A stretch of DNA of 64,000 nt from Heteronotia binoei (Eukaryota), in the NCBI RefSeq assembly GCF_032191835.1, contig NC_083229.1, forward strand, positions 83,018,001 through 83,082,000, written 5' to 3'. The number at the start of each line of letters is the position of its first letter. The stretch's first letter is position 1. A model generated the notes under the pieces. It made no database searches. It was not told where the DNA came from and saw only the letters and a list, made by a program, of their open reading frames with translations. Of the stretch, positions 1 through 64,000 are shown piece by piece. Both the position numbers and the translations under genes were made by a program.

Positions 1-169
1 ACACAAGATTCACAAAGCTGAACAACCTATTTTACTTCAACATCATTTCAGAAACAGACAGGAACAGGAGATTGTAATTCAGTAATCATTACACACATCA
101 CAAAACTTAGGGCAATGGAACCCCCAGGCACCCAAAGGGGTTAACTCCATTCCCTTCATGGTATCCTAT

Positions 170-530
170 GGTTTTTTAAAGACAAACAAATATTTATTTA
201 AAGTATAAGCTTCTGTGTGCAAGCACACTTCCACAGATACATTCCAATAAAAATGTAGGCACCAAAGTTCACACAGTAAATCATATTTCTTCAAATATTA
301 CACGCAAGTAGGGGTGCGTTAGTAGCCAAAAAGAACTGATTAGAGTCAATATGCATACGTAACAGAGCAATAAACACAGTCAAGACTGGAATAACACATT
401 TGCTAGGACATATAAATGGTAGCAAATTGATGTTCAGATAATAAAGGAGTTAAAAACAGGTGTGAGAACCAAGTTAGAATCCAGTGGTCCCTTTAAAACC
501 AACAAAGTTTTTTTTAAAAAAAAAACCTAA
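170..530. mobile_element. Degenerate Penelope-like terminal-repeat fragment
   Basis: Resembles the reptile PLE terminal module seen at 2333-2666 (…aagcttctgtgtgcaagcacacttccacagatac…; gaatccagtggtccctttaaaaccaacaaa). Confidence 0.3.
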
Positions 531-1154
531 AACAAAACTGTGCATAAGCAAGAACTGAGTAATTTAGCTGGTGCAACTGGATTTACACAAGCTAAATCCA
601 ATATCTTTGTTGGGCCCTGGGGGTTCCACTGCCCTGAGTTTTGTAAAGATTGTAATCCAGCAATCACTTGTTCCAGTCTGTTTCTGAAATGATGTATTTG
701 GCAGCCAAATCAGCTATTTTTCCAGGTTGTATTCCATTCAGACAAACCGAACGCACATCTGTATTCTTTACAATGCTCAGAAAGAGGCACGTTGACAGAA
801 CTGTCTGTGATACTTTATATTCTAGTGTTTTTTAAATCCTAAATAGTAAATTGACAACAGACACCTAAGCTTTAAATTCTTCTGCATTCCTGCTTTGAAG
901 TTTAACTGTACTTCCACTGGATCTTCCTCCAAGTTGTAGTGTACAGAAGTGATGTATTTTCCAAGTTGAATATATATATGTATTACATGTGTATAGATAT
1001 ATTTATTAAAACCCTTAGGCAGCTGTTGCTGTCCATTGTTTTAATGTGGTGTTACTAAACAATTTTAGCTTTCTGTTGTTCAGCTGTTACATTTTTCTCT
1101 CTATCTGATGTTGGTGCTGCCTTCAGCTTTTTGGCACAATCTGATCTGGGAACA

Positions 1155-1425
1155 TGTTATGTATTGAGACTGGAACTTGGCCTTAGAGTCAAGCAGAGAC
1201 TTGACTGAGCTCGAGGTTCCATAATAGCTAACTGGATTCTGGAAAGAGGCCAATCAGGGATCGTTAGGCCAGCCATGAACCTATAGTTGTGTGTGATGGG
1301 TTTTAGTGTGGAGTTATTTGCATGCATATAAGCAGGACCTTTGTCCCTGCAAGTCAGTCAAGTTTCTACCTTGCTATGCTGAATTAACTATCACCTGAGC
1401 GTCCTCATGCTTCTAACCCAGTACA
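1155..1425 (+). mobile_element. Possible solo LTR
   Basis: TG…CA ends, CCAAT (gccaatca) and TATA-like (catataagc) motifs; no TSD found. Confidence 0.25.
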
Positions 1426-1703
1426 TTTCAGAACACAAATTGAATTTGAGTGATGACTCTCAAGGCTGATTTTGAACTGAATGATTTCCTAAGTACCTTG
1501 AGTAAAAATGGCAGCCTAAAACTCATTTCTTAGTCAAATACAAAGCTTTCATTTAGACTGTTCTATGCTTTAAAAACAAACTAACAACCTTTTAACCAGT
1601 CATTTAATTCATGATTGGAACAAGTTTCACATAAACAAAACTCTGCAAATTGATGTCATGAGTTTGAAATGTTTAGTTTAAAAAATTATATTATTGTTTG
1701 CTA

Positions 1704-1920
1704 TAGGGCTGTCAAGCTAGCACCGGGTGCAGGGAGAGAGCAGGCTGCCAAAGGGCCCTGTTGTCATCAACCAGAAGTGATGTCAACATGCTGGGCATGT
1801 CATGCCAGGAATGCTCTAGGATTCATGGTAAAACTTCATGGTACCATAGAGTTTTTACCACAAATCTTAGAGCATCATGCTGAGAAGACTTCCTCACCAC
1901 AGCAGAGGAGGGCAACCCTA
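1704..1920. mobile_element. Non-autonomous hAT-type MITE (TAGGGTTGCC…GGCAACCCTA family)
   Basis: TIRs tagggctgtc/ggcaacccta; 8-bp TSD gtttgcta (1696-1703)/gtttgata (1921-1928); internal palindrome aaacttcatggtaccatagagttt. Confidence 0.8.
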
Positions 1921-2332
1921 GTTTGATATATTAAGCCCTTTTTTACTTTTTTTTTTTTAAATGAGAACAGGCTATTGTCTCTTAGCAGTGAGTAAGCATT
2001 GAATTGTCTCAAAGATAAATTAGTAAAATAAACAAATTAAATTAGTAAAATAAGAACAATTCAGTAAACTAAATCTTCTAGATATTTGTGGAACTTTTCA
2101 AGCCTCAAGTGCTGATTGCCAGTTTTAGCTTTATGAATGCCATCAAAACTAAGATTAGAAATCGGCTAGATACAGATCACCTGGAGAATTAAATGAGAAT
2201 TAAACTGCATATGTCAAATGAGAATAATATTAATTCTGACAGTGTTTTCAATTTCTGGAAACAGAGAAAAGAAGAAGAGTTAAATTAAAACATTTTCTGA
2301 TAAAATTTGACTTGATTCTGCTTACAGTTATG

Positions 2333-2666
2333 GAAAAGAATAGAGAGTCCGGTAACACCTTAAAGACTGAAAAAATTTGTAGTAGGATGTGAGCTATTGT
2401 GAGTCACAGCTCACTTCTTCAGACAGTGAGCTGTGACTCATGATAGGTCACATCCTACCACAAATTTTGTCAGTCTTTAAGGTGCTACTAGACTCTTGCT
2501 CCCAAGACTTTTTTGAACTCCTTTGCATAATAGGCCACACCCCTCTTCTGTAGCCAATCATCCAAGAGTTTATAGGGCTCTTAGTACAGGGCCTACTGTA
2601 AGCTCTTGGAGGATTGTGCTGCTCTTTTCTACTGCTACAGACAGACTAACATGGCTACCCATCTGT
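2333..2666. mobile_element. Non-autonomous Penelope-related element with inverted terminal module (plus nested MITE fragment)
   Basis: Imperfect inverted repeat ~2345-2500 (gagtccggtaacaccttaaagactg…cagtctttaaggtgctactagactc); flanked by 11-bp direct repeat ttacagttatg (2322-2332, 2667-2677); degenerate hammerhead core on minus strand. Confidence 0.6.
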
Positions 2667-2941
2667 TTACAGTTATGTTTAAATCATTCCTAAAATATAG
2701 TTTTAAATAATTATTTAATACCCATGTAAGCAAGTTCCATATAAATATATAATTAATTCAAATGATAATAGTTTATATTTATGTTTGTAAACTAAAATAT
2801 AAAAATATAAAAAAATCTAAGTCCACTCACAATTTTAAAGCAAGCACCATTTTTGGCTCATGAAGGAAGGCATATTTTATCAACAAAGGAAAACTTTTGC
2901 TCGCAGCGCCTTGCACCTTAGAGTGAACTTGTATACCCATG

Positions 2942-3266
2942 TGTGACAGACAGGACAGATTCCATCTCTCTTTAAGAGCAACCAATGAGAACTGATAGAA
3001 TGTTGGGGAAAGACAGTTGGAAAATAGTTAAAAGAACAGTTGGGAATCAGCAGCTAGGGAGTTGAGGGAAAAGAAGATGTCTGACTGAGTTAAACTGTGG
3101 CAAAAAGTTTCTTAGAGTTGGCTGAAAAGAATCAATTTGTAACAAAGGATCCCAATTGCAGGAATAGGGAAACACTGTTACCTCTAACGTTCTTCAGTGT
3201 TATGTTCAACCTATAAATAAAAGTTAACTTCTTGCTTTGTTTAACCTTGTGAGCTTTTGTGTCTCA
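2942..3266 (+). mobile_element. Possible solo LTR
   Basis: tgtgaca…tgtctca termini, AATAAA near the 3' end; no matching TSD. Confidence 0.35.
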
Positions 3267-3341
3267 GAGGAAAATACACACACACACACACACAAGCACT
3301 AATATCTTGGTCCACATATGTATGTAGCATCTGAATGGAAC

Positions 3342-3541
3342 CAGAGCTTTTTTTGAGCAGAAACACACAGGAATGCCGTTCCGGCTGGCTTAGTGTCAGA
3401 GGGTGTGGACGAATATGCAAATGAGTTCCTGCTCAGCCCTTTCTACAAGAAAGCCCTTTGTGAAACAATGGTGATGTCAGGGAGTATGGCCTAACATACA
3501 AATGAGTTCCTGCTGAACTTTTTCTACAAAAAAAAGCCCTG
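3342..3541. mobile_element. Non-autonomous hAT MITE (CAGGGCTTTTT family)
   Basis: TIRs cagagcttttt/aaaaagccctg; perfect 8-bp TSD aatggaac (3334-3341, 3542-3549); internal direct repeat aaatgagttcctgct. Confidence 0.9.
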
Positions 3542-3549
3542 AATGGAAC

Positions 3550-3712
3550 AATGTATGAGACCAATGAGTCTGATAAAGCTGGAAAACTGCGTTATGCCCT
3601 GAACCAGACGATGCTGACTACAGGGCTATTAACAGGAGACAGTTAGAGAGGGGAAAATTGTGCGCAATGCTGTAGCTGAGTTCATTTACAGAAGATGTAG
3701 ATGTAGATGAAT
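3550..3712 (+). pseudogene. Probable C-terminal stump of a Harbinger (HARBI1-like) transposase
   Basis: With one frameshift reads EPDDADYRAINRRQLER/GKIVRNAVAEFIYRR, like the G-x-x-V-R-x-A-x-A-x-F tail of Harbinger transposases; followed by AATAAA signals (~3882, ~3931). No catalytic DDE region is visible. Confidence 0.4.
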
Positions 3713-4050
3713 TTGCAGTTCTCCCTAAATTACATGCGGTTAATCTGTCCCACATACTCAGGTGGGTACTGAAAGCCGGCCATTAAATTTCGCGCTTGCT
3801 CAGTTACGTAACTATGTGATAATGCTGTTTTTCATGTTTTTCATTTTTTACTGCTTTGAAACACCATATGCTTTTATATATAATAAAGTTGCTGCAGCAC
3901 TGCCTTTGCTACTGTATTCCTAACTACCTTTAATAAAGCCTGTTGCCTTGTTTAAACCACAAAAATAACCATTTGATATCCTTTTTCGGGGGCCAATGTA
4001 GTCTTGTCCGCCATATTTCATCTTCTGTCCATCAGCACATGCATTGCCGC

Positions 4051-4080
4051 CTGATTGGATAATTCAAAATAAAGGGCGGG
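4051..4080 (+). promoter_or_regulatory. Putative internal promoter of Myb/SANT gene 1 (inverted CCAAT box + GC box)
   Basis: ctgattgg at 4051-4058 and gggcggg at 4074-4080, about 55-85 bp upstream of ATG 4135. Confidence 0.4.
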
Positions 4081-4134
4081 TGGCTGATATCTTGCTAACG
4101 CGAAACTGCATTGTTACGATACTACATTATCAAA

Positions 4135-6272
4135 ATGGCTGTCAGGCGGAGAAGAGGAACTTTCTGGCAGAGGGATGAGGTCAGCGCTATGCTTCAGATT
4201 GTGGAAAGGAGCGGCTATGTGGAGGAGCTGATGTCCAGCATGCACATGGAGATGAGGGTGATTTATGCTGCCATTTCAAGGAGGCTAGGAAGGGGCTACA
4301 GCAGGACCGCGGAGCAGTGCCGGTCCAAATTTAAAAGACTGCGCTGCGATTTCATAGCGAGTCTGCAGGCCTGGGGAGGGATACCAAGGGCATCTGGTAG
4401 GACCCCATATCACGACAGGATGGTGCGGTTGTGGGAGCTTGCAAGGAGACCACGATGGGAGGATAGGCACCATGATTTTGAGTATGATCCCAACACACGA
4501 ACGTTCACCCCATTATTACTGCTTTAAGGCATAAGTACTATGACAGAACATTTCTCCCCTCCACTTCTCTCTGTTCTGATATTGCTTTTATAAATAAAAA
4601 TAGGGTCTAAAATTTGCATAGCAATTCCTGTTCCACACCCCATGGTGGCATGGCCCAAGGTTACACTCACCAATGTAATGGTGATGACTCTCAAATAATA
4701 ACTAAACACACAGGACTTATTAGATGCATCTTAGATGCTGCATGCTTATGGGACTGCATTTTGTTAACTAATGGGTAGTCCGCAGTTATGTTCAGTTAAC
4801 CAGAGCTTTAAGATGCCTTTAGCTGTGTGTTTGCATTGGTAGGCAGAGGCAGCCCTCTCATGTATCATGGTAGGAATGTAAATCCCTGTGCTTGCATGTA
4901 TGAGTTTTCTGCATTCCATTGCTAACAATGCTTCCATCACATATAACAGTTGACACCCGTCCAAGACCAGGGCAGCAGGAGCAGCTGCCATCGTGGCAGG
5001 AAGTAACAGAGGATGCAGAGGGTGCAGCAGATCCACAAGTGGAAGGCCCTGAAGTGCCAATGGAGGGGCACAGTGGTACACCACCTGATAAAGCATCCAC
5101 TGCATCAGGTGATGCACACTGAACTCAATAAGTATGGCTGTGAGCAGGCGTAGGGCAACCTAATATACATTACAGCAACCTGATGTTGAAGCGAGATGGC
5201 TAATAACTTCCCATTATTTGTGGCAGGATATGACTGACACCAATTGCTTATCATACATTACTTTATTGAGGGAGGGTGGGTGAGGGGTGGATGAAGGCAT
5301 TAAGTAAGGCATGAAGGAAGGAGGGAAGGCCAGAAGGCAGCCAGGCAGTTAGGTAGGTCATGGAGGGAATAAGTAAGGCAGAGAGAGCGGGTGGCATGGA
5401 GGGAATAAAAACACAGTACTGCAATAAAAACTACAGATGTCTGTTAGCATGCAGGCGATCATCATGTTCAATCTACCTATGCTCATGCAATGTTTGCGGT
5501 ATGCATGTTTTTCAAGTATTAAATATGTTATGTGACACATCTTAGGTGACACAAGTCCAGGAGGTGAGTGGGAGCAGCTGGAGCGGCCACAGGAAGCTGC
5601 AGCGGCAGAAGTGCCTTGCGTTGCTGCTCCAGATGAACACGTAGAGGAGGATGGTGGCAGCCAGCAGCATCACATGTCAGCAACTTCAGGTGCTGCAGAT
5701 TGAAAACAATGGGCATGGAGGGAGAGGTGGAAAGAGAGCAAATGTAACTATTACATTACACCCCATATAATTGATAATTGAGATGATATGAGTAAATTGT
5801 CTTCTCTAACGTTTAATGATGGTGATTGCATGCTTCTGTAGCACCACTAAGTGCTCCCTTGCTGAAAGACAGTGAAGTAAGCATGGCTTAATGAAGAAGC
5901 TTGGTAGAGCAATGCATCCCATTTTGACAATTTGCTTAGATGGAGGGTGTGCTTTCATTGTAGGGTCATCTGGAGGACCTGACGTACCGCATGATGTAGG
6001 TCCCGGGGAAAATTTCCTCACTGCATTAGCACGCTTAAAGGCCCTGTGCAGGTCTACATGTGAGTGTTCACAAATTACATTACAGTTATGTCATGGCAGT
6101 CATTTGCATGCATTTAACTTACTGGGTTTCCTCTTCAATTGCAGTCACTGCTTTCAATAACCGACTGGACGCCGTGGAGAGGAGGATGCGGTGATTTGAG
6201 CGGGAGCCAAGAGCACTGCAGTCCAGGATGGATGCATTAACAGGGGGTGGGGTTGTTGGGGAAATAGCTTAA
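4135..6272 (+). pseudogene. Myb/SANT-like (Myb_DNA-bind_4/MADF-type) gene 1, ~5 exons, C-terminal coiled coil
   Basis: Exon 1: MAVRRRRGTFWQRDEVSAMLQIV…IYAAISRRLGRGYSRTAEQCRSKFKRLR…TPYHDRMVRLW. Phase-1 exons 4950-5108, 5546-5689, 5964-6059 and 6145-6272 with AG acceptors. Last exon TAFNNRLDAVERRMR*FERE has an in-frame TGA at 6192-6194; the exon-1 donor is degraded. Confidence 0.75.
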
Positions 6273-6816
6273 TTGTTATCAAAAATAGTTCTATATCAAT
6301 GTTTTTATTCTGTTAAAAAAAGAATTTAATGTTATAATAAATAATATATGCTTTTTGACATTACTCTACATCTCTCTGGTATGTTGCCATTGCACTGAAA
6401 TGATTTTTAGTCCCACAGTGTGAGATGTGTCAAACATAACTTTATTAAAATGTGAAATAACATTATAACATAACGTTAGTCACGAAAACGTGAAAATAAG
6501 AGCCAAACAGTTGTACAGCTGTTGTACCTGAACAATACAGTTTAGGAATGGGTCGCCCTTGCTTTGCAAGCATAGCAAAACAAATTTTACCTGCGTTAAC
6601 AACAGTGATGCAGCAAGGAAACTATGGCTATAAGTTTCAAATTTCCTTGATGAGTATTCCTTCTGCAAACCAATAAATAACATTGCATAAACACACAACA
6701 AAATAACTTAACAGTATAGCAGGACTTACATCTGTAATAGATCCAGTGCTATATGTGTGCGATTGCCAAACCAAGCTTCCATGCAGTTATCCTTACATAT
6801 CCGTATGGAAATTTGA

Positions 6817-8870
6817 TTATGGCTCAAAATAGACCCGTTGCTTTCCTGTGCATGATCGTTTCTTGCCCCTACGGGAAGCCACAGCACTGTTACTTGAGGA
6901 GGGAGTATTGTCCAGGAGGCTCTGACTCTCAGGCATAGTGTCTTCTGCCAACACTGGCAAAGATGGCAATGATGCTCTGGTGCCTGCTATATCACTGACC
7001 TTTGTCTCTGCCCTACTGCTTTTGAGAAAGTCACCTATATTGGCTAGCATATCTACGGCTGCCCTCATCACATCTACAGTTTTCTGTGTGGCCTCATTCA
7101 ATGCCTGTCTGTCACGCTCCCCCTCCTCTGCTAGGACAGAGAACTTTCTGTTTTCAAGTGTTATCAGGCTGCCGAAGCGTTCCATGGCATCAGCATGTTC
7201 CGAATGACTTCGATTTATCATCTTAGTGGCAACCTCATTCAGCATAGCAACCCTCCATTGCCGATGTGCCTCATTCTCCCGCTTCTCATCTTTCTTTTGC
7301 TGTCTTGGTGATACAGGCCTCTCATCTCCTGAACTATCTGAAAGCACAATGAGGCAAAGCTTAGCTTTTCGGAAGTACTGTGTTCCTCTAACTCATGTTT
7401 GAAAACATAAAAAAGAATCCATTTGTAACATGTTCAATGCTACTGCATTAATGGTCTTTGCTACTGTGGAGTAATCACCAAGCACATGAGCATACCTCCT
7501 TCCCCTTCTTCCTGTTCCAACAGGACAGCTTCCCCTGCTCCTTGCTTTTCAGTCCCACAACCCTCTTCCTCATCACCGTCATCAGAAAGTGACACATTAT
7601 TCCGTTCTCCACCTGCTGAGGGGTCACAAATATAAGTGTCAGTTACAGAAATACTTTCCAGTGTATTTTGTTCTAAAATGAACTGCAATTTAAGCCGCCG
7701 TGAATACATAAAGCAGTCTCCTCAATGGCAATTATCTCTCCACCACACAGTGATCTGAGTATATAACATTGTGGTAGCAGGGTTATACATGTTAAAAGTT
7801 CAGCACTGCACATTTGGAGTTATGACATGGTCAATGCTTTTCATGTATAGGAAAGGTATGCATAGGCCACATCCATTCTCTATCAAGGGTCTGTGGCAGA
7901 AAGGACTGCATGCTGTACTTACCCCTCATAGACTGGTCAGTGATACCTGGATCTTCCACAGGCAGGTTCTGGTCATCGAATGTATTCTGAGTAGTCACAC
8001 ATCTTGAGCCTATAGAAATGTTGCAAAATGAATCCGATTTAGGTAATGCATGGAGGGAAAATAACAGCAGCACACGGGAACCATCACTGTTTTTAAATGC
8101 TTTGGGGGTTAGGGTTAACACTTTAGAAACCGTTTGACCAAAGAAAGGGAGGGCGGTATTGATTTGCCGCCTCACCATCATTGACTCCTCTCCCCCCCCC
8201 CCAGGCACCCGCTATATCTTCATGAGCCCTTTAAGAGGGGGGGGGCGTTGAGATAATTCAGAAATCAATTTTTTTTTAAAGGGAGAGACGTTTGAATGTA
8301 ATAAGTAGAGAGCAATCCCTAATGTGGGTTTCATTAGGGGTGAAAAGGGGGGGTTATTCAAATAAATTGATGGTCAAGGAACAGTGCGTGGTCGAGAAAC
8401 TCACCTGGAGTGGAGTCAGGGGTGTAAGTACAGAAATCTGCAGTGTTAATAGTCTCAAGGTCCATGCCAAACATGTCCTCTGATCCTGCATTAGGCATGT
8501 TCTCCTTGTTAGCCTTATAGAACTGCACCTTATAGCTTTTCTTGAGTACTGTTGGACGCACGAACCTATCATTCTTAAGGAAGCGGTTCAGCACGTTATA
8601 GTAAGGGCAGAACACTGGGGATCTTCCAGTCTGTGCGTTCTAGGTAACGCATCTCCGATAGTCCCTACGCAAGCCCTTTTTTTTAGTGCGGCACTCATGA
8701 GCCGACCTTTTGTGTCCCTGGGCATGCATTTCCCTAGATATTCTCTCATAAACATTGATGTTTTTGTGGCTAGCAGCGAGCACCCTCTGTATCTTCTCTT
8801 CACTCCAAATGGTCAGCAAAGCTTCTGTTTCCCGTGCACGTGCGCCGATAGGCTTGCTGCTTAAAGCCAT
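6817..8870 (-). pseudogene. Myb/SANT-like (MSANTD/ZSCAN29-type trihelix) gene 2, 4 exons, ~416 codons, one premature stop
   Basis: Exons 8870-8405, 8009-7923, 7672-7496 and 7337-6817; GT-AG phase-1 introns (GTGAGT, GTAAGT, GTATGC donors). Domain: ETEALLTIWSEEKIQRVLAASHKNINVYERISREMHAQGHKRSAHECRTKKKGLRRDY…CPYYNVLNRFL; single TAG at 8640-8642. Confidence 0.85.
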
Positions 8871-9224
8871 TGCTCGCCTGTACTTTACTGCTGTGCGGTG
8901 GAAGAGACTGCAAGCTATGCAATGCTGCCTGCTGCTACCGGCCCCTTCTTCCTCCCATGCAAATTATGATGATTGCAGGAAATCACAACCTGATTTGTCG
9001 CTTCCACGCAAAGCCTGCCAGCATTGGCCAGCTCGCAGTGATGTGGGCTATTCTCTGATCCTCGTGTAGGAGTCGCAGTCTTCACGAGATTCCTCAACCC
9101 CCCCCACACAGGTCTGCAAACATAAACATGGCGTCAAAGTCAATTTATGAGCATACGATAGCTTACATTCCAAATATTACTTAGGTGGTGTTAAAGGTGC
9201 AGTTGTCTAGCGCTATGCTCTATT

Positions 9225-9700
9225 GCTTTATACCAACATGACTGCCCACGTGGATCAACCCTCATGCATACTAACCTATCATTTAATGGATGCGGATTGC
9301 ATTGTAACAGAATAAAACCAAATACCCAAAAAATGGCGAGCACGTGTCATTAGTAAATGGATGGTTGCTTTAGACCAACATGACTGCCCATCTGGATCAA
9401 TCCTCATGCATGCATATATCACTTAATGGATGCGGATTTCATTGTAATGCAATAAAATGACAGTAAATAAGGTGGGCACATGTTAGTAAGTGGATGGTTG
9501 CTTTAGACCAACACAACTGCCCACCTGGATCAACCCTCATGCATGCGTGTATCACTTAATGGATGTGGATTTCGTTGTAACACAATAAAATGACAGAAAA
9601 ATAATAAAAATAAAATGACAGAAAAATAATAAAAATAAAATGACAGAAAAATAAGGCCCGCACATGTCATTAGTAAGTGGATTGCAATCAAATGGATTGC
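9225..9700. repeat. Tandem array: three ~135-140 bp units plus three ~27-bp units
   Basis: Unit tgcttta(t/g)accaaca…ctgccca…tggatcaa(c/t)cctcatgcat…taatggatg(c/t)ggatt starting ~9226, ~9366, ~9499; aataaaatgacagaaaaata x3 at ~9583-9655. Confidence 0.9.
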
Positions 9701-11879
9701 GGAATTTCATTGTAACGCAATGGGGGGGGGAAGGCGGAGCGAGAACATGTCAGAAGTCATAGGTAAACACAGTGCTAGGTTCTACAGCTGATGATTTTGC
9801 GTGAGACGTCAAAAGGGGAGGTAGTGGGAGGACTAACAGGCAATGGTGGGTAATGCTCCCAAAAGCTGTCGCTGCGAAACAGGATGATTTTCCCACTGAA
9901 AGCTCTGCGGATTGAATCCGCAGGTTTTCAGAAAGTCCGCAAAAATGAGCATTGAGATACCGCGCAGTGAAAATTGTAAAGCCGCGGATGAAAACGAGGA
10001 TGCGGGGCAACATGTGCGAAATCCAACAAATGAACCAGAGAAAAAAGGGATGCCACCGCGGTTTAAACGCTAGTGCAAAATCGGTCTGAGCCTCCAAATT
10101 TGAGTGAGAGCTGGTTAGTAAAGGGGGCTGGACTATCCTGTCTGTGGATGTCTCTGGGTGAGTGAGAGAGAGGATGTGAGGTGTGAAATGTTCGTGGCTC
10201 TCTCTGTATTTTAAAAAAGACAAGAAGGGTGGGAAATGTGTCACCAGATCTACTTGTACCCTAAACCAGAGAGTAGTATAGAGGGTGACTATATCCAAAT
10301 GCACACCTCTATTGGTTTGGTTACTTAGTGGCTAACTGTACATTCCTCCTAAAACAGATCCTCCCTTACCATGCAGTTATTGTAGATAAAGTGCCACTTT
10401 GGTCAAATGATGACAATCTCAGTCATTTTGGAATGTAAAAAACATTGCGACATTGTATTTTCCTGTCCAATACCTACTGGCTATTCATATCTAGTTATTT
10501 AACTAGAATTCCATATAAATGAATAGACCAGTTCACCCAAGCATGCAATAGTGATCCTTTTAATATTTCCTTGTAGGTGTCATTTTAAGAGCCCAAATAA
10601 TTATTTTTCTGGTTTTTCTGACTGGTTATGTGGCTTCCATGAAATGTAGCTTTTTAAGATTCAGACTAGGGTCCTTGCTCTTTTCAGAATTCCCCCAATT
10701 TGATCAGTTGCATCCCCTGTGTAATCACCTCTCCCTGTACATCTAATTGGCTTCTTGTTTGTCAAGGTGAACTTTTACAATGTCAGACTAATTTCTTGAA
10801 ATGTCCATGATTTCTTTGACAGTTCTATGGCTTCTAGAAGTTGGGATGAATTTCATATCAGTTGATATCTTTTTCTTCCAAGTGAAAGAAATTGTGGGCT
10901 GGATCAATTTATGGACAGTACTGACATATGTAAAAATTAAAACATAAAGTTCTGAGCACCTGATTTTGGCCTGTTGGGGTTCTTCAACGGAGATCTGCAT
11001 TATATCAAAACATTAATTATGTTTTTGTCACTATACAGTGAAGTACTACAGCCTCTACCATATTCAAGCAAATCAGTACAAATACTGATGCTGTTATCAG
11101 GCCTGGCACGTGGGAGTTGGCAAACTAGGCAACTGAGCCTCCCTGAGCCTCCGCTGCTCTTTTGGCTCTCAGGGATCCCTGGTTAAAATACAGTGGATAG
11201 ACTGCTGTTGAAACTTGGATACAGGCATTATGTCACCCTGGTGTTGAAAACAAATGGCCTGGAGGGAGAAAATGTCCCTTTAACAGAAGTTCAATGTGTG
11301 GAAATGGGCAACCAAAGACTTTCATGCTTGAACAACTGGAGTCCTTTTTAAAATATTTTCTTAACAATTCTTTCTAAGGTTTCAAGTATGCTTGTCATGT
11401 TTTTGTGGAGTTAAATGAGAAACATGCATGATTGTGGAAGTGCATTTCCTTATCCTTATATAGTATCTGACAATATTAAGCATATAATAATAATAGCAAT
11501 AGCAATAGTAATAATAATAATCATCATCAAAAGATAATTGGCTCATATTAGAGTTGTCCTTTAAAATGCAGATTGCCAAAATTATCAAGCAAACTACTTT
11601 AGGTGAAAATGTAATATTTCCTTTAACCTTAAGAATACATTGGTCATGCTGTTTCTCTATTTTATGCAGAGAGGTTTACACCTATTTTATATTTCTAGTC
11701 CATATATTAATTGTCTCACATTCATCTTTCTTCTTCTTACTTATCTCACTGAGGGCAAATGAGCAAAATGGGGATACAACAGACCATTATACTCATCATA
11801 GCAGCTCCCTTACTCCACCTTAAAGCAGGAGTGTAATCAGAGTGCGACAGAGCAAACCTCCAGGAGCAGTGACAGCACA

Positions 11880-12098
11880 TAATTATTTATTCCCTTTATT
11901 TATATTCTCTTCCCCAGTAGGCATCCAAAGCAGCTTACATCATTTTCCTCTCCTCCATTTTATTCTCACAACAACCCTGTGAGTTAGGTTAGGCTGCGTA
12001 TGACTGGTTGAAGGTTTCCTAGAAAACCTCAATAAGAGTGGTACTTTGAACCTGGGTATTTCAGATCCTGATCTGACATGCTAACAACTACACCACAT
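11880..12098 (-). mobile_element. tRNA-derived squamate SINE (MIR/Squam3-like, L2-type tail)
   Basis: ttttattctcacaacaaccctgtgag…aggttaggctg…tttgaacctggg…ctacaccaca (reverse of SINE head/core). Confidence 0.7.
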
Positions 12099-12530
12099 TG
12101 TTTAATCAATTTGATAGTCTTCTGACCTCACCCCCAGTGAGCCCATCAATATTTGCTATCATCCTGTTTTTCCTTGATCTTCTCTTAGCTTTAAGCCAAG
12201 TTTTTGCTCAGGTTTCCTTAACTCATATGCACAAAATCCTTCATAATTTTTTTGTTTCTTCTACCTCCTTTTTAGGTTGTTTCTGTCTTTTAAATGTAGT
12301 AAATCTTTTTTTAAAAAACAATAACACTTTTCCCATATCAGTGGCTGATTATCTTTTTATTCATGCTCCATTTTAATGGGGTTCCTGGCTACCATAACAA
12401 CTTTAGTAAAATGGAGCAGGAATAGAGGATAGTCAGTTGATAGTATAGGGAAGGTGGCTGCCACAATTATACCAACCTCTTTGATGGGGAAATGTTTTAA
12501 AAGGATGCAAAAGATGCCATGAAGTCCCTG

Positions 12531-13371
12531 TGTGGAGAAACGCCATTTTAGTCAGTGGTGGTGCTTCATTTGGCAGGGGTCAGTAAATCTCTCAGCAGGC
12601 TTTGTAGCCTTCCCCTCACTCCCCCCCTCCCTTCCAGAGCCAAACCAACAACGCTAGGGGGAAAATCTCCTAGAGAGGCAGGAAGTGCTTTTGTTCTTGG
12701 CATGTGTGTTAGCAGGAAGAGAAGGGCAGTTGGAAGCCAGCGCTCGAGCGAGCATGTGGTGAGCAATGGAGGCTCCTGCCTGGGAGGCCCCCAGGCAGGC
12801 AGACTAAGTAAGTAATTCTCAAGACAGGACAAGTTTAGATCAGGGCCAGCAGGACGCGTTTATAAACACCTTTCCTTTGTCATGCTGTTTGCTGTGCGTG
12901 TGCTGTGCTGTGCTAACTTTTTAAACGCAACTGTTTTTGCTTTGTTTTTCTTTTCCTATCTTTTTCCCTTTTTAAATAAATATATTTTTACTGTTTACAT
13001 GCTGGCAGTCAAACTCTGTACCACATAGATCCCCAAACCGCTTTAGACCACGCTGTTTTATAACAGGGGCCCCGGGCAAGGGGGAAGGCATGCAGTTGGA
13101 TAAGGTGCCAATCCTCCAGGGGTGCCCCAAAGAAGTGCTGAGGTCTCTGTGAAACCCAAGTGCAGGGTGGCAGAGGACCTGGAGGCCTAGCCTCATAGCG
13201 GGAGAGGGGGATTGGGAGTCCTGTTCCTCTCAATCTGATCCCCGGGACTGAGCAGGTGGTGGCAGCGCGCCCAAGGGGCAGGAGGAGAAATAGCTCCCTC
13301 CAGGAGTTGGCGACTCAATAGGGAGCTGACGGGACCGGGTCTGAAGGCAGAATCGGGCCGGTTCCGTCACA
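12531..13371 (+). mobile_element. Solo LTR (841 bp, Gypsy-type)
   Basis: TG…CA termini (tgtggag…cgtcaca), 5-bp TSD ccctg (12526-12530, 13372-13376), internal AATAAA ~12975. Confidence 0.8.
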
Positions 13372-14220
13372 CCCTGCTTAAGAGGTATTGCATGGAGGCT
13401 GTTTCTGAACTGGATCTATGTTGTCTATAGCTCCAATACTAGTGTAAAAGGTTGTTGTAAAGAGCAATTGTGCTTTGATTTTAAAGCCTTCATGATTATT
13501 TGGTGTCTAGTTTTAATGGCAGATTTTTATTGTTTGTGATAGATAAGCTGTGTCCTTCAAATCCTACACACAAAGAATATTTTCAAGATGATAACGAGTA
13601 GATTTTATCAAGAAAACATGCTGAGAAATATGAAACTATCACTTAACAAGCTATATTTAATGTTAACGTATTGTAAGGCACTTCTGTATGTGAAATCAAT
13701 GTTAGGAGTATTTGTGTTCAGCTTTTAACAATGCAAATTGATTTTTCTCCATATAAACACTAGAAAATGTATTCTGAAGAACTCCATTTATTCATTTTGG
13801 CTTAAAGATGGCATTATATTTACCAAATAGACAGAACCCTCATATGAGATGATAATACTACAGTTTAAACCTGCAATCCTATGCAAATTATCTGGGAGTA
13901 ACCTTGACTGAGCAAAGCAGGACTTCTTTCTGGGTAAACATGCATAGATTTGCACTGGATTAGACCTAAAAGAATAACCCAGACCATCAGTAAGTCTATA
14001 TAGTGGCTATGAGCTAGTTGCCTTCATCTTGAAACAGTCAAAACACATTCATAACAGCACAATCCCAAGCATGTGTACTTAGTAGTAAGTCCCACTGAGT
14101 TCAATAGAACTTGTTCTTAGCAAGTGTATTCAGGATTGCAGAATTAGTCACTTTGAATTTGTGAAATATGTAATGCTATGTACAGGAATCAGATATATAG
14201 ACAGCAGTGAAGGGAGAGAT

Positions 14221-14533
14221 TAGGGAAGCCAGTATCCCACTGGGGTGGAGATCTCCCACTCCCAGGGCCTGTTGCCCTCCACCACCCAGCTGTGTGGCAA
14301 GAGGAAATGCTGGGAGGGATGGGGGACACAGTCCTTGGTGTGATGACATTGCTTTCAGAGTGACTTAGGAGTGGCATCATCATGCCAGGTGATGCCTTAG
14401 CATTCCATTGGTGATTCTGTTCATGCTAGAAGTAATATCATCATGCCAGGGACATTGACTGCATCCACCCCAAATCAGAAGACTTCCACCTCCCCCATTT
14501 CTTGCCAGCTGCCTAGCTGTTCTTGGCTACCTG
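14221..14533. mobile_element. Degenerate TAGGGTTGCC-family MITE
   Basis: Termini tagggaagccag…ttggctacct; tgatgaca/catcatca-rich interior shared with copies at 1704, 53540 and 54000. Confidence 0.5.
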
Positions 14534-14624
14534 AATTTGGAGGACAGAGTTTGAAAGAGAGCAGGAAATTAGGAGGAATTTTGTCTTGAGAAAGAGAATT
14601 GCAGGGGCTGAAGTAGTTCTAGAT

Positions 14625-14815
14625 ATTGGCTGTTGTAGATTTCTTCTTCTCAGTATGACCCAGAGAGAACTCCAATTTTCTGGGTTACACCTCTGAGGAT
14701 GCCAGTCACAGTTGCTGGTGAAATGTCAGGTCTCACAATGCCAAGACCACGGTCACACAGCCCAGAAAATTTACAACAGCCAATGACCTCTGGCTCTGAA
14801 AGCCTTCAACAACAT
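14625..14815 (+). mobile_element. Penelope-like terminal repeat fragment containing a hammerhead ribozyme motif
   Basis: Near-identical to arms at 28965-29460; ends gaaagccttcaacaac. Confidence 0.7.
14689..14731 (+). ncRNA. Minimal type I hammerhead ribozyme motif (PLE-associated)
   Basis: acct-CTGAGGA-t-gccag/tcacagttg/ctggt-GAAA-tGTC-aggt: core boxes, stem II and stem I (acct/aggt). Confidence 0.65.
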
Positions 14816-14867
14816 ATAGTTCTAGATATTCAGTATAATAAAACATATTCATGTTGAACTAGATGTC

Positions 14868-15945
14868 ACTTAACATAAGAAGAGCCCTGTTCTAGATCAA
14901 ACCACTGGTCCATATAGTCCAACATCCTGTCTCTTACAACCAGTTCCTCTGAGGGCCAGCCACAGAATACAGAGGCCAAGGCTTTTCTCTGATATTTCCT
15001 CCTGGCACTAGGATTCAGATGTTTACAGCCTCTGAATGTAGAGGCTCCCTTTAGTCATCATAGCTAGTATCCACTGATAGACCTATTCTCAATGAATCTG
15101 TCTAATGCCCCTTTAAAGCTATATATGCCTGTAGCCATCACTACATCCTCTGTCAGCAGATTCTACATTTTCTTCACTCTCTGTAAAAAGAAGAATGTAC
15201 TTTTTGTGCATCCTGAATCACCATGTTCATTAGATGTCCTTGAGTTCTTGAATTTTGGAAGAAGGAGAAAAAATTCTCTTTGTTCATTCTCTCTACCCCA
15301 TGCATAATTTCATAAACCTCTGTCATGTCCAGACCCCACCCAACTTGTCGGTTCTCTAATATGAAAAGTCCAAGACTCTTCAGGTAGGTGCTCAAACCCC
15401 TAATCATCTTGGTTGCCCTCTTCTGAACTTTTTTCCAGCTCTCTCATGTCCTTTTTGAGATACAGTGACCAGAACTGCCCAAAGTATCCCACATAAGGCC
15501 ACATGACAGATCTATACAAGGGCATTATAATATTGACTATTTTATTTTTAGTCCTTTTCCTAATAGTCCACAACATAGACTTTATCTTTTTCACTACTGT
15601 GGTACACTGAGCCAACGCTTCCATGGATGTACCCACTATGTCTCCAAGGACTCTTTTCCCTCTCAGTTTTAGCAAATTCAGACGCCATACACAAATACTT
15701 TGTCCAGTGTGCATCACTTTGGACTTCATTTGTCACATTGCTGCCCACACATCCAATTTGTGGAAAGCCTCGCCTCCTGAAGCTCTTCACAGTTGGTCTT
15801 GGTTTTCACCATCTTGAATAATTTAGTGTTGTCTGCAAACTTGAGTATTACACTGCTCATTCCCTGTTCCAGATAATTTATGAACAAATTAAATAACTTA
15901 ACTGAAGGAAATGTATTCATATAGTGGAAAACCAGAAGCATACAT
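14868..15945 (-). mobile_element. CR1 LINE 3' fragment (ORF2 RT C-terminus + 3' UTR)
   Basis: ORF fragments SSVILKFADNTKLFKMVKT…CEELQE, KSKVMHTG, IIMPLYRSVMWPYVGYFGQFWSLYLKKD…LEK, LKSLGLF; CR1 3' end …cttatgttaag. Confidence 0.9.
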
Positions 15946-17024
15946 ATAGGTGGGCATTGGAATAAGTGGCCCTGGAAAACTGGAAGATCTTTCCTGGAGG
16001 GTTTTAAAAGAAGTTTTCATGAATAACTACTAGTGCTAGGAAGCTCTGCAATTTATATATAAGGACTAAATGGTAGAGTCCTTTTCAGAGTTGCATAAAT
16101 AGTGTACAAGACGTTTCCACTTCTTTGAGTAATTTTTTGAGGTAGGAGACAAAGGGAAGAATCATTCCATAAAACATGAAGTCCCTACAATTGCTAAGGA
16201 GAAGGATCTATTAAACTGAAGTTGAATTAGTCTAATCTTGTTGAAGGTCATCTTTTTATCCTATAGTCTCTGCAGCTGTTGAATGTTTCTTTATGTTGCT
16301 ATTCAGTGCTGGCATCAAGCACTTGAATTCCAGCATAACAAATGAATAATGCATCCAGCTTTGCAAACCTCAGATGTGGTATATGTTGGCAACCAAGGTC
16401 AATAGTTTCTTCTCAAGGTATTCTAATCATGATAACCAAACATTAACATTTCAAAATTTTAATGTCAAGGGTAGTTAAAATAGATGGATATTGCTTTGCT
16501 ACAAGTGTTACATGTCCTTCAGAATTGTTTGAAAAGACCATTAAATAATGCCAGTCAAAGCCACAGATCTGAATTTTCAAATGTGTTGCTTAAGCCTATC
16601 TTTTGCTATACCATCAGTATAGTAATACGTTTTATAAGCAGTAGGAATACTAATGTGCAACCAAATTTCAAAAGGTCCATCCATGAGTGCTACACTGAAA
16701 TGTGCATTCCTCTTTCTTGCACTATTTTCAAACTGCTTAGAGTCCATTTAAGAATGTGAATTATATTGGTGTGCCCAGAAAACCTCAGCTGATCTGTTCC
16801 CAGCATGAGGGAGTGAGGGAGAAGTGAATGCAGTTTAACTATATTTTGCACATACCCACCAAACCAAAACAGATTGGCATATACTAGACCAGGAAAAATA
16901 CAGCCAAGGGTTCCCCTTGCTGATCAACAGGTCACCATGGTCAAGGCAAATCTCTGAAAACATCACTCTGTGCCAATGCTCTGTTCAAAAGGTCGCATAG
17001 TGTCCACCTTCCCAAAAGTGTGTG

Positions 17025-17686
17025 CAGATTCAGCCCAACTGCGTGTGGTGCCCCAGGCAGGCGTCCCTGCCACCGGCCCCGCACACCACTGCACTCCATC
17101 GCACCCCTCCAGGGTGCTGCACTGAGGCACGGCACCTGCCCGTCCCCTCCTTCCCTTCCCATCATCACCACCACCACCACCACCCCCGCGATCAGAGTGT
17201 ATCTTATAGATAAATGCCATGTTGCGACCGGTAGGGCTCAGGTACAGTGCACTGATCATGAGAGGGAGGCAAAGGGAAGGAAAGGAGGGGGCCAGTAGGC
17301 ACCGTGCCTCAGCACAGTGTCCTGGGTGTGTGTGTAATGGAGCGCAGCACTTTGAGGGGGGGGGGCCTGGCCGGGAGGCAAATGGATGCTCTGATCACGG
17401 GGGTGAAGAGAAGGAGGGGACCAGCGGGTGCAGCACCTGGGTGCAGCACCAGGGGGGAGTGCGATGGAGTGCTGCACTGCGAGGGAGTGGCAGGGAGCCA
17501 GCGGGGAGGTGAAGGAACACTCTGATCCTGTAGGGGGGGAGGTGAAGGGAAGGAAAAGGAGCGGTGGGTGGCAGCAGGCGGGCAGAGGAAGCAGGAAAAC
17601 TAGGCACTGGCTGAGGGCACCGGCGCCCCCACCCTCCCAGCACTCTAGGCAACCGCCTAGTTTGCCTAGTGGGCGAGCTGGCCCTG
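17025..17686. mobile_element. GC-rich non-autonomous hAT element (CAGGGCC…GGCCCTG family)
   Basis: Right TIR gctggccctg, degenerate left TIR; 8-bp TSD agtgtgtg (17017-17024)/agtgcatg (17687-17694); internal inverted repeats. Confidence 0.7.
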
Positions 17687-18161
17687 AGTGCATGCACCCA
17701 CTTTCCTCAGAGCTTCACTGGCCTCTTGCAGAAGAGAGTGTGGCTAGAAGATGTATATCAGCACAAATCACTGGGAGAAGAATTTATTTTGGCAAGTATT
17801 TAAAAGAAAAATGATGTTTTATATATTAAACCTCTTTTAAAACAATGAATTGATATTTAGAGATTATCATGGTAGATGTATGGGGGTTGAAATTACTTTA
17901 GCTGGGATTAAGACTTTGTTAATGGGAATCTATGCTTCCAACGAAGACAGTGTATCATTTCAGAATAATTATGATAAAGTATGGAACAAAATCAAAAAAG
18001 ATCTTTCTAGATGATAAATTGCAATTGTCTTTACTGGGAAGAAACCTGTGATTAAAATGAATGTTTTACCCAAAATGCTATTTTTGTTTCAGACTATTCC
18101 AGTGTTGACATCTGATACACCATTTTAACAATGGCAAAAATATATATTTCTAGGTTTGTTT

Positions 18162-18440
18162 GAAGAAGAAGAAGAAGATATTGGATTTCTATCCCACCCT
18201 CCACTCCAAAGAGTCTCAGAGCGGCTCACAATCTCCTTTACCTTCCTCCCCCACAACAAACACCCTGTGAGGTGGGTGGGGCTGGAGAGGGCTGTCACAG
18301 CAGCTGCTCTTTCAAGGACAACCTCTGCCAGAGCTATGGCTGACCCAAGGCCATTCCAACAGGTGCAAGTGGAGGAGTGGAAAATCAAACCCGGTTCTCC
18401 CAGATAAGAGTCCGCACACTTAACCGCTACACCAAACTGG
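18162..18440 (-). mobile_element. Squam3-like tRNA SINE nested in L1, with (GAA)n tail
   Basis: (gaa)n-gatattggattt…cagagcggctcaca…caccctgtgaggtggg…cttaaccgctacaccaaactggc. Confidence 0.85.
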
Positions 18441-19447
18441 CCACATATTAAGTATAAGATAAACCACATATTAAGTATAAGATTTGCAAGATACTAAGGA
18501 AAGATGGGGGCTGGGTTTACTGGACTTGAAACTTTATTTTGCTGCCTGCTGTTTGGTTTGGCTAAAATAATGCTTACTGTTGAGACACAGAAGATTATAG
18601 TAACTGGAGGACATGACTTAATGTTTGGGTGGCATGGTTATCCTTGGTATGAAAAATTTAAAGTTAATGTTGACTACAAGAGCCTCTATATTAGACATGC
18701 ATTATTAAGAATTTGGAATAAATATAAACCTAGGTTATGTCAAAAAATATCTTTATGTATTTCTCCACAAGAAGCATTTTATAGACAAGAGATATTACTG
18801 AAGGAAGAATGGATAACTTACCAGAACTTACTAGTGTTCACTGTAAAATGAAACCAAGGGAAGATTTATTAAAAGGTTATAATTGCCAAAGGGAAGATTT
18901 ATTAAAAGGTTATAATTGCCAAAGGTTTCTTTATGCTGAATTGTTGGAAAAGGTTTAAAATAGCCAGGTGGTTATATGGTTTTGAAGAAAATAAGACAGT
19001 ATTTGAAGAAAATAAGACAGTATTTGAAGAAAATAAGACAGTATTTGAAACAGACCTCTCTGTATGGATGATGTTTATGTTATTGCCAAAGTGTATAAAT
19101 TGTTGTTGACATATAAAACGGAAAAACACGTGGAAAACTATGATAAAATGGGCTAAGAATTTTTGACATGATATACTAATGGAGCAGTGGGAAATATTAT
19201 GGTCAAAGGGACTGAAGTTCACATTATATGTTAATCTTAACAAAATCTTTATAAGATGATGTTTCAATGGTATATGATACCAGATAAGAGAATAATGATC
19301 CAATGCTACCACAATCATATAGGCCCATTTAATTGTTAAATCTGGAGTATAAAATATTTACTTCAATTATGACTGGTTAAGAAAATGTATTACCAAAGTA
19401 ATTCAACCAGACCAGTTTTGTACCAAAAAGATACATTAAATATATAT

Positions 19448-19733
19448 ACATTTAAAATATCAGTGTTTTTTGTAAGAACCAAGACCATTGTCAACGGTTT
19501 TTTCAGCATTTAAGAACAAGAAAGCTGCTTTTTCACCTTTATTTCTTGTTTTTACAAATTCTATTGCATTAACCATGAAAAGAATATATATATATATTCT
19601 TTTCATGGTTAATGCAATAGAATTTGTAAAAACAAGAAATAAAGGTGAAAAAGCAGCTTTCTTGTTCTTAAATGCTGAAAAAACCGTTGACAATGGTCTT
19701 GGTTCTTACAAAAAACACTGATATTTTAAATGT
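19448..19733. repeat. Perfect 286-bp palindrome (143-bp arms, no spacer, centred on (TA)n)
   Basis: Arms are reverse complements by eye; the ORF track gives an identical 77-aa ORF on both strands (19460-19693 minus; 19488-19721 plus). Confidence 0.95.
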
Positions 19734-20679
19734 GGCTCTAAATTTTTGAATTGGATACACAGCATTTATACCAACAAACATGTGAAGATTCTATCAATGG
19801 GGTCTTAACAAATGGATTTAAAATAGAAAAAGGAGCCTATCAAGGATGCCCATCATCTCCACTTCTTTTTATTCCTATGATGGAAATCTTTGCTTCTAAG
19901 ATAAGACAAGATCTTAAAACTGAAGGATTCAGAGTACATGGAGAAGTTTAAACTAAAGAGCTATGCTGATGCATGGTCCTTACAATTTTGAACCCCCAAT
20001 TATCACTGCAGCATGTAATGGAAGAAATCAATAAATTTGGGGCCTTTTTTGGTTACAAAATCAAAAGGAAAAATACTAAAATCATTTTATAATTTTTGAC
20101 AAACCAGATGAGGAAAAATTCAAAAAGATTTCAGGATACGATATAACAAAAACCCAGCCAAACATTTAGGAATATATCTTACAAAACAAAATTGTACATT
20201 ATATGACAATCTGATCAAAAATACAAAATGGTTTTGAAAGATGGTCTAAAACTATCCTGGCTAGGAAATATTTTTGCTATAAAAAATGAATGTATTACCA
20301 AAATTAAATTTTCTGTTGCAGATTATTCCAATTTCAATTTGTGAAAAGACTCTCAGTGACTGGCAAACAAATAAGTTTATATGGCACAGTATAAAGCCAA
20401 GAATAAGATTTAAAGTTCTACAAGTCGAGAAAAGAAGGGGTGTCCTACCGAATATCAAATTATATTATCAAGCTGCTGAGTTAGTTTGAATATTGGATTG
20501 GATTAGAAATCCAAATGAAAGACTGATAGAACTAGAATCTTCAAATCTTGATGGATTACATAGTTATCTGTAGATCAAATATCAATATCAAAAAATATAA
20601 CCCAAGACAAAAGACATATAATCAGGAATAGTTTATTTAAAATATGAGAAATGCTAAGAAGAAGAATCATCTCTCAATT

Positions 20680-21366
20680 CCCGGAGACTAACCCGGAGAC
20701 TACAGCTAGTGCAGAACGCTGCGGCGCGGCTGTTAATGAGACTCCCTCGATGGAAGCACATTCAGTTGGTGCTGAAAGAGCTGTACCGGCTTCCTGTTGT
20801 GTTCCGAGTTCATTTCAAGTTGTTGGTGTTGACCTTTAAAGCCCTTTATGGTCAGGGACCTGTCTATCTGTGGGACCACCTTTCTCCGCATATTCCCCAG
20901 AGAGCACTGCGTTCAGGGACGAAAAATCTATTGTCCATCCCTGGACCAAAAGAAGCCAGGTTGCGTACAACACGAGCCAGGGCCTTCTTGGTGGCAGCGC
21001 CAGAACTCTGGAACACTCTCCCGGAGGCCATAAGGGCCCTGAGGGATTTGTCTACATTCCGCAGGGCCTGTAAGACCGAATTGTTCCGACAGGCCTGTGA
21101 CATTTAACCAAGAGAGAGCTGCCACTGGACATTATGTAGAGTTCCATGCAGAGTACCGATGGTCACCATCGAACTTTCAGAACCGCTATACTGTACTGTA
21201 TTAATACAGCACCATGAAATGTTTTAAATAATTTAAATATGTAATTATGTTTTATGTTTTATTGGTTTTTAATGGAAGTAATGTGATGTTGTGAGCCGCC
21301 CTGAGTTCGCTTGCGGAGAGGGCAGGATATAAGCTTAGCGTAATAAATAAATAATAAATAAATAAA
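20680..21366 (+). mobile_element. L2-clade LINE 3' fragment nested in L1
   Basis: ORF LQLVQNAAARLLMRLPRWKHIQLVLKELYRLPVVFRVHFKLLVLTFKALYGQGP…FRRACKTELF; 3' end gtgagccgccctgag…(aataa)n. Confidence 0.9.
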
Positions 21367-24299
21367 TTCCACCAACAATGCCACCAATAGATGCTTATTA
21401 TGACAAGCACATAAGGAAGAATAATTTGGCCCTGCATCCAGACTCAGAATGCTGCGAGGGGGAAGGCTGCCTTTTGCTTAGCCGGAAGGAGGAAGAGCAG
21501 AGGAGCAGGGCTGCTAGAGCAGCTGGTTTCCTGTTGAGGAAGAAGCCAACCTTGGTCAGCTGACTTCCTCCCTTTCTCTCAGTTTTGCCTCGTGCTCAGC
21601 CCACCCTCCCACCCTGGATATAGTGCAGGCTTCTGCTGGACTTGACCGTGCTGCAGACTAATGCCTTGCCTTTGCTGTTGGAATTTTAATAAAGTGGTCC
21701 TTAGTTTACCCAACTTCCTGTGTCTGTTTCTTTATTTTGATCAGGGAGGGGGGTGATTACTTAATAACTTATGGTGGTATGATAAATCCACGAGGAGAAA
21801 CTAAGTCATAGACAAAGGGTGTAAAATTCACAGCCGATCAAGCATTATGAGAAAATTGGTACCAGATGTTCTATCAATTGTATGCTGCACCAAAAGATAT
21901 TGAAAAGATGGATAAGAATTACAAAGGCTCCTGCTGGAAATGTAAGAATGCAAAATGCACCCTTTACCATATGTGGTAGACCTGCATCAAGGTAAAGAGA
22001 TTTTGGGAAAATATACTTGCTGAATTTTTTTCAAAAAACTAAAAACAAAATTCCCAGTGAAACTGGGATTTTACCAAACAATATAGAGACCTTCACAAGA
22101 CCTGTTTAGATATATGTTAACAGCTGTCAGAGTGACATTTGCAATGAGATGGAAGATAGAAGAATGTCCAATGATTTGGAAAGAAAAACTAGCTATGTGG
22201 TAATGGCAAAACTAACTATGTAAACAAAATACTGCTCAAAGAGTATCAGCAGAAATAGGAAGCTTATTATTCATATTATGGGAATAATTAGTTTATTAAT
22301 ACAAAATATGAAATTTTTTAAATCTATTTGATTATTATATAAAAGTCAAGGAGAATGATTATGGCATCATTTTTTCACTTAATACTCTTAAATATGTAAA
22401 ATATTTAGTAAGAATATAAGTAGTAAGAATATTTACAATATGATAAATGATTAAGATAATCTGTAGGTTACTATGAAAGTTCAAACTCAGTGTTAGTATT
22501 TAACTTAATGCTAGAGACATAACCTTTCTGATATTGAAACATTTTGTTTATTCTTTCAAAAAGAGTTAAAATATTTTTGAATATTGTTATTATATTTTAT
22601 TATCTGCTGTTATGTTTGAAAAACGTATTTTTATTAATACAACTGATTTCTCTTGTTGTATGTAACTCTTCATGGCATCTGAAAACTTTTTGATGAATTT
22701 TTATTTTCTCTAACCCCTCTTTACTTCTGTATCCCAATTTTCTTTTAAGAAAATCAGTAACACTGCTGTATCTTTGAATTTTGCCTATGAAGAGGATTTG
22801 GCTGGTATTCCATACTCTCCAACTAGTATAACTGGGTACAGTATTGTATTTTAATAAATACCAATCACAGTATTATTTAACATACAGGTGTAGTTTCATG
22901 AGTATATTGCAAGATTATCACATTCAACAAAATCCCAAGAGACAAAGCAATTATGTGCTACGTCAAGAGAGACTGCTTGCTTGCTTTCTATCATAATATC
23001 ATACTACTCCAAGTGACAGCAATTAAATGGAATCTCTCTCTTTTAGACTGAGTGGGCAAACAATGTCTTGCACAAAATCATGATGAATAACAAAAATGTT
23101 TCTACAATCGAAGTCATTTACAAAAAAAGTTAAATTTAATAAAAAGGACAGCAAATATAGTCTGTTTTTATTGTATTTTCTTGGAAGCAGAGTGCAACTG
23201 TTTCTAAAATATTTGAAAAATGCTGAAGACCTACTTATACTTTTTCCTGTTATACTTTCCACATAATGGATCATCAGCTAGTATTCTGACAAAATCTGTA
23301 AATAAATATTTCTTGAATGGCATTTTAAATTAATTCTTACAACAAATCTAAATTATATAAAGATTTTTGTGGCTATAAATTACTTTAATATATTTAACTA
23401 TGTAAGCCTACTATTGGTTTTTCTCCTTTATTTTCTATGTTTAATGTGTGTTATTGTATTGGTTATTTTTATTAATGTATGTAACTTTTATACTTATCTA
23501 TGATATGTTCATTTTCAGAATTTTCATTAATAAAATCATTTGAAATTTAAAAAAAAAAGAAATTGTAAGACATCTATATAATCCTTGAATCCAATATCTT
23601 ATATATAATGATTGAAATAGACAGTTCCAACCAAGCATGCAGTAAAGCTATAATCTAACCTACAGAAGTGGGTAGGACTCATTTAGGAAAGTACCTTCCT
23701 AGGACTTTGCTGAAAATGCTCTTTCTCAGAAGGGTTAAGATGTCACCAGGGGAAAATCTATGTGTCTTTAAATAGCTGCACCTTACTGAGACAATGATTT
23801 CAGCTGGGACTTGTTTGAAAGAGGCTGAATATTTTGAGACAGCTATGTCCACAGGAACTGTGCTTACAATAGAGAACCATAATATATAAAGGCATTGATT
23901 TACTGAATAAACCAACATCTTCTTTGGACGTTTAGTTTCCAGGACCAAGTCAAAGTGCTATTGCTCGATTTAAAAACCCTTCATGTCCTGAAACCCACAT
24001 AGTTGTAGGATTTCCTCTTCCTACAAGTTTGCTTTTAGCAGTTTTCTTCTTCTCAGCAGGGTCTAACCCCACCTCCAACTTTTTCTGTGGTCCAGGCTCA
24101 GCTTCAGATGTTTCCAGTGTCTGCCTGTGTGGGAACAACCTCCTGGAAGAGGCCAATGGTGCTAGTACCCTCCCAGATTTCTGTTCATATACCCTCCCTT
24201 CCTTCCACACCCCAGATGTATTTCAAAGTCCAGAAGGGTGGTGGAGCTGTGCTCCTGGACAATCTAAAGGCCCCTGCACCAATCAACTGATTGGTAGGT

Positions 24300-24657
24300 A
24301 AAACAGCGTGGCACTCACCATCTTTGAGTGCCACAGCAGGCCAGCAGCAGTGAAAGAACTGTGTTCTGAAAGGGCTCCTTCTGGAGGAGGGAGCAGCGGC
24401 GGCGCCCTTTCAGGATGCAGTTCTTTCATTGCTGCCAGTCTGCCTCTTTATAGGCATTAGATCGCCCAGGAGTGCAGCTCCACTGCCCTTCCGGGTTTTG
24501 AAATACATCTAGGGTGAGGAAGGGAGGGAGGAGGAGGCTGAGGAGATGGCAAACTAGGCATTTGCCTAAGGGGAAAGGGGGAGGCTGAATTCAGTGCCCC
24601 TGCCCTTCTGGCACCCTAGGCAACCACCTAGTTTGCCTAGTAGGCAACCTGGCCCTG
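24300..24657. mobile_element. Partial CAGGGCC-family hAT MITE
   Basis: 3' end ctaggcaaccacctagtttgcctagtaggcaacctggccctg matches 17645-17686; internal inverted repeat ~24345-24435. Confidence 0.55.
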
Positions 24658-24663
24658 TATATA

Positions 24664-24915
24664 AGAGCCCCGTGATGCAGAGTGGTAAATCTGCAGTACT
24701 ACAGTCTCTGCACACAACCTGAGTTCGATCTCGGCAGAAGCTGGGTTCAGGTAGCCAGCTCAAGGTTGACTCAGCCTTCCATCCTTCCGAGGTCAGTAAA
24801 ACGAGGACCCAGCTTGCTGGGGGGGGGGGGGAAGTGTAGATGACTGGGGAAGGCAATGACAAAACCACCCCATAAAAAAGTCTGCTGTGAAAACGTCGTG
24901 ATGTGACATCACCCC
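24664..24915 (+). mobile_element. Sauria SINE
   Basis: tRNA-like head gagccccgtgatgcagagtggtaa…ctgagttcgat; caaggttgactcagccttccatccttccgaggtc; ggggaaggcaat…aaaccacccc. Confidence 0.85.
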
Positions 24916-25083
24916 TGTTTTAGTGTTTATTTATCAGTGTTTTTATTTGTTTTATACTTTTCCTATCCACCTTGAGTCCTGAGATGCTCAGGGGAAAAGT
25001 AGGCGTACAAATATTATAAATCAATATATAAATACATCAGCAACCATTTCTGATTTCTTTTTAACATGCAAGTTTCTTTAGAT

Positions 25084-25325
25084 CATGGGTCCCCAACCCC
25101 TGGGCCATGGACCGGTATCAGTTTGTGGCTTCTTAGCAACTTGCTGCAGAGTGAGGCAGAGACCTTCACCTTCTCTTCATTTAAAGACCCCCGTGAGGGG
25201 GCAGGGATGGAGTGTGGACATGGGGGCAGACTGGGGCATCAAAAAACCCAGCACCCCCACCAGTCTGTGGAAAAATTGTCTTGCACAAAACTGGTCCCTG
25301 GTGCCAAAAAGGTTTGGGGCCACTG
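25084..25325. mobile_element. Charlie/MER1-like hAT MITE
   Basis: TIRs catgggtccccaacc/ggtttggggccactg; perfect 8-bp TSD ctttagat (25076-25083, 25326-25333). Confidence 0.9.
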
Positions 25326-25512
25326 CTTTAGATCATGAAAAGATACTATTGGAAGGTAGACAGTGATACCACTAAGGATTTCCCAACTTTGTCCAGAGCA
25401 AGATTAAATACCATCAAGTCATTGATTTTACTTATACATTAAAACCAAATACTGGTTTCATTGGCACAACTCTGAAAATTTATCTACATTATTACAATTC
25501 CTTAGAAATTAC

Positions 25513-25581
25513 ATTAAATACTTTCTGTATGTTTATGTTCCATTGCATTAAATACTTTCTGTATGTTTATGTTCCATTGCT
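25513..25581. repeat. 34-bp tandem duplication
   Basis: attaaatactttctgtatgtttatgttccattgc x2. Confidence 0.9.
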
Positions 25582-26511
25582 TAATAAAAAGCAAAAAAAA
25601 ATCAAAAACTTGTTCTTAAAATTTTATTTCTACAGCAATTTAACCATTACCACAGGAAACTTTTCTCACAGAGAAATTATGTTGCTTCTGTGTTCCAAAC
25701 ACTCAGTTAAAATGCTGGGTTTTTTCTTTCTTTTTTTAAAAAAGGAATCTACCTGACTCAGTATCCTAGGCAACAACTCTCTGGTTAATGATCCACTAAA
25801 AGCTCACTGTGGACGTGGTTTATTAGTTTTATTAGCTTTGCCAAGTGTAGAAGAAAGAGGCTTCAGTTAAAATGCCACCTTACATTCATGTGCAACATAG
25901 ACTGTGAATAGTGCAGAATGAGAGATCTAGCAAACATTTTTAATTTTTTAAATTTTAAGTAAATATTCAAAAAGGAGTTTAACAATTTCCAGAAGAAACC
26001 TCTGCACCTTTGGACCCTATCAGCTCATTACACATTCTGGGTACAATCTCATGTAAGAAATGCTGCCTTCTCTACTAGCACCCCAACAAGCTACATTTCC
26101 ATGGGATCATATTTGATGAACTAATAGTAGAGATTAATGCAGAGCAATGACTTTCCTGTGGTGAACTGGACTGGTGCTGTGGGGAGGTCAACGTTAGTTC
26201 TGGGAGAATTAAATATATACCCTCAAACTGCCATAGCATTTCTACTGCACATATTATTCCGGAAGAAGATTGCTCCGGCTATTATTATCAATATATCTAA
26301 TTCTCAACTGGCAATATTTGTGGATATTTAAATCCTAAGACTGGAAACATGAACAGACAAGACAGATCTTTCTACAAACTTCACAAAAAAACCCCAGATT
26401 TTCAGAAAAATCTGAAATTTTAAAAAAACCACATTGGGAGTATGAGTGGGAAAAACACAAAATAATAGAAGCAGCAATTACAGTTTTAAGAAACGTCTGT
26501 CTTCAGTGTCT

Positions 26512-26524
26512 GTTGCTAGGCAAC
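26512..26524. promoter_or_regulatory. RFX X-box consensus match
   Basis: GTTGCTAGGCAAC (reverse complement GTTGCC-T-AGCAAC fits GTNRCC-N0-3-RGYAAC); function unproven. Confidence 0.3.
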
Positions 26525-27569
26525 CACAACAGTACTGGCAGTACTTAAGTCTTGGTTTCTACCAGAAAAAGGTATGGGTTGTTTTGCCCTTTGATAGAAG
26601 ACTCATGGGGCCAAATCCAGCAGCAACCAGTAGCATAACTTGATATCGCATTACATGCATGACTCACCCAGACTGGCTGCTGACTATTGTTCAACAACAG
26701 TTACCACACAAAGGCTAGTGGTTTAGCACAGTTAGTGTTTTGGAATTAGTTTGACTCCTCACTCTGTCACAGAAACACTCTAGGGACTTGGGGCCAGTTG
26801 CACATTATCAGCCTAACCCATTATAAAGGAGTCTTAAAATGATTTTTAAACAAAGGTAGCATAATGTAAATCTCAATAATTTGGTCTGTACCCCTATTCT
26901 CTGCCTGACAGACTTCTCAATAAAATAAGTTTAGCATCTGTTAGAGAAACAGGAAAAAGAACAGCAACTTTTATTTACTTGCAGGGATAGAGGAATAAGG
27001 TGGTTCAGAAAAGAGGACAGATGTAACACAGTCTTTCTGGGCCCTTTCATTTGTAAGGTTGTAGTTTACTATTTAACAGTACAGAGAGAAATCAGCCATC
27101 AAGTTTGTATTCTTTAGATGACTATTGGCCTTCCTCAAGCTCAGGATTCTCACAGAGTAAATATGAGCTCCTCTCAAATACCACAAATATTGCACTAAGT
27201 TTCCCCAGAAACAGGGGAAGCAGCTTCAGTCTCTTCCTCAGACTAGCCAGGTTTAGTGGGTTCTGAGACAATCTTGAGATAGGTTCTTTCCCAACCAACA
27301 CTCTGGAGATGCAAACCCTGTCTCCACACATTCAGTAGTTTAGCCTACTTACACACAAGTTAGACTCTGAGAAAGGATTCCTCTGGTTCACCTTCTCTGA
27401 ATGTTCAGTCCCTATCTTCCACAGTTAAGAGCTTTTTTCTCTCTTGCTCTCCCCTCCCATCTGGCTCCTCTAGCCCTTCCAGGGGTTCTAATTAGCTGCT
27501 TTTCTGCCTAAAAACAGGACTAGAGGGGATTGGTGTTTCTCAGAAAGAGGCTGGACCTTTACCCATATG

Positions 27570-27680
27570 TAACACCTACCTCACAGAGTCGTTGTGAGGA
27601 TAAAATGGAGGAGAGCAAAATGATGTAAGCTAATTTGAGTCCTCCTTGGAGAGAAAGGCAGGGTATAAAAGAAGCAAAGA
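27570..27680 (+). mobile_element. MIR/Squam-like SINE 3' fragment
   Basis: cctacctcacagagtcgttgtgaggataaaatggagg…gagaaaggcagggtataaaa. Confidence 0.6.
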
Positions 27681-29017
27681 AATAGTAATAAATATAGATG
27701 AAGAGGCAGATATAAGATTGGTTGGCTGGTGAGTGGGAAGGAGAGATGGAAGCAGGGGAAATATGGGGGTTGCAAGGAGGACATGGTATGGGGTGTGGGA
27801 TGTGAGGTGCCCCCACAATTTTTGAGGGTTCACCACCACACAACTGGGCCCCTCTCAGTGGCCAGCACAGTGTGGATTTTTCCATAGCAGGGGCTGCTAA
27901 AGAGCAGGAAGGACAGAAAGCTAAAGACAGAGGGAGATAAATGAAGATTAACTAATGGACTGAAAGGACAGAAGGAAGCAGGAAAGTGGGGGCAGGAACA
28001 GAAAAGGGGCTTTCAAGGCAGAGAAAATAATGGGACAAGGAAAATGAGATGCCCCTGTATTTTTCTGGGTCCCTTGCTTGTTATGAACTATTTCCTATAT
28101 CCATACCAATGATATAGCTCAGCATCTAGTATGCAGTTTTGGTGAATTAATGCTGTGACAGTACTGTCTGCATTACATTTCTGAACATCATGCCCTGTAT
28201 CCCCATGCTACCATTTTGCACATTAAATATGTAGTTCTTCTTGCCGTGCTGTGAATGAATTTCACATATATTTATATTCTTCTGCCATCTCTGTTTGCCC
28301 TTTCTTGAAATATTCACTAAAAATATCAGATATTTGGAGTAGCAAATGCTGACATTTCTGCTATTTCCCATAGCTATGCTTGGCATCCTGACCTCAGTAA
28401 AATGAAACTGAGCATTCAATACTGATCTCCTTGCATCCAGAAGTGCCAAAAGGATCTGGCTCTAGTCTAGTAATTTACAGTGCAATCTTATGCACAGTTA
28501 ATTGATGAGCTTAGATTGAAGTAGCTCTGTATAGGATTGCATGTTAGAGATGCCGAAGTTTGACTCAAAGGATATCCATAATCTCTCCTAAGTACTCCAA
28601 AACTGCACCTTTGGTTTTCAAAACATAATTACTAAGGTACTCAATAACATCCTGTTCTCCTTTCTTCACCTTCTGTTATGACAACTTCTAATTAAATAAT
28701 AGCCAATTACCTCTATAGCACACATACATCTTCTTAAGCACTTTCCACTGTAAGCCCTCATATGTAAAATCCCAGGTAAAAAACACAATGGCTCCAGGGC
28801 CCTAATAGAGTAGCAGTGTGGAACTCTTACTCAGACTGCAGTCACACACTAAATAATGGACTTTCAATCCACTTTAAATGCATTTTGCAACTGGATTTTA
28901 CTGTGTGAACTGGCGAAGTCCAGTTGGAAAGTTCATTGAGTGGTTTGAAAGTGCATTATTTAGTGTTGGTTGTTGTAGATTTTCCGGGCTGTGTGGCTGT
29001 GGTCTTGGCATTGTGAG

Positions 29018-29060
29018 ACCTGACATTTCACCAGCAACTGTGACTGGCATCCTCAGAGGA
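29018..29060 (-). ncRNA. Minimal hammerhead ribozyme motif
   Basis: Reverse complement CTGAGGA-tgccagtcacagttgctggt-GAAA-tGTC-aggt. Confidence 0.6.
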
Positions 29061-29336
29061 GTAACCCAGAAAACTGGAGTTCTCTCTTGTTCAAATTGAG
29101 AAACTGGTAGGCAGGTAACTCAGGCAGGTGGGGTAGGGCTGGAGGAACTTACCTGAAGGGGTTCTTTTGTATATGGATTGGCCAATCCATATACAAAAGA
29201 CCCTCTCAGGTAAGCCCAGAAAGTTCCCACAAGATAATGACTCAGCCTTACCTCACCTGCCTGAATAGATATAAATTGCCTGCCTACCAACTTTTTCTCA
29301 ATTTGACCCAGAGAGAACTTCAGTTTTCTAGGTTAC

Positions 29337-29379
29337 ACCTCTGAGGATGCCAGTCACAGTTGCTGGTGAAACATCAAGT
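29337..29379 (+). ncRNA. Minimal hammerhead ribozyme motif
   Basis: acct-CTGAGGA-tgccagtcacagttgctggt-GAAAC-ATC-aagt. Confidence 0.6.
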
Positions 29380-30461
29380 CTCACAATGCCAAGACCACAG
29401 TCATACAGCCCAGAAAATCTACAACAACCAATGGACTCTGGCCATGAAAGCCTTCAACAACGTATTATTTAGTGTGTGTGACAACAGCCTTAGTCTCTTA
29501 TGATCATCAGCATGCAAAGTACCCAAAATAGTTTCTGCAACAATTTTCAATCATCTTGTAAATTATTTTTAATTTAATAATACTTCAGCTTTATAGTTCT
29601 TGATCTCAGTGTGATTGTCATTAAATTTCAGCCCAAATGAGATGCTTACTGTTTAGAGAAAAGCATTGTAGGTTTCATCACAACTACAAGAAGCTCCTTC
29701 AGAAGTTATGTGTTCTTTTTCATATAACAAAGATTCTACCTTTTATTGACTTCTTTCTCCTTCCAGTCATGCTATCCAATTCTGTGCTTGCTAATTTATT
29801 TATTATTTATTTAGGGGGGGGGGGGGGAGATTATGTTGTCTCTCCAAGAAATCTCACAGCAATGGGAAGGTGAAGGCTGTAAGGTAACAACAGCTCCATA
29901 AAGATAATATACGGGATGTAATGAAATGCTACATTGTGTAAATTGCTATAGGTTTATACAGTAAACTGTAAAATTGCTGTAGATGAAAAAAAATCTGCTA
30001 AAGATGCCAAGTGAAAGACTATGAACAGTCAATGGTTAGAGTCTCAAGGACAAGTGGTATGTTCAGGATTGAAGGCAATTGGCTGAAGAAGAAGGGGCCG
30101 AAGAGAAGCAAATGTAGAAAGATGCTTGGTTTAATGTGGGGCAAAGCACCATAGCATTTGTGTTTATATTTTATTATTGCTGTGTAATGTACTGAGTGAC
30201 GAGACGTGTTGAAGGCTACATGCTTTATTAGCAAGTACATCACAAGGTGAGGCAACGCAGGCCGGGTCCTGATTATATGCATACCCCAGAACAACCCTCA
30301 GTCTGGCCAGGTCCAATCCTGACCAGTTAAACTTCCCGCCACAGATCTTGATTGGCGGAGCGTATTTGCGGAGCTACATCCGGGGACCAGTGGGCTTCCA
30401 CTGGTCACCTCCGTAGTGTCCGCTGTGTTGTAATTTCAGGACTGAAATGCAAGACACAACA

Positions 30462-32177
30462 CTGAAAAATCCCCAGAGCCACACTAACCCCAAATTTCAA
30501 CTGCCGCACCCGAAAAGCTCCCCTGTGAGTCACAATGGTTTGGGCTTCGACTGTCTTGGAGTCCACCGGGAGTTGCTGGTACGCCTGGCCAAGTCCAGTT
30601 TCCCAAAAACCTTAGAGCCTGCTAGGGCTGCCAGTACGTGGCTGACCACCGGAACGGGGTATGGGTTGTCCTGAAGTGCCTTATTTATTGTGCACTTGTA
30701 ATCAGCGCATATGCGCACATCTCCATTCGGCTTCACTGGAGTGACTGTGGGTGTTTCCCATGCAGCATAGGATATCGGTTCTAGCACTCCCTGGGCCATG
30801 AGGCGGTCCAGCTCCGCTTCTATTTTTGGTTTAAGAGTGAATGGAACTCGCCTGGCCTTCAGCCTTATCGGTCTCATGTGAGGATCAAGGGGTAAGGTGA
30901 TGGGAGGCTCCTTGTAGCACCCCAGCGACCCATCAAACACTTCCGAGAATTCCCAGCACATGTGTTCGAAATTTCACGTTCACATCTGCTGCACCCCCAC
31001 TATTTGAATACCCAGTGGTTGAAACCAGGCGAGCTCCAGTAATGTGGTGAGCTGGCGTTTGACCACGAGAATGTCCAGCGTGCCCTTAAAGTTCTTAAAC
31101 TCTACCCTTACAGTGGCCCAACCCAAAATCTGTACAGGGTTTTTTGGGAAGTCCCGCAGTATGAAGTCCACCGGTCGCAGCCGGGCCAGCCATGGGGACA
31201 AAGTTTTCTTAGAGACTCCTCCAAAATTATGGAGATGGAGGAGCCCGAGTCCAGCTTTGTTAGGCTGGAGTGCCCTCAATTAGGACCAACACCCTGACCT
31301 TATCTGGGGTGGTGAGGGGCAAGTTCATTACCTGCAGGCTAGTCGATGCGATCGAGTAGGCATCAGTCGAGTCATGGTTGGTGGACTGGCATCTGCAGGT
31401 GGCCTTGGCCCGGCAAGCCAGCGCTATGTGGCCCACTCTTCCGCAGTTCCTGCAGTCCACGTTGCGATAGGGGCAGTCCCGGCGCTCGTGTGGATCCCCA
31501 CAGCTGGCGCACTTGGTGTTGGCTGGTCTCTCTGTTGCTCATGGCCGAGTGGGCACTTCCGGCCCCATTCCTGGTTGGCGATGTAGCTGGTTTGCCTCCT
31601 TCTCTTCTGGGTTGCCCGGTACCATCTCCTCCTGGTGGACAGCTTCCGTTCGCGGGTTGTTGTAAGCTTTGGTTGCTCTCTCGAATGCGGTGGCTTTGTT
31701 GAAGGCGAGTTGGAGGGTGAGCTCTTCCTTTGTGAAGAGCTTTTGCTGCAGTCTTTCGTCTCGGAGGCCCCAGATGAAGCGATCCCTCAGGGCTTCATTC
31801 AGCTTGTCGAAGCTGCAGTTTCACGATTTGGTGGAGGGTGGCCAGGTAGACAGCAGCTGTCTCTCCCACCCCTTGATCCCTCTTGTGAAAGAGAAATCGG
31901 CAGGCGATGATGGAAGGCTGGGGCAAGAAGTGCCCGGTCAGGAGACTATCCCCTCATACGTTTTCTCCGTAATCTTCGCAGGGGGCAAGAGACCCTTTGC
32001 AATCTCGAATGTGGCCTCCCCGCAGACACTCAGGAGCACGTCTCTCTTACGGCTGTCATCTGTAATCATGTTCGCTCATAGGTAGCAGTCGACCCGCTCC
32101 GTGTAGGTCTCCCACCTATCAGGGTTGGCGGAGTCGAACTCTGCAAGGTGGCCCGTCGTCCCACTTGGGTTAGCCAT
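30462..32177 (-). pseudogene. Gypsy gag-protease-RT (truncated, frameshifted)
   Basis: gag ATG 32177 (MANPSG…WETYTERVDCYL); zinc knuckle CRNCGRVGHIALAC; protease LDSG; RT PIRLKARRVPF…WETPTVTPVKPNGDVRICADYK…FGKLDL…FGVSVALGIFQ, then directly the LTR. Confidence 0.9.
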
Positions 32178-32275
32178 GGCAGCGGCGGTGGCAGGCGCTT
32201 CCGTCTCCCTCGAATGCGTGCCTTCCTCGTCTCCAGCCAGGTCAGCAAAGTCCAGCTTGGGGAGTTATCTGGCTA

Positions 32276-32295
32276 GAATCCCATCCTCGTCGCCA
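32276..32295 (-). other. Primer-binding site complementary to tRNA-Ser(GCU) 3' end
   Basis: Plus strand reads GAATCCCATCCTCGTCGCCA, matching the vertebrate tRNA-Ser(GCU) 3' end including CCA as I recall it; 1 nt from the 5' LTR. Confidence 0.8.
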
Positions 32296-33778
32296 CTGTA
32301 ATGTACTGAGTGACGAAACGTGTTGAAGGCAACATGCTTTATTAGTGAGTACATCACAAGGCAAGGCAACGCGGGCCAGGTCCCTATTATATACATACCC
32401 CGGAACAACCCTCAGTCTGGCCAGGTCCAGTCCTGGCCAGTTAAACTTCCCACCACAGATCTTGATTGGTGGAGAGTATTTGCAAAGCTACATCTGGGGA
32501 CCAGTGGGCTTCCACTGGTCACCTCTGTAGCATCCGCTATGTTGTAATTTCGGGACTGAAATGCAAGACACAACATGCTGTATGTCTTCTATATGTTGCT
32601 TTATTGATTTAAAGACAAGTACTTTATTTACAAAGTAAAGATGTAATTAGATTAAGCCTTTTAAAGTTGGAGTGAGTGGTTTACTTGGGATTTGTGAACA
32701 TTTTCTCCACCAACGAAACAATTTTCATAGTCAGAATGTTCACTCAGAAATGTAGTCTGCAGCTGGTTGGCTTTCTTAAATGATGCTTTGGGATCATATG
32801 TAGGGATATCTGTTCTTTTCTTCTGTATCTTTTTTCCCCTTTTGCAACTGTTGAAATTAAAATGGTCCTGAGAATATATGAATGTGGCTCAGAGTCTTCC
32901 CAGTATGCTGTCAATAAAGAAGTATGTGCAAGATCTTGCAAAAGAAATAGAATTGTTAACAAGGTATAGTGCTTTAAATAGTCCTCATTATATTCATATC
33001 TTTGTCAAAAGCAAACTCTTCTAGATAACAGCAGAGGAAAAAATACATGAGAGGCATAAATCTCTGTAGGTTATATTTAATATGCCCTAACTTCCTTCTC
33101 ATTGTGACCTCCAATGAAGTCTCCAAATAGTCACCTAATAAAGAAGAAACTGAGCTTCATAAGACAAAGAAAAACCAGAGAGACTTGGAGCAATGCTTCC
33201 ATTGGCAGGATTTTTTGTATCCTGCATAATTCATTATCCTTCCCTTTAAATCTCTAGCACTGTCAGTTTATGTTTTATGCTTTTAGTTACCCTGTTAACC
33301 TTTCAATACCATTGTAACACCCCCAAACACCACATTTTGCATACTTGTTGTAGCGTCACTGGCTTGCTTCTCCAGTAGTAATACTGGGTCTAGTATAACC
33401 CCAACTATATAAGAGAATGTCAGATGGACCCCATCTGTTTCTTACCTGATGCTCTTTGGAATTATAGGCATTCTGAGATATGTGTGAGACCATTGCAGAA
33501 ATCAGAATGCTGCTCCATCTGCCACCCCTCACTAGCTATGACACTGCACTCTCATGTTTGTATTTGTACGATAGAGTCTTCCAGCTTTTTTCTAGTGTGA
33601 GACCATATTATCGGTCCAGGCATATAAATTTCACCTACAACATATTACTAGGTATTACCAGTCATATTAATGTATGGTATGGTTTGGTGTTTATATCGTG
33701 CAGACCAACAGTGCATAGTCAAGTCAAGATTTATGGCAGCATCAAGATATTTGCAGGAATATAAAATACTGGGAGCAT

Positions 33779-34102
33779 NNNNNNNNNNNNNNNNNNNNNN
33801 NNNNNNNNNNNNNNNNNNNNNNNNNNNNNNNNNNNNNNNNNNNNNNNNNNNNNNNNNNNNNNNNNNNNNNNNNNNNNNNNNNNNNNNNNNNNNNNNNNNN
33901 NNNNNNNNNNNNNNNNNNNNNNNNNNNNNNNNNNNNNNNNNNNNNNNNNNNNNNNNNNNNNNNNNNNNNNNNNNNNNNNNNNNNNNNNNNNNNNNNNNNN
34001 NNNNNNNNNNNNNNNNNNNNNNNNNNNNNNNNNNNNNNNNNNNNNNNNNNNNNNNNNNNNNNNNNNNNNNNNNNNNNNNNNNNNNNNNNNNNNNNNNNNN
34101 NN
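33779..34102. other. Assembly gap (324 N)
   Basis: Run of N. Confidence 1.
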
Positions 34103-35479
34103 TCTTGTAAGGATCTCAATTACAAAAGACTATATAAAATAGAAAGAAGATAAAACCATAACGGAGTTTGTAGTTTTGCAGTGCATAGTTTGTAGCTGGA
34201 TTCAAACTACTTTCTGCTTCTTTCCCCACTTGTCAAGAAGAATGTTCAGTACTTACTGCATGCAGCTTAAACCTGCTGCAAAGCAAGAAAGCAGCCATTT
34301 CACCATATACACTGCTGCAACATGCATCCATTCTAAGTCAGTAGAAATTGTATGAATTGCTCCTTAGAGACAACCTTTCAAATATATTCTAGTTTAATTG
34401 ATCTTTTATAAGGGTCATTTGTACTCCTAAGCAAAATAAGCTCCCTCAATTCAAAGCAGCAGCTTTTACCTTGATGCAAGACTACAGTGCTGTGTATTTC
34501 AATAACAAAAAAACTATAAATCTGCAGTTTTATTGAATAATAAACACAAGAATGTGAAATGAAGCACCATGCTTCTCATACCTGATAAATCCCTTTCTTT
34601 GATAACAGAGACATCTTCTAATATTAGAGGTCAGGTTAGAACTAGTTCTTCTTGAATTAAAGGGGTTAGATGAAATAAATTCATAATCTGTAACATGATT
34701 TCTTTTTTCCTCAGATGAAAGATGGTCTGCTCTTGAATAATGCTCAGGATCCTCTAGGGACTTAAAGATTTTCTGCATCAATTTTGTCCAGCACGTCCAA
34801 AAGCTGCCCATGTATCATCCCACTCAGATCACAGTAGATTCTCAAAGTGAATCTCAATTACGGCTTGGTCATTGGCTATGATTATGACAGATAACTTTCC
34901 ACAATACAGCTATGCAAGATCACTCAGTAGATCAATCAGTGTATTAAATAATATTCATGTACAAATACTAGAAATAAAAAGTAATTGTTACATCCTGATT
35001 ATTATAAATACTAATAACACTAAATGCTATTTATTTATTTATTCCATTTCTATCCCACCCTTTCCACAACCGTGCTTATAATCTATTTCCTATGTTGTAA
35101 ATTTTTTTAAAAAAAAAAATCAATCCCCCCCAAATATATATCACAAACTTATTTTGGATGCCTAACCTTATTATTAAATCCTAATAAATAAAACTAAAAC
35201 CTGATAAATTAACTAAATTTAGGCCAGAGTAACTTGTTCATACAAACCCCTACTCTCTGGAATGTTAGTAAACAATTATTGCTCACCTATTATCTGTTCC
35301 TTTTTTATACCATGCAATGCCTTCTCCTTTTCAGTAGGCAGTACTCTATATTATTTTGTATCAAAGTAAACAAACTAATGGTGAGCACTATCATGGGGGG
35401 GGGAATCATTTTAATGGAAACGCCAATTAATCTGGAAGGCTCAATTGAAGCATTAGAAGTATCCATGTCACCACACAGT

Positions 35480-35556
35480 TAAGAACATAAGAGAAGCCAT
35501 GTTAGATCAGGCCAATGGCCCATCCAGTCCAACACTGTGTCACACAGTGGCAAAAA

Positions 35557-35602
<46 letters not shown>

Positions 35603-35940
35603 TGTGGCTAATAGCCACTGATGGACCTATGCTCCATATTTTTATCTAAACCCCTCTTGAAGGTGGCTATGCTTGTGGCCGCCACCACCACCTCCTGTGG
35701 CAGTGAATTCCACGTGTTAATCACCCTTTGGGTGAAGAAGTACTTCCTTTTATCCATTTTAACCTGTCTGCTCAGCAATTTCATCGAATGCCCATGAATT
35801 CTTGTATTGTGAGAAAGGGAGAAAAGGACTTCTTTCGCTACTTTCTCCATCCCATGCATAGTCTTGTAAAGCTCTATCATGTCACCCCACGGTCGACGTT
35901 TCTCCAAGCTAAAGAGTCCCAAGCGTTTCAACCTTTCTTG
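35480..35940 (-). mobile_element. CR1 LINE 3' fragment with (TA)n(CA)n microsatellite
   Basis: ORF ERLKRLGLFSLEKRRPWGDMIELYK…RKYFFTQRVINTWNSLPQEVV…FKRGLD; CR1 tail cttatgttcttaac. Confidence 0.9.
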
Positions 35941-36244
35941 CTGCTGTTGCTGTAACATCAACCCTTTATTGTAATTTTGCCAATGTTGTTAAAATCGGGC
36001 ATCTAGTGTGTAGTGAGTTTTTTTGTCAATAATATTGATAATAAATTGTTTGTTTCAAAATATAGAGTAGCAAACCAAGACTTGTATCAACAGTTGTTAC
36101 TTTTATACAGGGTTTTTTTTCCCTTTTGTTGCAACAACTGGTTTATGGCAGGTACTGTATACCTGCCTTATTTGACTGCCTTATCTTATCTGACTGCCTT
36201 ATTTACTGTACCTTTGTAATCCCCACAATATTTATGTTCCTACT

Positions 36245-37240
36245 TGGTTTCAGGACAGGAACAATAGGGGTGGCCCAGGTTGCATGAGTTGCTGGCTCTA
36301 TAACTCCTTGTGCAATGAACTGACCAAGTTTTTCATCCATCTTTGGTCTCTAGGTGAAAGGAACATTCTGGGCCCTCAAACTAATAGGTGTTATGGTAGG
36401 GTGCATTTGGTGGACCTCTGTATACTCCTAATGCTTCTGTGAATATGCATAGGAAAAACTCAGATGCCAATTCTTCCAATATTCCCGGACAGATACTATG
36501 TACTCTTTGAACACTGATTCCTAAGGGTGTGGACCAGTTTCTTTCCTGTAGGCTTTTATAAATCCCTTCTGTAACTAGCAAGGGTAATGTCTGTCTGATA
36601 GATCCTTAGTGAAAATCTACATCACAGCTCCCAAGGATCTGAACAATCTGTTCATTGTAGTCACAAAAGCTGTGTAATTTAGGAGTGTAATTTAGTAGAA
36701 TGGTTCTGGAATAGCTGTGAAAAAAGTGTTGCTGTCTATGTTGGTGTCTCTGATCCCAGAGTCAACTTCCATTTCTGACCATTTATTTCTATAGAGGCAA
36801 TCGTTTCTGGACATTGCCCCTCTATAGCATGAATATGTTGAATGGAGTATAATGTTTGTACAACTTCCTCAGGGAAACCCTCCAAATTATGGGCAGTTTG
36901 GGTATCTTTTCCCTGCTCTCTTTGTTTCCTGGGATTAGCCGTTGACTGACAAACTCTTTCTATGTGACCCCCTTTTTTGGCAAGTGTGACATTTAGCATT
37001 CCTGAATCTGCATTCACTTTATTTATGCTGCCCTCCACAGTTTAAACACATCTATACATTACTTGGTTTATGTAATCCCACTGATGTAGAAGTGAGCCTC
37101 TGTATTTTCTCCTCATCTGATTCCTGTTTTTGTTGGAGAATGTGGACATCAGTAAGGTGCCTGTCAGAAACTTCTCTCCTCTTCCTCCTCTTCTTTGTAT
37201 CCTGCCATATGTTCACTGGCTCAGTAATGATGCTGTAGAA
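36245..37240 (-). mobile_element. Old Gypsy (Mag-like) gag-pro-RT remnant
   Basis: KKGGHIERVC knuckle remnant; ASIEING…; RNW…LGISV…; EALGVYRGPP; QGVIEP…WATPIVPVLK-like RT start; no LTRs recognised. Confidence 0.7.
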
Positions 37241-37249
37241 TAATAGGTA

Positions 37250-37380
37250 AAAAGGTAAAGGTAGTCCCCTGTGCAAGCACCAGTCGTTTCCGACTCTGGG
37301 GTGATGTTGCTTTCACAGCAGACTTTTTACGGGGTGGTTTGCCATTGCCTTCCCCAGTCATCTACACTTTCCACCCAGCA
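37250..37380 (-). mobile_element. Sauria SINE 3' half
   Basis: aaaggtaaaggtagtcccctgtgcaagcaccagtcgtttccgactctgggg…gtggtttgccattgccttccccag. Confidence 0.85.
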
Positions 37381-37524
37381 AAATTTACATAATATTTCTA
37401 TTATGCTCAAGCAAAATAACATCAAAATTCAGAGATGCTGATATATGAGCATCTCTGCCATTTAACCCCAGAGTTTTTTTTTCAAAATGCCAGAGCTTCT
37501 TTCAAATAACAAATTACAGTGGGC

Positions 37525-37556
37525 AGTCTTTTCAGAGCTACAGAACTCTTCATCAG
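37525..37556 (-). ncRNA. Hammerhead-like core (PLE remnant)
   Basis: Reverse complement CTGATGA-agag/ttctgtag/ctct-GAAA; stems I and III not evident. Confidence 0.35.
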
Positions 37557-38104
37557 GGTGGATGTTCTGGAAAACTTTCACACTATGTTGTGTTATTTTG
37601 CTTGAGCATAATAGAAATATTATGTGGTATTTTGTTGAAAATAAAGGGATAATAAAACTGGCACATTTAGCAGAAAAGTTGGAAACTAATTTATCCTTAG
37701 AATAATTTACAGAATTTAATCTTTTAATCCTCTGTTATACAAATCTTACTGTGGCACCCTGCTCAGGGTTACTCTCTTCTAAATCCATTGAGCTTAGAAG
37801 GTTGTAACTGTTTAGGATTGCATTACAAATAATTCAGCAGTCCTAGTTATGTAAATGCACTGTAAATCTGGAATTTGTTTTCATTTCTCAACTCCCAAAT
37901 AGCTAAATCAGTAAAGTAGCAGTTGAATTCTAAGTAGCGATAGACTTAGCCCATTGTTCCTTAGCTATGCTTCAGGTGGCACTGTAAATGGTGCATTTTA
38001 GTGTTGTGATCCATTCTTCTTCCTACTCTGAATAAGCATAACCAACCCTAATATCTCTTAGTATTAAGAAGCCATATATAGAGCTGAGGGAGGAAAGATA
38101 GCAA

Positions 38105-38210
38105 GGTATAGCCTGATCTTGTCAGGTCTTAGAAGCTAAGCAGGGTTAGTACTTTGAAGGGAGATCACCATGAAAGACTGCAGAAGAAGGCAATGGCAAA
38201 CCACCTCTCA
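38105..38210 (+). mobile_element. 5S rRNA-derived SINE (SINE3-type) fragment
   Basis: tagcctgatcttgtcaggtcttagaagctaagcagggttagtactttgaagggagatcacca (5S-like head) followed by gaaggcaatggcaaaccacctc. Confidence 0.65.
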
Positions 38211-39699
38211 TTTTACAATTTTTCCTCCCACAAAGCAGCTATTATCATCTGTTCATTTGAAATGTTCCATATCTATTTGAATATATAGCGTAACTTTAAA
38301 TCTAAAACATGGGAATATGATGAATAGTTCAGTATATTTAAATTATTTATGAAAATTGAAAGTTTCCAGTGAAATAGGTGGTTCTCTTTCCTACAATACT
38401 AATTATTTGGGAAACAGTTAAGCAGAGAAAGTGTTTTCTTCAAAACAAATAATTTAATTTCCCTAGATGCAGCCCATTATGCCTATTTGCATTACTCACA
38501 AGACATTAAGTTTCACAATGAAACGTAACACATTGTGACTAATGCATCAACCTCTGACGCACTTATTTCTCAGTTGGGTCTCATTACTTGGTATGTCAGG
38601 CATTTTTAGACCAAACTCTACCTCCACCCACATAGTCTTGGCATTACTTTGCTGTTCATTGCAATACATTTGTGACAACTTGGAAGAGATGCCATAAGCA
38701 AAACAAAAGTCCTAATTTTGGATCAGACCTCACTTGCTATCTATAACAACATCATTTAAGGCCTTTATTGATGTCTGTTCTCAGACATTTTCTAAAGATT
38801 TACAAATACCAATCTCGGGATGCAAAGAATCGTATCATACCTAAGTAATATGCAATACATCTGCCATTGAAAGAACATTCCAGCTCCCTTTATCAGCAGA
38901 GGTTTAACCCAAAGAAGATGTTCAGAGGAATAGATGTTTGACTTCAATTAAAATAGAATGGTGTAATTCTGTTTAGGATTGCACTGTAAATATCTGAGTT
39001 GAAGATTTTTCTTCAGCATCTTCCTATACTCTGAGATCAGAACCTTAGCAGATGACCATTTCTTCTAAGACACATTTACACTAAAATTGCAAACATTTTT
39101 AAAAAACACTTTTTATGTTGAAGATGTATGATTTTGTAAACACTATATCAGCTTTTTAAAAATACTGGTACTGCATACAGAAGTTAAATAATTTCCCCCT
39201 CATTCTGTACCCATAATCATACAGATGAAGATTCCCTATTGCCCCTCAAGGTCAGAATAAAGAGGCAGACACAATGCATTGGAATAAAATTGGGCCATTT
39301 TATTAAATATCAACATAAACGGCAAGGGCACCCAACCAGCGGCCTGGCCAGGGCTAAGGGTCACCGCGACCGCTCCCCTGCCATTAGCGGGTGAGAGACC
39401 CAGCCCCCCAGCCAGAGCTGAGAGACTAAGCTCCCTCCAGGCAGGCCCAGCAGGGAGGCATGCACCAGAGGGTCCAAACCCAGATGCACGTCTCGATGGA
39501 AAGGCACCTTCTAGCCGAGCCTCCAGGACGGTCTTCATTCTCCAAACCCGGGTCTCCAATCCCCAAGGTTGATCATGCCAGACCCCTAATTCCCCAAAAG
39601 GGGGATGTTTTACAGTCCTCCCCTAGCCGCATAGTGCCCTAAACCCCAAAAACCTGCCACTACTAAGGCCAAGTCTCTACTTAGGGCTTAGCGCCTACC

Positions 39700-40727
39700 G
39701 GGAGGCCCAAAGCCACCCGCAACCCTTGCTGCAAATCTCTCAGGAAAAGCATGTTACCCTTTTCTGAGAGATGTACCCCATCCCCTCTGTAGAGGTCAGG
39801 AAATTTCGAAGAAATGTCCGGATGGGGCAAATATTGGCCCAACCCCCCTTCTAACACCTTTTTAATCTCCTTATTAGCCTTATACCGGGCCCTCTCAATA
39901 GCTGCAGGGTCCCAAGCACAATTTATTTATTTATTTTATGATTTATATCCCGCCCTTCCCAACAAGTGGCTCAGGGCGGCTCACAGAAATCTGGCATAAA
40001 TAACATTTAAGCATAAAACATTAGAGTAATAATACATTTAAGTTTTAAAACATTAAACCATTTAAAATATTAGACCATTTAAAACATTTAAAACATTAGG
40101 GACAGCAGACATTCAGTGTAACTATACTCAGTTTCTTGTTTCTTGTACCAGCTAGTCATAGGCCAGCCGGAAGAGGGTTGTCTTACAGGCCCTGCGGAAC
40201 TGGGCGAGGTCCCGCAGGGCCCTCACCTCTTTCGGCAGCTGGTTCCACCAGGAGGGGGCCAGTCCCTTGTGGATTTTAAGCGGGCTTCCTTTGGCCCGGG
40301 GATAACCAGGAGATTCTGAGTTCCTGATCTCAGTACTCTCTGGGGCACATGTGGGGAGAGACGGTCCTTCAGGTAAATGGCAAACCCGGCTGGGCAGCAT
40401 GGCTGACCACATTATGATGGTCCCAGGCCATCGCTCCCTAATGTGCTGAAAGTCATCATGGGCCTGCCAAACTAAGACCTTGCCCTTTAAAAGTCCCAGA
40501 TCATTGCCTCCCAGGTGCACAATTAAAACCTGCAGAGGAGGACCCACACTATCATGAAATAACAAAGGCAGCAGGCCCGGCCACTGAAGGCCCCAGCGCC
40601 CCCGCCATTCAATACAAACATGTTGGCTGAGTCCCAGCTAAAGTTCTCCGCACCTGGTGAGCGGCCCAAAACATGGGGCTATGGCCACAGACGAAAACTC
40701 GGCTCCTCTGGTCAGGAACAACAGCAT
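39700..40727 (-). pseudogene. Ngaro A SGNH-hydrolase ORF (interrupted by L2)
   Basis: DAVVPDQRSRVFVCGHSPMFWAAHQVRR; LQVLIVHLGGNDLGLLKGK…WSAMLPSRV|L2|GAWDP…DGVHL-like; preceded by polypyrimidine-AG. Confidence 0.8.
39918..40378 (-). mobile_element. L2-clade LINE 3' fragment inserted in Ngaro A
   Basis: APSWWNQLPKEVRALRDLAQFRRACKTTLFRLAYD; tail gtgagccgccctgagccac…(aataa)n. Confidence 0.9.
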
Positions 40728-40829
40728 CTAAAGAGAAAAAACAGTTAAACAGGCCTATAACTAGTAGCAACAAATAAACAAGTAACCTAAGACGTAAGAA
40801 ACGGTCGAACATAAGACTTGTAAGCCGAA

Positions 40830-41690
40830 GAACGCCAACGGCCCAAGCGCTAAATAAAAGAGGAAGGATACCCCATGGCGGCAGCCGTCAAGGCTGCCCC
40901 AATCCTAAAGGAGTGGGTACCAAACCGCACTCCTGTCAAACCCAACTCACCTAAAGTCCGTGACGTCACTGCCCAAAACTGATGTTTCGTCAACAGGCTA
41001 CTATCATGATGGCAAAACAAAAACCCATCAACGGGCCCCCGGACTGCCAAATAAGCAGCCAATGCAGTAATTGGACACACCTCAAGCTCTGAACAACTAC
41101 CCAACTCAAGTACAACACCTTTCTGCAACTGATCCGTCTTAGGGCGACGGACAATAATTACAGCCTTATCCTCAGATAGCCTCAGATCCCTCAATAATAG
41201 AGCCTTACCAGAAACATCACTTCTGGACTGTGCCACCAGTTCGCTGACTCTCAAGGCTCCAAAAAACACCACTAAGGACGCAGCATAAAACAAATATGCT
41301 TCAAATGAAGAAGTGCACACTACATCCCAAACCCCACAGAATCAACAGAGACATAGGATCCCGCGTGTCCACTCTGGGTCCGGCCTCTCTGGCCCACCCC
41401 TCCAGCATCTTTCGAAGTCGAAAGTCTCCTCAATATAACCCAGCGCCTTACAGGCAAAAGCCAATTCTGACAGGTGCCCCTAATGGATCGAACGGCCAAT
41501 CCCTTACCTCAAAGCGAAAGGCAGTAGTGGAGCAACTGCTCCACCGGGAGGGACCAAACAATCCGATACCCTACCTCAGCCCTAAAGTCTTCAAACTGTC
41601 GCACAGGCCGTTTGTAAGACTTCCTGGTGCTGGGCGCAATGGCTAGGCCTATCGCTCTGCAGGCTTCGGCTCTCCAAGCAGCCATAGCTC
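40830..41690 (-). pseudogene. Ngaro A tyrosine recombinase
   Basis: ORF 40850-41320 contains the LRVSEL, KTDQ and HSFRIG motifs; N-terminus AIAPSTRKSY near 41640. Confidence 0.9.
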
Positions 41691-42775
41691 CTGGGGCATT
41701 GGCACCGCCTCTCTGTCGGCATCTGGGGCCAGCTGATGAAACCTCTCTGTCTGTTTATGAGAGAGAGTGTCAGCCACCCCGTTACTCACCCCAGGAACAT
41801 GTTTGGCTAAAAACAAAATATTAAGCAGCAAACAACGCAGAGTGAAAGCCCTCACCAGCCTCATAACCCGCCAGGATTTGGATGAAAGGGAATTAATGAC
41901 ATGGACTACCACCATATTACCACACCAAAAATGAACAGTGTTATTGGCCATATCCTTCCCCCACAGCCAAACTGTGACTAAAATAGGAAAGAACTCGAGA
42001 AACGTAAGATCCCGGTTCACACCTACGTTTACCCAGAAGTCGGGCCAACTATCTGCGCAACAGTGTCCGTGGAAATATACTCCAAAACCCAAAGACCCAG
42101 CAGCATCAGACATGACTTGAAGCTCAGCTTCGGGCCTCATGTCCTCTCTCCAAAAGGAGACTCCATTGAAGGACTCCAAAAATTCCTGCCAAACCCTCAA
42201 ATCATGCCTCAGGTAACACGTGTTGTATGCTGAGGCAAGCGTAACCCTGCCATAGCATCACAAAGCCTTCTGAGAAAAGCCCTCCCTGGAGCAACCACTT
42301 TGCATGCAAAGTTGAGGTGCCCCACAAGCTGTTGCAACTCCAGTAAGGTAACCTTCTTTTTAAGAAGGCAAAAATCCTAGCCCTCAACTCAACTATCTTC
42401 TGAAAAGGTACCCTAGACAGCTGTGCAACAGTATCAATCTCAATCCCAAAAAAGGTCAGTTTTTCGGCCGGACCTTCCGTTTTCTCAGGGGCCAAAGGAA
42501 ACCCAAGCTCCGCCACCAGCTCAGTAAAGCCTGACAGGAGCTGCCCACAATGCCCAGTCCCCTCGCAACCCATGAAAAGGTAGTCGTCCAAACAATGAAC
42601 AACATCCTGTAAACCTACTTTCTCCCTCACAGCCCATTCCAAAAATGTGCTGAAGCACTCGAAAGCGGAACATGATACAGAGCAGCCCATTAGCAATGCT
42701 CTAGCCATGTAAAATTGGCCTTCAAAATAAACCCCCAAAAGTTCAAAGGGTATAATGGGGGCATATATTCGGGAA
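41649..42775 (-). pseudogene. Ngaro A reverse transcriptase / RNase H
   Basis: ORF-track segments 42202-42738 and 41649-42200 joined by a frameshift. Confidence 0.9.
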
Positions 42776-42828
42776 TAGCAGTATATATCCCGTATTCAGA
42801 AATATACGGTATTCTGAATATAAGTATT

Positions 42829-43704
42829 GCTATTGCTCCTAGCACTAGAAAATCATACACAAGAGCAGTGAGCCAGTTTGAGAAGTTTAGGAGCACCGTA
42901 GGTTACAGAATGGAATGGCCTCTTTGAGTGGAGCATTTACTCCACTATTGCGTATCATTACAGCACAGGGGCCTGGCAGTTTGATCCATTCAGGGCCGGT
43001 TGTCTGCTTTGGCTTTTGCCAGTAAAGCCATGGGGTTACAAGAACTAACTAGTGATTTCCGCATTCGGAAGATGCTCGAAGGGTGAGCCAGAGAGGTCAG
43101 ACTTAGGTTGGATGCAAGGCAGCTGATTTCATCCATAATTCTTAGGGGTTTATGGTCAGTCTGGGGCCAGGTGTGTCAGTCAGAGTATGAAACACTTCTG
43201 TTTCATGCTGCCTCCCTGGTGGCATTTTTTTGGGACTCTCCGGGTGAGTGAGCTGGTAGCTCAGTCCAGAGGGGATGTTTCTGGAAGGGCCTTATTGGCC
43301 CAAGACATTCGTATTCCTGATAGAGCGGCATATATCACAGTGCATCTTCTAAGACTGACCAGTTGCAGCAAAGGAACACTATTAGTTTGGGCGCCTGTTC
43401 CGAAGGGGAACTATGTCCTGTAGCAGCTTTAATGCGCTATCTAGCTGCCCGTGGTTCTGGGGCTGGTCTGTTGTTCCGGCATGGGGACGGTAGTCCCCTG
43501 ACGAAGCATCAGTTTTGGTCTCTGACTGTCAAAGCTCTCGCCAGGCTTGGCCTGACGGGGGTTAAGTTTGGCACTCATTCTTTCTGCCTAGGGGTGGCTT
43601 CTACGGCGGCGGTTCTGGGGTACTCCCCACCATCCATTCAGAAGCTTGGTAGGTGCCGTTTCTTGGCCTATAAAGGCTATGTCCGCCCTCTGGCACTGCA
43701 GTAA
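42829..43704 (+). pseudogene. Ngaro B tyrosine recombinase
   Basis: ORF-track pieces 42715-42927, 43187-43423 and 43363-43704 with stops/frameshift. Confidence 0.9.
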
Positions 43705-43757
43705 CTGGCATCAGGTTATTGAGGGTGTGGTTATTCACTGTTTTCTTCTTTTCTCAG

Positions 43758-44336
43758 GTGCTGTTGTCCGTGGGGAGAGATGACACATCCTCATATGCGG
43801 GCATAGTTTCGTGTTCTGGGCTGCCCATAGGGCCAGGAGGACTTTGGCCGGGTCACAGCTGGGGCTCAGCAAGTGGGCTACCATAGAGTGGCATGGACGG
43901 CGGGTCTCCATTGGTTGGGCCTGTTGCCCTTGCTTTTTGAAAACGTTCATGTTTTGCCACCACATGTTGTGGTGATACATATGGGAGGAAACTATCTAGG
44001 CTTGCTCAAGGATAAAGCCCTTGTGCTGCAGGCCAAGGATGACTTTCATTAGGAGTCTTTAGCCTCAGGTTTTGATTGTGTGGTCAGCCATGATCCCGTG
44101 CCAGGTATGGTGTGGGGCAAGGGATCCACGGGTGATTGAGAGAGCTCACCGCAAAGCCAATTTAGAAATTTTAAAAAGCCCTTGAGGGAGGGTTGGGCCA
44201 CTTTCTCCCTCATCCTGGGATCTGTGCTGATTGCACGGATTTATACAGGATTGATGGCGTCCATCTTTCCAATAAGGGAAACTACCCTTTTTTGGATGAC
44301 TTAAAATTTGGGCTTCGGGAAGTGCTAGGCGTTTAG
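43758..44336 (+). pseudogene. Ngaro B SGNH-hydrolase ORF
   Basis: Begins after ttttcttcttttctcag acceptor; GAVVRGER*HILICGHS…; DGVHLSNKGNY near the 3' end. Confidence 0.75.
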
Positions 44337-44929
44337 TGGGCGCAGCTGCCTAAGCAGAGGCTTGGCCTCACGGTGGCTGGGGTTTTTGCCTAACTTCCGT
44401 TATGCAGCTCGGTGAGCACCAATAGCACCCCAGTTTGGGGGCATGGGGTCTAGCCAAATCATTCCTGGCCTGTGCAGACTAGTTGAGTGATGAAGCGGAC
44501 TGCCTCGGGTTTGCATGGATTGATCTGTCCTTCAGCCATGTGGATGGGGGCTGGAACTCCAGGGCATAACCTTTGCCAGGCCGGCCGGGTACGAGCCATG
44601 CATTTTGGCTATACCTAGGGGCAGGGTGGCTCACCCATCATGCAGCAGGGGAGGGGTATTTCGTCCCCTGGCCCTGCCATGCTGCCTGTTATCTTTATAG
44701 CCCTTGTTGTTAATTTAATAATAAAGAAAGTGGCTCTTAGTTATCCAAACCCTTACGCCCGTCTCTTCCTTCTGTCTGTGAGGGCAAACGGTATTCTGAA
44801 TATTTTGCCCCTGTATATTTCCGAATCCAAATATTTCCAATTTTTTTTTTTGCACATCCCTACCCACAACCTGAAACAATATTGGAATACCTAGCCTCGA
44901 CAAAGTTTGATAAGATTTTAACAAAGGAC

Positions 44930-45860
44930 AACTCAGATATTTTTGGATCAGCCTATTACATCTACTGAAATAAAATCAAGAACAATAAGTCCATGGGCAG
45001 AGACAGCTACCTCACAAAATTTTATAAGAAATTTTAAAATATTTTACTACAACCCCTTGTGAATATATGCAACCATGTTTACTGGTCGAATTCCTCATTC
45101 TTGGTAAGAATCCACAATGATTGTTACACATAAATCTGGAAAAGACAAACACAACCTAGCTTCCTATCAACCCATTTGAACACTTAATCACGATTTTATT
45201 AATTTTTTTCTTTTAGCAGAGAAATTAAATAAAATTATGGCAACCTACATACATGAGGATCAAGTGGATTTTACCCCAGGTTGCACACTATCCGATAATA
45301 TTATAAAGTCTCTTAATTTGATACATTTTTAGACACCGAAAAGGCTTTTGATAAATTTGAACTTTCTGGCAGTCTTGGAATACATGCAATTTGGACCCAA
45401 CTTTTTGAGATCTTTTAAAGCATTGCATTTGAATCCAATTGCTCAATTATACATTAACTAGCATAATTCAGAAACTCTATGGCTGGCAGGGGGGACCCAT
45501 TTGGGTTGCCTCTTGTCCCCTATTTTATTTGCTTTATTGTTAGAGCCCTTAGCCCACATTGTATATCAAGATCTGGATATTCAAGGAATTTTAAGAGATA
45601 CAAGGACACACAAGACAAGTTTATTTGCAGATCACATGGTTTTCTATTTAAGCAACCCTGAACTCGCTCTAAAAAAACTGAAAATGGCAATAGAATATTT
45701 TAGCCTATACTCAGGTTTTACAATTAAATATTGGACGTCAGAAATCTATCCTATTTTTTTACCTACTGAGACTAAACAACATTCTGTCAAAACACTGGGG
45801 GGGTGTCTGTTCAATTTTAAGATAACAGAGAGCCAATTAACAAAACAGGGTTCCTTAAAC
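44930..45860 (+). mobile_element. Degenerate L1-clade RT fragment
   Basis: PITSTEIK…SPxxD…FYKKF; DTEKAFD; QGCLLSPILFALLLEPLA…HKTSLFADHMVFYL…FSLYSGFTI. Confidence 0.85.
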
Positions 45861-45884
45861 TGGTAGCAAAATTATTTTACTAAT

Positions 45885-46455
45885 GCTATGATTGCATATG
45901 GAACCGGCACTCACTCCAATTAAAATATAGGCAAAGTTTATTAACAAAAGGCAAGGATAAAAGGTAAAAACAAACATGTAGGGAAAAGAATATACAGGAT
46001 ACAAAGGAACACACAAAATAACAAACCTCTCTAAACTACTCACACTTGTTCCCAGCCATTTCCTGGCTCAAGGTTGCAAAAAAGATAGCAGTATTTCAGC
46101 AGCACTGTTTTCAGTCAGTTTAGTGGAAATCCTGGAGGAATAAAAGATAAACCTCCCTTCAAAGCATTCAGATCACAGCCTTCCAGCATCATCCTCTGGG
46201 CAGAGCATCAAGCTTCTCCCTGATCTCTTTTCCTGCTTCAGTATGAATACAGCTCTCTCAGTGATGGCAATGATGTTTGTGTTGTGAATGGTCTTAACTG
46301 GGCTTCCTTTACACAAAGTCAGCTGTCATTTCCTTAATTAAACAACCTATCATTGTGCCCAGCTAATTAAACAATTGATCTTAGCTCATCTAGATCTAGA
46401 CCATCAAAGTTCGCTGTCAAAGCTAGATGGTCAACTGTCAGATAGTCAACTTGAC
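45885..46455 (-). mobile_element. Possible solo LTR
   Basis: Minus strand starts tgtcaag, has AATAAA and ends …atagca; no TSD confirmed. Confidence 0.25.
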
Positions 46456-46879
46456 AGCTCCCAGGTGAACACAGTTAACAGGTAACATAATTCAGAGTTG
46501 TTGCTACCTGAAGACTTAACAATGTCCTGGATACATATCCAAATAACACTTACAGACCAAGAGTATTTCTGTTTACAGAATTGAAGTCCAGAGTATAGAC
46601 AAACACCTACATACAAATAATATGCTGGAAGGTCAATTTCTTGACAAATTCGACTCAATTTCCCTTTTCAATGGGTAACCAAATTGTGGAGACACTTTGG
46701 TGTTCAGATTCCTTTGCATCACTCAGACCTTTACCAATATAACTATTTGCCACTTTATGATATGAAGACTAATGTTTTAGGTTGGTCTAAATTTAATTTA
46801 TAATTCAATTTAATTTATTTTATAATTTAGAATTCAATTTAATTTATTTTATAATTTATAATTTAACTTAATTTATAAC

Positions 46880-47165
46880 AGCCCCGTGGTGCAGAGTGAT
46901 AAGGCTGCAGTGCTGCAGTCCAAACTCTCTGCTCATAACCTGAGTTCGATCCCGGCAGAAGCTGGGTTCAGGTAGCCAGCTCAAGGTTGCATTCCATCCT
47001 TCCGAGGTTGGTAAAATGAGTACCTGGCTTGCTGGGTGGAAAGTGTAGATGACTGGGGAAGGCAATCACAAACCACCCCGTAAAAAGTCTGCCGTAAAAA
47101 TGTCGTTACGTCACCCCAGAGTCAGAAACGACTGGTGCTTGCACAGGCACCTACCTTTACTTTAA
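46880..47165 (+). mobile_element. Sauria SINE (near full length)
   Basis: cagccccgtggtgcagagtg…ctgagttcgatcccggcagaagctggg…cagagtcagaaacgactggtgcttgcacagg…ctacctttac. Confidence 0.9.
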
Positions 47166-47339
47166 AAAAAAAAACCCTTAATTTTACATTATTGGAAAGA
47201 ATTGGTTAAAGCTTTTACATTTCCTAAATTATTATTCCTTTTTCAAAATTTACATGTACAAATACTTTTGAAAAACTTTAAAAGGTGGCAATCTTTGTTA
47301 AACAAATGACTTGACAGTTGGCTCAACAGTTGGCTGCAT

Positions 47340-47830
47340 ATCACTTAGTCAGGACACGAGGGAATGTGTTAGCCCTGTCTCCTCCTTACTGTGTCATGCC
47401 TTGAGTCAAAGAGGGGAGCTCTCAACACCTTGGTCATACAGTTAGGGGGAAATGATCTCCAGGCACACAGAGGTGGTACTGTCATGCTCCACTGCAGCAT
47501 GCTTTAAAACTCTGTTGGCTTCCCAATACTTGCCTGCTTTGGTCCAGTCTCCTTGAGCATTTAGAACAGCGCAGGTCTATTTCATCTGACTAGGTGAACT
47601 TTGCCAAGAGAAAATGTGCAAGACAGTGGTGCAGGTGTTTGCATCATTTGGAGGGCACATTATCAGCCACCTGGTCATCAGTATTAGGCTATCAAGGGCA
47701 GATGGAGTGCATTTGTCTGAATGGGGTATGGACATCTAGCTGCATGGCATCTGGGAAAGCTTGCTTTGTTGGTTGAAGGCTTAGGAACATTGCAGGGAGC
47801 TAGGGGGGGCGGGGTAATCACTCCCCTCGG
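47340..47830 (+). mobile_element. Old DIRS/Ngaro SGNH-hydrolase remnant
   Basis: ttggtcatacagttagggggaaatgatctc = LVIQLGGNDL; gcagatggagtgcatttgtctgaatggggtatggacatc = ADGVHLSEWGMDI. Confidence 0.7.
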
Positions 47831-48877
47831 CTCTAGTGTGTCATGGGTCAGCCAGGGCTCAGTGATAGTGAGAACTTCTCAGAGGAGGAGGAGGAGCCCT
47901 GCATAGCCAGTCCAGTTGACAGAAGCCAACCAACAGGAACAGAAGGGGCAGGCATGCCAAGACTTACAGCTAAAAGCTGATTTAGAATCATCTCCACCCT
48001 CCAGCTCTAATTCAGCAGGCAAAGGTCAGTTAGCAGCTCCCAGTCACCCAGAATCATCTGCAGCTTTGAAATGCCACAGAAGAAGGCTGAGAACAGAGTT
48101 ACATGCTAGGAGGCAAAGTGCATGTCTCTTGGCTCGACACCAGCTGCCCATTGATAGCGAAGATGAGTCATGACACAACAGTTCCTAAGAAGCTGCCTGT
48201 TTGCATGGTATTTGGGTGTACAGCTATAAAGTCTCCTGAGGGATGCTTTTGGGCATGGATGCAATGCATACATTAAACAAGGCTGTTGACACTGCCTTGA
48301 TTGATTTCTGGAAAATCTGACCTTGAATCAGATGACTCTGGACTTCAGAAACCCCTTTGCCTTGTTATCTCTGAGAAGTAGCAAGATACACTGAAACCTG
48401 ATACCAGAAGCTGGTAGGCCAGTACATGGGGCCTGGGCTAGATCCTTTTGGTTAGGGAGGCAGTGCCTGTGTGTCCACATCCCACAGTTCAGGGGATTCC
48501 CTTAAGGAGTCTTAGATTTGCCAATTCCCAGGGCCAGCAGGGGTTCTCCCACTTTCCCAGACTCCTTCCCGCTCCCAGTCAGCCGGCTGGCGGAGAGGAA
48601 GCCCCACCCCCACAGCCACCACATGCCTTTCCACCTCCGGAGGCTTCAGACTCCACTTGGAAAGACTTCCTCTTGGGATGGTGTGTCTGTCTTTAAGGCT
48701 GAATGGGGGAGGGGAGGAGGCAGAAAAACATGGCTGCTCCCAGTGGCTGTGAAAGCAGCCCAGATCCTCTGTTGGTTGTACAATCTTTTCAGATGACATT
48801 TGCATAGGAAAGGTAAACTTGAACCTTTGGTTGCTCTGTGTTACTTTGATGAAGTTGGAAGTTCAGCAACTCGTGAG

Positions 48878-50205
48878 TAGAGGTGCCAATCCCTCATTTC
48901 AGAGTCATCAGAAACAAGGGTGGGGAGGGAAATGACTGCTGGGCACTTAAAGTGCGCAAAGTCAAGAGCCTGGGAGTGCTACTGGAATCCTCTTTATCAA
49001 TGGAGGCCCAGATAGCTGCCACTGCTAGATCCGCCTTCTTTCATCTCAAGAGGGCGAGGCAGTTGGCTCCCTTCTTGGAGCGCAGCGACCTAGCAACTGT
49101 GATCCACGCAACGGTCACTTCGAGATTAGACTACTGCAATGCCCTCTACATGGGGCTGCCCTTATACCGAACACGGAGACTTCAGGTAGTCCAGAACGCG
49201 GCGGCCAGGCTGCTAGAGGGACTACCACGGTGGGAACATGTGCGGCCTGGGCTGCGGGATCTGCATTGGCTGCCGGTTGTGTACCGTGTTCGCTATAAAG
49301 TGCTGGTTATCACCTTTAAAGCCCTATATGGCCGAGGACCTGCCTACCTAAGGGACCGCCTCTCCCCATATGTTCCCCAGAGAGCACTGAGATCTAGCTC
49401 TCAGAACCTTCTAACAGTCCCTGGGCCAAGAGAAGCTAGGTTGAAGGTTACTAGGGAGCAAGCCTTCTCAGTAATGGCCCCGCATTGGTGGAACCACCTT
49501 CCAGAGATGATACGAGCCCTGCGGGACCTGAATCAATTCCGCAGGGCTTGCAAAACATTTCTTTTCCAGCTTGCTTTTGAAACAGAACCTGATTAACTTG
49601 ACGTGCGACCACCTAGCCATCTTGTGGATATTATGACTTACAGTATTTTAGCACCCATTTTATACATTTTATCTATTTTAAATAATTTATCATGTAATTG
49701 ATTGTATTTGAGACTGTTTGCATTGTTTTATTGAATCATGGAATTCCATGTCTGTGAGCCGCCCTGAGCCCGCCTTTGGCGGGGGAGGGCGGATAAAATA
49801 ATTTAAAAAGAAAAAAAAAAGAATTTAATTATTCCCTATGGAGATCAATTCTCATAGGGTATAATGGAGAATTGATCTGGGGGTATCTGGGGTTCTGGAG
49901 GGTTTTGAGGTAGAGACACCAAATTTTCAGCATAGCATCTGATGACTCTCTTCAAAATACTCTCCATGTTTCAAAAAGATTGGGCCACGGGGTCCAATTG
50001 CATGAGCCCCAAAAGAAGGTGCCCTTATCCTTCATTATTTCTAATGTAGGGAAGGCATTTAAAAGGTATGCAGTTCCTTTAAATGTGAACTCCCTTTGGA
50101 GTTCAATTGTGCTTGTCACAACTTTACTTATAGCTCCACCCCCAAAGTCTCCTGGCTTCACCCCCAAAGTCCCCAGATATTTCTTGAATTGGACTTGGCA
50201 ACCTT
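48878..50205. mobile_element. TAGGGTTGCC-family MITE interrupted by an L2
   Basis: Left tagaggtgccaatccc; right ttggacttggcaacctta; body 49830-50090 matches 61590-61845. Confidence 0.6.
48953..49820 (+). mobile_element. L2-clade LINE, 5'-truncated, uninterrupted ORF2 C-terminus
   Basis: VKSLGVLLESSLSMEAQIAATARSAFFHLKRARQLAPFL…SRLDYCNALYMGLP…QNAAARLL…FRRACKTFLF; stop at 49596; gtgagccgccctgag 3' end with A-rich tail. Confidence 0.95.
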
Positions 50206-50501
50206 AGTCCCTATGCTGCACTAGTGATCCTAAGGTGTAATCAATAAAAGCTGTGGCTACTTTATTGCTCCAAATCACTGCGTCTGTTTCAGTTCCACCT
50301 TCAGTTCCACCTGCACCTTCTCTGTGCCCCTGAGCCCACAAACTACCGGTGTGTATTTGTACAAACTGGGGCTCCCAGATTCATTTCAATGTCCACAGTT
50401 GTAATATGGCACTTTCCCTGACTTCTGTGTAAATAGGATCACAAGTATTTGAGTGAGTGCCAGGTATAACAAGCAAGGTTTTTCTTTTATTTCTCAGATG
50501 T

Positions 50502-50562
50502 TTTATTTATTTATTTATTCATTCATTCATTCATTCATTCATTCATTTATTTATTTATTTTT
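50502..50562. repeat. Compound (TTTA)n(TTCA)n microsatellite
   Basis: Direct reading. Confidence 0.9.
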
Positions 50563-53539
50563 AGCCCACTCTTCCCAATCAACAGTAAAAAAACCCAACT
50601 TAAAATATATAAAATCTAAAATTACTGAGTAACAATAGGTACTAAAATGGCAAATTCTGCCACAGAGACATGACCTATTACCCAGGTCCAACAGGTCTTA
50701 TAGCACTGGGATGGAATGAAAGGGGGAGGCCGGTAACAAATGACATCCCACTGTCTCAGCTGAACATGTTAGGCAGCTAACATAAAGGTCCTAGTTAAAT
50801 ACTGCAATGGGTAATAATGAATTCCTTTCATTGTACTGTTTGTTTGTTTTTAAAGGTGACTGGGGAAAAAGAGAAGACTTCTATAATACAAGAGAGGTCA
50901 TGCTGCAGAACATCTGTTGTTATTTTGGCAGAGCAAAGCTATCAAAGTCATCAAAAAAGCTGCGTGATGAGCTAGCGAAACCAAGCCATCCATACACGTG
51001 CCAGGAAAATCCTGGATGAGCTAGGCTTGTGTTGAAAAGCAGTTGCCACCTCATTTTCATAGGGAAAAAGGCAGAAAGGCAAGCAGATAGAACCATATGT
51101 GCATGTCAAGATTTACTTTCTCACTCTCATTCATCCCAAGTGAAATTAGCTGGGCGAATTGCTATCATATGATCAAGAATGGCTGGAGCTGATGCTATTT
51201 GAGCATTTTTCCAGCAGAAAAGTTTTTATACGGACCACATGGACAGAAGTGTTAATTAAATGAAAGATGTGCAAATTCATCAGACAGTAAACCCTCCTCC
51301 CAAACCAGCATGTGAGAATGATATGCCTGTCTTTAATAAAGAGTCTTGATGCTTCAGCCAAAAGAAATCGATGACTTTTATAAAGTCAGATGAGGGCATA
51401 AAGCTCAAGGTAAGTGCAAAATGAATTATTATATGGCTGAAAAGCACTTAAGAGGTTCAGCCAGGATGAGTCTTCTTAGCTCCCCAATCTGTCACTCAAG
51501 AAGATTAGATAGCAAATTGAGACCTAGCCTTTTTTGATGTAAGGTCAGCCTGGTGAGCTTTCCTTTTTTTACTGATTGAATACCAAGAGTGGACACAAAC
51601 AGGCTTTCGAAGCACTATTTGTAATTCTTGGATCTAATGAAAGGTCCTAGGCAATTTTGCTTCAGGGCTGACTGTCAAAAGAAGGCATGTTGTATTAAGC
51701 ACTCTAAGAATGAATATCTACAAAGAAGACATAAGTAAATTAAGCAAGTGGAGGCATACACCTGTTGTGGGATTTTAATATAAAACAAGCTTTAGTTTCA
51801 ACTCATTTCAACCACATTTCATTTGTCAATAATGTCCATAGCTTTCATTCATCCCAGCTTAGTGTATGCTAGCAGTATCCCTGGGGAAACCAAAGAATTT
51901 TCTCTTCTCAGCCTTTTATGAAGGGATTGATCAATATGAGAAAAATTAATGAACAATTTTTGTTGTAGTTTTGTTCTTTTACAGATTTTTCAGTAATGTG
52001 TCTGAGTCTTCCACACCTTAAGGGAAGGAGAGCTGTTTAGCCAAAGCGCAATTCTCTATATTGCAGGTATAGAGGAAGGGAGATACGGTATTCCTTGTCA
52101 TGTACTTTGATGTAAACCTTGTCTGTTGCTTATAACAGTGATGGTGTACCATAACTGGCTCTAGAGATACATGGAATCATGTCATCTGTTGTGGCTATAG
52201 GGCACAACCAGGCACAGTGCTGGCACAGACATTTCTTCAAAGGATAGGATTACATTGGCCATATTCCATATGTAAAATGAAAAGAACAGTAGCCTCTGTC
52301 AGGGGGCTGTTGTGAGAATGAACAAGATCAAAATTGTACAATACTATATCATAATAAGAGGATCCATCTTTTTGTCCATTTGTCCATCTGTAGCAGGCAT
52401 AACTCATCAGAAAATACAGTGAGGCACCTCAAAATTGGACACCGCTTTCAGGATGATCATGGGACTTGCAGTGCCAGGATTTCTTTATAGGTCAGTGGTT
52501 TTAACTCAGCAGACTACATTGGCTTTCATGGTCTTCAGTCCAGCCATCAAAACATACAATTAAAAAATACCATTAAAAATTACTGGAACATTGATAATTA
52601 TATAGAAACAATGTCAGCTTGTATGAAGAATTTCATTTATTTGAAGCTCTCAGGCTGTAACAAGGATGCCACTTTAGTTATAACAGATAGCTAACAAGAA
52701 GACCTCTGGATTTTCAGGGAGTTAATCAAACTGAAAAACCCTTAATTAACAATTGTGAGGGATCAGAGTGGTATATAAGTTTTCTTCACAGAGGATCTAA
52801 GGAGTCAAGAAAAAGAGCAACATCTTTTTAAAAACATGACTTCTTCCTTCACTTACAAGAAAAAGCTCAAGAGAGTCCATTTTTATTCCATCGTTTCCTT
52901 TTAGAAGCACAGAAATAATTTTCTCCAGATTTAAGGATTCAACCAAGCCATGTAATAAGAAATGTAACTCTAACATTACAGAGAGTCAGGGAGAATAAAA
53001 AAATAATGAGGAGTTTAAGGAAGCTCGGCTTCTGTCATAGCCCATTCTGTTGCTTGTTCTTCTACTGCTGGAACTTATAATTCAGACATTGGTGACCTCA
53101 GGATAAGACTTAAATGTATCAGCCAGATTTTCTGACATATAACTGACTTGGCTCTAAATTTATTCATGGTCTTGTAACAATCCCATGGTAATCATATGGA
53201 TATTTCAAATGCCAATAGACAGAAAATAGATCCCATGTGCAGACTGGCTTCTTGAGATATAGGTGGCAATTGTCTGCACACAGCAAGCTACTTCTAGGCA
53301 GCAGTTGACCACATAAATCTGATCTTTTCTCCCATATTACCATAAATCTCTCACCAAAATTTGTAGAGTTGGGGAGAAAATCCCACAACACCTAAACAGA
53401 TCTCCATAAACAAAATATGTTGCCATAAGCTACAGTGTAGAATAAGCATAATGCCATGGTCGCTCCATGTGTAGTAACATCAATTGTCATTTGGGAAGGA
53501 ACTGCAACATTTTTGCAAGCAAGCAGAGATTGTCATGTT

Positions 53540-53877
53540 AGTAGGTCTGGTCTGGTCTGAAGGGCCCCAGTCTGCCAGTAGGGAGCAGGCCACCAGGGGG
53601 ATCCCCATCCCTGAAGATCCCAGTCACTGCACACTATCCCTACCGGGGATGCTCTAGGACTCCCAATAAAACTCTATTGTACCATAGAATTTTATTGTGA
53701 ATCCTATAGCGTCCCTGGCACAACGCTCTAGGAACTGCAATAAAACTCTGTGGTACCATAGAGTTTTGACGTGAGTCCTAGAGCATCCCTCTGAATGACA
53801 TCATCACACCACATGTGCTTTGTGCACAAGAGAAACAGTTCCCCACCATAGCAGCAGAGGGACTTGGCAATCCTATC
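53540..53877. mobile_element. TAGGGTTGCC-family MITE
   Basis: Ends ttggcaatccta; aaactct(a/g)t(t/g)gtaccataga motif repeated twice. Confidence 0.6.
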
Positions 53878-54074
53878 ATGTTAGAGATGTTTTCTAAGCA
53901 TGATAAAAAGGTAAAGAAAACATGAATGTTTTACAAAAGGTGTTTGGGTGGGTTTTTGGTAAGAGATAATGTACTTCTGTCTGTTATGCCTGCTGCACTA
54001 TAAATTGAAAAGGGCTTTGTAATCCCTGTTGTGTTTGCTATTGTTGCCAGCTGGGGCTGGGGCTGCAAGACCTT

Positions 54075-54412
54075 TAGTCTGGCCAGCAGATTCCCTGATT
54101 TTGGGGGCTCCATTCCCAAAGAAGCCCCAACCCTGAAGTGGCATTGACATGGTCTGTGAAATGATGTCACATGGAAGATGTCACGTGCTGACACTCTAGC
54201 ATTTTGGTCAAACACTCTACGGCAACCATAGAGTTTCAGCCAAAATGCTAGCGCATTGATGTGTGATGTCTTCAGTGTGATTACATCATTTTGATGTGAT
54301 GTCACCACACCAACGACATTGCATGCTGCAACATCATTCTGCCCCTCATGCTGCCGGACAGCTCCCTCCCACCCACCCACCACCCATCAGGACAATCAGA
54401 CCTGACAACCCT
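54075..54412. mobile_element. TAGGGTTGCC-family MITE
   Basis: Ends ctgacaacccta; aaacactctacggcaaccatagagttt internal motif; tgatgtca repeats. Confidence 0.55.
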
Positions 54413-54464
54413 AGGGAAATTGATAGTGTGAAGCTAGTCACCACACCACCACACTGCAGGGAAA

Positions 54465-54715
54465 AGACAGTCTGGTGTAGTGGTTACGGTACTGAAGGTT
54501 CGTAGGAATTTATAGTGTAATGCTGACCAGCATTAGCAAAGACAAGAAATTATATCCAATGTGGTGTAATATTCAGAGTGATTAGAGTCTTTGATTAGGT
54601 ACCAAAAGACCCAGGTTCAAATCCCTACTCAGCCATTAAGTTACTGAGTGACATTGGGCCTGCCACTCTTTCTCAGTCTTGCTTTATAGCACTGTTGTGG
54701 ACAAAATAGTGGGTT
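54465..54715 (+). mobile_element. MIR-like tRNA SINE fragments
   Basis: tctggtgtagtggtta; acccaggttcaaatccctactcagcca…gtgacattggg. Confidence 0.55.
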
Positions 54716-57700
54716 AATTTTTTGAGACCCTGCTAGGCATTGTTGTTGACAGAGTATTATCAGGTACTGCAGAATTTTTCTGTTGCTGAAAAGAAAATGT
54801 AACAGATACCCATCCCAAAATATACCAGCCCTTATGCAAGTTCCTTTTGACCTTATGCAAGTTTATGAATGGCATGAATTGGACCATTGCCCACAGATAA
54901 ATTCAAATATAGATCATTTTTGTAATAAAATCACAATTAGAAACCCTTAACACCAACCCCCACAAAAAAACAATCATTAGGATAATTAAAACCAGCTAAA
55001 ATACAAGGACATAAGAGCAACAATTAAAATATTGATCAGGAAGGAGGGAGGGAGGGATTCCTTTCTATACATGACTCCATTGTAGATTCAAAGTTTGAAT
55101 CAGATCCCCTTTTTATACAATGACTTTCAAATTCAAAAATTTAAGTGAAAAGAATGAATGACAAAAATTTTCACACTGTATAGCAGAAAGATATGATATA
55201 ACAGTTATTTGTAATTATTTTGTAATTATTTGTTTGATTGGTTGGTTGGTAATCTGCCCACATATCTCTCAGATTCAAGAGTTTTGGTACAGTATGTTTA
55301 CAACTCTCACATCAACTGTTCATAAATAAAATATAATTGCAATAAGTTTTCATACAAAATTCTCCATGAAGATTATTGGAATCCCCCAAACTGCAAATGC
55401 TGTCACTTTATCATATAAAGTGTATATTATTATTGTAATGTATGTTCTACCTTAATTTCTTTATTTAAAAACTTTAATATTATTTATAACTCTTGTTAGT
55501 ATATTTTGTATTTTAGTAGCACATGAATAGTAATGGCATAATTTACAAACCTTAAAAGCCTTGCAAAAAAAAATCTCCAATTATTTTGCAATGATGTCTT
55601 AAATAACTGGTTTAAAATCCAATCAAAGCTGAAATAACTAAAACATGTAGGAAGATTCAAAATGCATTTTCCAAAGACACTCAAAATGTAATTTCCAATG
55701 TTTCCAATTTATTAAAAAGAATAAATAAGACCTGCAGTAAGTGATATTTTGGAAGGAATTTTGGATGGAAACCTACACACAGCCATTTTCAAGCCTGGTT
55801 CTGTGTTTGCAAAAGGCTCTCTTCACAAGTTCAGAAGTAATTCCTGACAGCATCCTGAGGTAGGGTTGCCAGGTCTAACAGAACTCTCTGGCAAGGCGCA
55901 GCTTAAAATGCAAAGAGGGTGAGGAACACAGCCACTCCTAATCAATCAGCAACAATCGCCTTCACCTTCAGCCCACTCAACCAAACAAACAGCAGTTCCC
56001 AAGCAACCACAAACTCAGAATTTTCAGCAGTCACACAAACTCAGAAATTTTCAGCAACTTCCTCAGCTGTCTCAGCTTATCTCAGAGCTTCTCTGCTTTC
56101 TCTCAGAACTCTCTGAAATGTGTTCAAAACCCCCACTTAGCTATAATATTTACTAGTAATCTGGAGTACTGCAAGGTCTTATACTAAACAAAAGTAGGGC
56201 AGCCCAATATATGCCACACAGATGTGGAATCTCAGAAGAAGAGCACAATGAAAATGTGGAAATACATAGGGTTTGGAGCACAAAGGCAGTGGTGGAACAC
56301 TCCTGCTCCTGCTTACTTCCCTGGCAGAAGTTTCAGTAAAATAATTTTCTGCTTACTTCAATGATAGTAGTGGTGGTGGTGGTGGTGGTGAGCTGGTGAA
56401 AAGCTAGGAACAAATTCTGCCCTCCTCTGCCATTGTGTCATGAATCATAGAGTTGGCTGACAGCAGGGAGACAATAAGATGAAAATCATCCTTATCTCAT
56501 CATTCTCTGGGACCAATACAGTAAGAAATCACCACACAACTTTGCTTGAAACGGATGTCTCACCATATGTCACCGTCTTTTATTTTTTATTGTACAAACT
56601 GTGGCATGTTATTAAAAGCTTTAATAAAACCAGAAGGAAAATAACCAACTTTATGAAAGAGTGACTTAATATTACATAGCATTCAGGAAGCAGATGTTCA
56701 TTGCTTCACAGTCAAATGCTACTGTTATATGTTTTGGGAGACACTAATTCATTTCAATTTGCCTCAAGCTTGTACCTAACATAAAGCTATTTTGCAACTC
56801 ATTTGTCTGCCAGGAAATTTTCAGGTGTTCTGGTACATTTGAAGGCTTACCCTTGTCCTCTAATTTCTAAAACCTTTGAAAAGAACTAATTGTAAGGATC
56901 CTTATGCCAACAAACAAGTAGCTAGGTGTATTTCAAAGACAATGACAGCCTGATCAAGTCAACATCTCACAGCCATACGTGCCACAGTGAGCATAGTGCC
57001 ATTGTCTACTGTAGCAAAGGATGAAGCATGGGGAGGACTGGGGGCCTTTGTAGCATCCTTATGCTGTCTAATTATCATGTGTGTCCTGATGCCCTATGAG
57101 CCTGATGTCACCATAACCAATTATTTATTATTGGATTGCAACTGAAGAACACAGCAGAAAGGAAAATTCACCTTGATTACCGAGAGAAATCTATTCCTGC
57201 TTCCCACCCCTTTGACAGAGGTTTAAGGGCAGCCCAGGAATGGAATCATTCCTTCTTGGCTGGTCTAAACTCTTTTAATTGAAATACCACCCATAAATTT
57301 TCCATTAATGATTAAAATTGTTCTCCTGAAGTTAACAGTATTTCTTGGCAATCAGCTTCATCGATCACTGTAAATTATTAGAGCATGTTTATGTTCTGGC
57401 TCACAGTGCTTCTGTAGTGGTTACAGACAAAAAAATTACATTTCTTTGGTACATATAAATTTATCATGATAGATAAGAAATACGTTGTGAGACCTAGGAT
57501 ACAATACTGCAATTTTTAGAATGTGTCTTTAGGATTGTTATGAATATGTCTCAAAAGGAAAAGAAAAATATGATTTTACACAAATGAATACAGCACTGGC
57601 AATTTACAAACTTTCATTAAGATATACCACTGTGCCAGGAATAGCAGCTGTTATGTAGGTAACATGACATCCCATTTCTAAACACAGTGACCATAAAGAG

Positions 57701-57889
57701 ACAGTTAAAAATCTTCCTCCCCACCCCCTGCCTTTATTCAGAATTCTGTAGGTAGATCTTTGTTCACTATTTAGTTTCTTTTGTCAGTGTTTGCCTGATA
57801 TTTTTTCCAATTTTCATGGTTTTGTGATCTTTGCCCCGCACATGTCTCTCCTTAATTTCCCCTTGTTAAATTGAATTAAAGGTAACCAG

Positions 57890-58131
57890 TACTTATTTGG
57901 CCCCCATGGTCAGCTTCTGTGGTTGCCAAATCATCTTTGAGAAATTCCTGGAGATATGAGGGTGGAGCCTGGGATGGCAAGGTTTTCAGAGGGTATAAGC
58001 CATACAAGTATAAGCCATACAGTCCACCATCTAAAGCAGCCATTTTCTCCAAGAAACATGACCTCTGCATTCTGGAGATCAGTTCTAATTCCAGGAGACC
58101 TCCAAGCCCCACCTGCAGGTTGGCAACCCTA
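57890..58131. mobile_element. TAGGGTTGCC-family MITE fragment
   Basis: ggagacctccaagccccacctgcaggttggcaacccta 3' terminus. Confidence 0.55.
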
Positions 58132-58753
58132 GCAGAAATACATCTGGGTGGCCAGAGTGGTTTAAATTCCCTACTCAGATAAAACATGGTCTGTAGAAGC
58201 TGTTTTACCTGAAGTTATCTGATTTTACCCTCACAATAACCCTGTAATATCAACATAAAAACAGTAATTAGATCCAGACTACCTGCTGAGCTTCGTGACT
58301 GAGTGAAGATTTGATGTGAATATGGGCAGATAGCTAGAGCACATGGAGGAAAGTTCAGGATGAGTAGAATTGAATATAAGCTTGAGAACATTTATGTTAC
58401 TACTCTGCAACAGGATGGTAGCTGAGTATTATCATTATATCTTTGTGAAAAGTTGTTTGTATCAATCTCCTGACAAGGTAAACTCAGACAGGTTCAAAGC
58501 TCACATAACTTTTTTCACATACAAAATCTATTATATTTGCCATTATTTAAAATGTTAATAGAAAGCAGTGTAGTCACAATGGTTTTGATGGGATCTAGAC
58601 AAGTTGACCTGAAAGATATATCCTACATCTCTGTACTTAATCCTACTAAGATTGCCAGCACAAGACAACCAGAAAATGACAAGAAATACTCTCCAAGTAC
58701 AAAACAATATCAAAATATTATTAAAGTGATTCCTTCTTTGCAATACAATATTA

Positions 58754-61231
58754 CAGGTATGTCCAACAGGTAGATCGTGATCTACCAGTAGATCACAGAG
58801 GGGTCAGAGGTAGATCACCAGTCCCACTTGGTCTCATGGCTTGCTGGACAGATGTTTGGGGTTTTTTGATGATTGTTTGGTGTGGTGGTATTTGATTATT
58901 GATACCAGTATGATGAATTCTTATTTTTACTTTTAGAACTGCATGTGTGGTTTTGGCATCATCCAGAGGTCTTCAGTTCCTGTTGATATTTAATACTTTG
59001 GGACAGTGACAGTTTTGGACCAGATTCAGCCAGTGTTAACTTAGCACCCTAGCCACCCCAATATAACAAAGATGAGTGTTCCAAAGAAGAGCAAAACCTA
59101 CCACTTTCATGATGAATGGGAAATGGACTACTTCTTCATCAAGGTGAAAGACAAGTGTTGTCGTCTACTTTGTAACGCCGCTGTATCCTTGCCCAAAAAA
59201 GGTAATCTGGAGCATCATTATAAGGCTCTGCATAGTAATAAGTTTGATGCTGATTTTCCACCCAAAAGTGAAATTCGTAAACTGAAGCTCAAAGAATTTA
59301 AATCTAAATTGGCTGCACAGCAACAGTTGATGGCATCCTTCAAGGTCAGCAACCTGATTGCAAAATAAAGCAACCTTTCAATGAAGGAGAATTTGTAAAA
59401 GATTGTTTCCTTAAAGCAGCAGACAATCTTTTTGAAGGATTTAAGAATAAAAAAGAGATCATAGCTGCTGTTCAAGATGTACAACTGTCAAGAAACACCA
59501 TCGTGTAGCGAATAGAAAAGATGTGTGGAGACACAACTGAACAATTGTTGGAAGATGTTTCAGTTTATGTTGCTTTCTTACTCCAACTTGATGAATCTAC
59601 AGACATAAGAGACATAGCCCAGTTACTAGTATTTATCTGGATGGTTTCTGAAGACTTCAGTGTTAAAGAAGAACTACTTGGAATGATTTCTTTAAAAGGG
59701 AGAACTACCAGTTAGGAAATATTCAGCTCTTTCCATTTTTTTGTGACAAAGTGTAATCTTCCATTGCATAAACTTGTTTCCATCACTACTGATGGAGCAA
59801 GAGCAATGACAGATGAGGTTAACAGTTTCATAGGCCTCTGTAGACAGCATGACAACTTTCCAGATTTCCTTTCTTACCACTGCATCATTCACCAACAAGT
59901 TTTGGCAAGCAAGAGACTCAATACAAAGACTGTCATGGATATCACTTTCAAAATTGTAAATTCAGTTCGTGGAAGATCACTTCAAAGATGGCTTTTCAAT
60001 CTTACTCTTGATGAAGGGGCAGTGGAAATCATTTTGCACACAGATGTAAGGTGGCTAAGTAGGCACAAATTTCTGCAAAGATTTCATGATTTGCTGAATG
60101 AAATAAGAAAGTTTTTGAAGGAGAGGAGATGACAAAGTAGAGTTGGAAGATGAGGAGTGGTTATGTGATCTGGCATTTCTCGCTGACTTTACAGGCGAAC
60201 TCAGTGATATGAACATTGAACTACAAGGTAAAAACAAATGCATTGGCGAGATGATTATAGTTTTATCCAACAAGAGCAAATTTGAGCTAATGATGACTGA
60301 TCTTGCAAACAACACTTTTGATCATTTTCCTAATACGCAGGACTACCTGGGACAATATCCAAATTTTGTTTTTCAGAACAAGAATTATGTGACAGAAATC
60401 TGCTGTGTTATCCAGGAATTCGAAAAAAGATTCTGTGACTTCCAAAGAAAAAGTTGTGGAGTACTTGTCATACCCATTCAAAGCAGATATAGACATTAAG
60501 GAAACTGCAGCTGCTATCAGTAAAAATTACTCATTGAACAAGGCATCTCTTGAAAACAAAATAGTAACTCTTAAAAATGACATTTTTCTCAACACCTGTG
60601 CTGAGGAAGAATCGTTTTGGAAGCTAGTGCCTAGAGACAAATTTCCCAGCTTGAGAAGATGCAGTGAAGCTGTACACTCCTGTTTCGGTTCAACTTATTT
60701 GTGTGAATTTGCGTTTTCCCATCTGAAAATGACAAAGAGTACACAGTGTTCCGACATGACAGATGACCATCTCCAGGATTCCCTGAGACTGGCCCTCACA
60801 CAATATTCACACAACTTCAAAAAGCTGGTGGATGAAATGTAGGCTCAGACGTCTCACTAATTAGCAAGAGTGAAGTTTTAAAGATTGCGCAAGATCAGCC
60901 TGGATCAATACTTGACCTACATTTAACACAAATTACTCAATAAAAGTTAAAGAAAGTTATTAAGACAATTAAAGAAAGTTATAACAATAAAAATTTAAGA
61001 AAAACTGTCCACAGTTCTTTCTGGATCTTTGTCTCTCTGTTTTGTTTTTGCTTATTTTGCTTACCAGTAAATGACAGAAGGTGCAATGTAAATAGGGGGG
61101 TGGAGGGTAGTGGAACCCAACTTTGATGGGTTAAAATCTAATTCGAAATTAATTTGAAACAAGTTTCATGGTGGTAGATCACCAGCACCGGAAAAAATAG
61201 ATCACGATCTGTTCAAAGTTGGACATGCCTG
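58754..61231 (+). mobile_element. Full-length (2478 bp) hAT DNA transposon, Charlie group
   Basis: 14-bp TIRs caggtatgtccaac/gttggacatgcctg; perfect 8-bp TSD caatatta (58746-58753, 61232-61239); subterminal agatc repeats. Confidence 0.95.
59072..60860 (+). pseudogene. hAT transposase (GTF2IRD2/EPM2AIP1-like), several stops and frameshifts
   Basis: BED-like finger CRLLC…NLEHHYKALH; LQLDESTD; ITTDGARAM; YHCIIHQQ; VRWLSR; dimerisation region FGSTYLCEFAFSHLK. Confidence 0.95.
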
Positions 61232-61499
61232 CAATATTACAATGACTACAATACAAATTTACAGTAACAAAAATACCATTCTGAGCACACAACTCCACTA
61301 TATTTATGCAATATTCACTCAATACAGTCCAACGATGATACCAGAACCAGTCCAATCTTGTTTCAGATCTAGATAATCCTTCTTCTGGGATCATTCTTTT
61401 TGCTTATAGGTGCAGTAGTTTGGTGGTGCCTTAATTCATTACAATTCACTGTATTCCAGGCTTTCTCTAATTTATTTTCCTATATGGAACGCTGCTGCC

Positions 61500-61847
61500 A
61501 TTTTCCATCTGCCAGCCATTGGCAATCTCCTGGTTTGGAGGCCCTCTCCCCACTTCAGGGGTATCAGAAAGCAGGGGGAGGGGGTTGAATGTCTGCTTGG
61601 TACTCCATTATACCCTATGGAGACTGGTCCCCATAAGATATAGTAGAGAATCAATCTGTGAATATCTGGGCTTTAGTGGGGCTGTTTTTAAAAATAGAGG
61701 CACCAGATTTTCAGCATAGCATCTGGTGCCTCTCCTAAAAAAAACCACAAAGTTTCAAAAAGATTGGCTCAATTCTATGAGCCCCAAAAGAAGGTGCCCC
61801 CTGTCCTCCATTATTTCCAATGAAGGGAAGGCACTTGAAAGGAGTAG
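61500..61847. mobile_element. TAGGGTTGCC-family MITE fragment (truncated by next element)
   Basis: Similar to 49830-50090 (gcaccagattttcagcatagcatctg…gagccccaaaagaaggtgcccc). Confidence 0.65.
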
Positions 61848-62200
61848 CAGGGGTGTCCAACTCATTTGTTATGAGGGCCAGATCTGACATTAATGAGACC
61901 TTGTTGGGTCAGGTCATGTCAGGTCGGGCCAGCTGTGTCAAGCCGGGCCATATGTGTACCTAGTTAAGATTAGGTAGCAGAGATATAAACTTTATAAAAG
62001 ACACGGACAAACACAATTAAATATATATATTTTAAAAACTTAAAATATGCTTAAAACATTAGCAATCATTGGTCTTAAAGGTGTTTTCTTTGTATTTCTC
62101 CCATGGGATCCAGGGAACTGGGCAAAGGAAGCTCTGGCTCTTTCCTTCCACAGGGGACTGGGCAGGGAGCCTCAGCCAATAGAAGGAAGAGAACAATATA
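61848..62200 (+). mobile_element. Charlie-type hAT MITE 5' part
   Basis: Starts caggggtgtccaactc…gagggcc, a typical Charlie TIR; 3' TIR not found. Confidence 0.55.
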
Positions 62201-62559
62201 AGAAAGCCACCAGAAACAATGTAACCTCCACGTAAACCATGTGTGAATATATTTAGTGCAAAACTGAAAAGAATAAGTACAGAACACTGAGTATACAATA
62301 TATGAAATGTCCCCACAAAGTCTTTCCACAGCCTGATAAATGGCTTCTTCAAGTAGACACAGAGGTGGGTGAAAACTTTTCAACTCAACGTTCAACTCCA
62401 AATGGTGTGGAGAAAGTAAGAACTGCTTATTGCAGGACTCCTCGCGATTTTGATAGTAAACATTTCATCAGCTTCCTTCTCCCGACTTCGTACAGAACTG
62501 TCATAACATAATATAAATAAATACTTCTGTGTGTGACTTAAAACCATTCTTACTTAATA

Positions 62560-64000
62560 AAGGACTGATGATGCAGACTCACCCTTAGCTTAATTTCTTT
62601 AACATGGATTAACGCATGCTCTCTTCAGCTGCTGCTGGCTCTCGCCGTTCACTCTATGAATGACTCATTAAATTGCCAAGAGGTGTGTGTGTATGAAGGA
62701 AAATAGTTCCAACTAAAAAAATAACTAGCCTGATTTTAACAAATAATGCTGTTGTCTCTAAGTTCTTGCAGCCTGACAGTATATACCATTCACAGGCTTA
62801 CGTGAATGGATATTTGATGGATATTGCCCCTTTGATGGATACTACCCACTCATATTGTAATATTACATTACATATTTATACAGGAAAAAAAATTTGCAGA
62901 CAAATTTTTTTATACAAATAGATACTTTGAAAAACAAATATTTCAGAGATATCAAAGTACTAGACCTGGCTAATGGCTGACTGTCATCATAGAAACAAAA
63001 AGCCTATTGCTAAATTCATGCCTTTAGGTGCCTACAACATATATATGCACAGACTTTCTTGTTACAATAATAACTTCTCAACATTCTCCTTAACATAAAG
63101 TTTAGGACAGTATTTAAATAAAGCAAAAAAAAACCTCAAGTCTTTAACTGAATGCCCACTTTCAGAGAGATGCAGAAACATCAGCGTTTCAGGCACTTTC
63201 CTTTCTAGGTGTGCCTTATGCTCTAAAATTCTGACTTTGAACGCCCTAGTCATTTTGCCTACATAATAGATCCCACATTTGCATATGGCTGTGTAGACCA
63301 ATTGTTTAGAATTACAATTAACTTAAAATTTAAGAAAAATTCTTTGTCCATCTACTGGATTAATAATATCCTTAATGGCCAACATCATACAGCAAGCGGA
63401 ACAGTTTCCACAAGGGAAATTGCCAGGAACCATTTCCTTAATGTCTTGTTGCAATTTAAGGTTGGCTGACACCAATTTAGATCTCTAATTAGTTGGATTA
63501 CAATAGCCTATTTTAGGAGGTGTTTGACACCCTGGTAAATGTGCAACTATATGCCATAATTTTTTAGTGGTTCTACTTATCTCATACATCAATTGAGCCA
63601 TTTTAAAACCACAAGTTATTCCTGCAGACTCATCCTTTGGTCTGTCTTTGAGTAAGTGTATCCTATTCCTATCTATTTTATTTGCTCTTGTTCTAGCTCT
63701 AAGTACCACCTGTTTAGGGTACTTGCAGGACATAAATTGCTCAGTTAGCTTCTCTGCTTCCCTACAGTAATCCTCAATTGAAGAGGAATTTCTCCTAATC
63801 CATAAAAATTGCCCATAGGGCAAGTTCATGAGAACATGTTTAGGGTGATATGAATGAAAATGCAAATAACTGTTATTATCAGTAGGCTTGTTGTATAGTT
63901 TCACACATAGTATTTGATTTTTATCTATCATTACAGTGGTCCAAAAAAATGATAGTATTTAAATGCCATCCCCCCTCAAACTTAATATCGGGGTGTATAG
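62560..64000 (-). mobile_element. Penelope-like element: RT C-terminus and GIY-YIG endonuclease (runs off window)
   Basis: 63485-63931 LYNKPTDNNSYLHFHSYHPKHVLMNLPYGQFLWIRRNSS…; 63062-63301 VYTAICKCGIYYVGKMTRAFKVRILEHK…HLSESGHSV. Confidence 0.9.

What the first reader, a model, noticed from the sequence alone, without database searches (positions are those of the whole stretch)
3550..10086. Harbinger-like transposon carrying two distinct, convergent, spliced Myb/SANT genes (three-gene architecture)
Seen: a probable transposase tail (+), a 5-exon Myb/SANT gene (+, 4135-6272) and a 4-exon Myb/SANT gene with a clearly different sequence (-, 8870-6817), tail-to-tail. Each has a candidate promoter region and polyA signals, and the unit is closed by a GC-rich terminus at 10086. 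Established: canonical PIF/Harbinger elements encode one DDE transposase plus one Myb-like DNA-binding partner (e.g. zebrafish Harbinger3_DR), and vertebrate NAIF1/MSANTD genes were domesticated from such partners. Inference: this is a squamate lineage with two partner proteins, or one Harbinger nested in another. Two partners could mean divided labour (end recognition versus regulation or chromatin evasion).
Basis: partly seen in the sequence, partly recalled or inferred. Interest (0 to 1): 0.75.

Follow-up and report, generated by a model that had tools for sequence, protein, structure and literature searches.

The report
Gecko Harbinger transposon with two Myb genes
This stretch is a dead, front-truncated copy of a cut-and-paste (Harbinger) transposon lineage of geckos and at least one iguanian lizard that carries two very different Myb-type DNA-binding genes beside its transposase, where the textbook Harbinger has only one.

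Summary
Window 4135-6272 (+) and 8870-6817 (-) are a 5-exon and a 4-exon gene, each in frame across its exons. Each starts with a Pfam Myb_DNA-bind_4 domain. About 45 codons of a Harbinger transposase tail lie at 3570-3710, and a terminal inverted repeat ends exactly at 10086.

Nesting is rejected. Full-length relatives in the gecko Heteronotia binoei are collinear with the window and carry transposase, Myb1 and Myb2 between one TIR pair with 3-bp target duplications. Two leopard-gecko families that have lost all DNA similarity to it, with copies 99% identical to each other, carry the same trio between one TIR pair. Sphaerodactylus and Sceloporus loci hold the trio too.

Myb2 always lies downstream of the transposase and converges on it. 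The position of Myb1 varies. All three genes show far fewer amino-acid-changing than silent differences.

The window copy is a relic. The transposase is almost entirely lost, both Myb genes carry a stop codon, and one splice donor is lost.

Papers describe Harbingers as two-gene elements, so this is a new variant of a known kind. What the second Myb protein does is untested.

The scan reached the same reading earlier on another piece of this genome (s1-325727). This report adds the iguanian and Sphaerodactylus loci, the constant transposase-Myb2 core and the structure models.

The parts
3570..3710 (+). Remnant of the last ~45 codons of the Harbinger (DDE_Tnp_4) transposase. It has a 1-nt deletion near 3655 and a stop TGA at 3708-3710. 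Everything upstream, including the left TIR, is missing.
   Evidence: blastn and tblastn to the H. binoei transposase tail at 76-78%. The full protein in L001 and L003 hits HTH_Tnp_4 and DDE_Tnp_4. No other transposase piece is found in the 64-kb window.
4135..4477 (+). Myb1-type gene, exon 1: an extended Myb/SANT (trihelix-like) domain with an intact ORF. The donor that follows is TT instead of GT (4478-4479).
   Evidence: Pfam Myb_DNA-bind_4, E 1.1e-8. 74-76% aa identity to H. binoei copies and 59% to Eublepharis P0007. The donor is GTGAGT in L003.
4950..5108 (+). Myb1 exon 2 (acidic linker).
   Evidence: In frame with AG/GT borders. Matches exon 2 as used in H. binoei models P0003 and P0004.
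5546..5689 (+). Myb1 exon 3 (acidic linker, poorly conserved).
   Evidence: In frame with AG/GT borders. The equivalent stretch is used in P0004.
5964..6059 (+). Myb1 exon 4 (start of the C-terminal helix).
   Evidence: In frame with AG/GT borders. blastn 81% to L001 across the exon end and donor. The same peptide motif is present in an L001 ORF.
6145..6272 (+). Myb1 exon 5 (C-terminal helix). It has an in-frame TGA at 6192-6194, where H. binoei P0003 reads on, and a terminal TAA at 6270-6272.
6273..6816 (.). Tail-to-tail spacer between the two convergent Myb genes. No TIR-like sequence is present.
   Evidence: Collinear with H. binoei copies from about 6405 on. TIR search negative.
6817..7337 (-). 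Myb2-type gene, exon 4: a long helix plus a basic tail (Lys/Arg-rich, NLS-like). Stop at 6817-6819.
   Evidence: 52-56% aa identity to H. binoei P0001 and L003. Conserved motifs shown in alignment A2. AF2 models the Eublepharis counterpart as one 105-residue helix.
7496..7615 (-). Myb2 exon 3 (acidic).
   Evidence: tblastn to P0001 at 56%. In frame with AG/GT borders.
7923..8009 (-). Myb2 exon 2.
   Evidence: In frame with AG/GT borders. blastn 76% to L001.
8405..8870 (-). Myb2 exon 1: a full-length Myb/SANT trihelix domain. It has an in-frame TAG at 8642-8640 and a 15-bp deletion of the first conserved Trp.
   Evidence: Pfam Myb_DNA-bind_4, E 2.5e-13. 68% aa identity to L003. The stop lies in the same frame.
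9223..9654 (.). Tandem repeats in the right subterminal region (133 bp x 2.8 and 25 bp x 2.8). They have no counterpart in the H. binoei copies.
   Evidence: No blastn match for 9094-9790.
9791..10086 (.). Right subterminal region and right TIR (about 10062-10086, ending ...AAAATCGGTC).
   Evidence: 71-73% identical to the right ends of L001, L002 and L003. Homology stops at 10086.
10087..10089 (.). Flanking TGA, the likely right half of a 3-bp target-site duplication. The left half is lost with the truncation.
   Evidence: Full copies have 3-bp TSDs: TGA, ATA, TAT.

Best explanation
Window ~3570-10086 is the right-hand 6.5 kb of a dead, 5'-truncated copy of an autonomous PIF/Harbinger DNA transposon.

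Shown:
- Full-length members of the family (7.7-7.9 kb in Heteronotia binoei) carry three genes between one pair of ~25-bp TIRs (GGCC...) and 3-bp target duplications.
- The genes are a two-exon HTH + DDE_Tnp_4 transposase, a Myb1-type gene and a Myb2-type gene.
- Myb1 has an extended Myb/SANT domain, an acidic disordered linker and one long C-terminal helix.
- Myb2 has a canonical trihelix Myb/SANT domain, an acidic linker, a long helix and a basic tail.
- The trio recurs in families that no longer share DNA similarity, and all three genes are under purifying selection. Three genes is therefore the working design of this lineage, not an accident of nesting.
- Myb2 is always downstream of, and convergent with, the transposase. 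Myb1 changes place.

Inferred:
- Myb2 is the ordinary Harbinger partner. By analogy with zebrafish Harbinger3_DR, it would bind subterminal sites, bring the transposase to the ends and carry it into the nucleus through its basic tail.
- Myb1 is an added paralogue. Through its long helix it would pair with itself or with the Myb2 helix and so add a second DNA-reading head, or regulate the complex.
For: Domains:
-.

Collinearity and single TIR pair:
- The window is collinear with three H. binoei copies on different chromosomes, and similarity ends at 3586 and 10080-10086.
- TIRs and 3-bp TSDs are TGA, ATA and TAT. The L001 copy splits a LINE endonuclease ORF cleanly.
- No internal TIRs.

Other families and species:
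- Eublepharis L006 and L008 are 99% identical 8.9-kb copies with a perfect 19-bp TIR. The TSD is CTT at L006; at L008 the flanking trinucleotides are CAG/CTG. They hold the same trio.
- Eublepharis L005 is a 14.8-kb element with a 16-bp TIR and TSD TAA that holds the trio.
- Sceloporus L009 and Sphaerodactylus L012 hold the trio within 10-12 kb.

Selection and relatedness:
- pN is 0.14-0.42 against pS of 0.36-0.9 for all three genes.
- Myb1 and Myb2 are 27% identical (E 1e-8) and form two clades with 100/100 support.

Structure:
- AF2 models P0007 (Myb1-type) as a helical domain, a disordered linker and a 64-residue helix.
- AF2 models the Myb2 last exon as a 105-residue helix plus a tail.
- The nearest solved structure for both is plant GT-1 trihelix. 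Myb2 matches over the whole domain and Myb1 only in part.

Literature:
- Papers describe a two-gene organisation as characteristic (PMC13668399; PMC9179366; PMC8437027).
Against: - The window copy shows only one end and no working gene, so the architecture is inferred from relatives.
- No RNA or read data could be obtained. Expression and splicing rest on frame-consistent exon borders and on NCBI gene models.
- No TIRs were found for Sceloporus L009, and none were looked for at Sphaerodactylus L012.
- Nothing tested here shows that Myb1 takes part in transposition. Myb1-type genes also occur alone (Rhineura) and fused to KRAB/SCAN.
- Subterminal motifs gave no clear left/right asymmetry.
- Repbase and Dfam could not be consulted, so an existing three-gene consensus entry cannot be excluded.
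Confidence: 0.87

Rival explanations
1. The architecture is one element, but Myb1 is a passenger or regulator rather than a transposition subunit. It could be a captured or duplicated Myb gene that damps or times transposition, counters host silencing, or is simply tolerated.
For: - Its position and orientation vary between families while the transposase-Myb2 pair is fixed.
- A 99%-identical derivative (L005) has lost exon 1 of one Myb1-type gene.
- Myb1-type genes occur alone in Rhineura and fused to KRAB/SCAN in Sphaerodactylus.
Against: - Myb1 exon 1 shows the strongest purifying selection of the three genes (pN 0.14 vs pS 0.74).
- Every family examined keeps at least one Myb1-type gene. 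L005 still has P0021.
- A tolerated passenger would not persist across families that have lost all DNA similarity.
Confidence: 0.3
2. These are two independent Harbingers, one nested in or abutting the other, each bringing its own Myb gene.
For: Two Myb genes only 27% identical could suggest two sources. L002 shows that internal duplications do occur.
Against: - The order is the same in every H. binoei copy, between a single TIR pair with matching 3-bp TSDs.
- No internal TIRs.
- The same trio lies inside perfect TIRs in 99% identical Eublepharis copies.
- There is only one transposase per element.
Confidence: 0.03
3. These are host genes: a conserved syntenic pair of MSANTD/NAIF1-like domesticated genes, not a transposon.
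For: Both ORFs are conserved at protein level between species.
Against: - Copies sit on different chromosomes with unrelated flanks. One sits inside a LINE ORF.
- TIRs, TSDs and a linked transposase are present.
- The window genes carry stop codons.
Confidence: 0.02

Closest known systems
Canonical animal PIF/Harbinger elements, e.g. zebrafish Harbinger3_DR (Kapitonov & Jurka 2004; Sinzelle et al. 2008, as cited in PMC13668399 and PMC9179366)
   Same: DDE_Tnp_4 transposase with an HTH domain, a separate Myb/SANT-like (trihelix) gene, TIRs of 16-25 bp, 3-bp TSDs (TAA in one family here) and subterminal short repeats.
   Different: This lineage has a second Myb/SANT gene of a different clade (27% identity) with its own coiled-coil tail, giving three genes instead of two. 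One Eublepharis family has four. The elements are also larger (7.7-14.8 kb) and all genes have introns.
Harbinger-Snek of sea kraits (PMC8437027)
   Same: A Harbinger in a squamate genome. It has deletion derivatives that keep only some genes.
   Different: Snek is a two-gene element acquired horizontally from marine animals. That paper states Harbingers were not reported in solely terrestrial vertebrates. The lineage here is in terrestrial geckos and Sceloporus and has three genes.
Domesticated Harbinger pairs and Myb genes: HARBI1/NAIF1, MSANTD1-4 (PMC9392472), plant ALP1/ALP2 and HDP1/HDP2 (PMC5339849)
   Same: The same two protein types (transposase-derived plus Myb/SANT-derived) working as partners. 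Myb1-type domains are also found in host-like genes (Rhineura; a KRAB/SCAN fusion in Sphaerodactylus).
   Different: Those are single-copy host genes without TIRs. The element here is mobile and multi-copy. The relation of Myb1 and Myb2 to MSANTD1-4 and NAIF1 was not tested.
Arabidopsis GT-1 trihelix DNA-binding domain (PDB 2jmw, 2ebi)
   Same: The nearest solved structure by sequence for both Myb domains.
   Different: GT-1 is a plant transcription factor. Myb1 matches only its central part.

Membership tests
PIF/Harbinger DNA transposon | DDE_Tnp_4 (PIF/Harbinger-type) transposase | tested here: met
   Full-length relatives hit DDE_Tnp_4 at E 1e-22 to 1e-31, plus HTH_Tnp_4. The window keeps only the last ~45 codons.
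PIF/Harbinger DNA transposon | Separate Myb/SANT-like DNA-binding gene in the same element | tested here: met
   Two such genes are present, both Myb_DNA-bind_4.
PIF/Harbinger DNA transposon | Terminal inverted repeats | tested here: met
   H. binoei copies: ~25 bp, GGCC(C/G)TTTTC.CAC.... Eublepharis: perfect 19 bp and 16 bp. In the window only the right TIR survives, ending at 10086.
PIF/Harbinger DNA transposon | 3-bp target-site duplication (typically TWA) | tested here: met
   TGA, ATA, TAT, CTT and TAA at five insertions. At a sixth (L008) the flanking trinucleotides are CAG on the left and CTG on the right. Only one (TAA) fits TWA. The window cannot be tested because one end is lost.
PIF/Harbinger DNA transposon | Two-gene organisation (one transposase, one Myb partner) | tested here: not met
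   Three genes in every family examined, and four in Eublepharis L004. This is the point of difference. It is a descriptive norm, not a catalytic requirement.
Domesticated Myb/SANT host genes (MSANTD/NAIF1-like) | Single-copy, syntenic, no TIR/TSD, intact ORF | tested here: not met
   Multi-copy on different chromosomes, TIR/TSD present, and stop codons in the window copy.
Domesticated Myb/SANT host genes (MSANTD/NAIF1-like) | Phylogenetic placement inside the MSANTD1-4 or NAIF1 clades | not tested

The most novel reading that the evidence does not exclude
This squamate Harbinger lineage uses a three-protein machine. Myb1 and Myb2 pair through their long C-terminal helices into a heterodimeric DNA-binding partner that reads composite subterminal sites and recruits the transposase. 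Both Myb proteins would then be required. This would be the first DNA transposon known to need two dedicated, non-catalytic DNA-binding subunits, and a ready source of the KRAB-Myb fusion genes seen in lizards.
Probability: 0.3. Interest if true: 0.72.

Novelty: new variant of a known kind. Interest (0 to 1): 0.56.

Why it matters
- Harbingers are the model for transposons that split DNA recognition and catalysis between two proteins. They gave vertebrates HARBI1/NAIF1 and the MSANTD genes.
- A lineage that stably keeps a second, very different Myb protein raises a concrete, testable question: what does a third subunit add (end discrimination, synapsis, regulation, evasion of silencing)?
- The 99% identical, apparently intact copies in the leopard gecko offer natural material for that test.
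- The lineage also shows that terrestrial squamates have their own, recently active Harbingers. One recent paper said none had been reported in solely terrestrial vertebrates (PMC8437027).
- It points to a source for Myb-domain fusions in lizard host genes.

Tried and rejected
- Word-index protein search with Myb1 exon 1 found nothing because of the length window.
- No sequencing runs were listed for the stretch, so read laying could not be used. No expression, splicing or copy-depth evidence exists.
- No second copy in the window, and no transposase remnant elsewhere in it.
- The TGCGGATT-type motif is not enriched window-wide.
- Subterminal k-mer and repeat analysis gave no convincing left/right asymmetry that would assign one Myb to each end.
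- No TIRs were found around the Sceloporus trio.
- No clear nested-element TIRs around the extra P0021 gene in L005.
- The fish locus L010 turned out to be host multi-Myb genes, and the Rhineura locus L011 a solitary Myb1-type gene.
- Axolotl P0064 and Rhineura P0039 were not on record.
- Rfam: no hits in 1-14000.
- Literature searches for three-ORF or two-Myb Harbingers, and for gecko + Harbinger + Myb, found nothing relevant.
- Joined (spliced) protein models were not sent to any search or fold. Exons were searched one by one by reference. A script only counted frame and stops of the joined exons.


Full report
**What is in the window**

Two coding stretches carry the Pfam Myb/SANT-like domain Myb_DNA-bind_4: 4135-4524(+) at E 1.1e-8 and 8643-8870(-) at E 2.5e-13.

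Exon sets that stay in frame with AG/GT borders can be drawn for both genes.
- Myb1(+): 4135-4477, 4950-5108, 5546-5689, 5964-6059, 6145-6272.
- Myb2(-): 8870-8405, 8009-7923, 7615-7496, 7337-6817.

Relatives match these exons piece by piece. The two genes lie tail to tail with a 544-bp spacer. The window has no second copy.

I did not send joined exon models to any search or fold. Only frame and stop counts were computed on them.

**The window copy is dead**
- Myb1 has TT instead of the GTGAGT donor after exon 1.
- Myb1 has an in-frame TGA at 6192-6194, where the H. binoei model P0003 reads on.
- Myb2 has an in-frame TAG at 8642-8640 and lacks five codons that include the first conserved tryptophan.
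- Of the transposase only about the last 45 codons remain (about 3570-3710), with a 1-nt deletion.
- No other transposase piece exists in the 64 kb.
- The break coincides with an unrelated 81-bp duplicated sequence at 3394-3533.

**Relatives in Heteronotia binoei**

The last exon of Myb2 found two proteins of the gecko Heteronotia binoei. Their loci, and a third reached through the transposase, gave three further copies (L001, L002, L003).
- L001 and L003 are collinear with window 3586-10080 at 64-81% DNA identity. Similarity stops there.
- Upstream they carry a complete two-exon transposase with HTH_Tnp_4 and DDE_Tnp_4.
- The elements are 7,746 and 7,901 bp, with ~25-bp TIRs beginning GGCC/GGGC. 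The 3-bp duplications are TGA and ATA. L002, a 12.3-kb copy with an internal partial duplication, has TAT.
- The L001 copy interrupts a LINE endonuclease ORF that reads through cleanly once the element and one TGA are removed.
- The window's right TIR ends exactly at 10086 and is followed by TGA.
- Searches with the TIR find no internal copies.

**The trio is older than this family**

An exhaustive profile search with Myb1 exon 1 gave 194 relatives. The best were from geckos (Heteronotia, Eublepharis, Sphaerodactylus, Gekko), followed by Sceloporus, Rhineura, Anolis, axolotl and teleosts.

In Eublepharis macularius:
- L006 and L008 are 99% identical 8.9-kb copies with a perfect 19-bp TIR (GGCCGATTCCAGATGGGCA). 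The flanks are CTT/CTT at L006 and CAG/CTG at L008.
- They hold transposase(+), Myb1(+) and Myb2(-), with a 236-bp tandem array of variable length in a Myb2 intron.
- L004 and L005 are 99% identical copies of a 14.8-kb element with a 16-bp TIR and the classic TAA duplication.
- That element holds transposase(+), Myb2(-, annotated as a 385-aa protein) and two Myb1-type genes (P0021 upstream, P0007 between). L005 lacks exon 1 of P0007 through a 907-bp deletion.

These families share no DNA similarity with each other or with the window family, only protein similarity of 40-58%.

The trio is also clustered elsewhere.
- In Sphaerodactylus townsendi the order is Myb1(+), transposase(+), Myb2(-).
- In the iguanian Sceloporus undulatus the order is transposase(+), Myb2(-), Myb1(+), in a decayed copy for which I found no TIRs.

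Across all of these, Myb2 is downstream of and convergent with the transposase. Myb1 moves.

**Selection and relationships**

For all three genes, non-synonymous differences are far fewer than synonymous ones.
- Window versus H. binoei: Myb1 exon 1 pN 0.14 against pS 0.74. Myb2 exon 1 pN 0.14 against pS 0.36. Myb2 last exon pN 0.21 against pS 0.42.
- Between families: pN 0.26-0.42 with pS saturated.
- Two H. binoei copies compared with each other give a ratio near 1 for Myb2 exon 1, as expected for decay after insertion.

Myb1 and Myb2 are 27% identical over 93 residues. They form two clades with 100/100 support and long stems, each element contributing to both. The split therefore predates these families.

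**What the proteins look like**
- Both Myb domains are nearest to the plant GT-1 trihelix among solved structures. Myb2 matches over the whole domain (E 8e-7). The Myb1 profile matches only centrally (E 3e-4). The Pfam matches show the same pattern.
- AlphaFold2 on an alignment of Myb1-type proteins gives a confident helical domain (residues 30-135 of P0007), a disordered acidic stretch and a single 64-residue helix.
- The last exon of Myb2 folds as one 105-residue helix followed by a disordered basic tail rich in Lys/Arg.

**How it most likely works**

Shown: a single mobile unit with three selected genes.

Inferred from the Harbinger3_DR model (Sinzelle et al. 2008, as summarised in PMC13668399): Myb2 is the standard partner that binds subterminal sites, recruits the transposase and imports it. 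Its fixed position, canonical domain and basic tail fit this.

Myb1 is an added paralogue. Its conserved long helix suggests pairing with itself or with the Myb2 helix. It would then act either as a second DNA-reading subunit or as a regulator.

I put about 0.3 on an obligatory three-subunit complex and about 0.3 on a regulator or passenger role. The rest is undecided. Short repeated motifs exist near the ends (CGTTTTCGCAC x3 at the left end of L001; TTGCGCA-type motifs in L006). They do not separate cleanly into left and right sets.

**Comparison with what is known**

Three recent papers state that autonomous PIF/Harbinger elements have a two-gene organisation (PMC13668399; PMC9179366; PMC8437027). 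The last also says Harbingers had not been reported in solely terrestrial vertebrates.

My text searches found no description of a Harbinger with two Myb genes. Repbase and Dfam could not be consulted.

The element passes every defining test of the superfamily except the two-gene norm, so I class it as a new variant of a known kind.

**Earlier scan findings**

An earlier follow-up in this scan (s1-325727) reached the same reading on another copy in this genome, and my independent tests agree. This report adds:
- the Sceloporus and Sphaerodactylus loci;
- the constant transposase-Myb2 core against the wandering Myb1;
- the four-gene Eublepharis element;
- the selection figures and the structure models.

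**Limits**
- No reads or RNA were available.
- The window itself shows only a truncated relic.
- Function is untested.

Noticed in passing
L004 1-14978 / L005 909-15748 (Eublepharis macularius): A 14.8-kb Harbinger (TIR GAGATATTTCACACTC, TSD TAA) carries two Myb1-type genes (P0021 upstream on the opposite strand, P0007 between transposase and Myb2) plus Myb2, which makes four genes. L005 differs from L004 by a 907-bp deletion that removes P0007 exon 1. P0021 and P0007 pair weakly in the tree (80/57), suggesting a duplication inside the element.
   Followed up: partly
L002 2271-14528 (H. binoei): A 12.3-kb copy with matching TAT flanks contains an internal head-to-tail partial duplication of the element (positions ~1922-7577 of the L001 copy repeated). 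The first unit lacks Myb1 exon 1.
   Followed up: partly
L003 10001-13668, protein P0003: The NCBI gene model splices from inside the transposase ('...ILHNI') into Myb1 exons 2 and 5, giving a transposase-Myb1-tail chimera. This is either an annotation artefact or a real read-through transcript.
   Followed up: no
protein P0009 (Sphaerodactylus townsendi): It is annotated as 'zinc finger protein with KRAB and SCAN domains 2-like isoform X5'. It carries a Myb1-type domain (52% identical to the window's) and the Myb1-type C-terminal helix after a KRAB-like N-terminus, so it may be a host-gene fusion. Compare scan note s1-328417.
   Followed up: no
window 3394-3533: Two tandem ~81-bp units (80% alike) of an unrelated sequence sit exactly where the element is truncated. 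No other copies occur in the window.
   Followed up: partly
window 9223-9654; L006 13932-14699 vs L008 13930-16357: Lineage-specific tandem arrays lie inside these elements. In the window they are 133-bp and 25-bp units in the right subterminal region. In Eublepharis a 236-bp array in the Myb2 intron differs in copy number between 99% identical copies.
   Followed up: partly
window 4135-4477 vs 8405-8870: Synonymous divergence from the H. binoei copies is about twice as high in Myb1 exon 1 (pS 0.74) as in Myb2 exon 1 (pS 0.36). DNA identity is also lower across the Myb1 gene (64-70% against 69-78% elsewhere). Possible causes are CpG decay of the GC-rich exon or recombination between subfamilies.
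   Followed up: no
window 15063-15893 vs L001 (rc) 14470-15338: A different repeat (68-76% identical, opposite orientation) is shared between the window and the flank of the H. binoei element. It is probably a common LINE or other interspersed repeat.
   Followed up: no
L003 element, transposase: The best-preserved H. binoei copy has an in-frame stop in transposase exon 1. The second catalytic Asp motif reads HN instead of HD (L001 keeps HD). Both of its Myb first exons are intact.
   Followed up: partly
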